From contig JBHPCH010000003.1 in NCBI GenBank assembly GCA_042576125.1, forward strand, positions 1 through 49,527: 49,527 nucleotides of DNA. The letters are read 5' to 3'. The notes under the pieces are model-generated. The model made no database searches. It saw nothing but the letters and a program-made list of their open reading frames with translations, and was not told the DNA's origin. Each line of letters opens with the position of its first letter. Within the stretch, counting starts at the first letter, position 1. This stretch comes from Thermodesulfobacteriota bacterium. Its GTDB lineage: Bacteria > Desulfobacterota > Desulfobulbia > Desulfobulbales > BM004. Made by a program: the position numbers and the translations under genes. Below are positions 1 through 49,527 of the stretch, one piece after another.

Positions 1-1
1 C

Positions 2-1183
2 TTTACACCGGGAATGCTTTTTGAATCTTTAAAATTTGAATATGTCGGCCCCATTCCAGGCCATCAACTTGATAATCTGATTGAAACGTTTAAAAATGTC
101 AGGGATTTCGGCCATGGCCCGATATTAATCCATGTAATTACGAAAAAGGGCAAAGGTTATGAACCTGCGGAAAATAATCCCGGCGACTATCATGGCGTGG
201 GACCCTTTAATATTGAAACCGGAGCTCCGGTTCCAGCCGCTGATTCACCCATAACATATACACGCTGTTTTGGAGACACCCTGGTCCACCTGGCCGAGAA
301 AAAACCGAATATTGTTGCTATTACTGCTGCAATGCCTGCTGGGACAGGGCTTAGCCGCTTTGCTGAACGCTTTCCCGATAGATTTTTTGATGTGGGTATT
401 GCAGAGCAGCATGCTGTCACCTTTGCTGCCGGTCTTGCCACGGAAGGCATGCTCCCTGTATTCGCTGTTTATTCAACTTTTTTACAGCGCGGCATGGACC
501 AGGTAATCCATGACGTCTGTTTACAGAACCTGCCTGTAACCTTTGCAATTGACAGGGGCGGCGTTGTTGGTGACGACGGCCCAACCCATCATGGTGTATA
601 CGACTTAACCTATCTTCGCTTCATTCCCAACCTGGTCCTGATGGCACCTAAAGACGAAAATGAAATGCAGCATATGCTTTACACTGCTATCCAGTATAAC
701 GGCCCTGCTGCCTTGCGATATCCCCGTGGTGCCGGAGAAGGCGTTGAACTGTCTGAGGACCTTTGTGAAATACCCATTGGCAAAGGGGAATTATTACGCG
801 AAGGTAAAGACATCCTTTTACTGCCCATAGGCAACCGGGTTTATCCGGCCCTGGAAGCAGCTCGTGGCCTGGAAAAGGTCGGCATTGACGCCGCGGTCAT
901 CAATCCCCGCTTTATCAAACCTCTGGATAGTGAACTGATTACTGAATGGGCTGGAAAAACAGGTAGGGTTGTAACGGTCGAAGACAATGCCCGCATGGGT
1001 GGGTTCGGCAGTGCTGTTCTGGAACTTCTTGCAGGTACAAACCTTTCCAGCGTCAAGGTTACTATTCTTGGTTATGGGGATAGATACCTGGAACACGGCA
1101 CCCAGGAAATACTCTGGCACAAGGGTAAAATTGACATTCCTGCTATTACGAATGCAGCCATGGAATTGATGGATGCGCCTTGA
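2..1183 (+). CDS. dxs: 1-deoxy-D-xylulose-5-phosphate synthase, 5'-truncated by window edge
   Basis: [57 protein letters not shown] motifs; frame is open from base 2. Confidence 0.96.
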
Positions 1184-1293
1184 TGAGTGTGCACTACAAG
1201 GCAATCCTCAGATATTTTTATCTCTTTCCTGTATATTCAGGGAGTCCTCATTCTGTAGCACTGAGCATGGCAGGAATAGACGGATAGAAACGC

Positions 1294-1450
1294 TTAACCA
1301 GCCTGACTTTCTTCCCCTGTTTTCCAGTAGGGATTAATAAGGTCCTCGAATATGGTCATTGCAGCGCCCCGCCCCCTGGCCTGCAGCTGTGACGATCTGC
1401 TTATGACAACCCTCAACATCTCCCGCTGCATAAATACCTGGAATGTTGAC
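1294..1450 (-). pseudogene. 3' remnant of a thioredoxin-reductase-type FAD oxidoreductase
   Basis: Manual translation VNIPGIYAAGDVEGCHKQIVTAAGQG, then a frameshift in a G/C run to AAMTIFEDLINPYWKTGEESQAG*; matches the TrxB C-terminal FAD-binding motif; no start or upstream coding part. Confidence 0.72.
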
Positions 1451-1482
1451 TTTATCAGAAAATAAAACACCTGAAGTCTACT

Positions 1483-1869
1483 CTAAACGTTTTCTATCAC
1501 TTGTTTTAATTTTGACTGAACTGTAACAGCTATTTCACCCAGGGATTCATTGTTAACAGCCTGCATCGAAGCAATCGGGTCAATTGCAGCGATTTCCACT
1601 TTGCCATCATCTCTTTCCTGGACAATAACATTGCAGGGTAACATTGTACCTATTTTGTCCTCAGCCTGAAGAGCTTTGTATGCATATTGAGGATTACATG
1701 CTCCGAGTATTCTATACTTTCTGAAATCAACATTAATTTTCTTTTTTAAGGCCTCTTTAACATCGATTTGAGTAAGAACACCGAAACCTTCCTTTTTGAG
1801 TTCTTCAGTTACTTTGCTAATGGCTTCATCAAAAGTCAGATCTACTAGCTTATTGAAATAGTAAGACAT
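1483..1869 (-). CDS. DUF302 domain protein
   Basis: GFGVLTQIDV, YRILGACNP, LPCNVIV motifs. Confidence 0.9.
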   Translation of the reverse strand: MSYYFNKLVDLTFDEAISKVTEELKKEGFGVLTQIDVKEALKKKINVDFRKYRILGACNPQYAYKALQAEDKIGTMLPCNVIVQERDDGKVEIAAIDPIASMQAVNNESLGEIAVTVQSKLKQVIENV

Positions 1870-1992
1870 CTTTTTTCCCTCATTCTATGGTTCGATTTAT
1901 GTTGTCAATTCCTCAAAACGTCACGCCTAATCCATAAAACTAATGTCCATCACACCTTGCGTTGCTGTAATGAAGATTCCTTATCAGATAAC

Positions 1993-3021
1993 TTAGTCTT
2001 TTACCTTATAGTATTCCCTGTACCACTCTACAAAGCGTTTGATTCCCTCTTCGATCGGGGTGTCCGGTTTGAAGCCGACATCACGAACTAGATCGTCAAC
2101 ATTGGCATATGTGACTGGCACATCTCCCAACTGCATGGGCAAAAAATTCTTAACTGCTTTTTTTCCAAGGCACTCTTCCAGAACTTCTATAAAACGCATA
2201 AGTTCAACTTTATTGTTATTGCCGATGTTATAAATCTTATAGGGACAATTACTTGTTGACGGGTCAGGATCATCACTATCCCATTTGGTGTCTGCTTCAG
2301 GTAGTCTGTGAATTACCCGATTTACTCCCTCAACTATGTCATCAATATAGGTAAAATCCCGGAACATTTTACCGTGATTAAAAACATCTATCGGCCGATC
2401 CTCTAAAATCGCACTGGTAAACAAAAAATATGCCATATCAGGCCTTCCCCAGGGACCATAAACGGTAAAAAAACGCAGACCTGTAACAGGAAGTTTATAG
2501 AGATGTGAATAGGAGTGCGCCATCAACTCATTGGACTTCTTGGAAGCCGCATAAAGAGAGACCGGATGATCCACATTATGATGAACTGAAAAGGGTACTT
2601 TAGTGTTGGCGCCGTACACAGAGCTTGATGAGGCAAAAACAAAATGTTTTACCCCTGAGTGACGGCACCCTTCCAGTAAATTAACAAAGCCGACTATATT
2701 GGTATCAACATACGAATGGGGATTCTTAAGTGAATAGCGCACCCCTGCCTGTGCCGCCAGGTTGACTACAGCATCAAAGCTATGGTCAGAAAAAAGTTTG
2801 GCAATTCCATCCCGGTCAGCCATATCCATATTTACATGACTATACAAATGATAGAGAGTAAGCCTGTCAAGCCGTGCCTTTTTCAGGTTAGGGTCGTAAT
2901 ATGGATTAAAGTTATCGAGGCCAACAACCTCAACATTATTATCCAGAAGCTTTATGGCAAGGTGAAAACCAATGAACCCTGCAGACCCGGTAATCAACAC
3001 TTTTTTTATGGTAGAATCCAT
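1993..3021 (-). CDS. NAD-dependent epimerase (UDP-glucuronate 4-epimerase type)
   Basis: TGSAGFIG, LAAQAGVRYS, YAASKK, FFTVYGPWGRPDMA. Confidence 0.92.
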   Translation of the reverse strand: MDSTIKKVLITGSAGFIGFHLAIKLLDNNVEVVGLDNFNPYYDPNLKKARLDRLTLYHLYSHVNMDMADRDGIAKLFSDHSFDAVVNLAAQAGVRYSLKNPHSYVDTNIVGFVNLLEGCRHSGVKHFVFASSSSVYGANTKVPFSVHHNVDHPVSLYAASKKSNELMAHSYSHLYKLPVTGLRFFTVYGPWGRPDMAYFLFTSAILEDRPIDVFNHGKMFRDFTYIDDIVEGVNRVIHRLPEADTKWDSDDPDPSTSNCPYKIYNIGNNNKVELMRFIEVLEECLGKKAVKNFLPMQLGDVPVTYANVDDLVRDVGFKPDTPIEEGIKRFVEWYREYYKVKD

Positions 3022-3070
3022 GTCTTCCCTTTGAAAAATAGTATTATTATTTTTCTATACACCCAAAAAC

Positions 3071-3193
3071 ATGGTGGATAAAAAAGCTTCAGATGCAAGA
3101 AGCGTGAATTTTGAGGCATGAGGCGTACACCAGTACGCCGCAATAACGAGAAATTTACTGCGACACAGCAGATGGAGTTTTTTTATCCACCAT
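3071..3193. repeat. 123-bp palindromic intergenic element (REP/MITE-like)
   Basis: Terminal inverted repeats ATGGTGGATAAAAAA...TTTTTTATCCACCAT and inner hairpin GGCGTAC-ACCA-GTACGCC. Confidence 0.75.
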
Positions 3194-4479
3194 TAATCGT
3201 CGAAATCGCCAGCAGGCCCCTTATCCGAATCAATGGTAGCCCCACGTTCAATAATCTTATCTTCGGTCCATTGAGCGGGATCTTCAATTCTGTCAACCTT
3301 GTGCCCCAGGTCATATGACCCGGCCTGTAGAATTGCCTCAATACCAAGAGAAGCTGTGTCTTCAGCATTAAAAACATCCACAAGCAGGGTATAGACAAAA
3401 TCCTCTACCCGTTTACACATCCTCTCCCGTATTTCTTTTGGCTGGCTGAGAAGTTTATTTTCAAACGGCAGATTGAGCTTTTTATAATTGCCGCCCTTCC
3501 ATCCCTGTTCATCTGCATATGCTACTATTGCCTGCCACATCTCATCCGTAACACCCTGGCCCGGAACCTTGATGAAATTTCCCTGCTCGTCAAGCCTGGC
3601 ATTGCCATAATCATTGACTTCTAGTCCCCAGGAAATCATCTGGAGAGCCGTGGCCACGTTTGCTTTAGTAGTTCTTGTTTGCGAGGCAATTGCACGCAGA
3701 CGTTCAGAACTGTTCCCGGATGTTCCGTGCTGGGCACCGGAAATTTTATACTTTGTCAAATTTTTATGGATCTCTGCAGTAAGCTCCACCTGGATACCCT
3801 GATCACTTGCCTCTATACCATGGGTTGTACCGTTGTTAAGTGCTATCCAGTCCGGGAAGATATCATTGGCATTCAATCCCTGGATGAGAAAAAGTGCTTC
3901 CTCAACAGTTGAAAGCCCCTGCTTGCCCTTTATCTCACCAACTTCTGTTTCAAGGGAGGCCCAACTCGGAATACAGGGGTTTAGGGCAATGTTGGCAAGG
4001 AGATTTCTGGCATCGGGAAGATGTGAGGCATCAATTGCAATCGAGGTAATTCCTGCTTCAAACAGGGTAGGTATTTCAACTTTGGCGGCTTCGACATCTC
4101 CATCGTTTTTTATACCATAATGGTCAGCATGAATTGCAACAGGGATGGTGATGCCCAATTCATTACAAACTGCATCCACCTGTCTGGCAATGTTCCAGTA
4201 ATTTACCGCACAATAGGCATTGGCACCGCCCTCTGACTTTGCAATTTCTATGATAATAGCACTGTTCGCTCTCTGGGCTGCAGCCAGGGCCCCACGAATA
4301 ACAAAATAATTTCGCCCATTGGCAGCTATAGTCATGGCTTTACCTTTTTTCATCATAGCCCGGTCAATCACTTTACCACTGACAATCAGGGCCTGGGAAT
4401 GAGGGAAAAGTTTTGTCACATTTGGGGGTCTGCCAATTTCGACCGCCCTTTTATATTCAGTTTTTGAATTCTGAGTCAT
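3193..4479 (-). CDS. fba: Class II fructose-bisphosphate aldolase
   Basis: HADH, IDASHLP, ETEVGEI, NGTTHG, QHGTSG, KANVAT metal-binding motifs. Confidence 0.88.
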   Translation of the reverse strand: MTQNSKTEYKRAVEIGRPPNVTKLFPHSQALIVSGKVIDRAMMKKGKAMTIAANGRNYFVIRGALAAAQRANSAIIIEIAKSEGGANAYCAVNYWNIARQVDAVCNELGITIPVAIHADHYGIKNDGDVEAAKVEIPTLFEAGITSIAIDASHLPDARNLLANIALNPCIPSWASLETEVGEIKGKQGLSTVEEALFLIQGLNANDIFPDWIALNNGTTHGIEASDQGIQVELTAEIHKNLTKYKISGAQHGTSGNSSERLRAIASQTRTTKANVATALQMISWGLEVNDYGNARLDEQGNFIKVPGQGVTDEMWQAIVAYADEQGWKGGNYKKLNLPFENKLLSQPKEIRERMCKRVEDFVYTLLVDVFNAEDTASLGIEAILQAGSYDLGHKVDRIEDPAQWTEDKIIERGATIDSDKGPAGDFDD

Positions 4480-4570
4480 AATTATCTCTCCTCATATAAA
4501 GTCAATTCATCTTTTGTGATTGTATAATAGTAGGCAAAGGAGCATGCGACAACATTCAATTTCCTTTAAA

Positions 4571-5382
4571 TCAATTTTCCTCTTTATTTTCCATCTCAGT
4601 TTCTGCAACCAATTCTTCAGCAGATTCATCTTCCGGTTCAGAATGGAAAGTGTATTTCAGTTTCTTTCTACCGAATATCCAGACTGAAACAATGCTTATT
4701 TCATACAAAATGAGAAGCGGAACTCCCATGAGCATCTGATTTACTATGTCAGGAGTCGGAGTCAATATTGCAGCAATAATAAAATTAATCAGAATGGCAT
4801 ACTTTCTATTTTTGTTAAGGAAAGGAACATCAACAATACCTATTTTGGCAAGAAATACCATGAGAATAGGCAGCTCAAAGATAACTCCGAATGCAATCAG
4901 TAATCTGAGTGATAAAGAAAAATATTCATTCACTGCCGGCATGGGACTTAAAAAGTCAGCAGAATATCCTAACAGAAAACGAAAGGCTGGGGGAAAAACT
5001 ACAAAATAACCAAATGCTGCACCGCCAAGAAAACAAACAGAGGAGAGAAAAGAAAAAGGCAAGAGAACTTTTTTTTCATGTTTATAGAGACCGGGCGCCA
5101 CAAACTTCCATATCTGCCAGAAAATAACAGGACTGCCCAAAAGTACACCGCTGACCAGGGCCAATTTTAGATAAAAAAAAAGGCCTCCTGATAGGAAATA
5201 AAAATAAGGCTCGTTTGCTCGGGCAGCACATCATACAAAGGCTTGAAAAACCAGTTGCCGATATCCTTGACAAAAGCATATGAAACCGCAAACCCTATAC
5301 CCGCTGCAATAAACGAACGAATAAGGCAGCTTCGTAAATCAGTTAAATGCTCAGTCAGCATCTGCTTCTTAAAATCTTCCAT
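4571..5382 (-). pseudogene. tatC: Twin-arginine translocase TatC, split by a 1-nt frameshift in a T9 run (possibly an assembly error)
   Basis: LTEHLTDLR..LIRS in one ORF and QIWKFVAPGLY, FELP, AAILTPTPD in the next; adding one T at 5173-5181 gives EAFFFYLKLAL. Confidence 0.85.
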
Positions 5383-5705
5383 ACAACCGGTTCCAAAATA
5401 GAGATAAGTACATGACAATTACATAAACATGTAAAAATGAAGGGATACCATAAATCGTCATAGACAAAACATCAAATTGAAAATTAAATTGCAGGTGTTT
5501 TTTATTATTTTCATTGATTTCCCGGAAAAAGCCCATGCAATTTAGTAGTATTTTCTCAGGTTTTCCCTGTAATAAATCCCAATAAAACAGTCAAAACTCT
5601 TTCACATTGACAATTTCATAGTAACTATATTTAATTGTTATATATTCATCACTTTAAATACCTAGTCCCTTAAATACTTTCCATATATATATATTGGGAG
5701 AAAAC

Positions 5706-6899
5706 ATGAGGTCAATCCGCAACCAACTGCTGGACATTTTTGAACAATTTTCTGATGATGATGCAGGTCTTTTAGAAGCCCTTCAAGACCTGATTACCAA
5801 AGAAGGGAAAGGGGTTTATACATTTATTTTCCAGATTCTGACCAACCTTGACCTGCCTCCCGCTGAAGCAGAAAAACACTGGCAACGGATCATTTCGAAT
5901 TGTAATGATTTAAGTAGTGCAATAGGCCGTGAAGTAAACCTCAGAACTGCTGTCTGTGACTATTTCTGTTCCATTAACAAATCTCTGCATAACCCTAAAA
6001 TTATTGAAATACGTCTTTTTGAAAAAGCTACAAAATCATCAACATTTGACAATCTTACCGGCCTTTTAAACCGCAATACTTTTGATGAGACCCTTCACCG
6101 TGAAGTATCCAGGGCAAAACGCCATGATTCAAGCCTGACTTTATTATTCATAGATCTGGATGATTTTAAAAATGTCAATGATACATTTGGGCATCTGGCA
6201 GGCGACGAAGTATTAAAAAAGGTTGCCCACCTCATAATGGTAGAAAAAAGATCCGAGGATATCGCAGCTCGCTACGGAGGCGAAGAAATAGCTCTCCTGC
6301 TGCCAGAAACCAGCAAAGCAGACGGCTGGCTGATAGGTGAAAGAATTCGAAAAAAAGTTGAAGAGATTCAAATCCCCTACGAAGACCAAAACATACATAT
6401 TACTTTAAGTGGCGGTATTGCATCTTTTCCAATTGATGCCAGCGATGATCTTACATTACTGAAAAGTGCTGATCTGGCTATGTACCGGGCAAAAAGTTTT
6501 GGAAAAAACAATATTTCCTTCTTCTCTCTGGACAAAAGAAGAAATATCAGGGTGGATTATAACATTGCCGTTGAAATCCAGGAACTGGGCATGCAGGTCA
6601 AACCGATGCTAACCGCAACAACGAAAAGCCTGAGCATCGGTGGTATATTGCTCGAGAGCCAAGGGCCTTTGGAGATAGGTTCTAAAATTCAGATCAACAT
6701 TACTTTCGATTCAACAAAACCTCTTCTTATAATCGGCACGGTTATCCGGTCAGATAAAACGGAATCCTCCAATTATGAGACCAGCATCGCTTTTCTTGAT
6801 TCTGACAAAGTGGTCAGAAATGAGATATCAAGTTACCTGATCAAGCATCTCAAAGAGCTACCCCCTGAAACCTCAGACACTTCCCAGAACCAATCGTAG
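5706..6899 (+). CDS. Diguanylate cyclase (GGDEF) with C-terminal PilZ domain
   Basis: DNLTGLLNR, DLDDFKNVNDTFGHLAGD, RSED I-site, RYGGEEI; PilZ RRNIR...SLSIGG; start may be TTG at 5694. Confidence 0.9.
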   Translation: MRSIRNQLLDIFEQFSDDDAGLLEALQDLITKEGKGVYTFIFQILTNLDLPPAEAEKHWQRIISNCNDLSSAIGREVNLRTAVCDYFCSINKSLHNPKIIEIRLFEKATKSSTFDNLTGLLNRNTFDETLHREVSRAKRHDSSLTLLFIDLDDFKNVNDTFGHLAGDEVLKKVAHLIMVEKRSEDIAARYGGEEIALLLPETSKADGWLIGERIRKKVEEIQIPYEDQNIHITLSGGIASFPIDASDDLTLLKSADLAMYRAKSFGKNNISFFSLDKRRNIRVDYNIAVEIQELGMQVKPMLTATTKSLSIGGILLESQGPLEIGSKIQINITFDSTKPLLIIGTVIRSDKTESSNYETSIAFLDSDKVVRNEISSYLIKHLKELPPETSDTSQNQS

Positions 6900-7209
6900 T
6901 TTATCAAAACATATAAAAATCCCCAATAAACATCCGGACTCAGGCGAAGGGATGAAAATAAATATATCCACAAAAAATCAAATTTTTGCCTTAGTCTCTG
7001 GTACAACCTCGAGTGCATAAAATCTTCAATCCGCCCTCCCCTGAATCATACGTTTGGAACGTTTACATAAACAAAAAAAATAGGTATTATTTATATAAAA
7101 AAAATCATAGAGCCATTACAAAAAAACAGTAATTGAATTACTATATGATGAATCAATACTAATATGTTTTATTCGTTGATTTTTACGCCAACTGTAAGTT
7201 TGATATAAT

Positions 7210-7695
7210 ATGCAACAACCAGAATTTTCCAAAACCTTTGTCAGGCCGGATGGTACAGCGGTCTTGACCTGCCCATATTGCTACCGGCAAAAAGAAATCT
7301 CGGTGACCTCTTTCAGGGGACATAAACACAAACTTAAAATAAAATGTTTTTGCAAAAATGCTTTCAATGTTTTTCTGGAATTTCGTAGAAGGGTTCGCAA
7401 AACAACACAACTGCCAGGAACCTTTATCAATCATTCACAAAATAGCAGCAGGTGCCATTTTTTAGTCCTGGATGTTTCTTTAATCGGTCTGACATTTTCC
7501 AGTTTGGATGCTTCCATTATCAATGAAGATGATGAACTTAGCATAGAATTTACCCTGGACGATGGGCTCTATACTAAAATCAGCAGAAATGCAGTTGTCA
7601 GGAATGTTCGCCCTGGGTCTATTGTTGGGGTAGAGTTTGAAATATCGAACGTAGTCGCTGGCGGGCCCTTGGGATATTATATAAATCATGGGTAA
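7210..7695 (+). CDS. PilZ domain protein with N-terminal Cys cluster
   Basis: CPYC...CFC, RRRVR and DVSLIG PilZ motifs. Confidence 0.8.
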   Translation: MQQPEFSKTFVRPDGTAVLTCPYCYRQKEISVTSFRGHKHKLKIKCFCKNAFNVFLEFRRRVRKTTQLPGTFINHSQNSSRCHFLVLDVSLIGLTFSSLDASIINEDDELSIEFTLDDGLYTKISRNAVVRNVRPGSIVGVEFEISNVVAGGPLGYYINHG

Positions 7696-7750
7696 GAAGT
7701 GATTTAATATTCCCAGAAACATTATAGAAAAAATCTATCTTAAAATAATA

Positions 7751-7785
7751 AAAAAGGGATTCAGCCTTAATGGCTGAATCCCTTT
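7751..7785 (-). terminator. Intrinsic terminator downstream of the displaced tRNA 3' end
   Basis: AAAGGGATTCAGCC-TTAAT-GGCTGAATCCCTTT 14-bp stem with T-run on the minus strand. Confidence 0.8.
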
Positions 7786-7793
7786 GATACTGT

Positions 7794-7850
7794 TGGTGCC
7801 CGGGACGAGAATCGAACTCGTACACCCATACGGGCGAGGGATTTTAAGTC
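7794..7850 (-). repeat. att site: 57-bp exact copy of the tRNA-Leu 3' portion
   Basis: Identical to 15497-15553 (TGGTGCCCGGG...ATTTTAAGTC); diverges just past the anticodon loop. Confidence 0.95.
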
Positions 7851-7987
7851 AGTCCTAATTTCAAAAGATATTATCTCTTTACATTTCCCCTAGTGCCTAA
7901 ACATATAGTTTTGCTAGTTAGTATTATCAGTTAGTTACGGGCTATTGTGCCTAAAAATTACAACCTTTAAAAAGGAATTTTAAAATT

Positions 7988-8224
7988 ATGATTATTCAAT
8001 ATTCAGTTAGAGCAGCAAATTCTTATGAGGGTGACATTGAAGATGGTCACCTTGTTACATTTGAAGATGTTTTTGAACAAGGATTTTGTGTTGAAGGAGA
8101 GAATATGACAATAGCTGACGCTTTAGTTAAAGCTGAAGAACATTTAAAAAATTATGTGGGATTAAAAATAATAGCTATTGAATTTCTCGAAGCTATATCA
8201 GACGATGCTAAAACACAAAACTGA
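7988..8224 (+). CDS. Hypothetical acidic protein (78 aa)
   Basis: ORF with AAGGA upstream; no motif recognised. Confidence 0.6.
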   Translation: MIIQYSVRAANSYEGDIEDGHLVTFEDVFEQGFCVEGENMTIADALVKAEEHLKNYVGLKIIAIEFLEAISDDAKTQN

Positions 8225-8370
8225 TGACGAGCGGTGCCTTTACACCGCACTAAGCGAGGAAGAAGTTTTATACTTAGGCACCTCTAAGTCTGTCCTAAAA
8301 AGTCAACATATCCACCGTACATCTTGATATTTTAAAAATGATTCACGACTGTAAATGTATAGCAGAAACC

Positions 8371-9624
8371 TCAATTTGAGTTTAGATAATCTTTAAACAC
8401 ATTATACTTCCGACTCAAATACATTGTTTCAGGTACATTATCATAAAAGTAGTGATATAGTTTAATGCAATCCTTATGGCTAACTTTGATATAATAAGAT
8501 GGTTTTTTTGTGCGATGTTTTCGATGAATAGTAAACTTCTTAAAACCAACACCATATAATCTATCAGCTAACTCAGTAATAAATAATTTTGAACCAGAAA
8601 CGAAATCTCCTCTTAGCTTATCTCTTTGTTTTTCAATGTAAAAAGAACCATCACCATCCCAACAACCTCTTATAAAATGTCTTAAACAGCAATCTGGAAC
8701 AATTGGGAAATTTACTGTTCTGCTTTTTTTTGTATGGAGGCCCAATCTTACAAGTTGTTTAAAAAGATGTTCACTTCTAATATTAAATCGATAGAGTTCA
8801 CCCGCGGTTATCTTTTTGTATTTTTTTTCTTCTGTGAAATAGAGAGTTGCATTAGAATCCATTAAATTCAAAACTTTTTCGAGCAATTCAGGCTCCTTTT
8901 GGCCAATCCCAAAACCTCCAACCGTATTAATTCTTTTAATTAAATACCCATCAGCATAAATTACACCTAAAACATATGCCATTTTAGGATACCAACTATC
9001 AAAAAAAGACTCATTACAGATGATTTTTTGATGTGTAACTGTAATAGTTTCGCCACTAGAGAGAGTTTTGTCGTGTGCTATTTTTCCTTTATCATATGCA
9101 ATAGTTCTGGCTTCTGATTGATTTCTGATTGGGATATTATATTCTTTTAATAAAAGCCTAATACCCTGAGCAGAATATCTTAATTTTTCACCAATCTCTC
9201 GCAGTGATTTACTCTGAATTATATATAGTTCCTGTAGTTGTTCTTTGGTTGGTTTTTCTCGTCTTCTCCTCTCGCCATATGTTGTTTTAATTCTATGATT
9301 TTTTCTATTTTCGAGTTCGTAACATTTTTCACATAAGCCCCTCGCTCTATGCGGCCTCTTTATTGTCTTGCATTTAATACACCTATCATGTTTTAAGGCC
9401 CATTTAGGTTGTTGGTTTGTTGGTTTATTAAGTTCTTTTTTGGAAGATATTTTTTGTTTTTTCTTTCTTGATACTTTGTAAACCTTTCCCGTAGGAACTC
9501 CGTCAGTTTGCGAAACCCTCTCTAAGTCAAACAAGTTTCCTTGTTGGGCTTTTTCTATTTGTTCTTGCTGAGCAATTCGCTTGATTTCAGCAATTATTTT
9601 TTCATAATCTTTATCTTCATTCAT
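8371..9624 (-). CDS. Free-standing double-motif LAGLIDADG endonuclease-like protein with N-terminal Zn finger and HTH
   Basis: AYVLGVIYADG and HFIRGCWDGDG motifs; CIKC...HRARGLCEKC; SLREIGEKLRYSAQGI helix-turn-helix. Confidence 0.82.
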   Translation of the reverse strand: MNEDKDYEKIIAEIKRIAQQEQIEKAQQGNLFDLERVSQTDGVPTGKVYKVSRKKKQKISSKKELNKPTNQQPKWALKHDRCIKCKTIKRPHRARGLCEKCYELENRKNHRIKTTYGERRRREKPTKEQLQELYIIQSKSLREIGEKLRYSAQGIRLLLKEYNIPIRNQSEARTIAYDKGKIAHDKTLSSGETITVTHQKIICNESFFDSWYPKMAYVLGVIYADGYLIKRINTVGGFGIGQKEPELLEKVLNLMDSNATLYFTEEKKYKKITAGELYRFNIRSEHLFKQLVRLGLHTKKSRTVNFPIVPDCCLRHFIRGCWDGDGSFYIEKQRDKLRGDFVSGSKLFITELADRLYGVGFKKFTIHRKHRTKKPSYYIKVSHKDCIKLYHYFYDNVPETMYLSRKYNVFKDYLNSN

Positions 9625-9781
9625 GTTTTGCTGTATCTAGATTGTGTCCAAATTCTGACGGAATACCATTACTTGCCAACATGTTGACCCTAAAATGAAG
9701 AATTACCAGTTAAGATGTGCACTGGCAATAGTAACTTGTTTGGGTGGTACTGTTAGTACAGATTCATAGCAGGAAGTTTGA

Positions 9782-10420
9782 TTATTTTTCGGTGAAAAAT
9801 TCACCATTTAGGTACAATTCTTTAAGGATTTCTCTGCCTTCCTGGGTAAATGCAGGAAAATGTAAATTCATCAAGAAAAATTCCATTGATTTTAAAATAG
9901 ATTTAAACAATTCAATTTGTTCGTTAACATTTTTAGTGCTGAGTTTCTTTTTTGCTTGAGACATAATCTGCTCGTTCTCTTTATGTATTGTATGAATCGA
10001 ATGACCATGCACTAGTTTATTTCGAGTTTCATTAAATTTTTTAATTTTACCTACTATCTTGTAATGATTAGATAATTCATTAAGTTCATCTATCGTTTTT
10101 ACCTGAAACCTTGTGAAATATATGAACATTATAGTTTTTTGGAGATAACTTACAGAATCAACATCTTCAATAATTTTATCATTTAATTGTAATCCTGCAT
10201 TATGTGAAATGCTTTCTTTGTCAAAACCTGGAATTTTTTGGACACACATAATGGGAGCTAGGTTTGAAAAAAGAATGTTTAATCCCAGTTCAAGAACAAA
10301 ATGTAAATTAATCAAAAGTTCAGCAGTTTCTGCCTCAGATCTATTGGATTTATTGAATAAATGAGTCACCTTATTTCGATATGACTGTAAGATTTGAAAT
10401 GAAAATGTTTTGTATTGCAT
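9782..10420 (-). CDS. Hypothetical protein, candidate HEPN-fold RNase
   Basis: Helical-looking 212 aa protein with RNKLVH (R-x4-H) and upstream LHFVLE; fold assignment is inference. Confidence 0.5.
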   Translation of the reverse strand: MQYKTFSFQILQSYRNKVTHLFNKSNRSEAETAELLINLHFVLELGLNILFSNLAPIMCVQKIPGFDKESISHNAGLQLNDKIIEDVDSVSYLQKTIMFIYFTRFQVKTIDELNELSNHYKIVGKIKKFNETRNKLVHGHSIHTIHKENEQIMSQAKKKLSTKNVNEQIELFKSILKSMEFFLMNLHFPAFTQEGREILKELYLNGEFFTEK

Positions 10421-10733
10421 AATTTCCGGTATATCGTGATATTCCTACATTAAAACATACTTGCCATTGTCTGTAGTGATCTGAACACTCAGGCCACTTA
10501 ATGTTTCTATATGTTAGCTTGAATTTCAAAAGTAAAGATTACTTGCCAACATATTCAGTTTTAATTCACTCGAACAGATTGAAGATGGACAGTGGACATC
10601 TTAACCCTGCCTCAAAGTGTTGCCAACAAAATTCAATTAGCGCATTTATTGCAACTTTAGGTATGCGTGAGCCACGCAGTGTCTCCCGCATACCGGATTG
10701 CCATTAAAAAAATTATACCCAACACAAACTTTG

Positions 10734-10773
10734 GTTGACAATTGTAAACTTTTTTAGTTGACAACCGTCAACT
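10734..10773 (+). promoter_or_regulatory. Tandem palindromic operators overlapping TTGACA boxes
   Basis: GTTGAC-AATT-GTAAAC (10734-49) and AGTTGAC-AACC-GTCAACT (10756-73) upstream of the HTH gene. Confidence 0.6.
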
Positions 10774-10821
10774 GATTGTTTATGAAAAAATAAATTGAAT
10801 TTCTGTGTGAGGTTTAAAGAT

Positions 10822-11304
10822 ATGGAGAAAAATTTTCCATTTATAAAAATCCCAAAGCGTTTTCAAGAAATTATAGGAAAGCCCATTCCAAACACAAGAT
10901 TATATCGGGCAGTTGGAACTAGAGAAGATATGATTGAATGGGTTTCAGCGGTGAATAATATTTGCGGGGATGAGGGGCATATTTCACCAGGTGGGATTGC
11001 TGCTATGGTAGGTGTTTCACGTGCAGCAGTACACAAACGTATGAAGACTGGAGGGTTAACGGCATTTAATTTTTATTTGGTAAAAGAAGTAAAAATTTTA
11101 TTTAAATTTAAAACTCTTGATGAGTGGTGCCCAAGACCTAGCATCTGTGTAATACCCACAAGTGAAAGTATTGCATGGAGATCTGAACTTATAAAAAGAC
11201 GAAAAGTAAAAAATATTCAAGAAGAAGATAATGTAACTGAAAAAGATTGGGACGATGATTTTTTGAATGTCCCAAAGGATTGGAGGAAAACATTTAACCC
11301 ATAA
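10822..11304 (+). CDS. HTH DNA-binding protein (putative element regulator)
   Basis: SPGGIAAMVGVSRAAVHKRMKTG helix-turn-helix; GAGG upstream of ATG 10822. Confidence 0.65.
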   Translation: MEKNFPFIKIPKRFQEIIGKPIPNTRLYRAVGTREDMIEWVSAVNNICGDEGHISPGGIAAMVGVSRAAVHKRMKTGGLTAFNFYLVKEVKILFKFKTLDEWCPRPSICVIPTSESIAWRSELIKRRKVKNIQEEDNVTEKDWDDDFLNVPKDWRKTFNP

Positions 11305-11396
11305 ATAGAAGCGGCCCCTCTCTGTCTGGATCAACTTTGGCGGTAGACCAGAAGGAGGGGCCAATCCCATAAACCCTTCGCAGGAGTAAACAGGAC

Positions 11397-12599
11397 ATGA
11401 AGAAGATAAAACCTTCCAACAAGTCTGTCAATCATTCAACCTCAACCGAAGACTCCCCTCCCCCATCAAGTATAACATGGGGGGGTGAAATCTTATCTCC
11501 ACCTATTCGAAGCCACCCGAACATAGATACTTTGCATTTTGGTCTGTTCGTGTCGTGGTCTAGTGATAGGCTATTATTACAGCTTGAAACTTTAAAAGAT
11601 CAGGCGAGAGAAAACGATTTCAATCCAGTTCCATTACAAATTCCTGGAACAAATATGGAATTTGTCGTTTCTCCCTATGGGAAAAAAGGTGGTTATGCTT
11701 TTTCAATAATATCTGCTGATGTTGTTTTATTTTTTTCTCGCCATGATCCAGGCGGTAACACTCCAAATGTTTTTGTAGAAATTGGCTCGGTTTCTTGTTG
11801 GTCGTCTGGTATTAATTCTGTCGTAAAAAACATATACCGGCTTATTGAATTTTTTGGTGGTCGTGTAATTAAGGAAAATCTGAACCGAATAGATATGGCT
11901 GTAGATTTTGTCGGCCTTGATATTAAGACTTTGCCCCTGGACGATGTTCATCTTTGGATTAAAAAAGCGCAAAAAACCAATATCTATTTTGAAGGCCTTG
12001 AATTTTCCGGTGTTGTTTTTGGTTCTGGTGGTGATCTTTCACTCCGCACATATGACAAAACAAGAGAGATAAGCACTAATCCTGTCAAACAGGCCATTTT
12101 TGCAGAAGTATGGGGTTTGAGTTCCTATGATGAACAACCAACCACTAGAGTTGAATTTCAACTGCGTAAAGAGATTTTAAAAGATTTTAAAATAAAGACA
12201 TTCAATCAACTGAAAGGCAAAATGGCTTCATTGTGGCGGTATTGCACTGAAGAATGGAGTCGTCTTGCTTCTGCCCCTGTCGATCGTAACAACACTGAAA
12301 AATCAAGCCTTCATCCCTGGTGGGAAATTGTCCAAGCCATTAAATGGCCAGGTGTCCGATATATAAAACGAAGCAAAGAGATTGCCAGAAAAGCACTTGA
12401 TGGACTAGTCAAACAAGCTGCCGGCCTAGCTCTTTCTGCCGGTGCAATCCTTTTTCGCCAATCTGATGACATAGACGGCATTATTTATGCTTTCCAGGGA
12501 ATGCTTGAAGGGGAACTTCGAAAACAGTTCGTGTCTGATAATGCAAAATTTGTATCTAAATATTTAAGCCGTCGAGCAGAATGTTGGTGTTCTGTCTAA
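11397..12599 (+). CDS. Rep_trans-family rolling-circle replication initiator/relaxase
   Basis: IDTLHFG, LNRIDMAVDF, VFGSG..LRTYDKTRE, RVEFQLR motifs. Confidence 0.85.
   Translation: MKKIKPSNKSVNHSTSTEDSPPPSSITWGGEILSPPIRSHPNIDTLHFGLFVSWSSDRLLLQLETLKDQARENDFNPVPLQIPGTNMEFVVSPYGKKGGYAFSIISADVVLFFSRHDPGGNTPNVFVEIGSVSCWSSGINSVVKNIYRLIEFFGGRVIKENLNRIDMAVDFVGLDIKTLPLDDVHLWIKKAQKTNIYFEGLEFSGVVFGSGGDLSLRTYDKTREISTNPVKQAIFAEVWGLSSYDEQPTTRVEFQLRKEILKDFKIKTFNQLKGKMASLWRYCTEEWSRLASAPVDRNNTEKSSLHPWWEIVQAIKWPGVRYIKRSKEIARKALDGLVKQAAGLALSAGAILFRQSDDIDGIIYAFQGMLEGELRKQFVSDNAKFVSKYLSRRAECWCSV
11460..11486 (+). other. Candidate double-strand origin / nick hairpin inside the 5' end of rep
   Basis: CCCCCAT-CAAGTATAAC-ATGGGGG(GGT); resembles the C-run/TAACA/G-run nick hairpins of Rep_trans/MOBT elements (ICEBs1, Tn916). 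Confidence 0.6.
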
Positions 12600-12619
12600 T
12601 TTTTAAAAGGAGGTTAGTT

Positions 12620-12904
12620 ATGTATTACGTATGGTGTCCAGAATGCAATTTAACCGCTCGTTGCTCTAAAGATGAGACTGGAGATTACTACGAATATTAC
12701 GATTATTGCTGCAAGTGTGATGCGCAATTTGTTGGTTGGGAAGTAATTCAATTGTTTTTTCCAGAATTGCCAAAGCACCCTTTAATAAACCAAAAGTATA
12801 TGTTTACTGAAATTAATACTTCTTTCACTCCCTTAATCAGCTTGTTCTTCCAACATGGTTTAGACATTGTTGGTAGCAGTCAATGGGAACAACTTATTTC
12901 TTAA
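12620..12904 (+). CDS. Small Cys-rich (Zn-ribbon-like) hypothetical protein
   Basis: AGGAGG RBS; CPEC...CCKC. Confidence 0.65.
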   Translation: MYYVWCPECNLTARCSKDETGDYYEYYDYCCKCDAQFVGWEVIQLFFPELPKHPLINQKYMFTEINTSFTPLISLFFQHGLDIVGSSQWEQLIS

Positions 12905-12908
12905 GAAG

Positions 12909-13115
12909 ATGAATACAGGCACCATTAATCAAGATCAGCTGAAAGAGTTGACCGGCTATGAAAAACCTGCCGAAATTGCTTCCTGTCTATCACGGCAAGG
13001 CATTCCCTACTTTATCGGCAAAAGAGGCAGAGTTTGGACAACTCTTGATGCAGTTAATGTTGCTATTGGTGCAAGAAATAACGAGGATGGTCAACAAGAT
13101 ACTATAGAGGTTTAA
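12909..13115 (+). CDS. DUF4224 excisionase-like protein
   Basis: QLKELTGY....IASCL.RQGIPY..GKRGRVWTT pattern; immediately upstream of integrase. Confidence 0.8.
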   Translation: MNTGTINQDQLKELTGYEKPAEIASCLSRQGIPYFIGKRGRVWTTLDAVNVAIGARNNEDGQQDTIEV

Positions 13116-13116
13116 T

Positions 13117-14232
13117 ATGTCTCCTAAGAAGCGTACAAAGAATGTCAACTGGCCTGAATATGTTACAGAATCAAATGGTAGAATAGTTTACCGGCCAAGG
13201 ATTCCTAAAAAATTACAGTCAAAAATTGATACTGATAAATATGGATACTTAAGGCCACCTGTGAGGCTCGGCAAGATTGGTGATCCAACAGATCAAGTTA
13301 TTAGAGCTTATCTTGCTGCAAAGTCTGTTCTTGATTTTAAGAAAGAGCCTGACAAAAATACTTTGTCCTATCTATCAACTGAATATCAATCATCAAAGCG
13401 TCTTCTTAAATTAGCTCCAACAACACAGCGTAAATATGGGCAACTCCTGGAACAAATTTTGAATCATCCGATTAAGATTAATAAAGATCCTGCCATTTTA
13501 GGAGATTTAAAACCAGATCAACTGACAAAACCGATGCTTCGAAAAATAGTCGACAATAGACTTGATATGTATCGTGAGACAGGAAAGAAAGGTGAAGTCC
13601 AGGTCAATCGTCAATTTGCTGTTTTATCCTCAATGCTGACCTGGGCAATTCAGTATGTTGAGGATTTGAATATTATACATAATCCATGTTTTGGAATTGA
13701 AAGGATTAAAGAACATGCCAAGAGTCGTTATGTCACCGACGAGGAATATCAAACTCAATATAAGATAGCTGCCCAGGTCGCTGACTATTTACCGGTATTC
13801 TTTGAGCATGCTTATTTGTTAGCATCCAGAGGTATTGAAGTACGTTCCTTAAAGCTGTCTGACATTACGGAAGATGGATACAAGGTGCATCGTCGTAAAG
13901 GCTCAAAAGACAATATTATCAACTGGTCTCCCCGTCTTCATGCTGCGCATCATGAAGCTTTAAAATTAAAATCTAAGAGAAAAATGGGAAGCATATACCT
14001 TATCCCTTCAACCACTGGTCGGATGCTCACACAAAATACTCTTCAGGCTGCAATGCAGCGATTAAAAAAGAAAATGAAAGAAAAGGGATTAGAAAAGATT
14101 TACTGGACAGTACATGACCTGAAACGCAAAGGAATTTCAGATGCTAAAGACAAAGGAATTGGAGGACATAAATCGGAAGCCATGAAAGCAAGGTATGCTA
14201 CCAAGATTGAAAGTTTTGAACCTCCAGAGTAG
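13117..14232 (+). CDS. Tyrosine recombinase/integrase
   Basis: ASRGIEV (R), RRKGSK (K), HDLKRKG, GGHKS, ARY catalytic pattern; lies within att repeats. Confidence 0.92.
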   Translation: MSPKKRTKNVNWPEYVTESNGRIVYRPRIPKKLQSKIDTDKYGYLRPPVRLGKIGDPTDQVIRAYLAAKSVLDFKKEPDKNTLSYLSTEYQSSKRLLKLAPTTQRKYGQLLEQILNHPIKINKDPAILGDLKPDQLTKPMLRKIVDNRLDMYRETGKKGEVQVNRQFAVLSSMLTWAIQYVEDLNIIHNPCFGIERIKEHAKSRYVTDEEYQTQYKIAAQVADYLPVFFEHAYLLASRGIEVRSLKLSDITEDGYKVHRRKGSKDNIINWSPRLHAAHHEALKLKSKRKMGSIYLIPSTTGRMLTQNTLQAAMQRLKKKMKEKGLEKIYWTVHDLKRKGISDAKDKGIGGHKSEAMKARYATKIESFEPPE

Positions 14233-14360
14233 TAATATTGTTTATCTAAGCAATTGTAATTTTACTTTTTAAATTACTATATTTTTATATATTTATAAGT
14301 ATGATGCATTACATACATAAATAATTTATTAAAAAAAACATCATTTAGCCAAGGATAATT

Positions 14361-15386
14361 ATGAAATCCAAACTTCAAGTATTTATTTCTTCCACATACT
14401 TAGACTTGAAAGAAGAACGGCAAGCTGCTGTAGAAGCTATTCTAAAATCTGGACACTTACCTGCAGGTATGGAGCTTTTTACCGCAGGAGATAAAAGCCA
14501 ATGGGAGATAATACAACGTTGGATTAATGAGTCTGACATTTACCTATTGATACTCGGTGGTCGATATGGAGCCATCGAACCAAAATCAGGAACAAGTTAC
14601 ACTGAATTAGAATATGATTTTGCAGTTTCACTGAAGAAACCATATTTTGCTGTAGTTATATCTGACGAAGCATTAGAAATAAAGGTCAAGAATCTAGGAA
14701 CTGCTGCTTTGGAAAAGGAAAACCCGACTAAATTAAAAGAATTTAGGGAAAATGTTTTAAGCAAAATTTCAACATTTTTCAGTGATACGAAAGACGTAAA
14801 ATTGGCTGTATTAGAGTCAATTCCCAAGCTAGAATCTGAATATGAACTTAAAGGTTGGGTAAGAGCAGAGACAATTCCTGATACCAAAGCTTTGGCTGAT
14901 GAAATCGCTAAACTGCATACTGAGAATATAGAACTTCGAGATACAGTTTCAAAACTCAATGAAAAACTTGATAAAACAAAGAAAAAAAGACCATCGTCTG
15001 ATAAAGAATTTGAAGAAATATGGGAAATTTTAAAAAATAAACAAATTAGTATTACTGGAATAAAAAAAGATCTACCAAATGCTTCAGAATTACCTGAAAC
15101 AATAGACGCACTGAGTCTAGCTATTTCGTTTCGGGATATGCTTTTACGTGGTGTCACTAATAAAATAGATATCGGTGAGGTAGAGAGCTTTGCATTTTTT
15201 ACATTATGCCCAGTACTACAAGTCCACGATCTTGTATTAAATGAAAAAGTACCTAGCGTTAGATATCGTCGTTATGCAATAACAAAAAAGGGTGTGCAGT
15301 TTTTTGCATACTTGGATCGGAAAGAATTTAATGAGGGTAAAGATATAAAGGAGCCTACCCAAAATCAGACAAAGAAAAAAAGGTGA
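14361..15386 (+). CDS. DUF4062 domain protein with coiled coil
   Basis: QVFISSTYLDLKEERQAA, SDIYLLILGGRYG, SYTELEYDFA. Confidence 0.88.
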   Translation: MKSKLQVFISSTYLDLKEERQAAVEAILKSGHLPAGMELFTAGDKSQWEIIQRWINESDIYLLILGGRYGAIEPKSGTSYTELEYDFAVSLKKPYFAVVISDEALEIKVKNLGTAALEKENPTKLKEFRENVLSKISTFFSDTKDVKLAVLESIPKLESEYELKGWVRAETIPDTKALADEIAKLHTENIELRDTVSKLNEKLDKTKKKRPSSDKEFEEIWEILKNKQISITGIKKDLPNASELPETIDALSLAISFRDMLLRGVTNKIDIGEVESFAFFTLCPVLQVHDLVLNEKVPSVRYRRYAITKKGVQFFAYLDRKEFNEGKDIKEPTQNQTKKKR

Positions 15387-15455
15387 AATCAAAAAAATAA
15401 CGCGACTGAATTATTTATGTGCCTAAACTATTTAATTATGTGCCTAAAACAAACA

Positions 15456-15489
15456 AAAAAGGACCCAGCCAATCAAGCTGAATCCTTTT
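15456..15489 (-). terminator. Element-borne imperfect terminator after the intact tRNA
   Basis: AAAAGGACCCAGC-CAATCAA-GCTGAATCCTTTT, similar to 7751-7785. Confidence 0.55.
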
Positions 15490-15496
15490 CTATAAC

Positions 15497-15583
15497 TGGT
15501 GCCCGGGACGAGAATCGAACTCGTACACCCATACGGGCGAGGGATTTTAAGTCCCTTGCGTCTACCAGTTCCGCCACCCAGGC
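15497..15583 (-). tRNA. tRNA-Leu (TAA anticodon)
   Basis: GCCTGGGTGGCGGAACTGGTAGACGCAAGGGAC-TTAAAA-TCCC...GTTCGATTC...GGGCACCA; 87 nt, long variable arm, encoded CCA. Confidence 0.97.
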
Positions 15584-15886
15584 ACCGTGAGTTTTTCTGC
15601 GACTCTATATTATCATTTCTGAAAATGCAAACAAGATTATACTCAATTAATTCTTTTTTGAATTTGACATTTTTCATCAATTTCATTCGAAGAACAGTCA
15701 CGAATATACGTTAACGTATCGTTATCATTAGCAGTATAACTGCCTATACAACTAAATACACTTGACAAAGCAAATATTTATTTGTATCAGACTTAAATCT
15801 TAATATGCTGATATCAAAGTGATTTTGTGTTCAGCATTTGTGACGGGCAATGCCGTTTTATGTATCAATTTGGAGGTATTTTGATT

Positions 15887-16102
15887 ATGTCAGATCGTGA
15901 AACAGGAACAGTAAAATGGTTTAACAACAGCAAAGGCTTTGGATTTATCGAACGTGATCAGGGAGATGACGTTTTTGTACATTACTCATCAATCCGCGAC
16001 ACCGGAGGGTTCCGTACACTGACCGAAGGCCAGAAGGTTGAGTTCTCAGTTAGTGAAGGCGAGAAGGGTCTACAGGCTAACGATGTGACAGGAGTTGAAT
16101 AG
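15887..16102 (+). CDS. Cold-shock protein
   Basis: GTVKWFN..KGFGFI, DVFVHYS; GGAGG RBS before ATG 15887. Confidence 0.95.
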
Positions 16103-16131
16103 GAACTACATATAAATGTCTACAATTACTG

Positions 16132-16163
16132 AAAACCCGCCGGCTTTTCCGGCGGGTTTTTTT
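16132..16163 (+). terminator. Intrinsic terminator of csp
   Basis: AAAACCCGCCGG-CTTTT-CCGGCGGG followed by T7. Confidence 0.88.
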
Positions 16164-16267
16164 ATGTAAAATTATCTCTGTTAAAAAAAAATGTAGCCAG
16201 TTCCTCTGGCTGTTTGTATCTTGCTTGTGCACTCATTAAAATGAATAATTACATATAATTTAATGAC

Positions 16268-17254
16268 ATGAAGAAAATCTTAACCGGCGTATTTATATTA
16301 TTTATAATTCTTATTTACGGCACTTCAGGTTACATGTTCATCGAAAAAATGAACCTTACTGATGCTATCTACATGACTGTCATCAGTATCACAACCGTCG
16401 GTTTCAGCGAAGTTAATCCCCTTAGTACTACCGGAAAATATTTTACTGTTGTGCTTGTCTTTGGGGGAGTTGGTTTCTTTCTGTATATGGTCAGTCTTAT
16501 TACCGAAACCATGATTGCTGGAGGCCTGCATACATTTTTAGGGAGAAAAAAAATGGAAAAGAAGTTGAATGCCTTGAAGAACCATTACATAGTGTGTGGT
16601 TTTGGGCGGATTGGCAAGGTAATCAGCAAAATTCTGCATGAAAACCACCGGCCCTTTTTAATTATTGAAAACAACCCGGAAGAAATAGCTGTAATAAATG
16701 AATTGGGATATCTTGTCCTTGATGGTGATTCAACCAATGATGATATGCTGAAAAAGGCCCATATCTTGGATGCCAGGGCCCTGATAGCCGTCACCAGTTC
16801 AGACGCCGACAATGTCTATGTTATCCTTTCAGCCAAAGGTCTTAAACCTGATATCTATATTCTTGCCAGATCAAGCGGCAAAAAAGGTGCCGAAACAAAA
16901 CTGTTGCGCGCCGGTGCCAACAAGGTTTTTTCTCCTTATGAAATAGGCGCAAGAAGAATGGCTCAATCACTGATGAGACCGACAGTAATTGACTTTATAG
17001 ATCTTACAGTCCACGAAGGCGAGCTTGGCCTCAGACTTGAAGAATTGCGGGTTTCAGATAAAGCTACATTTGTAAACAAGTCCCTGATGGATTCAGGTAT
17101 CCGGTCAGAGCATGACCTGATTGTCGTGGCCATCAAACGGCAGAAAGGCGAAATGCTGTTTAATCCTAACCAGAATACTGAAATCTTAACCGGTGATATT
17201 CTGATTGTTTTAGGAGAGCATTCAAATATCCAGGGCCTGGAGAAAAAACTATAA
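16268..17254 (+). CDS. Potassium channel protein with TrkA-N/TrkA-C domains
   Basis: TTVGFSE filter-like motif, HYIVCGFGRIG Rossmann motif. Confidence 0.92.
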   Translation: MKKILTGVFILFIILIYGTSGYMFIEKMNLTDAIYMTVISITTVGFSEVNPLSTTGKYFTVVLVFGGVGFFLYMVSLITETMIAGGLHTFLGRKKMEKKLNALKNHYIVCGFGRIGKVISKILHENHRPFLIIENNPEEIAVINELGYLVLDGDSTNDDMLKKAHILDARALIAVTSSDADNVYVILSAKGLKPDIYILARSSGKKGAETKLLRAGANKVFSPYEIGARRMAQSLMRPTVIDFIDLTVHEGELGLRLEELRVSDKATFVNKSLMDSGIRSEHDLIVVAIKRQKGEMLFNPNQNTEILTGDILIVLGEHSNIQGLEKKL

Positions 17255-17369
17255 AATGTTTTTCCCTGGTTTCACCCAAACAGGCAAACCTATCCTTAGA
17301 TTTTTTTCTGCTTAATACTGGAGGTTCCAGTACTCTTCTCAAATTAAAAAACACTATTCTCCGGGATCA

Positions 17370-18413
17370 ATGGAATACTGGCAAACCCTCCTCAAAGAAA
17401 GCATCACGCAACCGGATCAACTCCAACCGGTCTTTGACATACCCTCGGAGCCGCTACACAATGTGACGAAAAAATATCCCATGCGGGTAAACAGTTATTT
17501 TCTTGGTTTGATAAAGCAACCGGGGGATCCAATCTGGCGCCAGGCAGTACCGGATATGTTGGAACTCAATGATAATGCCTGCATGGAAGACCCCTTGAAT
17601 GAAGAAAATCTGAGTCCCCTGCCAAACCTGGTGCATAAATATCCGGATCGCGCTCTCTTTCTGGTCAACAACCAATGTGCTGTTTACTGCCGCTTCTGCA
17701 CCAGAAAACGCAAGGTAGGTACCAAAGAAATGCACGTCAGTCAGGAAACCATTGATGCAGGACTTGACTATATAGGAAAGACTTCTACCATCAGGGATGT
17801 TCTGGTCTCAGGGGGAGATCCCCTGCTTCTTGAGGACAGCAGACTTGAATATATTCTTTCAAGTCTCAGGTCCATAAAACATGTTGTTATAATCAGAATC
17901 GGCAGCCGCGCTCCTTGTACGCTGCCAATGCGTGTGACGGAAAAACTGACAGCAATGCTCAAGCGCTATCACCCGATATATATCAATACGCATTTCAACC
18001 ATCCTGCTGAAATCACCATGGAATCTTCCATGGCATGTAACCGGTTGGCTGACGCCGGCATCCCTCTCGGTAGCCAGACCGTCCTGCTGAAAGGAATCAA
18101 TGATGATCCGGAAATAATTAAACAACTGATGTATAAACTCTTGCAGATTCGTGTAAAACCTTACTATCTTTTCCAGACCGACATGACAAAGGGAACGAAT
18201 CACTTCCGTACTCCAATCGACCGGGGCCTTGAAATCATGAAATCAATGATCGGTCATATTTCCGGCATGGCTGTGCCTACCTTTGCCGTGGATGCTCCAG
18301 GTGGCGGCGGCAAGATTCCGCTTCTGCCAAATTACGTAAAACACTTGGGAAAACAGCTGGTCTTCCAGAATTACTGTGGCATGACCTGCACATATGAAAA
18401 TCCTGATAACTAA
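17370..18413 (+). CDS. KamA-family radical SAM protein (lysine 2,3-aminomutase-like)
   Basis: HKYPDR, CAVYCRFC, SGGDPL, THFNHP, DAPGGGGKIP. Confidence 0.92.
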   Translation: MEYWQTLLKESITQPDQLQPVFDIPSEPLHNVTKKYPMRVNSYFLGLIKQPGDPIWRQAVPDMLELNDNACMEDPLNEENLSPLPNLVHKYPDRALFLVNNQCAVYCRFCTRKRKVGTKEMHVSQETIDAGLDYIGKTSTIRDVLVSGGDPLLLEDSRLEYILSSLRSIKHVVIIRIGSRAPCTLPMRVTEKLTAMLKRYHPIYINTHFNHPAEITMESSMACNRLADAGIPLGSQTVLLKGINDDPEIIKQLMYKLLQIRVKPYYLFQTDMTKGTNHFRTPIDRGLEIMKSMIGHISGMAVPTFAVDAPGGGGKIPLLPNYVKHLGKQLVFQNYCGMTCTYENPDN

Positions 18414-18422
18414 AGTAATAAG

Positions 18423-19364
18423 GTGACGTACATGGAGAAAAAACTGTTAATTGCCGTAGATGCCTCAATATACAGTAGCAATACCCTTCATTACCTTGAA
18501 AGACTCTTTGCAAATCTTGATGATGTCCGTTTTCACTTAATCAGCGTGGTATCATGCAATCCCTCCGAAACTGCAAAGGAATGGTTTGATGAACTTGAAT
18601 TGATGAATATGCTGAGCAAGGAAGAACAAAAACGTTATGCAGCAGCTAAAAGATATCTCAAAAAGGCAGTGGCCCAGCTTGAACGCAACGGCATAGCTTC
18701 CGAATATGTTACAACTGAAGCGAAAATATCCACCACAAGCCCTGCAGCAGAGGTGCTGCAGGTTGCAAGAAAAGGATATTTTGATGCATTGATTATTGGT
18801 CGACGTGGAGTTTCCAAACTTGAGGAACTCATCATGGGAAGTGTATCCAGCAGCCTCCTTGAAAAATGTCATGATGTCCCCATCTGGATCGTGGACGGCC
18901 AGGTGGATTCAAGGAAATTTCTGGTTCCGGTTGACGGCTCTCACTTCACCCTCCAGGCACTTGATCATCTCTGCTTCATTCTGCAGGGTAATCCCTACGC
19001 CGAAATCACCCTTTTCCATTCCACTGCAATGTTTGCCCAGAAGCAGGATCTCAAAACGGGATATTGTAACCGGTTCCTGCAGAATGACTGGTGCGAGGAG
19101 CATAAGAATGATATAGACCTGCATTTTCTTGCACCTTTGCAGATGCTCAAAAACATCGGATTTCCTTCTGATCATGTACACCAGCTTAAAACGAAGAAAG
19201 GTATGTATGCCAGCCGCCAGATTGTACGCCAGGCCCTGATTGATGATTTTGGCACAATAGTTATGGGACGGCGCGACAAGGAAATGGTAAAAGGGGTTTT
19301 CGGCAGTGTTACTGAAAAAGTACTTGCCATGGGTGTTGACACCGCTATATGGATTGTCGGCTGA
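18423..19364 (+). CDS. Tandem-domain universal stress protein
   Basis: LLIAVDAS, IIGRRG....MGSVS, LVPVDGS, VMGRR...FGSVT; start may be ATG 18432. Confidence 0.9.
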   Translation: MTYMEKKLLIAVDASIYSSNTLHYLERLFANLDDVRFHLISVVSCNPSETAKEWFDELELMNMLSKEEQKRYAAAKRYLKKAVAQLERNGIASEYVTTEAKISTTSPAAEVLQVARKGYFDALIIGRRGVSKLEELIMGSVSSSLLEKCHDVPIWIVDGQVDSRKFLVPVDGSHFTLQALDHLCFILQGNPYAEITLFHSTAMFAQKQDLKTGYCNRFLQNDWCEEHKNDIDLHFLAPLQMLKNIGFPSDHVHQLKTKKGMYASRQIVRQALIDDFGTIVMGRRDKEMVKGVFGSVTEKVLAMGVDTAIWIVG

Positions 19365-19498
19365 TAGTCTCTTCTCATAATTTGAACGAAACAGCCCGGG
19401 CTACAGATAAACTACCGCTTGATTAGAGCCCGAAAAATACTTACTTTTATAACTCCCTGGTGATGTTATCAATCTATTCATCTTAAAGGTGGGTTTCA

Positions 19499-20950
19499 TT
19501 GACGCTTCCCAAAAAATCATTTCGAATTATTTTTATCATCATATGGGTCATCCTGTTTGGTGCCCTTCTAAAGCGCGATTATTTTATCAAAAGTATTGAA
19601 ATTCGCGAAGAACAGACCATTAAAAAGGGCAGAGAGGAAAGCTTTGCCGGTATTTATTTCCAGAGAGAAAGAATCGGATATGTCAAAAACAAACTGAGTA
19701 AATCTGATTCTGATGAATATATTCTTCAGCAGGATGCTTTCCTCTACCTGAATATCCTCAACGAATCACATCCTGTTGATATGAGGGTCAAGGCAACCCT
19801 GACCGGGGAAATGCTGCTTAAGGATTTTGTTTTCCACTTCACCTCCCCATTTTATAAAATGGATGCCGAAGGCAGTGTTGAAGGCCGTTTAGTTAAGTTC
19901 TCACTAAAAACCGGCAAGGAAACAATTACTGACACTATACGGCTGCAAAAACCTCCCTTTCTTTCTACCAACAGACGTTCATACCTCCTCAAACAGGAAT
20001 TGCAACCAGGAGACAAGCTGAAAATTCCCTACTTCGATCCAATTTCCCTGTCCGGGAAAGACACGGTTATGGAATATAAAGGCAAAAAGAAAATCCTGGT
20101 TAATAAACGTATTTTTAATCTGCATCATTTTGTAGAGACCTTTTCCGGCATTAGAATAAACAGCTGGCTTGACGATGAAGGGAAAGTGGTAAAAGAAGAA
20201 TCTCCCGCCGGTTTTGTTTTTATAGCCGAACCTGAATTCAAGGCAAAGGATATAAAGGTTAAAGGCAAAGAAATTTTAAGCAGTGTCTCTATACCTTTAA
20301 CCGGTGGCAACCTGGATCTTAGCAACCGCACCTCTATCAGCTATAAACTAACCCTGCCGGACGGGACTCATTTTGACCTGAATAAAGACCGTCAAAGCCT
20401 GGAGGGTGATATCATTACTCTGCAACAGGAACTCCTTCCGGGAGAAGATGCTTTGGCCTGCAAAGGATTTCCTGAAGAACTTGCAGCAACACCCTATATC
20501 CAAACGAAAAATAAACGTATTACAGATCTGGCGCAAACTGTTGCAGGGGAAGTGACGAATGATCTAAACCGGGCCAAGGTCCTGTCTGAGTGGATATTTG
20601 AAAATCTGGAAAAAAGACCTGTGTTGGGTATTCCGGATGCACTTACCACTTTGAATACAAAAATGGGGGACTGCAACGAGCATGCGGCCCTTTTTGCTGC
20701 CCTTGCCAGGAATGCAGGCATACCGACACGGGTAGCTTCCGGCGTGACCTTCTTTGAGGGCGCATTTTATTACCATGCCTGGAATGAAATCTGTCTCGAC
20801 GACAACTGGTACAGCATTGACACTACAAAAAATCAATTCCCGGCGGATTTAAGCCATATAAAATTTGTTGAAGGGGAAACAGATAAACAGGTAAAGATCG
20901 CCGCTCTACTCGGTAAATTGAAAATTGAAATAGTTGACGATAAGAAGTAA
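19499..20950 (+). CDS. Membrane-anchored transglutaminase-like protein
   Basis: N-terminal TM; GDCNEHA, YHAWNE, IDTT Cys-His-Asp triad. Confidence 0.88.
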   Translation: MTLPKKSFRIIFIIIWVILFGALLKRDYFIKSIEIREEQTIKKGREESFAGIYFQRERIGYVKNKLSKSDSDEYILQQDAFLYLNILNESHPVDMRVKATLTGEMLLKDFVFHFTSPFYKMDAEGSVEGRLVKFSLKTGKETITDTIRLQKPPFLSTNRRSYLLKQELQPGDKLKIPYFDPISLSGKDTVMEYKGKKKILVNKRIFNLHHFVETFSGIRINSWLDDEGKVVKEESPAGFVFIAEPEFKAKDIKVKGKEILSSVSIPLTGGNLDLSNRTSISYKLTLPDGTHFDLNKDRQSLEGDIITLQQELLPGEDALACKGFPEELAATPYIQTKNKRITDLAQTVAGEVTNDLNRAKVLSEWIFENLEKRPVLGIPDALTTLNTKMGDCNEHAALFAALARNAGIPTRVASGVTFFEGAFYYHAWNEICLDDNWYSIDTTKNQFPADLSHIKFVEGETDKQVKIAALLGKLKIEIVDDKK

Positions 20951-20953
20951 GCC

Positions 20954-21775
20954 ATGAAAAAACCGATCCATGAAACAAACAAAACATTGCCTGGCATAAA
21001 AGAGACCGACCACTTGCTTGCCATTGATCACATAACCAAAAAGTTCGGAAATTTTAAGGCAGTTGACGATATAAGCCTTACTGTCAACCGTGGAGAAATC
21101 TTTGGTTTTATCGGGCCGAATGGTGCAGGCAAAACAACCACTATTAAGATGATAGCAGGGCTCTTAAAACCTGATACAGGTCAAATATTCATAAACAAAC
21201 GGAACCTGAAGGAAGAACCGGGACCCTGCAAACAGGATACTGGATATATACCTGACAGGCCCTATTTGTTTGAGAAACTTACAGGGTATGAATTTCTCCA
21301 GTTCATTGCCAGTCTTTATAAGCTGGCACCTGATACCTTTTCTAAGAATACGGCTCACTATCTCAGGCTTTTCGACCTTCTGGATTGGCAGCACCACCTT
21401 ATTGAAAGCTATTCGCACGGTATGCGGCAGAAGCTGATTATTTCCAGTGTCTTCATGTTGGAGCCTCCTTTTATTGTTGTTGATGAACCTATGGTAGGGC
21501 TTGACCCGAAAAGTGCCCGTATCGTCAAGGAACTATTTAAAAGTCACGCTGCCAGGGGCACCTCTATTTTCCTTTCTACACACTCCCTGGAAATTGCAGA
21601 GGAACTCTGTGACCGGATAGGGATTATATTAAATGGAAGATTACGGGCAATGGGCAACTTGAAAGATTTGCAGCTCGAAGCTGAAACTGAACATTCGGAT
21701 CTTGAGGAAATATTTCTGGAACTCACCGGGGCCTATGAGCTCCAGGGGATAATCGCAGCCCTTAGATCAGGCTGA
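20954..21775 (+). CDS. ABC transporter ATP-binding protein
   Basis: GPNGAGKTT, YSHGMRQK, VDEP, STH. Confidence 0.95.
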   Translation: MKKPIHETNKTLPGIKETDHLLAIDHITKKFGNFKAVDDISLTVNRGEIFGFIGPNGAGKTTTIKMIAGLLKPDTGQIFINKRNLKEEPGPCKQDTGYIPDRPYLFEKLTGYEFLQFIASLYKLAPDTFSKNTAHYLRLFDLLDWQHHLIESYSHGMRQKLIISSVFMLEPPFIVVDEPMVGLDPKSARIVKELFKSHAARGTSIFLSTHSLEIAEELCDRIGIILNGRLRAMGNLKDLQLEAETEHSDLEEIFLELTGAYELQGIIAALRSG

Positions 21776-21823
21776 AAATACCAAATTGCAGAAAGCATGA
21801 CATAAAATTTTGTATTAAGAAAA

Positions 21824-23497
21824 ATGCGACTTTCTCAACGAACAGTACTTTTGCAGCCCTTTTTCTATTCTGCAAAAAATAAATTTTTCCCGAAAAACAG
21901 GATACCTTTTACTACAATCGGTGTGTTGATTTTCAGTCTGTCAGTCTGTGTGGCTCTGTATAAGATTGTTGTAAAGGTTGTCACTTATTTTCACAGCCAG
22001 AATGAACTTGGCATAATCCTCAGTCTGAAAATTTTCCAGATGGCCTGGATTACCATGTTTGCCATGCTGGTTTTCTCCTGCATGGTTTCTGCAGTATCAT
22101 CCTTGTTTCTTTCCCAGGACAATGAAATTATATTTGCAGCTCCTGTTCCAACATCTGATATTTTCTTTATGCGCTACATGACAACTTCAATCTATACATC
22201 CTGGATGATGGTTGTGTTTTCAATCCCAATTTTTGCTGCTTACGGAACAGTTTTTCAGGCAGACTTTTTTTACTGGCCCCTTATGCTGGTCAGCATAATC
22301 ACTACCGCAGCCATAGCCACAACATTCAGCATGGGTTTCACCGTTGTTCTTGTCAATCTCTTTCCAGCCAGACGAACGAAGGATATAATCCTCTACCTGT
22401 CAATCTGTTTTGGTGTTTTCATTTATCTCATCTTCCGACTTATGCGGCCTGAAGACCTTGTTAACCCAGATAAATATGGTCATTTCATTGAATATCTTTC
22501 CTCTCTTGCTACGCCGGCGGCTCCTTATATTCCGGCTGCCTGGGCTTCCAACCTGCTTTCCTATTATCTCATGGAACGGGAGATTGATTTTCTTGTTACA
22601 GCACTGCTTTGCATTACTCCGTTTGCACTTTTCTTTTTAGGTGAATGGGCTATGGAGAAATGGTTTTTCTCTGGTTTCACAAAATCCCAGGAATCCTTTG
22701 GCGGTTACCGTAAGTTTTCCAACCAGGGCAAATATAAACGCAATTCCATGCAGTGGATTTTCCGCAAAGAAGCAAAATTATTCCTGCGGGATTCAGCAGA
22801 ATGGTCCCAACTTTTTATGATCGCAGCGCTGGTAATTGTATACCTGTATAATTTTAAAGTACTGCCTGTGGAGCGTTCATGGTTTGAAGAGGAATACATT
22901 ACCAACCTCATTTCATTTCTTAACATCGGGCTGACAGGCTTTGTTGTAGCATCCCTGGCTGCCCGTTTTGTTTACCCTTCCATAGGGGCTGAAGGTGGCT
23001 CATTCTATATTATCATGTCTTCTCCCTTATCAACCGCCAGGTATATCCTGCATAAATATCTTTTTTATGTGGTGCCGTTTACAGGGCTAACCCTGATCCT
23101 GCTTATCGTATCCAATCACCTTCTCAATATCGAAGGGCCAATGTGGTGGATTTCAATTGTAGCCGGCTTACTAATTACCTGGACAGTACTTGCCATGGCA
23201 CTGGGGTTTGGAGCAATCTATGCCGATTTCAAGGCAGAAAACAGGGCTGCAGCTCTTGGTGGAATTGGGGCTATCTTTTTTCTTTTTACAGCAATAGCTT
23301 TTGAGATGGCTGTTATATTCCTGGGAGGTGCACCGGTTTTCAGGTTTATGAGAAGCTGGCTGCGAAAAGGAATAATGCCAATTGAGGAGGTTCTGACATT
23401 GATAGTCTGGATTCTTGTTTCTCTCTTTTTATCCCTTTTTCTTGGCATCTTTTTCATCAAAAAAGGAATAAAAAAACTTGAGGCGTCAAGTTCGTGA
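21824..23497 (+). CDS. ABC-exporter-type permease
   Basis: Many TM segments, duplicated halves, follows the ABC ATPase. Confidence 0.8.
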   Translation: MRLSQRTVLLQPFFYSAKNKFFPKNRIPFTTIGVLIFSLSVCVALYKIVVKVVTYFHSQNELGIILSLKIFQMAWITMFAMLVFSCMVSAVSSLFLSQDNEIIFAAPVPTSDIFFMRYMTTSIYTSWMMVVFSIPIFAAYGTVFQADFFYWPLMLVSIITTAAIATTFSMGFTVVLVNLFPARRTKDIILYLSICFGVFIYLIFRLMRPEDLVNPDKYGHFIEYLSSLATPAAPYIPAAWASNLLSYYLMEREIDFLVTALLCITPFALFFLGEWAMEKWFFSGFTKSQESFGGYRKFSNQGKYKRNSMQWIFRKEAKLFLRDSAEWSQLFMIAALVIVYLYNFKVLPVERSWFEEEYITNLISFLNIGLTGFVVASLAARFVYPSIGAEGGSFYIIMSSPLSTARYILHKYLFYVVPFTGLTLILLIVSNHLLNIEGPMWWISIVAGLLITWTVLAMALGFGAIYADFKAENRAAALGGIGAIFFLFTAIAFEMAVIFLGGAPVFRFMRSWLRKGIMPIEEVLTLIVWILVSLFLSLFLGIFFIKKGIKKLEASSS

Positions 23498-23584
23498 CAT
23501 AGATAGCACCTTTCCCTGCTTGCATACCTATTTAAAGAGGTTGCAGTAAAATTCAATCCTGAAAGTTGTCAGGCGACAATTTTG

Positions 23585-23767
23585 CTAAAATCCTGGAACA
23601 TAGCCTGATCCGTGACAAAGAGGGCATATCTCCTCTTCAATGCAATGACAGTCGACCCAGTCTTCATCTTCCTGACTGCCGCGCCATTCCATGTCACAAA
23701 CACAGGTTCCCGGAATCTTTTTTTCACCTTTGCACTCAGGGCAAATCGTGTTCATATCATCAGTCAT
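23585..23767 (-). CDS. Small DnaJ-like Zn-finger protein
   Basis: CPECKG, CVC, CHC, CPLCHGSG; GGAGG RBS. Confidence 0.75.
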   Translation of the reverse strand: MTDDMNTICPECKGEKKIPGTCVCDMEWRGSQEDEDWVDCHCIEEEICPLCHGSGYVPGF

Positions 23768-23876
23768 AATAACACCTCCAGCTTACAGTTGAATGTAATG
23801 ACTTCAGCTGTTTATATATAAAATATACACGAAAGATTAAAGCTTCAAGGTTGTGCGTGTGGGAATACCTGATTGA

Positions 23877-25061
23877 TCAACTACGGTAATCGGCATTTAT
23901 TCTGATATAATCAACAGAAAGATCACAGGTGTAGATTTCTCCTACAGCCTGGCCTGTTTTCAGATCGACAGTCACGGTAAAGGTTTTCTGTTTCAGAACT
24001 TCTGTGGCACCCGTCTCTGCGGTATCTCCCTGAGCCAGACCATCTCTAACCAGAACAACATCGTCGAAAGCTATATCGACCTTATTTTGATCAAATTCAA
24101 TTCCGGAACGGCCTAGAGCGGCTATTATTCTGCCCCAGTTGGCATCCTCTCCAAAAAAGGCCGTTTTAACAAGGGCCGAGTTTGCAATTGTGCGGGCAGC
24201 CTGTTCTGCATCCGTCTCAGATGAAGCATTCTTGACCTTGATGGTAACAAGCTTTGTCGCACCCTCACCGTCTGCAACTATCTGCAGGGCCAAGTCTTTT
24301 AATAAATCTGACAGGGCAGCAGCGAAAATCCTGCTGTCCTCGGTTTCAAGATCATTCATTTCAGGATTACCGGATTTACAACTTGCCAGAGCAAAAACAG
24401 TATCATTGGTGCTTGTGTCACCATCAACAGTGATGCGGTTAAACGATTGTTCAGCCGCCTGTGATAAATGATGCTGCAGAATATCTGCAGTAATATTTGC
24501 ATCTGTCATCACAAAACCGAGCATAGTTGCCATGTCCGGCATAATCATGCCTGCCCCTTTGGCTATTCCCAAAAGCTTTACATCGTAACCGGCTATGGAA
24601 CAGATACGTTCAGCGGTCTTAGGAACTGTATCGGTTGTCATAATGGCCCGGGCCACATGGTCATAATTCTTTGGGGAAAGGTTCTCTACCAGACTATCAA
24701 GAGCGATTGCAATTTTTTCAACCGGAAGCTGTTCTCCAATTACTCCTGTGGACGCAATCTGCACCAGGTCATCATCAATATGTAAGGCAGCAGCTATCAA
24801 GCCGGAACACTTCAAGGCCGCCTCCATCCCCTTTTCTCCTGTACAGGCATTAGCCACCCCGCTGTTCACCAGAACAGCCTGTGCCCTGCCCTGCCCGACC
24901 CTTTCCATATCAAGGAGCACCGGAGCAGCCTTTACACGGCTCGTGGTGAAAACAGCTGCAGCAACTGCAGGTTTGTCACAGTAGATAAGTCCGAGATCCA
25001 ATCGATCCTCTTTTCTTATCCCTGCACTTACTGCAGAATATGTAAACCCATTGATTATCAA
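23877..25061 (-). CDS. argJ: Bifunctional ornithine acetyltransferase ArgJ
   Basis: NSGVANACTG, IMTTDT, KGAGMI.PDMATML, DGEGATK, NADYRS. Confidence 0.96.
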   Translation of the reverse strand: MIINGFTYSAVSAGIRKEDRLDLGLIYCDKPAVAAAVFTTSRVKAAPVLLDMERVGQGRAQAVLVNSGVANACTGEKGMEAALKCSGLIAAALHIDDDLVQIASTGVIGEQLPVEKIAIALDSLVENLSPKNYDHVARAIMTTDTVPKTAERICSIAGYDVKLLGIAKGAGMIMPDMATMLGFVMTDANITADILQHHLSQAAEQSFNRITVDGDTSTNDTVFALASCKSGNPEMNDLETEDSRIFAAALSDLLKDLALQIVADGEGATKLVTIKVKNASSETDAEQAARTIANSALVKTAFFGEDANWGRIIAALGRSGIEFDQNKVDIAFDDVVLVRDGLAQGDTAETGATEVLKQKTFTVTVDLKTGQAVGEIYTCDLSVDYIRINADYRS

Positions 25062-25166
25062 TTTATTTTATCTGACTCTCTATTATTTCTTAATCCGCGC
25101 TGTTACAATTCTTAAAACTTTTAGAAACTCACAACCTCAGGGTATAAATAAAATAATTGCAAAAAA

Positions 25167-27716
25167 CTACTTGAGTCTGCCACAACATTTTTTATACTTC
25201 TTGCCACTTCCACAGGTACACGGGCTGTTTCGGCCAACTTTTTCACCCTCCCTTTTTACAGGCTGCTTCTGAGCCTGTCCGGATCCTTCAGCTCCCCGGC
25301 TCAAACGCATCTCGCTTTGCTGCCGTTTTCTTTTCTCCATGGCCTCCCGGTCAACATCCTCCTCACTGGCAATCTTTATTTTGAAAAGTGTTGACAGGGT
25401 TTTCTGCTTTACGATTTCTATCATGTTGGCAAACATTTCAAAGCCTTCACGTTTATATTCATTCAGGGGGTTTTTTTGGCCGTAACCGCGTAAACCGATG
25501 CCTTCCTTGAGATGATCCATGTTCAGGAGATGTTCTTTCCAATACGTATCAACCATCTGCAGAAAAATAACCCGCTCAAGGTATCGCATGCCGTCAATGC
25601 CTATTTCCTCCTCCTGTTTCTCATAAGCACGACTGGCTATTTGCAGCAATTTTTCAAACAGACTTTCGTGGTCAAGATCCTGCCTGTCTGCTTCATCAAA
25701 TTCAGGTGCAACACCTATTAGACTCTGCAACCTCTCGAAAATACCCTGCCAGTCCCAGTCCGATGACAGGACTTTCTGTTCTACAAATTCGGCAGCAATA
25801 GCTTCTATCTCCTCTCCGAGTATTTCTTCTATCAGCGGCTTGATATTATCACTGTCAAGAGCTTCACGCCGTTGCTGATAAATAACTTCCCTCTGCTTGT
25901 TCATTACATCATCATATTCAAGCAGATGTTTACGAATGTCAAAGTTATGCCCTTCAACTTTTCTCTGTGCATTTTCAATAGCACGGCTGATCATGTTGTG
26001 TTCAATCGGATCATCCTCATCCATGCCGAGCTTATCCAGAACGCCCGAAATCCTGTCGGAACCAAAAATCCGCAACAGATCATCTTCAAGAGAAAGATAA
26101 AAACGTGAAGACCCCTGATCCCCCTGCCTGCCGGAACGTCCACGGAGCTGGTTGTCAATCCGTCTCGACTCATGGCGACTGGTGCCCAGAATATGCAGAC
26201 CGCCAAGATCCGCAACACCTTCACCTAACTTGATATCAGTACCCCGCCCTGCCATATTGGTGGCGATGGTAACTCTGCCCTTCTGGCCTGCCTTAGCAAT
26301 AATTTCTGCTTCTTTCTCATGATGCTTTGCATTAAGCACTGAATGCTTGATACCTTCTTTCTTGAGCATATTGGATATCTTTTCAGAAACATCTATTGAA
26401 ATAGTGCCCACCAGCACCGGTTGCCCCTTTTTGTGCAGTTCCATAATTTCACGGATGACCGCCTTATATTTGGCCGGGATATTCTTGTAGATCGAATCCG
26501 GGAAGTCAATTCGGATCATATTTTTATGGGTTGGGATTATGACCACATCAAGGTTATAAATTTTCTTGAATTCTGGGGCTTCAGTATCTGCCGTACCTGT
26601 CATGCCTGAAAGTTTATCGTAAAGACGGAAATAATTCTGAAAAGTAATCGAAGCCAATGTCTGATTCTCACGTTCGACCTTAACGTTTTCCTTTGCCTCC
26701 AGGGCCTGGTGCAAACCGTCACTGTAACGACGACCCGGCATGGTGCGGCCGGTGAACTCATCAACGATCACCACTTCGCCGTCCTTGACCAGATAGTCAA
26801 CATCCCTCTGGAAAAGAAGATGAGCCTTGAGGGCCTGGTTCAAATGATGCAGGTATTCAATATTCTTGGGGTCATAAAGATTTTCTACCTTGAGAAGCTG
26901 TTCACCCAGAGCCACACCTTCCTCGGTCATTGATACAGCCTTCGCTTTTTCATCCAGGGTATAATGCTCATCTATTTTGAACCGGGGAATAATCTTATCC
27001 ACTGAATGATACAGTTCCGTGGACATATCGGCAGGCCCAGAAATGATAAGAGGCGTCCTGGCTTCATCAATGAGGATGGAATCCACCTCATCGACTATGG
27101 CAAAATTGAAATCCCTCTGACAATAATCCTTGATGTCGAATTTCATATTGTCCCGCAGGTAATCAAAGCCGAATTCATTGTTGGTGCCGTAGGTTACATC
27201 CGCGTTATAAGCCTTCTTGCGTTCCTCGTCATTCATGTCATGGATGATTGTGCCTGTGGTGAGACCCAGAAAACGGTAAATGGCCCCCATCCATTCAGCA
27301 TCACGGCTGGCCAGGTAATCATTGACCGTCACAACATGAACCCCTTTGCCTGACAGGGCATTTAAATAAACTGCCAGGGTTGAACACAGGGTCTTGCCTT
27401 CACCGGTTCTCATCTCGGCTATCTTGCCCTGGTGCAGAACTACACCGCCGATAAGCTGCACATCGTAATGTCTCTCACCTATCACCCTATAGGCCGCCTC
27501 ACGGGTTACGGCAAATGCCTCCGGCAGCAGGTCATCTAAAGACTCTCCCTTGACAAATCTCTCCTTGAATTCATCTGTCTTTGCTGCAAGTCCGGCGTCA
27601 TCCAATTTCTGAATATCGGGCTCAAGGCTGTTTATTCTATCGACAATCGGATGAATTTCTTTCAAAATTCTTTCGTTTTTGCTGCCAAAAATTTTTGTTA
27701 ATGCAGAACCTATCAT
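25167..27716 (-). CDS. secA: Preprotein translocase SecA
   Basis: [39 protein letters not shown]-terminal SEC-C motif. Confidence 0.98.
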
Positions 27717-27876
27717 TCTATTACAACTCCAGGGTTAATGACTTTTTTTCCAGTCTTTTATTTTTTTTATACAGGGGGTCAAAAAAATACAAAATCTCGT
27801 CATTTGTAAAACTTTACTTTATTGGACAAACGGGGTAGTTCAGCTGATAACTGCGGCGTCTGAAATCAATAAGACG

Positions 27877-28353
27877 TTATGCATTTTTTTCCCAAACCAG
27901 GGCTTCCTCATTACAGTCAGGGAATTTGGAACACTGAATGCAGTCACTCCAGACCTTATGTGGCAACTCTGATTTATCAATATCCTTGAAACCAATTTTC
28001 CTGAAAAAATCAGGCTGGTATGTAAGGGTGAAAACTTTTGTTATACCATAGGAGTCAGCCTCTGTTAATGCCCTGTCAACCAGCTGCCGCCCCACACCTT
28101 TTCCCTGTCCCTCATCAGTGACCGCCAACGACCTGATCTCTGCAAGGTTCTCCCAGCATATGTGCAATGAGCAGACTCCGACCAATTTTTCCTGATCCGG
28201 ATTATCTTCATCCTTTTCCACATAGACGGTGAAATCCTTTAACTGGTCATACAAAGAGCTCAGGGATCTCCCCAGCAACAAATCCTTGTCTGCAAAATAC
28301 TGCAGCAGTTTATATATTTTCTTTACATCACCCATGTGGGCATTACGGATCAT
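27877..28353 (-). CDS. GNAT N-acetyltransferase (amino-acid acetyltransferase-like)
   Basis: LAEIRSLAV, QGKGVGRQL, VFTLTY, LPHKVWSDC..C.KFPDC. Confidence 0.88.
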   Translation of the reverse strand: MIRNAHMGDVKKIYKLLQYFADKDLLLGRSLSSLYDQLKDFTVYVEKDEDNPDQEKLVGVCSLHICWENLAEIRSLAVTDEGQGKGVGRQLVDRALTEADSYGITKVFTLTYQPDFFRKIGFKDIDKSELPHKVWSDCIQCSKFPDCNEEALVWEKNA

Positions 28354-28505
28354 TTCTGATTATTCCTCAAAATATAAATTTAATATTTCGTATAGCTTAA
28401 ACCTAATTTTTCATCTTGCATTTACTTTCCCAATGATTTCACATGGCGGCGCATCTTACTCCGGGAGTCAAGCAGGGTCAAGCACTCTGACGCTTGCTGG
28501 TGAAA

Positions 28506-28661
28506 CTATCCCGGAGGAAGAAGAACTGTCTGACCGGCCCAGATTCCCAAAAGAAACATCCAAAGAAGAATACAGAACAATACTGCCCCAACTCCCAGTA
28601 ATCCCCCCAGGGTAAGTTCAAACTTTATCTTCTTTTTTTTCTTGCTTTTTTTCCTGGCCAT
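28506..28661 (-). CDS. 51-aa single-pass membrane protein resembling the N-terminus of FtsN/SPOR proteins
   Basis: Manual translation MARKKSKKKKKIKFELTLGGLLGVGAVLFCILLWMFLLGIWAGQTVLLPPG*; directly downstream of argS. Confidence 0.65.
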   Translation of the reverse strand: MARKKSKKKKKIKFELTLGGLLGVGAVLFCILLWMFLLGIWAGQTVLLPPG

Positions 28662-28675
28662 TTATTTAGCGATAT

Positions 28676-28750
28676 AAGGTTTGAGGTACGAGGTATATTT
28701 ATTTTTTAGTTAAATCTTTTCCGCATACCGTGCACCGCATACCGCGCACC
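28676..28750. repeat. Degenerate heptamer tandem repeats in two opposed arms
   Basis: AAGGTTT/GAGGTAC/GAGGTAT and CCGCATA/CCGTGCA/CCGCATA/CCGCGCA. Confidence 0.6.
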
Positions 28751-28768
28751 TTTCTTTTATCTTTTCAT

Positions 28769-30427
28769 TCACATGGATTCAGGTGCAGAAAGACCGACTA
28801 AACGCAAACCGTTATGAAAAACTATACGCAATGATTCAGCAAGCCAGAGCCTGGCCTGGGTGAGCTCTATATCTTCTGAAATAACCAGGTGTTTATTATA
28901 ATAACTGTGGAATTGGCCTGCCAGTTCCATCAGAAAAAAGATAATCCTGTGCGGTGATAGGTCAAGGGCGGCATTTTGAACCAATTCAGGGAATGAAGCA
29001 AGGGCCTTTAGCATACTCATCTCCTCAGGAAGGGAAAGCCGAACAAGGGCAACCTCTTCCAGGGGGATTCTCGTAATATTTTTTTCTGCTGCCTTTTTTT
29101 GAATACTGCGCAACCGGGCATTGGCATATTGCACATAAAATACCGGATTCTCCTGACTTTCTTTGGTGGCAAGATCAAGATCAAACTCCAGCTGGCTATC
29201 AGCCTTTCGCATCAAAAAGAAAAACCTGATTACATCCGGCCCAACCTCGTCAAAGAGTTCATCCACCGTGACAAAGTTCGCCTTCCTGGTTGACATTTTC
29301 ACCTGCTTCCCTTCGCGGGTCAGGGTAACGAACTGATGCAAAACCACGGTTATTTTTGAATCATCATAGCCAAGTGCTCTGATGCCGGAGAGAACATCAG
29401 GCACCGTGGCAATATGATCTGCACCGAAGATGTTTACCAACCAGTCAAAATCCCGTCTTAACTTTTCCCTGTGATAGGCGATATCCGGCAGTCTGTACGT
29501 TGGTTCGCCTGTGCTTTTAATAATGACGCGGTCCTTCTCCTGGCCAAATTCAGTCGTCTTGAACCAGACTGCCCCGTCAAAATCATAGACAAACCCCTTT
29601 GCACGAAGAATAGCAACCACGTCATCAACAAGTCCTTTCTCATAAAGAGAATGCTCGTTGTAATAGGAATCAAATTTAATATCGAGGCGTGCCAGTGTGT
29701 CGGCAATATTGGCAAATATATCCTGTTCAGCCATTTCTTTAAAAGGAGCTACATCTTCAGTATCTTTGAGGGAGTCTCCCTTTTCAGCCACCATTTTTCT
29801 GGCAATATCATAAATGTATTCTCCCTGGTACCCGTCCTCAGGAAAATCACCTTCAAGTCCAAGTATCTCCATGTAACGGGCTCTGGTGGACCTTCCCAAT
29901 ACACGCATTTGCCGACCTGCATCATTATAATAATATTCCCGGGTAACCTCATGGCCAGTGGCTTCAAGCAGTCTGGCAATTGAATCTCCCAGAACAGCCT
30001 GGCGACCATGGCCGATGGAAAGAGGACCGGTAGGATTGGCACTGACAAACTCAACCAGCACCTTTTTGTTTTTTCCCACCTCAGACGAGCCGTAACTGTA
30101 AGCCTGATCACAAACCGGCTTAATAACAGACTGCCAAACTTCATCCCGGACAAATAAATTAACAAATCCGGGTCCGGCAATTTCAACCTTAGCAAACAGG
30201 TCGGTATGTTTAGAAAGTTTCGCGGTAAGCTGGGCCGCAAGCTCTCGGGGATTCTTCTTTTCCCTGCCTGCTATTATCATGGCCATATTAGTGGAGAAAT
30301 CTCCATGAGAGGCATGCTTGGGAAATTCAACAGTATAGGAACCGGCAGCTCCGTCAGACCATAATTCCTGTTTAACGCCTTCAATAAAACAGCTGTCCAG
30401 AATTTTTTTTACTTGTTCTTTTATCAT
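28769..30427 (-). CDS. argS: Arginine--tRNA ligase
   Basis: VEFVSANPTGPLSIGHGR, KMSTRKA, NPVFYVQYANAR, APESM end. Confidence 0.97.
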   Translation of the reverse strand: MIKEQVKKILDSCFIEGVKQELWSDGAAGSYTVEFPKHASHGDFSTNMAMIIAGREKKNPRELAAQLTAKLSKHTDLFAKVEIAGPGFVNLFVRDEVWQSVIKPVCDQAYSYGSSEVGKNKKVLVEFVSANPTGPLSIGHGRQAVLGDSIARLLEATGHEVTREYYYNDAGRQMRVLGRSTRARYMEILGLEGDFPEDGYQGEYIYDIARKMVAEKGDSLKDTEDVAPFKEMAEQDIFANIADTLARLDIKFDSYYNEHSLYEKGLVDDVVAILRAKGFVYDFDGAVWFKTTEFGQEKDRVIIKSTGEPTYRLPDIAYHREKLRRDFDWLVNIFGADHIATVPDVLSGIRALGYDDSKITVVLHQFVTLTREGKQVKMSTRKANFVTVDELFDEVGPDVIRFFFLMRKADSQLEFDLDLATKESQENPVFYVQYANARLRSIQKKAAEKNITRIPLEEVALVRLSLPEEMSMLKALASFPELVQNAALDLSPHRIIFFLMELAGQFHSYYNKHLVISEDIELTQARLWLAESLRIVFHNGLRLVGLSAPESM

Positions 30428-30476
30428 CTATCTTTGAAATTATTTTTAAAATTTTATTTATTTTCACTAAGCCAAA

Positions 30477-30577
30477 GGGCCAACGATGTATTCCAAGTCA
30501 AGGAAGAGCCTGTTCGGCTATAGTACTACTATGCCGAACAGACGATGACGAAGGAATTGGGATACAGCCGATGGTCC
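30477..30577. repeat. Palindromic intergenic element, related to 32270-32415
   Basis: Imperfect terminal IRs; core AGGAAGAGCCTGTTCGGCTAT...GCCGAACA. Confidence 0.65.
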
Positions 30578-30580
30578 ATT

Positions 30581-31723
30581 TCAAATATATATTCTTTCGT
30601 TAAAAGTGCCAAACAAGCAGAGTACTTCATAGCTGATAGTCTCCATCCACTGCGCCATCTCATCTGCTGTAATTCTTTCATCACCCTGCAGGCCCAGTAA
30701 GACGACTTCATCACCGGAGTGAACCGGAGGAAGATCTGTTACATCAACAAGGGTGGCATTCATGCAGACCCTGCCGCAAACAGGAGCTCTTCTTCCACCG
30801 ATCAGAACATGCGCCTTATTGGAAAGTTTTCTCAGATACCCGTCAGCATACCCGACCGGCAATACGGCGATCCTGCTTTTGCGTCGGGTCACAAAGGTAT
30901 GTCCATAGCTGATACCATATCCCGGGTCCACATCTTTAATCTGTATTACCCTGGTCTTGAAGCTCATTACCGGTTGCAGCTCAAGTGTTGGCGCTATAAT
31001 ATTTGCCCTGGCCGGAGAACCGTCCGGATAATAGCCGTAGAGGCTGATACCCGGCCGTACCATGTTCAGATGAGTTTCCGGAAAATAAACAAGACCTGCA
31101 GAGTTGGCAATATGTGAAACAATTTCACCTGTTTTCTTTGATTTTAAATCTGCCAGAATATTCTTGAATTTTAACAATTGTTGACGCGTTGTGTCCAGTG
31201 CATCTTTTTCATCTGCAACCGGGAAATGACTCAGTATGCCTGTCAATGTAATGCCCGGTAAACGTTTTATCAGGGAGACATACGATTCCACCTCATTCGG
31301 CATGACACCGATTCTGCCCATACCCACATCAACCTTGAGATGAACTTTTACCTCATCTTTCATCCTGGATGCTGTCTCGGAGAGCCCGGTTAGAAAATCA
31401 ACCTCAAAAACTACAGGGGTTAATTCATGGGTAATAACATCTTCATATGATTCAGGAGAACCGCCAAGGAGTACAATTATATCCCCTTTTAAGCCTGCAT
31501 TACGTAGCTTTACACCCTCCCAGACCTCAGCAACACCAAATGTTCTGGCACCAACACTATATAATGCCCGGGCACATTCAATCAAACCATGTCCATAAGC
31601 GTCGGACTTCACCACAGCCATAATCTTTACCTGGGGTCCAACAGTCTTCCTGATAGCCTGAAAATTGGACTGCAGGGCAGACATATTGATCTCAACCCGG
31701 TTGAAAGAAAGAGGTTGTGTCAT
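30581..31723 (-). CDS. alr: Alanine racemase
   Basis: AVVKSDAYGHG, HLKVDVGMGRIG, VRPGISLYG, GYADG; start set at ATG 31723, overlapping the upstream stop (ATGA). Confidence 0.96.
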   Translation of the reverse strand: MTQPLSFNRVEINMSALQSNFQAIRKTVGPQVKIMAVVKSDAYGHGLIECARALYSVGARTFGVAEVWEGVKLRNAGLKGDIIVLLGGSPESYEDVITHELTPVVFEVDFLTGLSETASRMKDEVKVHLKVDVGMGRIGVMPNEVESYVSLIKRLPGITLTGILSHFPVADEKDALDTTRQQLLKFKNILADLKSKKTGEIVSHIANSAGLVYFPETHLNMVRPGISLYGYYPDGSPARANIIAPTLELQPVMSFKTRVIQIKDVDPGYGISYGHTFVTRRKSRIAVLPVGYADGYLRKLSNKAHVLIGGRRAPVCGRVCMNATLVDVTDLPPVHSGDEVVLLGLQGDERITADEMAQWMETISYEVLCLFGTFNERIYI

Positions 31724-32157
31724 TTTGAAGTCCTGTTCCACTCGATCCACGCCAGCCTGCTTGCGAGCATAAGCGCCCAACCAACAGCCGTATAAACCAA
31801 TCCTATGATCTCTCCGGGGAGTACCGTAGTTCTTAAAAATCTGCCCAGGAAAATCATGGCTACCACCATGAGCCATGTCTTCAGGGAATACACCGAACCG
31901 AAACAGGCCTTATCCTCAAACTCTTTAATCCTTTTTATGTTTTTCCGGGCCATACGGTCAAGTACGAAAAAGGTTTTAGCAGTTCCTAACAATAAACCGA
32001 TCAATCCGTACCACAAGTGACCATCACTCGAGACCAGGATAAAACCGTTAGTCAGAAGAAAAAAACCGACAACAGTCCAAATAAGGGCACCAAGCAGCAA
32101 GTGGGTCCTTATGGATACTCCAGGTTTATATCGAATGAGGATTTCTTTTAAACCCAT
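31720..32157 (-). CDS. Hypothetical 4-TM membrane protein
   Basis: Four hydrophobic segments; coupled to alr. Confidence 0.75.
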   Translation of the reverse strand: MGLKEILIRYKPGVSIRTHLLLGALIWTVVGFFLLTNGFILVSSDGHLWYGLIGLLLGTAKTFFVLDRMARKNIKRIKEFEDKACFGSVYSLKTWLMVVAMIFLGRFLRTTVLPGEIIGLVYTAVGWALMLASRLAWIEWNRTSK

Positions 32158-32269
32158 ATGATCAGTTTATACTCCTGAGTAATATGAAAAACCTACCTGC
32201 TGTAACTCACAATAAATATTAGAACATATTTCAAATTCCAGAAATAGTCAGCTAAAACGTTTTTCATTA

Positions 32270-32415
32270 GAGCTTCGGATATGGTCCAGATTGAGGTAAG
32301 CACCCTTGCAGGGCATAAACGACCATAGGGAGACTCCGAGGAAGAGCCTGTCCGGCTATGGTTTCATGCCGGATAATAGGCAATGACGCCCAAGATGGGC
32401 TATAGACGAAGGCTC
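32270..32415. repeat. Palindromic intergenic element, related to 30477-30577
   Basis: IRs GAGCTTCG..TATGGTCCA / TGGGCTATA..CGAAGGCTC; 21-nt core shared with 30501-30521 at one mismatch. Confidence 0.65.
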
Positions 32416-32421
32416 ATGTAC

Positions 32422-32459
32422 AAAAAATATAGGCCCGTCTCGAAAGAGACAGGCCTATA
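32422..32459 (-). terminator. Terminator of ferredoxin gene
   Basis: TATAGGCCCGTCTC-GAAA-GAGACAGGCCTATA with T-run on the minus strand. Confidence 0.8.
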
Positions 32460-32494
32460 GGTAACATCTTACAGTCTGTATTCTTTATACAGAA

Positions 32495-32680
32495 TTAAAC
32501 CTCTGTAACAGTGATGGCGCCTTCAGGGCAAACCTCAACACATGTTTCACAGCCGAGGCATTCGTCCATGTTTACCGGGTCAGATTTTCCATCGACCATC
32601 TCATATACCTGCGCAGGACATGCATCTACACATTCTTCATCACCGCTACATTTGTCTTTATCAACTACGACTTCCCACAT
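32495..32680 (-). CDS. Dicluster ferredoxin (7Fe/8Fe type)
   Basis: CSGDEECVDACP and CLGCETCVEVCP; GGAGG RBS. Confidence 0.94.
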   Translation of the reverse strand: MWEVVVDKDKCSGDEECVDACPAQVYEMVDGKSDPVNMDECLGCETCVEVCPEGAITVTEV

Positions 32681-33136
32681 AGTAAAACCTCCATGTAATA
32701 AATTATTGTTAAGAACGAGTCAAATGACCAGTTATGCCTTAAATGGTCGGCCAAATAAAAAAATCAACCGACAGGTATTACGTCCATAATCTATTGATTT
32801 TATTAGGCCAGGTTAATGATTGCGAGACTTTTTGCGTAATCATTAAAATTGGCAATCTTCGACAGGACGATTTTCCACTAACAAAAACTATTCCCCTCTA
32901 ATTCAACCCAATTTTTTTGTCAATAAAAAAATCGATCCCATATGAGTAAAAACACCTATTCAGCCCAAAAGAAGAAAAGCAAAGGGATTTAGCTGTTGCC
33001 TTGCATTTCCTTTCATATTAGATTGTCGGACCTACAGAACCTATGTAATCATTGCAGATGAGGCGGGCAATTTTTTATATGATATTATAATGAAGCATAT
33101 TTGCTCAAAATATTACTCTCTTATTAATATAGACTT

Positions 33137-33481
33137 ATGACATCCAAAGAAAAAAACAGTCAAAAAAAATGGACACCGGAAAAATCTGAAGAAGCGATGA
33201 TCCAGGGCATTATTGAAGGCAGTCCTGATGCCATTGGGGTTGCTGTGATACGCATGGAATGCGGCTGTCATAAAATGGCAGCTGTAAATAAAGATGGAGA
33301 ACCGGCGAGTGAGGTAATCATGTACCGGGACAAAGCTGATTCAATCTGCGATAAATGTAAGGAGGATAACGGTGCCTTCTCGCGGATCAAAGTACAGTTT
33401 ATGCACTGGATACCGCCTGAGCCGGAGTCAGCCCAAAAAAGGATGATCCTTGAAAAGGTTCTGGGGATTAGAATGCAGTAA
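33137..33481 (+). CDS. Hypothetical protein with CGC and CDKC motifs
   Basis: Clean ORF in an intergenic slot; no family recognised. Confidence 0.7.
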   Translation: MTSKEKNSQKKWTPEKSEEAMIQGIIEGSPDAIGVAVIRMECGCHKMAAVNKDGEPASEVIMYRDKADSICDKCKEDNGAFSRIKVQFMHWIPPEPESAQKRMILEKVLGIRMQ

Positions 33482-33521
33482 AATGAGGCTTCATATGAGA
33501 GTAGTCATGTGCGACGGGCCT

Positions 33522-33920
33522 TTAAACTTTCACGACTGCTTCGCCTTCAATTGCAACCTTACCCTTTGAATTTACACAAACCGTTCGTAATGTAACAATG
33601 GGTTTGTCTGTCCTTATATGTATTATTTCAACAGAGGCGGTGACCTTCTCATCAATGGCTACAGGTGCCTTAAAGATGAGACTCTGTCCGAGATATATGC
33701 TGCCCTCCCCCGGAAGTTTCATACCTATGAGTCCTGAAAACAGGCTGGCAACTAACATACCATGCACAATACGTTGACCAAAAATAGAGGCCTCGCCAAA
33801 ATCCCTGTCCAGGTGAAGCGGATTCTTGTCAGCTGAAATATTGGCAAACTGCAAAACTTCCTCTTCAGAGAAAGCTTTGCTCAGTGAAGCCTTATCGCCT
33901 ACATTTAAAGTTTTGTTCAT
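33522..33920 (-). CDS. MaoC-family (R)-specific enoyl-CoA hydratase
   Basis: FANISADKNPLHLD, IVHGML, PGEGSIYLGQ; GGAGG before ATG 33920. Confidence 0.92.
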   Translation of the reverse strand: MNKTLNVGDKASLSKAFSEEEVLQFANISADKNPLHLDRDFGEASIFGQRIVHGMLVASLFSGLIGMKLPGEGSIYLGQSLIFKAPVAIDEKVTASVEIIHIRTDKPIVTLRTVCVNSKGKVAIEGEAVVKV

Positions 33921-34797
33921 GTTTTGACCTCCAATAAAACTAAAATCGTATTTCAAATGATTTGTCAAGAAGTGCGAAGAAGTCCAACCAGCCAGAATCA
34001 ATGTAATCATTGCAGATTGGGCGGACAACTTTTTGAATAAGATTACAAGGATGACTACCTTGCTGAAAACAAAAAATTAAGATCAATATCTCCTACACTT
34101 CAAATCCCTACAGAATACATTTGGCAAATTCAGGCAGGGGCAAAATGCCTGCTCTTTTATGCATCAAAATTATGAGTGATATATCCTTTTAATACATACA
34201 ATATATACGCCGTTGTTAAGGATATACGTCGATTATCCATGAGTACAAAGCTACACTTTATTAATCCTCATTCCTCTCTCTTTACTATCCTTGAATATGG
34301 TTAAACAACCAAACTTTATCCAGGTAAATCACCATGTCAACACTCTGTTCCCACCGAAAGAAAATCCGCAAAGTCTATAACATATTGATTTAATAGTTTT
34401 TATTAAAAAACAAACATTTAGCACGATTTTTGCATGTTTAGATTTGTTTATTTTTTTATCTACCGGGTGATTATGGAATAGTGTGCAAGGATTCGTGATT
34501 TTTTTCAGCATGTCATTCCTGTAATTCAAATCGGTAAATATAGCTGGTATTTCATGTGATTCGAGGTGGAATTTATTGCCGCTTTCCAATTCGAACCATA
34601 CCAGCGGCAACAATTTGCCAAGAACATAAATTCTGTCCTTGAAAATGGGGGGTGAAGTCAGTCCTTATTGAACTTTTTTGTCGGGGATTCGAATTCATGT
34701 TTTGCAAAAGTTATGACAAATTGTCTATGGGGAAATTGGCACAAACTGACTGCTAGAGGCTAATGGAATTTATCTAATTTAAAAGGAGGAGGGAATT

Positions 34798-36270
34798 ATG
34801 AAGAAAGCTCTATTGTTATTAATGTTGTTACCAGCGCTTGCCCTGTTTGGCTGTGGTGGCGGTGGAGGTGGTGACGTAGCAGGTACACCGGGTGGTGGTT
34901 ATACTGACGGTATTTCTGATAGTGGAGGTGTCGACACTTCTGCGGCGAACGTTGGAACATTTCCATTGTACGCCCTAGACGAGAGTGGAACAAATAGTGC
35001 CCTCTTAGACTTTGGGAATCCTATAACATACAGTACCGGTGTTCGAACCGTTGTCCGGAAGTATACAACAACTTATCCAAATATTATTATTAATGTTTGC
35101 TCTGATGAAGTACCTGCATTATGTAGTACAACTACAGGTGATTTCCCCACCAGTGCAGCTGACCCTCGATGTACAGAATGTTTAACTCTGGGTACTGAAT
35201 GTTTAGAAAATCCTTATTATACTGCTCCGCAAACCACTGATGTTGTTTGTTCATGGAATGTACCTGAATTCTGTGATGTAAATGATCCCCCAAGTCCAAC
35301 CGACTGGCGTTGTACCGGATGTACTGGTCCTGAAGTGCCGGGTACTTGCGAAACAAATCCTTTTTATGGCCTACAACTTGATCCAGAATCATACTGTATT
35401 AATGTAACCAGCGGTACCGCCCCTGAGTGTGTTAATGTAGATACCGGAGTAGAAGACACAAGTAGACCTAGCAATACATTAACTTACAAGAAGGTTGAGG
35501 ATACAATGTTGAATGCTACTGGAGGTGGCACAGTTACAATAGGTATCCCCGCCAGCCAGGCAGCTGATGATTTATATATAGTTGATGCCGTGAGATATGT
35601 AGCTGGTGATCTTCTCTTGGTGGACGCGCAAAATGATGCGATAGCTCACACACCTTTAACTTCTTGCGCCATCATAGGTGAAGTGGATACTGTCTCTGGG
35701 TTAACTTGCGGTTTCTTCCCGTTAGATGTTACTGGAGTGACTCTTGAAGAAATGGTTGATGCTGATCTTCATATTGCAAGGGATTATTGGCAAGGACAAG
35801 ATAATAACGGCACTCCAACTGATGATACAGATGACCTTACTGAATTATTTATTAATTCCGGTGACAATAATCCTAATTTGGCAGCTGTCCTGGCGGATCC
35901 GGTAGTACTGTCGCTTCCTGATGGAGACGTCTGGTCCGGTCTCAATTATACAGTAGCCAACATTAGACTCCCCAACAGCGACGTCTTAAGAAATAACTGG
36001 TCTGTCCGTCAAGAAATCAATACCGATTTAACCAGGGATGCTGTTGTATTCGTCAGTGGTGGTGCGGATACAGGCATTTCTGCTGGAACAGGTGATCTTA
36101 CCCTGACAGCACCTGAAACATTTGATGTTGCGGATGATGTGCTATATCACTTTGGTCATTTTTACCTTAGCCCTGGAATGTTGATTTCAGGGGAAAGTTA
36201 TCTGGATTGGACCTACGTTACAAACTATGCCGGTGTTTTAAATCCGATGGGTTCTCTGCCAATCCCATAG
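34798..36270 (+). CDS. Acidic Cys-rich lipoprotein with internal repeats
   Basis: Signal peptide with lipobox LFGC, Gly linker, AGGAGG RBS; repeated Cys motif. Confidence 0.78.
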   Translation: MKKALLLLMLLPALALFGCGGGGGGDVAGTPGGGYTDGISDSGGVDTSAANVGTFPLYALDESGTNSALLDFGNPITYSTGVRTVVRKYTTTYPNIIINVCSDEVPALCSTTTGDFPTSAADPRCTECLTLGTECLENPYYTAPQTTDVVCSWNVPEFCDVNDPPSPTDWRCTGCTGPEVPGTCETNPFYGLQLDPESYCINVTSGTAPECVNVDTGVEDTSRPSNTLTYKKVEDTMLNATGGGTVTIGIPASQAADDLYIVDAVRYVAGDLLLVDAQNDAIAHTPLTSCAIIGEVDTVSGLTCGFFPLDVTGVTLEEMVDADLHIARDYWQGQDNNGTPTDDTDDLTELFINSGDNNPNLAAVLADPVVLSLPDGDVWSGLNYTVANIRLPNSDVLRNNWSVRQEINTDLTRDAVVFVSGGADTGISAGTGDLTLTAPETFDVADDVLYHFGHFYLSPGMLISGESYLDWTYVTNYAGVLNPMGSLPIP

Positions 36271-36323
36271 TAAATCGGCTTTTGTTGATCGGGCAGAGAC
36301 CCGGTTTTAAATTGAATTCTACA

Positions 36324-36357
36324 GGCCACCCCCTAATCAGGGGTGGCCATCTTTTTT
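36324..36357 (+). terminator. Intrinsic terminator after the lipoprotein gene
   Basis: GGCCACCCC-CTAATCA-GGGGTGGCC then ATCTTTTTT. Confidence 0.8.
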
Positions 36358-36531
36358 GTATAATTAGAAGATGTCCATCTCAAAAAAAATCAAGCGCGTC
36401 ATTCCATAACTTTATAAAAACTATAGCGACAATTACCCTTTGTGGTTTTATACAAATGCATTAAGTTTACATTTTGTTTTCCAGTTAGATCACTTCATTA
36501 TTACCTTAAAAGTACTGGAGTTTAGAATAAC

Positions 36532-37494
36532 ATGAAATACCCGTTCATAGTTCTGCTACTTATTTCTGTCTGCTTAGCAGGTCCAATACTCAATGCAAAA
36601 ACTGCCGAAGCTGAATTCATCGATACCATGGAATTTGTTCTGCATTCCGGCTTTAGGCTTGATCAGATCGACTGGAATATTGCCGGTTATGCCCCGGTTA
36701 GCCAGGGCGGGCAATATGTCAATGTGCTTTCAGAGCTTGACTGGAAGGATATTGAGATCTGGCAGATCGGTGTGAGCGGCAAGGTTTCCATTGGCAATAA
36801 CACTGCCTCGTACAACACCTATATCCGCAGCTCCCTTGATTATGGTTGGATAAGCGATGGTACGGTCCGAGACTCCGATTACAACAGCAATAACCGCACC
36901 GATGAGTACTCACGCTCAATCAGCGCCACTGAAGATGACGACATGCTCGATTTCTCCATAGGATTGGGATTCGAAAAAAAATACTGGCAGGATCGCTTGA
37001 CTCTTGGTTTTCTGGGCGGCTATTCCTACCATGAACAGAACCTGCGACTCACCAATGGCGTGCAGGTCATCCCGGACGCCGGCCCCTTCGCCGGCCTGAA
37101 CAGCACCTATGCAAGTAAATGGCAAGGTCCCTTTGCCGGTATCGATCTTGAGCTGCATCCCTCTCCGCGTTTTTCCCTGCTTGGCTCAATCGAATACCAT
37201 TGGTCTGATTACGAGGCAGAGGCAGACTGGAACCTGAAAACCAATTGGGCTCATCCGGTGAGTTTCAGGCACGACACTGATGAAGCTGACGGTCTAATCG
37301 CCACCCTGAGGGGCAATTATCTGTTTAATAAAGACTGGTCACTCGATCTTATCTTGGTTTACCGTGATTTTTCTGCAAAAGAGGGGCTTGTCAGAACCTT
37401 TCTGGCCGGTGGCACCACCGTTATAACGAAATTTAATGAAGCAAACTGGCAGTCCTCTGCGTTCACCCTGGGATTCACTTACAATTTCAGATAA
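36532..37494 (+). CDS. Outer-membrane beta-barrel, omptin-like
   Basis: Signal peptide, SELDW, RDSDY, HPVSFRH, C-terminal GFTYNFR. Confidence 0.72.
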   Translation: MKYPFIVLLLISVCLAGPILNAKTAEAEFIDTMEFVLHSGFRLDQIDWNIAGYAPVSQGGQYVNVLSELDWKDIEIWQIGVSGKVSIGNNTASYNTYIRSSLDYGWISDGTVRDSDYNSNNRTDEYSRSISATEDDDMLDFSIGLGFEKKYWQDRLTLGFLGGYSYHEQNLRLTNGVQVIPDAGPFAGLNSTYASKWQGPFAGIDLELHPSPRFSLLGSIEYHWSDYEAEADWNLKTNWAHPVSFRHDTDEADGLIATLRGNYLFNKDWSLDLILVYRDFSAKEGLVRTFLAGGTTVITKFNEANWQSSAFTLGFTYNFR

Positions 37495-37616
37495 AGTCCT
37501 CTACTCTCGAATCCACTTATTCTTCCTATAGTTTTGGAAACAACAAAAAACGTTTTTGCGTTGTCAGGGGTTATAACCGAGGCAGTAATCTATTTTCTTT
37601 CTGTCCAATCAGGTTT

Positions 37617-37707
37617 TTCTCTCTGTGCCTTAAACTCCAATGCCCGGGCAACGAGACTCCCTGCCCATTGCGGAGTTGACAGGGCATGAATATGGGTATA
37701 GAGAGCC
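37617..37707 (-). repeat. 91-bp duplicate of the cobB 3' end
   Basis: Matches 39402-39492 with 2 mismatches; encodes ALYTHIHALSTPQWAGSLVARALEFKAQRE. Confidence 0.93.
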
Positions 37708-37812
37708 GGGAAATTTGTATTCCCAGCTTTCCAATACGCGGCTTGCCAGAGGCAATAGTGCGGCAATAGCACTGTCCAGGTCAACAACGATACCCCGCTG
37801 CAGCCTTTTCAT
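37708..37812 (-). pseudogene. Short 5' gene remnant (possibly CHASE2/adenylate cyclase) cut at the cobB duplicate
   Basis: MKRLQRGIVVDLDSAIAALLPLASRVLESWEYK directly after the M48 gene; identity is inferred from neighbourhood only. Confidence 0.35.
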
Positions 37813-37836
37813 TACTCTGGTATGTCCTGACATCGG

Positions 37837-38724
37837 TTAAATAGAACTTATAAATTGCTCAAAGCGGTTTTGTCTGGCTGGTGATTGTGAGACAGGAGTC
37901 TTATCTATTTTTTTACGAACCTTTTTTATTCTGACTTTCGGTGAGGGGTGGGTTTTGGCAAAATCAGTCCCATCCGGCTTAAGTTTATCTTTCATGATTT
38001 TGAGCATATCAAGCAAAGCTGCCGGGTTATAGCCTACCCTGTTCATGATCGTCACTGCTGCCTGGTCAGCGGCATACTCAAATTTTTTAGAATAACCATT
38101 ATTGATGAGGGTAGTGGTGATGTCGTTAACCGAATTATAAAAAGTTTCAGGGACAAAAGTCATATCAACACCCTCATTACTCGCTACTCCGGCAATACCT
38201 ATAGCGGTCAATGCCGAAGTAACACGGGATTTTTTAATTGCCTGCAAACCATGCTTATACTGCACGTGACCAATTTCATGGGCCAGCACAGCTGCCAGGG
38301 CATCTTCATTGGGGCAGCAGCGGATCAACCCCTTGGTCACAAAAATAAGGCCGCTGGGGGCGGCAAAGGCGTTGATGCTTTCAGAGTCCAGAATAAGGAA
38401 ATGATAACCGCCAAAAGTTTCCGGCAGGTCAGAAGCCTGGGCCAGAGTCTGGCCCAGGAGGTTGAGATAGTCATTGGCAGCTTGGAGATCATATGGTTTA
38501 TACTCATTAACAATAATGGCGCTTACCGTCCGGCCGATGAAATACTCCTGTTCCGGGGTTATGTCTTCAAAAGTCTTGGAAACCGCCTTGCCGGCCCTGA
38601 ATAAGGATGTAATGTCAACTTTTTTTTCAGAATCTCCGCCCCTGCCAATTTGAAGAGAAAATGCCTGGCTAAAGGCAGTGGGCAGCAGAAATAGCAAGGC
38701 AAGATAAATCAAAAAATGTCTCAT
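37837..38724 (-). CDS. M48-family metalloprotease, exported
   Basis: INAFAAPSG, AVLAHEIGH, EYAAD, THPSP..R. Confidence 0.92.
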   Translation of the reverse strand: MRHFLIYLALLFLLPTAFSQAFSLQIGRGGDSEKKVDITSLFRAGKAVSKTFEDITPEQEYFIGRTVSAIIVNEYKPYDLQAANDYLNLLGQTLAQASDLPETFGGYHFLILDSESINAFAAPSGLIFVTKGLIRCCPNEDALAAVLAHEIGHVQYKHGLQAIKKSRVTSALTAIGIAGVASNEGVDMTFVPETFYNSVNDITTTLINNGYSKKFEYAADQAAVTIMNRVGYNPAALLDMLKIMKDKLKPDGTDFAKTHPSPKVRIKKVRKKIDKTPVSQSPARQNRFEQFISSI

Positions 38725-39227
38725 AATGCCTCCTTGTCCTCAAGCACGCCACCATCAGTCAGAAAGGCCTGGATTTGTGGTTGCGACACCTTGAAGCATT
38801 CCATTTTATTGACCCAGGAGAAATCAACAGTTGGATTATCTTCCTGATATTTTTTCTCAGCCACTTTATCGAAGCCTTTACCAGCCAAGGCCACTTCATT
38901 CACTGTTGCCCCGGTTTCCACATCCGATACTCCCGGCTTAAGCTTTATTTCCTTAGTTGTAAGTGCGCATGTATGCATCCAACCTTCTAGTTCCTGATCA
39001 GTAACAGAAATCTTGGCCCAGGGAGACTTCTCCTCAAGGATGTTAACCTTTTGGCCATAATCAAGTTTGGTGAGGACTTTTCCGAGAAATGTCGGGGTAT
39101 TGCGCACTGTTCCTTCACGAACCTGAACTGACATCACAACACTCTGCCCGGCAAATGCAACAGCACAAGCATAAAAGCTGGCTAATAAGAAGAATATGAT
39201 TCTTTTTAAACCATTCATTGTGGTCAC
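38721..39227 (-). CDS. Exported SH3b-domain protein
   Basis: Signal peptide, VRNTPTFLGKVL..L.YG, W.KI, EGWMH; ATGA overlap with the M48 gene. Confidence 0.8.
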   Translation of the reverse strand: MTTMNGLKRIIFFLLASFYACAVAFAGQSVVMSVQVREGTVRNTPTFLGKVLTKLDYGQKVNILEEKSPWAKISVTDQELEGWMHTCALTTKEIKLKPGVSDVETGATVNEVALAGKGFDKVAEKKYQEDNPTVDFSWVNKMECFKVSQPQIQAFLTDGGVLEDKEAL

Positions 39228-39398
39228 CTTAACGTCCAGATTAAGGAAAAAAATAAAGAGTTATCGAATGGAATAACATATGCAAAAGCACATGTTTGAC
39301 GAATAGCGTTTTAAAAAATCTTTGTCAAGAATTATGACCAAAGAACAATTCTATTAGTAATCATTTGTCACAATGGTTTAACGTTCATTCAATCATGA

Positions 39399-40775
39399 TT
39401 ATTCTCTTTGTGCCTTAAACTCCAATGCCCGGGCAACGAGGCTCCCTGCCCATTGCGGAGTTGACAGGGCATGAATATGGGTATAGAGAGCCAGGACATT
39501 TTTGTATACCAGCCCGTCCAGGCCATCCATGAACCCCACACCACGCTCCATTTCAAGAGCAAGATCCATTTGATCTCCATCCCATGATAAAATTTCGCTG
39601 TAGCGGAACTCATGTCCCTTGATCCTTTCCCCCACTTTATAAAATGGATTCCTGCCGCTCACCATGAGTTCGGTGTAGCCATGTGCCTGGGGTTTCCTTC
39701 GCAATCCGAACCGGATAGGAAACACTCCGGTAAGTGGATATTCCACGCCGTCCAACAGGACACTTTCACCAAGATAAATTAACCCGCCGCACTCGGCATA
39801 AACCGGCAGGCCGGAATCAGCTGCACGTTTTAATGACTGTCTGAATGAACTGTTATCCGCCAACCGCCTGGCACCGGTTTCCGGAAATCCACCACCGATA
39901 TAAAGAGCATCAAGTTCCGGTAATGCTTCAGCAGTCATGGCGTTAATTTCAACAAGCTCTGCCCCCTCGGCAACCAGGGCATTGAGATTTTCAGGATAAT
40001 AAAATTGAAAGGCCGCATCTTTTAAAATGCCGATACGAACCTTTGCTGGAGTCTCCCCTGTTATTGACCCTGCTGCGGTCTCGGGCGGGTGGACATCTGC
40101 CATGAGATTTCTGATGGTATCCAGATCAAGGTATTTTTTAGCCATATCAGCAAGCATAACTGTTATCTGGCCGGCACCATCATGTTCCTGATGTGGCGTC
40201 ACCCCCAGATGACGCTGGGGGAAATAATCCGTTTTTGAACGGGGAACAGCCCCGACAACCGGTATACCTGTGTAATGTTCCACTGATTGCCGTACTATGG
40301 ATTCATGCCTGGCAGTTCCCAGCCTGTTTAACACAACTCCACTGATCATCACCCGTGGATCAAGCTTCTGGCAGCCGAGAACCAGGGCGGCAATAGTGCG
40401 TGTCGTCTTGGTGCAGTCAACCACAAGCAGGACAGGCAGTTTTAATTCAACAGCAAGTTCAGCCGTACTGTATGCACCTTCAATATTAACGCCGTCAAAT
40501 AAACCCCTGTTGCCTTCGACGATCGCCATATTGGCATTATCAGAATGGAGTTCAAAAGAATGTTTGATTACCTCAGCGTCCATTAAAAACGGATCAAGGT
40601 TATAGCAGGGTTCACCGGCAGCTAACTGCAGCCAGCCGGCATCAATATAATCAGGACCCTTTTTAAAAGGTACTACCTTACGCCCCTGCCTGGCATAGGC
40701 TGCCACCAGGCCGACGGCTACCACGCTTTTTCCCGATCCGCCGCTTAATCCGGCAACGATTATTCCTTTTGTCAT
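39399..40775 (-). CDS. cobB: Cobyrinate a,c-diamide synthase (CobB/CbiA, DsrN-like)
   Basis: GGSGKS, FKKGPDYID, EGNRGLFDG, GGGFPE, AECGG, GHEFRYS, YTHIH. Confidence 0.93.
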   Translation of the reverse strand: MTKGIIVAGLSGGSGKSVVAVGLVAAYARQGRKVVPFKKGPDYIDAGWLQLAAGEPCYNLDPFLMDAEVIKHSFELHSDNANMAIVEGNRGLFDGVNIEGAYSTAELAVELKLPVLLVVDCTKTTRTIAALVLGCQKLDPRVMISGVVLNRLGTARHESIVRQSVEHYTGIPVVGAVPRSKTDYFPQRHLGVTPHQEHDGAGQITVMLADMAKKYLDLDTIRNLMADVHPPETAAGSITGETPAKVRIGILKDAAFQFYYPENLNALVAEGAELVEINAMTAEALPELDALYIGGGFPETGARRLADNSSFRQSLKRAADSGLPVYAECGGLIYLGESVLLDGVEYPLTGVFPIRFGLRRKPQAHGYTELMVSGRNPFYKVGERIKGHEFRYSEILSWDGDQMDLALEMERGVGFMDGLDGLVYKNVLALYTHIHALSTPQWAGSLVARALEFKAQRE

Positions 40776-40854
40776 GATTCTTTAGACCTTTATTTTTCAC
40801 GTTCAATCTATGACTTAAAATATATTCATAGTTTTTATATATTTTTTTCTATTT

Positions 40855-41033
40855 GTTCATTTCTTTGCTTGCACAAAGAAACGAACCAAAGAAAATGCAG
40901 CCGTTCACTTGGCCTTCGGCTCTCCTGTGCTGCTCATTAAGAGCGGACGATTCGGAAAGTCGCACCCCTTGCGGGGTACTCCGCCGAATCGTTTTTCCAC
41001 TCTTAACTGCGCTGCTCGGCTGCGTGAAATGGC
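40855..41033 (+). repeat. ~180-bp structured dispersed repeat, copy 1
   Basis: Homologous to the reverse complement of 47678-47847 (AAACGAACCAAA, GCAGCCGTTCACTTGG, GCTGCTCGGCT, GTGAAATGGC). Confidence 0.85.
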
Positions 41034-41120
41034 CTTACCAAAAAACTCTTTCCTCTTTATAACTAAACACTAAAAGTATTTTTTTTAATAAGCAACTGGC
41101 TACGTTACCCTTTTCTTTTA

Positions 41121-41157
41121 CCCTCGACCCCTTGAAACCTTGTAACCTTGAACCCTT
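41121..41157. repeat. Degenerate octamer tandem repeat
   Basis: CCCTCGAC CCCTTGAA ACCTTGTA ACCTTGAA CCCTT just after the uvrB stop. Confidence 0.6.
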
Positions 41158-41161
41158 TTAT

Positions 41162-43162
41162 TCACATAATCTCCAGCTCTAACTTTCTCAACGCCTTTAC
41201 CTCATCCCGCAAACGTGCCGCTTCTTCAAAAGCAAGGACTTTGGCTGCCTTATGCATTTCCGCTTCCAACCTCTTAATATCACGGCGCAGTTCCTGCAAG
41301 CTGTGATATTCAACCTCCTTTTCAGCAGTGTCCACAGCTACAGTGATATAATCCTTTTCATAGACAGAGGCCATAATATCCTTAATACTGGACCGCACTG
41401 TTGCAGGTGTAATATTGTGATCCATATTATATTTCTTCTGTATGGCTCTTCTTCTTGTCGTCTCCTCTATAGTTCGCTGCATGGATCCGGTTAATACATC
41501 TGCATAAAGAATCACCAGTCCGTCAATATTTCTAGAGGCTCGTCCGCAGGTCTGAATCAATGAGCGTTCACTGCGCAAAAAACCTTCCTTGTCAGCATCC
41601 AGTATTGCTACCAGGGAAACCTCGGGGATATCCAGTCCCTCCCGTAACAGATTGATGCCGATCAGCACATCAAATTCGCCCTGCCTGAGTTCCCTTATAA
41701 GCTCCATGCGCTCCAGGGTTTTTATATCTGAATGCAGGTATCGGACCCGGACCCCAAGGTTTTCATAATAATCTGTCAAGTCTTCAGACATTCTTTTTGT
41801 CAGGGTCGTAACCAGAACAGCCTCTTTTTTCTCACACCTCTTTCGAATTTCAGCCAGAAGATCATCTACCTGATCTTTGGCGGGCCGGACTTCTATGACA
41901 GGATCAATGAGACCGGTCGGCCTTATGATCTGTTCAATAATCCTGCCCTCAGCCTGCTCAAATTCAAGGTCTCCAGGTGTTGCCGAAACATAAACAACCT
42001 GGTTTGTGCGCTGTTCAAATTCCTCAAACTGCAAGGGTCTGTTATCCAGAGCTGATGGCAGCCTGAAACCAAACTCCACCAGGGTTTTCTTGCGTGAGCG
42101 GTCCCCGCGATACATACCATGAAGCTGAGGTACACCGATATGGCTCTCATCAATAAAAAGGATAAAGTCATCCGGGAAATAATCCAAAAGGGTTGGCGGC
42201 GGTTCTCCCGGTCTGGCACCTGTCAGGTGACGGCTGTAATTCTCAATACCGCTGCAGTATCCGAGTTCTTCTATCATTTCCAGATCGAACATGGTTCTCT
42301 GTTCCAGACGCTGAGCCTCGACCAACCTGTTTTCCTTCTCTAAAAAAACCAACCGTTCCTTAAGCTCTTCCAGAATTGTACGCCTCGCTGTTTCAAGCCT
42401 TTCCGTTGAGGTAACAAAATGACTTGATGCAAAGACCGTCAACTCGTCCACCTGCCCTAAAACTTTACCGCGCAACGGATCGATAAACGATATGGAATCA
42501 ATGGTGTCTCCGAAAAGGTCAACGCGTACGGCACTTTCCTCCTCATAAGCTGGAAATATTTCCACCACATCACCACGCACCCTGAAAGTTCCTCTGTGAA
42601 ACGAAATGTCATTTCGCTCATAGAGCATATAGACAAGCCTTCTCTGTATCTCTTCCCTGGGATATTCTTCCCCTGTTTTCAGGAACAGGTGCAGGTTCTT
42701 GTATTCATCAGGAGAGCCAAGGCCGTAAATACAGGAAACAGATGCTACAATAAGAACATCACGCCGGGTCAGAAGGGATCGGGTAGCAGAGTGGCGCATC
42801 TTGTCAATGGCATCATTTATGGAGGAATCCTTTTCTATATAAGTATCTGATTGGGGGATGTATGCTTCGGGCTGATAATAATCGTAATAGGAAACAAAAT
42901 ATTCCACAGCATTCTCTGGAAAAAGTTCCTTGAATTCAGAATAGAGTTGGGCTGCCAGAGTTTTATTCGGCGCTATGACAAGTGTTGGCCTTTGCACCAG
43001 TTCCACGACTTTTGCCATTGTAAAAGTCTTGCCGGAACCGGTTACCCCCAACAACACCTGTTTTGAATATCCCGCCTCAATCCCTTCTGACAGAAGCTTA
43101 ATTGCATTGGGCTGATCCCCCGCAGGAGTAAAGGAAGATTCAATTTTAAAAAGTTTTTCCAT
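41162..43162 (-). CDS. uvrB: Excinuclease ABC subunit UvrB
   Basis: [43 protein letters not shown]-terminal UVR. Confidence 0.98.
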
Positions 43163-43248
43163 TGTAAATATCCGGCCCCAAAAAACAGGTTTAAAGCTTC
43201 CCCTTAAAGCGATTTGCCACTCACACGGATACTGGCATTTATGCCCTT

Positions 43249-43406
43249 AAGGGTACAAAGGCACAAAGGCACAGAGTTTTCCCATCTGGAAACTCTCAAT
43301 CAGTTTAATATGTTTCTGACTTTTCCTAACTTGCTGAGTTTAACAATTTTCCCCAAAAGTACCCTGCAGCACCAAATACTTTGTGCCTCTGTGCCTTTGT
43401 GCCTCT
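43249..43406. repeat. Inverted octamer repeat arms
   Basis: (AAAGGCAC)n at 43249-43276 and (CTYTGTGC)n at 43379-43406. Confidence 0.75.
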
Positions 43407-43454
43407 TCTGTACTTTTTGTCGCGCATATTGTAACCCGGCCCCAAAAACCAAGT

Positions 43455-44081
43455 TTACTCTTTTAAATCAAACCACCCTTTTTTCCACGGAATAAGCATG
43501 GGAACTTTTTTACGATACTCAAGATAAGGTTCTCCTATCTCATGAATCAGCTTTTTTTCTTCCAGGAATGTACCAATAATTAAATATGCAGTCAGAATAA
43601 TCTTTGAAACCAGTGATACATCGGATATCGGACCGAATGCCCAGACCAGAAAAATTGCACCGCTATACCATGGATGCCGGACATATTGCAGGATACCTGT
43701 AGTGTTAAAATTCATGGCTTCTATTTTTCTATCTCCCCGCATCTCATCTATCTGTTTTATGCCAAGAAAATATTGCATATCAAACACCCGATATCCTCCG
43801 TAGAAGAGAACAAAAGAGGCCAGGTACATACCGAATTTAAGTAAAGGCCACGGGCCGGACCAGGAAAAAATTATTTGTTCCTTAAGAAGTTGTTGATAGA
43901 CAACCACGGGGATTAATGTGAGAATACTGAAAGAATTATAAGCCAATCTGTAATAGGCAAATTTTATACCCCAGATTTCCTCCATCCTGGCAGTAAAAGA
44001 CCTGCTTATAAGCAAACTGTGCAAACTGCACCAGAGAGCCCAAAGTAAGGCCAAGATACCAATTGAATAGAGCTTATTCAT
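43455..44081 (-). CDS. NnrU/ICMT-like membrane protein
   Basis: LHSLL, YRLAYN, VRHPWY, EEKKL...GEPY.EY..KVPML.P. Confidence 0.8.
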   Translation of the reverse strand: MNKLYSIGILALLWALWCSLHSLLISRSFTARMEEIWGIKFAYYRLAYNSFSILTLIPVVVYQQLLKEQIIFSWSGPWPLLKFGMYLASFVLFYGGYRVFDMQYFLGIKQIDEMRGDRKIEAMNFNTTGILQYVRHPWYSGAIFLVWAFGPISDVSLVSKIILTAYLIIGTFLEEKKLIHEIGEPYLEYRKKVPMLIPWKKGWFDLKE

Positions 44082-44244
44082 TTATCGTCACGGATTCAGG
44101 CAAATAAAAATTAGAGATAATTAATAATTTGACATCTTGCTTCATTCTCAATATTTATTAAAAAAAATATTAATCCCGGACTACAACGTTTACTAATTAA
44201 AACCACACTGAATAATAAAACCGACCTTCAGGTGAAAAACAACC

Positions 44245-44661
44245 ATGCTCACCATCAGCAGTAAAAGCAGATACGGCATAGCAGCACTCCTTGCTCTTGC
44301 TGAATTCTATAATTCCGGCCTCCTGCAGATAAAGGACATTGCTTCCCGCTGCGATATTCCCCATCAGTACCTTGAACAAATATTCAACCGGCTCGGGAAA
44401 ACAGGTCTTTTGAAGAGCACCAGGGGTAAAAATGGGGGGTATGAGCTCGCTAAACCACCCGAAAAAATCACCGTATTGGAAATCGTAAACACCCTTGAAG
44501 GTGATATTGAGTTTGTTCCAAAATCTGACAGTACTAATGATGTCATTGTTGAACTTTTTCAGGATGCAGAAAATAATCTTAAAAAAGTTCTTTCTGTCAG
44601 TCTTGCTGATCTCGTTTCAAAACAGGAGTCATTGCAGGAAAATGTTATCTACAACATTTAA
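44245..44661 (+). CDS. Rrf2-family transcriptional regulator (CymR-like, lacks the IscR Cys triad)
   Basis: SKSRYG, YLEQIF..L, STRG.NGGY.LA. Confidence 0.93.
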   Translation: MLTISSKSRYGIAALLALAEFYNSGLLQIKDIASRCDIPHQYLEQIFNRLGKTGLLKSTRGKNGGYELAKPPEKITVLEIVNTLEGDIEFVPKSDSTNDVIVELFQDAENNLKKVLSVSLADLVSKQESLQENVIYNI

Positions 44662-44811
44662 TTCCTGTTTTCTCTTACCTCTAAAATTCCCTGTTGCAGT
44701 CAAGAAAAAACACATATCTCTAGCCCTTTAATTAACCACAGTCCGACTATATATAATATGACCTTTGGTTTTTTTATGGTTCTTTCTTGACTTTTCCTGC
44801 CCCATGCTTTA

Positions 44812-44836
44812 TTAGTTGACTAAGTTGATCAGATTA
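44812..44836 (+). promoter_or_regulatory. Candidate Rrf2 operator upstream of thiS
   Basis: TTAGTTGACTAAGTTGATCAGATTA partially resembles IscR/CymR-type 25-bp sites. Confidence 0.35.
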
Positions 44837-44902
44837 GTAATGTTAAATTGTTCGATACAATTTTTGAGCAATTTATTGATTACACAAATGACAGGAGACA
44901 CC

Positions 44903-45115
44903 ATGCAGATAACGGTAAATGGAGAATCCAGTGAGTTTAAGGATATTGAGATAAATCTTTCAAAACTTCTGGAATTAAGAAAGGTGGAATCGCCTGAAAT
45001 GGTCGCGGTCCAGCTGAATGGTCAATTTATAGAAATGAACAGTTACTCCTCTACCTATCTTAAGTCAGGTGACACTATTGAATTTCTTTTTTTCATGGGG
45101 GGTGGCACCAAATGA
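44903..45115 (+). CDS. thiS: ThiS-family sulfur carrier with masked C-terminus (GGG-TK)
   Basis: MQITVNG...VAVQLNG...GDTIEFLFFMGGGTK; AGGAG RBS before ATG 44903. Confidence 0.9.
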   Translation: MQITVNGESSEFKDIEINLSKLLELRKVESPEMVAVQLNGQFIEMNSYSSTYLKSGDTIEFLFFMGGGTK

Positions 45116-46344
45116 CAGGATTCGCCACCAGTGCGATTCATGGAGCACAATTAAAAACTGATGTCCATGGCAGCCTTAGAACGCCAGTCTATGATACTGT
45201 GGCTTTTGAATTTGAAAGTGCAAGAGATATTAATATGGCTTTTGCCGGTAGCATTCCTGCCCACACCTATTCGCGCATATCCAATCCCACTGTTGAGGAT
45301 TTTGAGCAGCGTATCCGTCTCATAAGTGGCGGCTCAGCAGTAGTTGCCGTATCTTCCGGCATGGCAGCTATAACCAATGTCATACTGACACTTGCCGAAG
45401 CCGGGACCAATATAGTCACAAGTAAACACCTGTTCGGAAACACTTTATCCCTGTTTGAAAAAACCCTTAAACCCTGGGGACTGGAAGTCAGGTATGCTGA
45501 CATGATGAATCCGGTAGAGATCCAGCGTGCTATTGACCAAAACACGCGGGCCGTTTTTCTTGAAAGTATTACAAATCCCCAGCTTGAAGTTGCAGATTTT
45601 AAGGCAATATCGAAAATAACTTCTGATGAATCCATTCCACTCATAGTAGACGGAACAGTTACCACGCCCTATATCTTTCGTTCCAAAAAATTCGGAGTAA
45701 ATATAGAAGTACTTTCCAGCACAAAATATATTTCAGGCGGTGCTACCTCCATTGGAGGCGTGATTATCGACAACGGTAACTTTGACTGGCACAAGTCTCC
45801 CAGATTAAAACCCTGGGCAAATAAAATGGGTTCTTTTGCCCTGATAGGCTCATTACGAAGAGAAATATTCAGGAATTTAGGTTCATGCCTGGCTCCGCAT
45901 CATGCCTATCTCCAAAGCCTTGGGCTGGAAACCCTGAGCTTGCGTATTGATAAAAGCTGCTCCAATGCCCTTGCCCTGGCAGATTTCCTCCAACACCATA
46001 AAAGGGTTGCATCAGTGAATTACCCCGGTCTTGCGGAATCAGAATCTCACAAATTTGCTTCAGAACAGTTTGGCAATCACTATGGAGGCATACTGACTTT
46101 TGACCTTGAAAGTCGTGAGGCCTGTTTTGCTCTACTTGACAATTTGCGGCTCATCAAAAGAGCTACAAATGTTAATGATAATAAAACGCTTATCCTGCAT
46201 CCGGCATCAACAATTTTCTGCGAGTACCCGAATGAAGTCCTCAAAGACATAGGGGTTCGTCAGACCATGATCCGTCTTTCAGCCGGAATTGAAGATATTG
46301 AGGACTTAAGAATTGATCTGGAAAAGGGGCTTGCTGCATTATGA
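45112..46344 (+). CDS. metY: O-acetylhomoserine aminocarboxypropyltransferase / Cys-Met metabolism PLP enzyme
   Basis: YSRISNPT, SSGMAAI, ESITNP, SSTKYISG (PLP Lys), HPAST, IRLSAGIE. Confidence 0.85.
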   Translation: MTGFATSAIHGAQLKTDVHGSLRTPVYDTVAFEFESARDINMAFAGSIPAHTYSRISNPTVEDFEQRIRLISGGSAVVAVSSGMAAITNVILTLAEAGTNIVTSKHLFGNTLSLFEKTLKPWGLEVRYADMMNPVEIQRAIDQNTRAVFLESITNPQLEVADFKAISKITSDESIPLIVDGTVTTPYIFRSKKFGVNIEVLSSTKYISGGATSIGGVIIDNGNFDWHKSPRLKPWANKMGSFALIGSLRREIFRNLGSCLAPHHAYLQSLGLETLSLRIDKSCSNALALADFLQHHKRVASVNYPGLAESESHKFASEQFGNHYGGILTFDLESREACFALLDNLRLIKRATNVNDNKTLILHPASTIFCEYPNEVLKDIGVRQTMIRLSAGIEDIEDLRIDLEKGLAAL

Positions 46345-46475
46345 TTGTCGGCATCGCAGATAGGGAACGAAGTGAGACTTCGAAACACACGATACGGACA
46401 GATATTGCATCTGCACTATATCGATATTACAAGACCCTGTTACTGAACAAGAAACTTTTGAGGATTGAAGCATGA
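46341..46475 (+). CDS. 44-aa ORF in repeat unit 1
   Basis: MIVGIADRERSETSKHTIRTDIASALYRYYKTLLLNKKLLRIEA*; ATGA overlaps at both ends. Confidence 0.45.
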   Translation: MIVGIADRERSETSKHTIRTDIASALYRYYKTLLLNKKLLRIEA

Positions 46476-46803
46476 TTGTCGGCATCGTAAACAGCACGAT
46501 GCGGCCAGGTATCTCGCCTGTGGTTTAAAGGAATTACAAGGCCCTGTTATACTGAACGAGAAACTTTTGAGGATTGAAGCATGATTGTCGGCATCGTAAA
46601 CAGCACGATGCGGCCAGGTATTTCACCTGTGGTTTAAAGGAATTACAAGGCCCTGTTATACTGAACGAGAAACTTTTGAGGATTGAAGCATGATTGTCGG
46701 CATCGTAAACAGCACGATGCGGACAGGTATTTCGCCTGTGGTTTAAAAGAATTACAAGGCCCTGTTACCTAACGAGAAACTTTTGAGGATTGAAGTATGA
46801 TTG
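46341..46803 (+). repeat. Four-unit tandem array (131, 109, 109, 107 bp) ending in the thiF start
   Basis: Units start ATGATTGTCGGCATCG at 46341, 46472, 46581, 46690 and end GAAACTTTTGAGGATTGAAG(C/T); units 2 and 3 differ at 2 of 109 nt. Confidence 0.95.
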
Positions 46804-47627
46804 ATTTTACTGAAAACCAGCTTGAACGGTACAGCCGCCATATTTTGCTGGACGATGTGGGCGTCGACGGACAGGAGAAATTGCTCGAGGCAAAGGTATT
46901 GATCGTTGGTGCCGGCGGATTGGGATCTCCTGCAGCGCTTTATCTTGCCGCTGCCGGAGTGGGAACAATCGGCATCGTGGACAACGATTGCGTGGAAATG
47001 TCAAACCTGCAGCGCCAGATAGCCCATTTCACCAAAGATCTCAATAGTCCAAAAGTGGAATCTGCTGCTGAAAAGATGCGGGCAATCAACCCGGATATAA
47101 CGGTAAAAACATACCAGGATTTTCTCTGCGCTGATAATATTACTTCTATTATTAACGGTTATGATTTTGTTTTAGACGGTACAGATAACTTCCCTACAAA
47201 ATTCCTGGTCAACGATGCATGTGTCTTTAAAGGAATTCCTTTCTCCCATGGCGGTATCCTGCGGTTTAACGGGCAGACAATGACTGTTATACCTGGCATA
47301 ACAGCCTGTTACCGCTGTTCCTTCAGGAAACCGCCGCCGCCAGACGCCGTGCCTTCCTGTGCCCAGGCAGGTGTTCTCGGCGCTATCGCAGGAATGCTTG
47401 GTACTATTCAGGCAGCAGAGGCCCTGAAGTTCATTACCGGCACCGGAGAACTTCTTACAAATGGATTACTGAGCTTTGACGCAAAAAACATGTTGTTTAG
47501 AAAAATCAAACTGAATAAACAGAAAAATTGTCCTGTTTGCGGCACAGAGCCGACGATTACCGAACTCGTTGATATTAAACAGACTGCTTGTGAATTAACA
47601 ACCACCCATATAAGAGGTGGATTATAG
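46797..47627 (+). CDS. ThiF/MoeB-family E1-like adenylyltransferase
   Basis: RYSRHI, VGAGGLGSP, SNLQRQ, DGTDNF, CYRC, PSCAQAGVLG, CPVC. Confidence 0.94.
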   Translation: MIDFTENQLERYSRHILLDDVGVDGQEKLLEAKVLIVGAGGLGSPAALYLAAAGVGTIGIVDNDCVEMSNLQRQIAHFTKDLNSPKVESAAEKMRAINPDITVKTYQDFLCADNITSIINGYDFVLDGTDNFPTKFLVNDACVFKGIPFSHGGILRFNGQTMTVIPGITACYRCSFRKPPPPDAVPSCAQAGVLGAIAGMLGTIQAAEALKFITGTGELLTNGLLSFDAKNMLFRKIKLNKQKNCPVCGTEPTITELVDIKQTACELTTTHIRGGL

Positions 47628-47677
47628 GATGACCCTAAAATGTTTTTGTTTCCACAGTAATAAAATGTTTTTTATAC

Positions 47678-47847
47678 GCCATTTCACAAAGCCGAGCAGC
47701 GGAAAAATAACCGGAATAGCGCGAGGACTGTCTGAGCGAAGCGAGTTTCGCAGCGCCCGGTTATTTTGAGCAGCGCAGGGCAGTCTGCTATCAGCAGACC
47801 AAGTGAACGGCTGCTTTTTTGGTTCGTTTTGGGCAAACAAAATGAAC
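47678..47847 (-). repeat. ~170-bp structured dispersed repeat, copy 2
   Basis: Inverted homolog of 40855-41033. Confidence 0.85.
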
Positions 47848-47990
47848 GTAAAAAAGATTTAAAACAATATATTACTTTAATATTTCGACTTCACTTCATT
47901 TATCAACAACTTACCCGCATAGCATAGCTTGGACCCACCAGCTAAACTGGTGGTTTAAGGTTTATAATTAAGAAATGAACAGGTAACTGC

Positions 47991-48404
47991 ATGATGCTGA
48001 AAATAAAACAGGATATAATTGATAGAATTGTTGCACAGGGGCTGCATGATGCCCCACTTGAAGCGTGCGGTTATCTTGCCGAAAAAGACGGTTTAATCTG
48101 TAAACATTTTGAATTGACCAACATTGATAAGTCTCCAGTTCATTTTTCAATGGATCCGGCAGAACAGTTTGCTGCTCTCAATGAATGCAGAAATCTTGGG
48201 TTGAAGATCCGGGCTGTCTATCACAGTCATCCTGAAACACCTGCCAGGCCCTCTAATGAGGATATCAGGCTGGCCTATGACCCATCACTCAGCTATGTAA
48301 TTGTCTCCCTTGCCGAGACTCCCCCAAGCATAAAATCCTTTATTATACAAAAAGGTGTAGTGGCCCCTGAACCGCTTGAAATTTTTAAAAATGGGAAAAA
48401 ATAA
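47991..48404 (+). CDS. JAMM/M67 metalloprotease
   Basis: PLEACGYL, YHSHPETPARPSNED. Confidence 0.93.
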   Translation: MMLKIKQDIIDRIVAQGLHDAPLEACGYLAEKDGLICKHFELTNIDKSPVHFSMDPAEQFAALNECRNLGLKIRAVYHSHPETPARPSNEDIRLAYDPSLSYVIVSLAETPPSIKSFIIQKGVVAPEPLEIFKNGKK

Positions 48405-48413
48405 GGAAGAAAC

Positions 48414-48656
48414 ATGGAAACTCAAATCAAAGCAGATGTATTTCAAGACTTACGTGGTGTCGGTTGTCCCATGAACCTTGTGAAAACCAAAGTCGCATTC
48501 TCCAAAATGCAATCCGGGCAAATTCTGGGTTTGGTTCTTGACAACGGGCCGCCAATCAACAATGTCCCCCGCTCCGTTATCAGAGAAGGTCATGATATTC
48601 TTTCACAGGAACAACTCGATGATGGCGCCTGGTCCGTTCTGATCCGCAAGGCTTAA
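48414..48656 (+). CDS. TusA-family sulfurtransferase
   Basis: DLRGVGCPMNLVKTK, NVPRS...EGH. Confidence 0.9.
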   Translation: METQIKADVFQDLRGVGCPMNLVKTKVAFSKMQSGQILGLVLDNGPPINNVPRSVIREGHDILSQEQLDDGAWSVLIRKA

Positions 48657-48705
48657 AAAATAGCCATCCCGTTCCATCCCCCCAACCCGGACCTTGCAGG
48701 GCCAT

Positions 48706-48744
48706 AAAAAACTGGTATTGGAATAAGCCAATACCAGTTTTTTT
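48706..48744 (+). terminator. Intrinsic terminator ending the sulfur-carrier operon
   Basis: AAAAAACTGGTATTGG-AATAAG-CCAATACCAGTTTTTT. Confidence 0.85.
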
Positions 48745-48924
48745 CATTGCAAGGCTGTATATCCATATACAGAAAATTATTTTTTATGGTGTTTCCTGTA
48801 AATAGTTTCTATTAAGGTTGTTGAAAATTTTACAAAATCCCACTAAAGGTTCATCCTGAGTTAATAAGCTAATTATAAAAATCAATAATCTTCATAATAT
48901 ATTTTACAATTAAACAACTGGATT

Positions 48925-49527
48925 ATGCCTACTACCGCAACCAACCCCCTTCTCTGGATTATAGGGAGCAGTATACTGATGTGCATCCTGGCTCTTGTCG
49001 GTGCAACTACGCTCTCGTTAAGCGAAAAAACCCTGCAGAAACTTCTCCTGCCCCTCGTTGCCTTATCAGCAGGCTCCCTGCTGGGGGGGGCTTTTTTTCA
49101 TATGATACCTGAATCCATTGAAAAAACAGGGGATGATCTATCTGTATACATTTATGTTGTCGCTGGATTTACTTTCTTCCTGCTTCTGGAGCAATTGCTC
49201 CACTGGCACCATTGTCACCGGGAAGAAACAGCCTGTAAAAATAAAAAACCTCAAACATATCTCATTTTAATTGGGGATGGCATCCACAATTTTATCGGTG
49301 GCATTGCAGTTGCCGGCACCTTTCTTATTGATATTCGTCTCGGCATCTCCACCTGGCTTGCAGCTGCCGCACATGAAGTGCCACAGGAGATAGGCGATTT
49401 TGCTGTACTGGTCCATGGAGGGTGGTCGAAAAAAAAAGCACTGCTGTTCAACTTGTTATCAGCATCAACCTTCCTTCTGCGGAGATGCTTGATACAGATT
49501 CGCGTATGCGGAAGCGTTCCTCAGTCC
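48925..49527 (+). CDS. ZIP-family metal transporter, runs off window
   Basis: Manual translation: ALSAGSLLGGAFFHMIPE, HWHHCH, GDGIHNFIGG, AHEVPQEIGDF; absent from the ORF track because there is no stop. Confidence 0.9.
   Translation, partial: MPTTATNPLLWIIGSSILMCILALVGATTLSLSEKTLQKLLLPLVALSAGSLLGGAFFHMIPESIEKTGDDLSVYIYVVAGFTFFLLLEQLLHWHHCHREETACKNKKPQTYLILIGDGIHNFIGGIAVAGTFLIDIRLGISTWLAAAAHEVPQEIGDFAVLVHGGWSKKKALLFNLLSASTFLLRRCLIQIRVCGSVPQS

Follow-up and report, generated by a model that had tools for sequence, protein, structure and literature searches.

An integrative rolling-circle element at a tRNA-Leu gene of a Desulfobulbales bacterium, perhaps exported by filamentous phages, with cargo genes framed by a host repeat

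How does a small integrated element spread when it encodes a replication initiator and an integrase and no recognizable structural or transfer genes? The window, that is, the whole stretch of 49,527 nucleotides analyzed here from a Thermodesulfobacteriota bacterium (contig JBHPCH010000003.1 of assembly GCA_042576125.1), raises this question at a tRNA-Leu gene. The element is bounded by the following features.

7794..7850, minus strand: attL, a 57-bp copy of the tRNA-Leu 3' end
7893..7954, plus strand: an 8-bp motif in two copies (7893, 7947), putative integrase arm-type sites
15419..15447, plus strand: two further copies of the arm-type motif, at a place conserved in the related tRNA-Leu element L037
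15497..15583, minus strand: tRNA-Leu(TAA), of which 15497-15553 is attR

The two att copies are identical across exactly 57 bp, mismatched on both sides and spaced 7703 bp apart. Their sequence is the 3' 57 nt of the tRNA-Leu(TAA) gene, beginning at the anticodon loop, and this tRNA was the sole match in an Rfam search. The exact repeats, the 7703-bp spacing behind the predicted circle and the tRNA-Leu location given in a preliminary description of this DNA were thereby borne out. The GC content of the element is 0.354, compared with 0.438 for the genome. An inverted third copy of the arm-type motif lies at 8274, and of the 31 copies in the genome, 5 are no more than 500 bp away from the att sites. 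An empty attB was not recovered among genus relatives, in which the sequences break near the tRNA or hold other inserts. The best public read sets shared at most 0.10 of the sampled words, and no RNA set was listed among them; contigs from four runs gave neither an attP joint nor a joint across the element, but they covered the core little or not at all and are uninformative either way.

Between the att sites, the element contains the following genes and signals.

7988..8224, plus strand: 78-aa ORF without a family
8371..9624, minus strand: cargo 1, HTH/LAGLIDADG-domain endonuclease-like protein of 417 aa (PF14528, 4e-8; phrog_4645, 4e-35)
9782..10420, minus strand: cargo 2, 212 aa, with a weak lead to HEPN-like proteins (HEPN_Apea, E 0.13; CARF-HEPN, E 0.004)
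10712..10741, minus strand: sigma70-like consensus match, the best in the element (11/12), pointing into the two left cargo genes; the total of promoter-like matches in the element is not above that in shuffles
10795..11304, plus strand: HTH regulator (weak HTH matches, E 0.005-0.2)
11313..11362, plus strand: hairpin between the HTH gene and rep (fold z -2.5)
11397..12599, plus strand: Rep_trans rolling-circle initiator of 400 aa (D44, D170, Y219, K221 and E253 conserved)
11460..11483, plus strand: predicted double-strand origin, a 7-bp G/C stem with a loop ending in TAAC, within the disordered 5' end of rep
12620..12904, plus strand: Cys-rich (Zn-ribbon-like) ORF, with no family match and no homolog among the fetched loci
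12900..13115, plus strand: excisionase (DUF4224, E 3.5e-6; PHROG excisionase, 2e-15)
13117..14232, plus strand: tyrosine integrase (PF00589, 5.5e-7; phrog_1, 1e-32)
14361..15386, plus strand: cargo 3, DUF4062 protein (PF13271, 4e-30), not framed by the host repeat discussed below

The core run from HTH regulator to integrase had been described before and was confirmed, with all core ORFs uninterrupted on the plus strand. Its earlier labels stand for the Rep fold, DUF4224 and the integrase; the HTH assignment is weak and the presumed Zn-ribbon gene has no family match. The regulator has a 37% homolog upstream of Rep in another locus lacking Zot (L100), and short inverted repeats at ~10733-10775 may be an operator. 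The integrase is 69% identical to that of L037, and its second catalytic motif reads HxxK-R, not HxxR, with Lys at the usual position of the second Arg. Cargo 1 has 791 homologs (best non-self 46%), and the structure-atlas neighbors of cargo 2 are HEPN-type folds below the naming bar; neither protein, used as query, had a match in 18 family genomes. The earlier reading, in which no Zot/pI or capsid gene was recognized, agrees with six-frame searches of the element, in which Zot, the inovirus repressor and RHH were all without a match. The element also contains no free-standing small hydrophobic or membrane ORF of ≥25 aa as a coat-protein candidate, and comparison with 876 ORFs of 48 Zot-bearing loci revealed no notable similarity except to one Rep.

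The modeled fold of the 400-aa protein is that of Rep_trans initiators. The AlphaFold model (pLDDT 85.9) had RepSTK1 (4CIJ, E 9e-11) and RepDE (4CWC/4CWE) as its top Foldseek matches in the PDB; a PDB search with the sequence gave no match. Rep itself misses the gathering score of Pfam Rep_trans (PF02486), with Phage_CRI as the only match (E 0.016), and PF02486 matched 11 of 25 Rep homologs (E ≤0.1, best 3.5e-6). Across these 25 homologs D170, Y219, K221 and E253 are invariant and D44 is nearly so. Three acidic residues plus YxK form the pattern described for Rep_trans/MOBT (PMC6499999); the residues were matched to RelSt3 by motif pattern, not by structural superposition. The assignment to Rep_trans in the preliminary description is thus supported by both fold and family, and a placement outside Rep_trans did not hold up. 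Among named phages, only the initiators of Thermus OH3/OH16 resemble Rep (22-23%), and no match was found in the 18 family relatives searched. A close relative, P0001, is 88% identical.

The in-gene hairpin, in which the nick position is placed after PMC9371924, appears to be a conserved feature of these initiators. A perfect, covarying stem of at least 6 bp around a TA(A/T)CA-type loop was present in 94 of 142 loci, which are related and hence not independent, with 34 different stems, compared with a mean of 0.57 and a maximum of 4 loci in shuffles. Loci L137-L216 entered this test only. Both the nick-site hairpin and the host repeat around the left cargo were absent from the earlier reading.

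The element belongs to a widespread family that in its minimal form has the layout regulator-Rep_trans-(Xis)-Int beside a tRNA or tmRNA gene. The family loci were obtained by alignment scans, none of them from single-protein locus scans. After removal of duplicates and proteins <330 aa, 93 distinct locus Reps remained, 37 of which have Zot within 7 kb upstream, while 34 lack Zot despite a flank of at least 5 kb and 22 have a flank too short for a Zot call. The Zot-less relatives reach into Planctomycetota and Bacillota, where the Zot profile may be blind; filamentous helpers are also less obvious in these phyla. In several Zot-less loci the att pairs are spaced by only about 4 to 10 kb (for example, L089 3.9 kb, L098 4.7 kb, L076 5.4 kb, L039 7.9 kb, L020 10.5 kb), and an RHH gene precedes rep in many Zot-less loci. 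The cargo of some relatives includes defense-like genes (SIR2-TPR in L020, PDC-S73 in L091, a kinase pair in L053), with PADLOC matches for 7 of 23 cargo proteins.

Reps of filamentous prophages and of Zot-less islands are interleaved within one Rep clade. Inovirus Reps did not form a single clade (6 changes among 53 rows, AU p 2e-63); a second tree omitted the long branch L063, and 4 of its 16 Zot-less rows (L022, L037, L067, L089) have <5 kb of upstream flank. This indicates that the Rep/origin module moves between the two layouts. Module exchange is also suggested by the window itself, because its nearest Rep with known context is the inovirus Rep of L016 (39%), whereas its integrase is closest to that of L037. 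In Zot-less pairs, dN of Rep was well below dS (0.13 and 1.49 for L053/L058, 0.18 and 0.83 for L017/L018); for the integrase of the window and L037, pN was 0.22 and pS was saturated. Purifying selection in Zot-less pairs points to a family and not to a one-off remnant, and together with the recurring Zot-less layout it speaks against a single deletion remnant of a larger prophage, the outcome that the preliminary description had named as refuting it.

At the level of sequence, the two att sites, the genes present, the fold of Rep, the covariation in the origin hairpin and the existence of the family are established. The explanation we favor, with slightly better than even confidence, is an intact integrative rolling-circle element of a widespread family that is likeliest exported by filamentous phage. 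Integrase and excisionase would excise the 7703-bp circle at the anticodon loop, and Rep would nick the hairpin within its gene to produce single-stranded circles. The element presumably lacks a means of leaving the cell by itself and may leave in particles of a passing filamentous phage with the same Rep/origin module, a step to which we give somewhat less than an even chance. Cargo slots would be filled locally, and the two left genes could be single-gene units gained through the host repeat system after entry into the genus.

Pf phages likewise have Rep placed before Int (PMC4863604), and inoviruses are able to package a plain rolling-circle replicon (bioRxiv 2023.11.28.569023). Pf4 and other Pf-type inoviruses and the filamentous prophages of Desulfobacterota (L016, L023-L028, L040-L043) resemble the element in a PF02486-type initiator that immediately precedes a tyrosine integrase, the tRNA att site, the Rep clade and the origin hairpin; in contrast, the element lacks pI/Zot, coat, pV and the inovirus repressor and has an HTH regulator instead (RHH in many Zot-less relatives). 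The inovirus satellites RS1 and TLC of Vibrio cholerae and pDolos are likewise rolling-circle replicons of similar size without morphogenesis genes. RS1 and TLC integrate at dif through host XerCD, whereas the element encodes both an integrase and an excisionase and sits at a tRNA gene. It further differs from pDolos, which is non-integrating (bioRxiv 2023.11.28.569023), and from all three in that no helper or anti-repressor was identified.

The preliminary description proposed a helper-dependent satellite or integrative mobilizable element (IME). Helper dependence would follow from the gene content, but no helper was found in the genomes checked, although helpers may be transient. Zot-like genes were absent from nine of nine genomes holding Zot-less elements, including the element's own genome (73% complete), and Zot was present in one of ten checked genomes with Zot-less elements, a named genome carrying both types (L037, L040). 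With a background of 6/61 genomes, Zot is therefore not enriched in genomes with Zot-less elements. VirB4 (PF03135) was found in none of five genomes searched, among them four with Zot-less elements (G000, G020, G041 and G054). The missing helper, the lack of any packaging signal identified in the element, and the Lys at the second Arg position of the integrase count against the favored explanation, and the affinity of Rep to inovirus L016 would fit descent by loss.

We consider it unlikely that this is a cargo island that maintains itself and travels passively, through DNA uptake, vesicles, or transduction of the generalized or jumbo-phage kind, with Rep merely stabilizing or amplifying the excised circle. 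This reading would accord with the lack of a co-resident inovirus or VirB4 in the genomes searched and the defense-like cargo of some relatives, and jumbo phages do carry small tmRNA islands that lack transfer genes (PMC12595487), but it leaves the repeated exchange of Rep and origin with inoviruses unexplained.

Still less likely is an IME modeled on the MOBT/Rep_trans IMEs of streptococci, in which Rep would also be the relaxase, the hairpin oriT, and a conjugative element the source of coupling protein and pore. Streptococcal IMEs and the ICEBs1/Tn916 relaxases share with the element the Rep_trans fold, a nick-site hairpin, a tyrosine integrase and tRNA-Leu sites; IMEs with Rep_trans and without a coupling protein exist (PMC5704250), and RHH genes, which are frequently relaxosome helpers, stand before rep in many Zot-less relatives. 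The hairpin resembles the ICEBs1/Tn916 nic site, CT'AA in a G/C hairpin loop (PMC9371924), but Rep_trans proteins start replication at such a site too, so it does not discriminate between the readings. Against this possibility stand the absence of an N-terminal HTH from Rep (residues 1-34 are disordered, pLDDT<50), of a coupling protein gene and TcpA from the element and of PF03135 from the four genomes named above, as well as the affiliation of Rep, with its nick site, to a clade common to filamentous prophages and akin to Desulfobacterota phage initiators. MOBT-type mobilization is thus the weaker of the two options initially considered. A filamentous prophage that has degenerated through loss of its structural block and is now immobile is very improbable: the inovirus origin of the closest contextual Rep, the absence of Rep from the 18 family relatives and the lack of excision evidence would fit, but there is no leftover pI, coat, pV or inovirus repressor, the att copies are identical and the ORFs intact, the regulator is unlike the inovirus repressor and resembles one found in a second Zot-less element, the nearest relatives of Rep (L016) and Int (L037) differ, and Zot-less pairs are under purifying selection.

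The left cargo raises a second question, that of its source. Depth peaks in the four-run contigs drew attention to a host repeat, which flanks both left cargo genes.

8301..8376, plus strand: host repeat, sites 2 and 3
9661..9783, plus strand: host repeat, full unit with sites 1, 2 and 3
10453..10606, plus strand: host repeat, accessory module with sites 1 and 2

The unit consists of three palindromic 29-bp sites with a 46-47 bp period, each symmetric (11-7-11) around a 7-bp center. It forms 75 clusters in the host genome, in about 36 scattered arrays, and is multicopy in the genus of the host only. Its arms match the XerD arm at 5.2-6.7 of 11 positions, compared with 3.0 at random. The repeat appears to relocate individual genes within the genome. 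Neighboring clusters are co-oriented in 53/54 cases, 31 of 39 intervals between clusters hold exactly one gene, and genes between repeats are antisense in 43/49. A 722-bp gene unit (95% identical) occurs in different surroundings in genomes G000 and G006, with similarity beginning in site 2 and stopping at the core of site 1, and in two other shared units the break falls at the center of site 2. A subtype test ruled out that every unit arises by a simple crossover midway through site 2, and an enrichment of arrays near tRNAs was rejected (2/36, 1.3 expected).

The co-orientation, the single-gene intervals, the antisense genes and the shared units argue against a dispersed repeat of the MITE/BIME kind, one that inserts between genes close to terminators and only now and then moves a gene as a composite, an alternative we nevertheless place not far below even. 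In its favor, the left and right halves of the full unit are co-inherited (Mantel r 0.61, p 0.0005), whereas no such correlation links the two ends of a gene unit (r -0.04), and the central 7-mers on either side of a gene agree with each other little better than random pairs do (5.0 and 4.8 of 7). No site lies near the relative's gene copy in 7 of 15 cross-genome pairs, two orthologous intervals in G005 and G012 contain no lone target site, sites often adjoin terminator hairpins, and no dedicated genus-wide recombinase was found beyond XerC/XerD-sized genes. A 278-aa XerA-like recombinase within an array of G010 could not be established as one that the repeat-bearing genomes share. The dif-like site of the genus has the standard 6-bp spacer; the match in the own genome (C91) departs from the genus consensus and is doubtful.

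Known cassette systems offer partial parallels. As in integron cassette arrays, single genes lie in one orientation between repeats, a promoter-like site lies upstream of the array in the window, and IS110 targets the repeat much as IS1111 targets attC. Integron arrays differ from the ~36 arrays spread over this genome, however, and the identity of the repeat with attC was rejected for want of attC-like folding (z -0.57 to +0.51 over six folds); the best match to the integron integrase profile TIGR02249 reached 83 bits with a cut-off of 265 (genome 73% complete). Identity with pdif was likewise rejected, as the sites are symmetric, 29 bp long and have a 7-bp center, in contrast to the 28-bp XerC-6-XerD architecture. 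pdif sites lie in alternating orientation, whereas those of the repeat stand in twos and threes in direct orientation; the arms are XerD-like in both. In Acinetobacter, pdif/dif modules place genes between short palindromic sites, also on the chromosome (PMC12907356).

It is conceivable, though doubtful, that in this Desulfobulbales-like sediment genus an undescribed site-specific cassette system, with triple 29-bp palindromes, XerD-like arms and dozens of arrays and neither integron nor pdif, loaded two cassettes into an integrating inovirus satellite of a large uncounted class. If so, the cassettes would gain a route out of the cell. Next to integrons and pdif modules, the repeat may offer a third way of forming gene-cassette arrays. 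Literature searches, which were thin on subscription journals and included no supplements, returned no description of such elements or of the repeat.

Within the Rep family, Zot-less elements are about as common as full prophages (34 and 37 loci, respectively). Inovirus surveys begin from the pI gene as the only universal marker (PMC6813254), and they therefore miss elements that consist of Rep, origin and integrase alone. The predicted origin opens the replication and packaging of these elements to direct testing.

The direct repeats at 7794–7850 and 15497–15553 are identical over precisely 57 bp and spaced 7703 bp apart, which reproduces the att pair and circle size predicted in the preliminary description. 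They match tRNA-Leu(TAA) from its anticodon loop to the 3' CCA, a segment that tyrosine integrases usually target. In the related genome G004, homologs of the genes flanking the element lie on two contigs, each next to an att copy; hence, the flanking genes are host genes and the tRNA-Leu site is probably an insertion hotspot. Five copies of an 8-bp motif (31 copies in 2.5 Mb) lie near the two ends of the element. The position of the motif is conserved in L037, an element without the inovirus morphogenesis ATPase Zot (pI) that also resides at tRNA-Leu and has a 69% identical integrase. We read these copies as putative arm-type sites of the integrase. The GC content of the element is 0.354 compared to 0.438 for the genome. 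ORF calling found the core genes intact, as first described, and by profile match the DUF4224 protein is an excisionase. A search of the element for pI, coat and repressor genes or their remnants found none, in line with the claimed absence of capsid and Zot genes. The element is real and probably active, and its transfer route is a proposal. A Zn-ribbon/PilZ-like gene family occurs at 7210–7695 of the window and on contigs C14 and C36 of the same genome, with several paralogs per genome in the genus.

The assignment of the Rep protein to Rep_trans was borne out by its best structural matches (RepSTK1 and RepDE), by the 11 of 25 homologs that match the Pfam Rep_trans model, and by the conservation of D44, D170, Y219, K221 and E253 in the homolog alignment, although the protein itself had no match to this model at the Pfam level. 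The acidic/Tyr/Lys pattern is as reported in an account of Rep_trans/MOBT enzymes (PMC6499999). A motif at Rep residues 25–30 sits in a tail modeled as disordered and owes its conservation to the DNA beneath it (11460–11483), a G/C stem with a loop ending in TAAC. In 94 of 142 related loci, a loop of this kind was enclosed by a perfect stem of 6 bp or more, with 34 different stems (shuffle mean 0.57), and the folding energy of the window's own hairpin was unremarkable (z = −1.0 and −1.5). The hairpin fits a predicted Rep nick site based on covariation among related, non-independent loci, and it agrees with the nick site published for Rep_trans origins and for ICEBs1 (PMC9371924).

Rep was found in 10 of 60 relatives and in none of 18 genomes from the same family. 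Alignment scans yielded relatives in genomes (160, of which 80 were kept), viral contigs (16) and metagenomes (301, of which 80 were kept); among those kept, the closest named records were Desulfobulbales. When loci with related Reps were gathered, much as had been suggested, the Zot-less layout recurred: 34 of the 93 distinct locus Reps lacked Zot although 5 kb or more of flank was available, 37 had Zot upstream in a typical filamentous-phage block, and 22 loci were too short to call. Zot-less loci mostly read regulator-Rep-(Xis)-Int-tRNA/tmRNA with variable cargo, several have att pairs ~4–10 kb apart, and dN was well below dS in Zot-less pairs. PADLOC matches were obtained for 7 of 23 tested cargo proteins from such loci. 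Defence-like cargo was observed in these Zot-less relatives:
L020:3963–5798, SIR2-TPR
L037:5257–6384, RmrA-like gene
L053:13525–16406, kinase and PDC-M71B-like gene
L091:11462–13741, PDC-S73
Four Zot-less RHH-Rep-Int elements (L017, L018, L021, L022) occur in the 93% complete genome G020, with no Zot detected. At L058 (~5968–16904), a Rep-Int element is surrounded by four or more partial att-like repeats arranged in tandem, which suggests stacked islands. Many filamentous prophages of Desulfobacterota reside at tRNA-Glu, tRNA-Pro, tRNA-Arg and tmRNA:
L016, L023–L028, L033, L035, L040–L043, L045–L056, L060, L062, L065, L066, L069
None of the five L016 proteins tested matched NCBIfam.

On a quick tree, which omits L063 and includes four Zot-less rows with short flanks, the two layouts were intermixed, changing 6 times among 53 rows, and a tree test rejected a single inovirus clade of Reps. 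All 39 rows in the distant half of a larger tree were without detected Zot, where the profile may miss distant pI and some loci are short. The nearest Rep with context was that of prophage L016 (39%); the nearest Int and Xis were those of Zot-less L037. These trees would fit change in either direction, through loss from phages or through gain by them.

Zot-like genes were detected in 6 of 61 relatives. Of the co-occurring inoviruses or ICEs to be looked for, an inovirus was present in one named genome, which contains both L037 and the Zot-bearing L040; no Zot-like genes were detected in nine others (the window's own G000, G020, G041, G054 and five further genomes carrying Zot-less elements), nor was VirB4 found in five genomes searched. 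These searches therefore show neither helper type. We favour a route in which the element would leave its host packaged by a filamentous phage, because its replication module is shared with inoviruses and because an inovirus packages an ordinary rolling-circle plasmid (bioRxiv 2023.11.28.569023). The element would behave as an IME or as a rolling-circle satellite that integrates, but under their full definitions it qualifies neither as an inovirus, nor as a MOBT IME, nor as a proven satellite. Published work on related ideas concerns RS1 (PMC11389934), pDolos (bioRxiv 2023.11.28.569023), streptococcal Rep_trans IMEs (PMC5704250), transduced tmRNA islands (PMC12595487) and chromosomal dif modules (PMC12907356). 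No description of this Rep element family in Desulfobacterota or of the repeat considered below was found in the literature searched, whose coverage excluded most subscription journals.

Depth peaks in sediment contigs pointed to gaps around the element's two left genes. These genes are framed by a host repeat with a maximum of three 29-bp imperfect palindromes (sites 1, 2 and 3; period 46–47 bp), in the order 2-3, LAGLIDADG gene, 1-2-3, HEPN-like gene, 1-2, and the best promoter-like consensus match in the element points into this array. The host genome contains 75 clusters in ~36 arrays, each cluster having two or three sites (27 full, 32 with sites 1-2, 16 with sites 2-3), several 1-2 clusters being full units cut by an IS; shuffled DNA gave 0, 5 and 1 matches for sites 1, 2 and 3. 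Examples are:
G000 contigs C78, C72, C137, C42, C38, C101 (L227–L246), repeat clusters
Neighbouring clusters lie on the same strand in 53 of 54 cases, a single gene occupies 31 of the 39 intervals, and 43 of 49 genes between repeats are antisense. The framed genes have slightly lower GC (0.42 vs 0.45). They are accessory genes of diverse kinds, encoding Sel1, ankyrin and HEAT repeat proteins, cytochromes and transporters, and include an ars-type operon and many unknowns. The two-site pattern reaches at least four copies in 8 of 13 genus genomes and does not exceed two copies in any of 288 other genomes of the order. The repeat was seen in none of the other Rep loci examined at that stage, and the window's two framed genes in none of 18 family genomes searched. 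As the repeat is multicopy only in the genus and absent from the examined Rep loci, the element most likely picked up both genes within this genus. Elsewhere in the genome, a P4-type integrase (G000:C46:16217–17463, L239) has a site 2-3 cluster 7 bp beyond its stop codon, and seems to mark a second island that took up repeat-framed cargo. All 10 detected left ends of an IS110-family element (G000:C72:6866–7978 and nine contig ends) coincide at a single base of site 3. The element is a candidate bridge-RNA recombinase, for which the repeat would be a natural multicopy target.

We tentatively lean toward the repeat being a site-specific module system. Genes common to different genomes sit in different arrays, a 722-bp unit 95% identical in G000 and G006 begins within site 2 and extends to the site 1 core, two other shared units break at the centre of site 2, and the unit subtypes that follow one operon differ among three genomes, all of which count for cassettes. 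A MITE/BIME-like dispersed element is nearly as probable, since the halves of a repeat unit are co-inherited, unlike the ends of a gene unit, no site lies close to 7 of 15 homologs in relatives, and two orthologous intervals have no lone target site, although in G004 lone site-2 copies adjoin terminators near tRNAs. Regulatory arrays appear unlikely. Negative integron integrase and attC folding tests ruled out an integron, and the repeat is no standard pdif site, although its arms are similar to the XerD arm in the dif-like site of the genus. Only four tyrosine recombinases were found in the near-complete G010, which leaves as candidates XerC/XerD or the following gene:
L249:2116–2952 (G010:C9), 278-aa XerA-like tyrosine recombinase inside a repeat array
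Recombinase matches of similar size occur on G005:C5. A single-copy dif-like site of Desulfobulbales was observed in 17 of 61 genomes (exact pattern; L300–L316).

The repeat that frames the cargo is more surprising than the element itself. Its triple palindromes, restricted to one genus and bracketing single accessory genes, are possibly a new cassette system.

Follow-up and report, generated by a model that had tools for sequence, protein, structure and literature searches.

The metY-thiF junction carries four tandem repeat units

The DNA analysed (hereafter the window) is a 49,527-nt stretch of contig JBHPCH010000003.1 from a Thermodesulfobacteriota bacterium, and all features described below lie on its forward strand. 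At the head of the gene cluster of interest is an Rrf2-family regulator gene (44245-44661; Pfam PF02082, E 1.2e-32), followed by a ThiS-like sulfur-carrier gene (44903-45115; from the ORF list and PF02597, E 2.3e-9) and a metY-type gene encoding a PLP enzyme of the O-acetylhomoserine sulfhydrylase family (45112-46344; PF01053, Cys_Met_Meta_PP, E 3.6e-106). These are followed by a thiF/moeB-type gene for an E1-like adenylyltransferase (46797-47627; PF00899, E 7.7e-86), a JAB/MPN-type peptidase gene (47991-48404; PF14464, Prok-JAB, E 4.1e-22) and a TusA-type sulfurtransferase gene (48414-48656; PF01206, E 3.7e-19). The stop codon of the ThiS-like gene overlaps the metY start codon within the sequence ATGA, which marks the operon as a tightly coupled one. 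The distance from metY to thiF, by comparison, is now 452 nt.

Four repeat units fill this distance in the short-read assembly. The sole array reported by Tandem Repeats Finder lies at 46426-46803 (period 109, 3.5 copies, 95% matches, score 672), and the repetition is far beyond chance. Comparison of filled and empty sites, together with nhmmer, regular-expression and covariance-model (R1) matches, resolves each unit into an element and a copy of the hexamer TGATTG. The first TGATTG (46342-46347) contains the metY stop codon TGA and is followed by element copy 1 (46348-46472; 125 nt), a long-loop variant of the 5' hairpin P1 described below. The TGATTG at the junction of units 1 and 2 (46473-46478) leads into copy 2 (46479-46581; 103 nt), the next TGATTG (46582-46587) into copy 3 (46588-46690; 103 nt, two positions different from copy 2), and another (46691-46696) into copy 4 (46697-46797; 101 nt). 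The last base of copy 4 is the A of the thiF ATG, its 3' end holds the GAGGA that would serve thiF, and the last TGATTG (46798-46803) falls within thiF codons 1-3. The interval 46341-46803 therefore opens one base ahead of the first TGATTG and closes with the last, and a 103-nt element plus a 6-nt repeat gives the 109-bp period, with elements of 101-125 nt in the array.

Each unit also begins a short reading frame. The metY stop at 46344 overlaps, as ATGA, the ATG at 46341 of a 44-codon ORF (46341-46475) whose own stop overlaps the ATG at 46472, again as ATGA; this ORF spans copy 1 and matched no Pfam family. ORFs of 18 codons start at 46472, 46581 and 46690 in copies 2, 3 and 4 (46472-46528, 46581-46637 and 46690-46746), each with GAGGA and 7 nt before its ATG, and the thiF start at 46797 has the same ATGATTG and the same GAGGA context. 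The first-pass annotation of this DNA had described these overlaps, spacings, ORFs and the thiF start, and all of them lie where it placed them. The two differences between units 2 and 3 (ATC/ATT and TCG/TCA) are, as it had also reported, silent in the 18-codon frame. More than a loop indel separates unit 1 from units 2-4, and the array may therefore have arisen through two insertions.

The repeat unit belongs to a dispersed, structured family

When the source genome (G000) was searched with two of the units, matches were obtained on other contigs through the apparently coding core. A fuzzy regular expression for the two arms of the core palindrome matched 21 times over the two strands of G000 together and 0 times in each of 5 shuffled genomes, and nhmmer iterated to convergence yielded a family of ~100 nt with 27 copies in this 2.5 Mb, 73%-complete bin, the array's four included. 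A solitary fifth copy is present in the window (32732-32849; nhmmer; model R1, 55 bits, E 6.6e-11). The matches first obtained on other contigs lie in unrelated spacers: one follows rplM, others precede tRNA genes, and a gene-poor one holds two copies. Head-to-tail pairs also occur on three contigs of G000 (C1, C26 and C8), several more are found in G004, G008 and G011, and the long-loop P1 variant of unit 1 is present on contig C2 as well. R1, a covariance model of the family, was used on an order-level sample of 41 genomes and matched in 20 of them, with weaker scores in some other families; within the genus, 11 of the 12 other genomes had 6-50 matches each and the twelfth (61% complete) had none. 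These data show that the array unit is a member of a dispersed, structured intergenic repeat family of ~100 nt and is not a gene. Among the results listed by a literature search, none paired MITEs with Desulfobulbia, and this repeat family of uncultured Desulfobulbia is apparently undescribed.

Structure was counted on 22 re-aligned short-loop copies against a stated structure; RNAalifold returned none from a 28-row alignment because the long-loop variants broke its columns. P1, with 10 counted pairs around a constant mismatch, was 86.8% paired and showed compensatory changes at two pairs, and the second hairpin was 68.8% paired. Over the whole structure, 77.9% of cells were paired compared to 44% or less when partners were slid by 1-3 columns, and the observed pairing or covariation score was reached by 0 of 500 shuffles; relatedness among copies inflates these pairing figures, and we therefore take the support as good for P1 and moderate for the second helix. 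An additional stem within the P1 loop is present in some copies, among them unit 1. The consensus has an 11-nt inverted repeat located 7-9 nt inside each end, its outermost bases match poorly, and the last base of the element is A in most copies. A single unit folded alone was not unusually stable (z = -0.8).

Consensus scans for promoters and terminators were at background (11 promoter-like matches vs 9.6 expected and 6 terminator-like matches vs 4.5). A reading of the element as a sigma-54 or sigma-70 promoter was dropped after inspection.

Filled and empty sites reveal a target duplication

Filled and empty orthologous sites are both available at three loci, namely metY-thiF, rplM-rpsI and lon-tRNA. 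At the filled metY-thiF sites the element has a TGATTG on either side. At rplM-rpsI two copies of AGATTG flank it in G000 and G006, G004 has a divergent copy of the element, and the site is empty, with a spacer of 29-34 nt, in G009, G008, G005, G002 and G012. At lon-tRNA it lies between two copies of TTTTTG in G000, G006, G001 and G004, and the site is empty in G011, G003, G005 and G008. The duplicated words differ among the loci yet each matches its own empty site, which identifies them as a true target duplication of ~6 bp. At all three loci the duplication ends in TTG, which becomes the foot of P1. The rplM-rpsI spacers of G001 (128 nt) and G010 (60 nt) were left out of the filled and empty classes, and G010 has a different spacer at lon-tRNA.

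A script for exact-match flanking repeats, applied to all copies, was noisy and gave values weakly above control (mean 4.6 vs 3.3, with a control maximum of 4.6). A search of G000 (73% complete) for a full-length partner found no credible pair of left and right ends 0.5-8 kb apart and no transposase with matching ends. The mode of mobility proposed here is read from footprints in the sequence. Since the inverted repeat is subterminal and imperfect, it is chiefly the target duplications that support the label 'MITE'.

The family could instead be a palindromic element of the REP/RAYT type, or a set of small RNA genes spreading by some route other than cut-and-paste. The imperfect palindrome with its constant mismatch, the conserved structure and an orientation bias (see below) would fit either, and Y1 (HUH) transposase genes are present in two well-assembled relatives, with 12 matches in G010 and 8 in G004. 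However, at three loci the flanking repeats change along with the target sequence, and Y1-type insertion does not produce such repeats. Of these 20 matches, 4 Y1 genes were sampled and none had an element at a distance of 1.5 kb or less, and the Y1 family had no match in G000 or in G011, which has 50 element matches in an 84%-complete genome. As for small RNAs, Rfam covariance models gave 0 matches across 44000-49000 at E up to 1. The target duplications, together with the lack of Y1 association at the four sampled loci, make a REP/RAYT element unlikely, and we consider it and the small RNA alternative together to be improbable explanations.

Copy number at metY-thiF varies among relatives

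Both metY and thiF were present together at 19 loci. At nine of these the genes simply overlap in ATGA, with TTG or something close to it coming next, three have short unrelated spacers, and seven have the element. Four copies, the largest count seen at this junction, are found in G000, two in G011, and one each in G006, G004, G010, G001 and G026. The G001 copy is degenerate (E 2.8e-5). G026 belongs to another family of the order and has a divergent member at the same TGATTG (E 3.6e-5), which favours some target preference and suggests that the junction may have been targeted recurrently. The 12 loci lacking the element include the bare overlaps of G003 and G007, which are of the same genus. 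The genus pattern may reflect either a single insertion that was later lost precisely by way of the flanking repeat, or recurrent insertion at TGATTG. In a wider set of 80 thiF loci the element was found at three, in one copy each, and two of the three are the same records as G006 and G010. Comparison of the spacer among relatives, which the first-pass annotation had proposed as a check, therefore gives 0, 1, 2 or 4 units, and it does not bear out conservation of the peptide ORFs. Such close relatives form a natural series on how insertions into stop/start overlaps are tolerated.

A count of four from a bin fragmented into 188 short-read contigs might be suspected of being an assembly artefact in which a single unit was mis-expanded, and no public contig spans the array (four sequencing runs, short contigs). 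Yet all four units are mutually distinct in sequence, which argues for at least four copies, and different public contigs connect units 1 and 2 (181 nt, 2 differences) and units 3 and 4 (122 nt, 0 differences), although one of the bridging runs may be the source sample. The two units at metY-thiF in the independent G011 assembly and the tandem pairs at other loci also speak against an artefact, which we regard as very unlikely.

The mini-ORFs lack a coding signal

The first-pass annotation had raised the possibility of a peptide array, in which the units would code for genuine short peptides serving as RiPP-like precursors or as substrates of the ThiF and JAB enzymes. Each unit does have a good Shine-Dalgarno sequence and an ATG, and all differences between units 2 and 3 are silent. 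In some RiPP systems, ThiF-family enzymes have peptide C-termini as their substrates. The two silent differences, however, fall in the variable unpaired stretch between the hairpins and are thus uninformative on coding.

The frame itself is not conserved in start, length or end. Read from the junction ATG, it runs for 44, 18, 18 and 18 codons in the four units of G000, 38 in G006, 28 in G004 and 15 in G010, and the G011 frames run for 10 codons from a non-start ATA in the first unit and 19 in the second. In units 2-4 the frames end at 18 codons and leave 50-52 nt to the next ATG. Of 22 aligned copies, 6 have an ATG at the start column, all six at metY-thiF; the other 16 have non-start triplets, and the same DNA without a start codon is found in the unrelated spacers after rplM and before tRNA genes. 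Column identity at codon positions 1, 2 and 3 (0.71, 0.75 and 0.77) shows no periodicity or relaxation at the third position, and conservation after the stop comes close to that within the ORF (0.65 vs 0.74).

The enzyme encoded downstream of the array is, as had been noted, a plain ThiF with a single Pfam ThiF domain, consisting of this core only (residues 12-247 of 276), and the peptides do lack a terminal Asn, ending in Val or Ala. Beyond its stop codon the unit-4 frame does resemble the unit-1 tail, as the first-pass annotation had observed, and this resemblance is explained as DNA homology between units. We therefore consider real peptides to be highly improbable, and the mini-ORFs with their ribosome-binding sites are very probably copies of the thiF start context and not peptide genes. 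The case illustrates how convincing 'genes', complete with ribosome-binding sites, can be made by a mobile repeat, and it disposes of an attractive but misleading idea, namely that a peptide or RiPP array lies next to a ThiF enzyme. Without this knowledge, the Desulfobulbia repeat family would be mis-called as small ORFs in annotation.

The element supplies a putative ribosome-binding site for thiF

Among the aligned copies, GAGGA at the 3' end of the element is confined to those at metY-thiF, and the others mostly have TACGA. It is kept in five of the six same-genus genomes with the element at this junction (G000, G006, G004, G010 and G001), and the sixth, G011, has GAAGA. The simplest reading is that the 3' end of the element was selected, or was pre-adapted, as the thiF Shine-Dalgarno sequence after thiF had been uncoupled from metY, and that amplification then copied GAGGA along. 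It is likely that thiF depends on the last GAGGA. P1 begins ~4 nt after each internal ATG, and 65-nt windows around the internal starts fold at -12.7 to -18.1 kcal/mol vs -7.5 kcal/mol at the thiF start. The internal starts are therefore expected to be weak, and these predicted folds suggest that they are used little.

The family tends to be co-oriented with the genes downstream of it. In G000, the downstream ORF was co-oriented with the element for 23 of 26 copies, or ~17 of 20 independent loci by crude ORF calls, and in co-directional spacers 8 copies were sense and 1 antisense. In three relatives, 29 loci were examined, 3 of which had no downstream ORF, and 20 of the other 26 were co-oriented, the loci being partly orthologous and the ORF calls again crude; co-directional spacers had 11 sense and 4 antisense copies. 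This suggests that one orientation is better tolerated in transcripts. The conserved structure and the orientation bias together hint at selection on an RNA-level property, and 'purely selfish or neutral' may be too simple a description of the family.

These observations bear on the possibility, raised in the first-pass annotation as a copy-number tuner of thiF translation, that the array is a selected cis-acting spacer, whose copies of hairpin, Shine-Dalgarno sequence and short ORF set the number of ribosomes that go on from metY to thiF or stabilise the upstream message, so that copy number tunes the MetY:ThiF ratio. The retention of GAGGA at this junction and the co-orientation of the family are consistent with such a role, as are the open frame of unit 1, ATGA-coupled at both ends, the single unit of G006, with a 38-codon open frame that ends 5 nt short of the thiF ATG, and the difference in copy number between species. 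However, G003 and G007 manage without any element at the same junction, the reading frames of units 2-4 and of the G004, G010 and G011 copies end early, and the stable folds at the internal starts do not obviously favour relay translation. We consider a selected spacer of this kind unlikely.

A proposed origin of the array

The array is very probably four head-to-tail copies of a non-autonomous, MITE-like mobile repeat that was locally amplified at the metY stop and thiF start. The ancestral metY and thiF genes overlapped in ATGA. One copy of the element then entered the TGATTG shared by the metY stop and the thiF start, duplicating this hexamer. The upstream TGATTG retains the metY stop and, with the A preceding it, makes an ATG that reads into the element, while the last A of the element and the downstream duplicated TG rebuild the thiF ATG, with the 3' end of the element reading as its Shine-Dalgarno sequence (GAGGA). 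The resulting 109-bp unit was subsequently amplified locally, presumably through unequal exchange or slippage involving the flanking repeats, or else through renewed insertion at this target. Each later unit repeats the metY-side junction and hence provides a further mini-ORF start. Of the explanations offered in the first-pass annotation, neutral amplification of a decayed linker ORF comes closest to this evidence: its amplification is retained, whereas the thing amplified is a mobile structured intergenic repeat in place of a linker ORF.

Comparison with known systems

The short ORF directly upstream of a ThiF-family gene recalls microcin C loci. The analogy was rejected, as it fails on every feature tested: the peptides end in Val or Ala and not Asn, their lengths range from 10 to 44 residues, relatives do not conserve the ORF, and the ThiF at metY-thiF lacks the extra N-terminal domain of the MccB-type enzyme. 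The gene set of the cluster (ThiS, MetY, ThiF, JAB and TusA) is that of a sulfur-carrier operon, unlike a microcin C locus, and resembles the HcyS pathway of Wolinella.

REP and BIME sequences share with the present family imperfect palindromes located in intergenic or intra-operon spacers, sometimes clustered, and possible effects on mRNA stability. The metY-thiF family differs in its target duplications, in copies numbering tens and not hundreds, and in showing no Y1 association at the 4 loci sampled. In its anatomy the family is like bacterial MITEs (e.g., Correia, RUP and ERIC-type elements). As they are, it is small and non-coding, has many dispersed intergenic copies, a target-site duplication and an inverted repeat towards its ends, would give a folded RNA if transcribed, and can donate expression signals to its neighbours. 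It departs from them in the subterminal position and small size of its inverted repeat (11 nt in the consensus), in that G000 yielded no parent insertion sequence, and in a target that always ends in TTG, which joins the base of the 5' hairpin.

According to the account of mycobacterial MIRUs in a 2025 review (PMC12548453, citing Supply et al. 1997), these are short, mobile, dispersed repeats located between operon genes, in tandem arrays of variable copy number. The same account has them inserting at start codons, with an internal ORF coupled to the downstream gene by a 4-nt overlap, and describes those that land on start codons as staying harmless through this coupled ORF. As far as that description goes, the metY-thiF repeat appears to work most like a MIRU, without membership in the MIRU family: it forms tandem units in an operon spacer, its copy number ranges from 0 to 4 among relatives, and unit 1 is ATGA-coupled at both ends. 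Measured against the same description, it differs in several respects. It comes from another phylum, and the likeness is one of description; ORF coupling is limited to unit 1, with units 2-4 closing after 18 codons; the family has no overall bias towards start codons, one being the site at 1 of ~20 independent G000 loci, and most copies are separated from the following gene by 30-570 nt (crude ORF calls); and the family has clear target duplications and a strong hairpin.

The likeness led us to consider that a structured mobile repeat of Desulfobulbia may have independently evolved the MIRU lifestyle, with the array of 0-4 units acting as an evolvable dial on the MetY:ThiF ratio in the sulfur-carrier methionine pathway. 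A target ending in TTG, together with the terminal A of the element, would allow it to drop into ATGA overlaps, rebuild the start codon and evolve a ribosome-binding site. We put this forward as a speculative and rather unlikely extension of the mobile-repeat explanation. Set beside these known systems, the metY-thiF array is ordinary repeat biology with a twist, in that the thiF start signal was copied along with the repeat, and is not a new peptide system.

Insertion sites of the repeat family

At locus L022 (contig C22 of G026, a genome from another family of the order), the spacer before thiF holds a divergent copy from the repeat family, 107 nt long. It is seated in the metY/thiF overlap, at the TGATTG that is also the target in the window. 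An occupied site outside the window's own taxonomic family suggests that the metY/thiF junction is a recurrent target of the element. A copy between lon and a tRNA gene in the window's own genome (contig C12, ~33032-33060) abuts the -35-like box of a putative tRNA promoter and leaves the box intact.

Tandem copies also occur elsewhere in this genome. A divergent subfamily, whose hairpin shows compensatory changes, is present on contig C87 as tandem pairs with a 104-nt period at 983-1117 (minus strand) and 9436-9570 (plus strand). These pairs lie in opposite orientations close to each end of the 9.6-kb contig, a layout that resembles a composite or bracketed segment. At a further tandem pair (contig C1, 18651-18843, minus strand), the outer flanking 6-mers are identical and the middle 6-mer is different, as would be expected if a dimer had moved as a single unit.

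Within the window, a fifth, solitary copy lies on the plus strand at 32732-32849 in a long, AT-rich spacer (55 bits, E 6.6e-11 with R1, the covariance model of the family), and a very weak candidate second match (E 0.34) lies ~280 nt downstream at 33012-33130.

Neighboring genes of the cluster

The spacer of 363 nt that separates thiF from the JAB peptidase gene (47628-47990) contains neither a repeat-family copy nor an Rfam match, and its ORFs are short ones only. In the same-genus relative G004, the equivalent spacer does hold a repeat copy, and a third lies farther downstream in the same cluster (contig C23; copies at 113851, 115169 and 117285).

Besides the window's ThiF, its genome has two more thiF/moeB paralogues, 75% (contig C4, 11922-12725) and 70% (contig C42, 13403-14200) identical to it. 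Since each match contains one in-frame stop, these may be shorter genes or broken ones.

The C-terminus of the ThiS-like carrier (44903-45115) reads Gly-Gly followed by two extra residues, Thr-Lys, so trimming would be required ahead of thiocarboxylate formation, with the cluster's JAB peptidase as the presumed agent. The carrier tail and its presumed trimming by JAB are consistent with the HcyS-type pathway.
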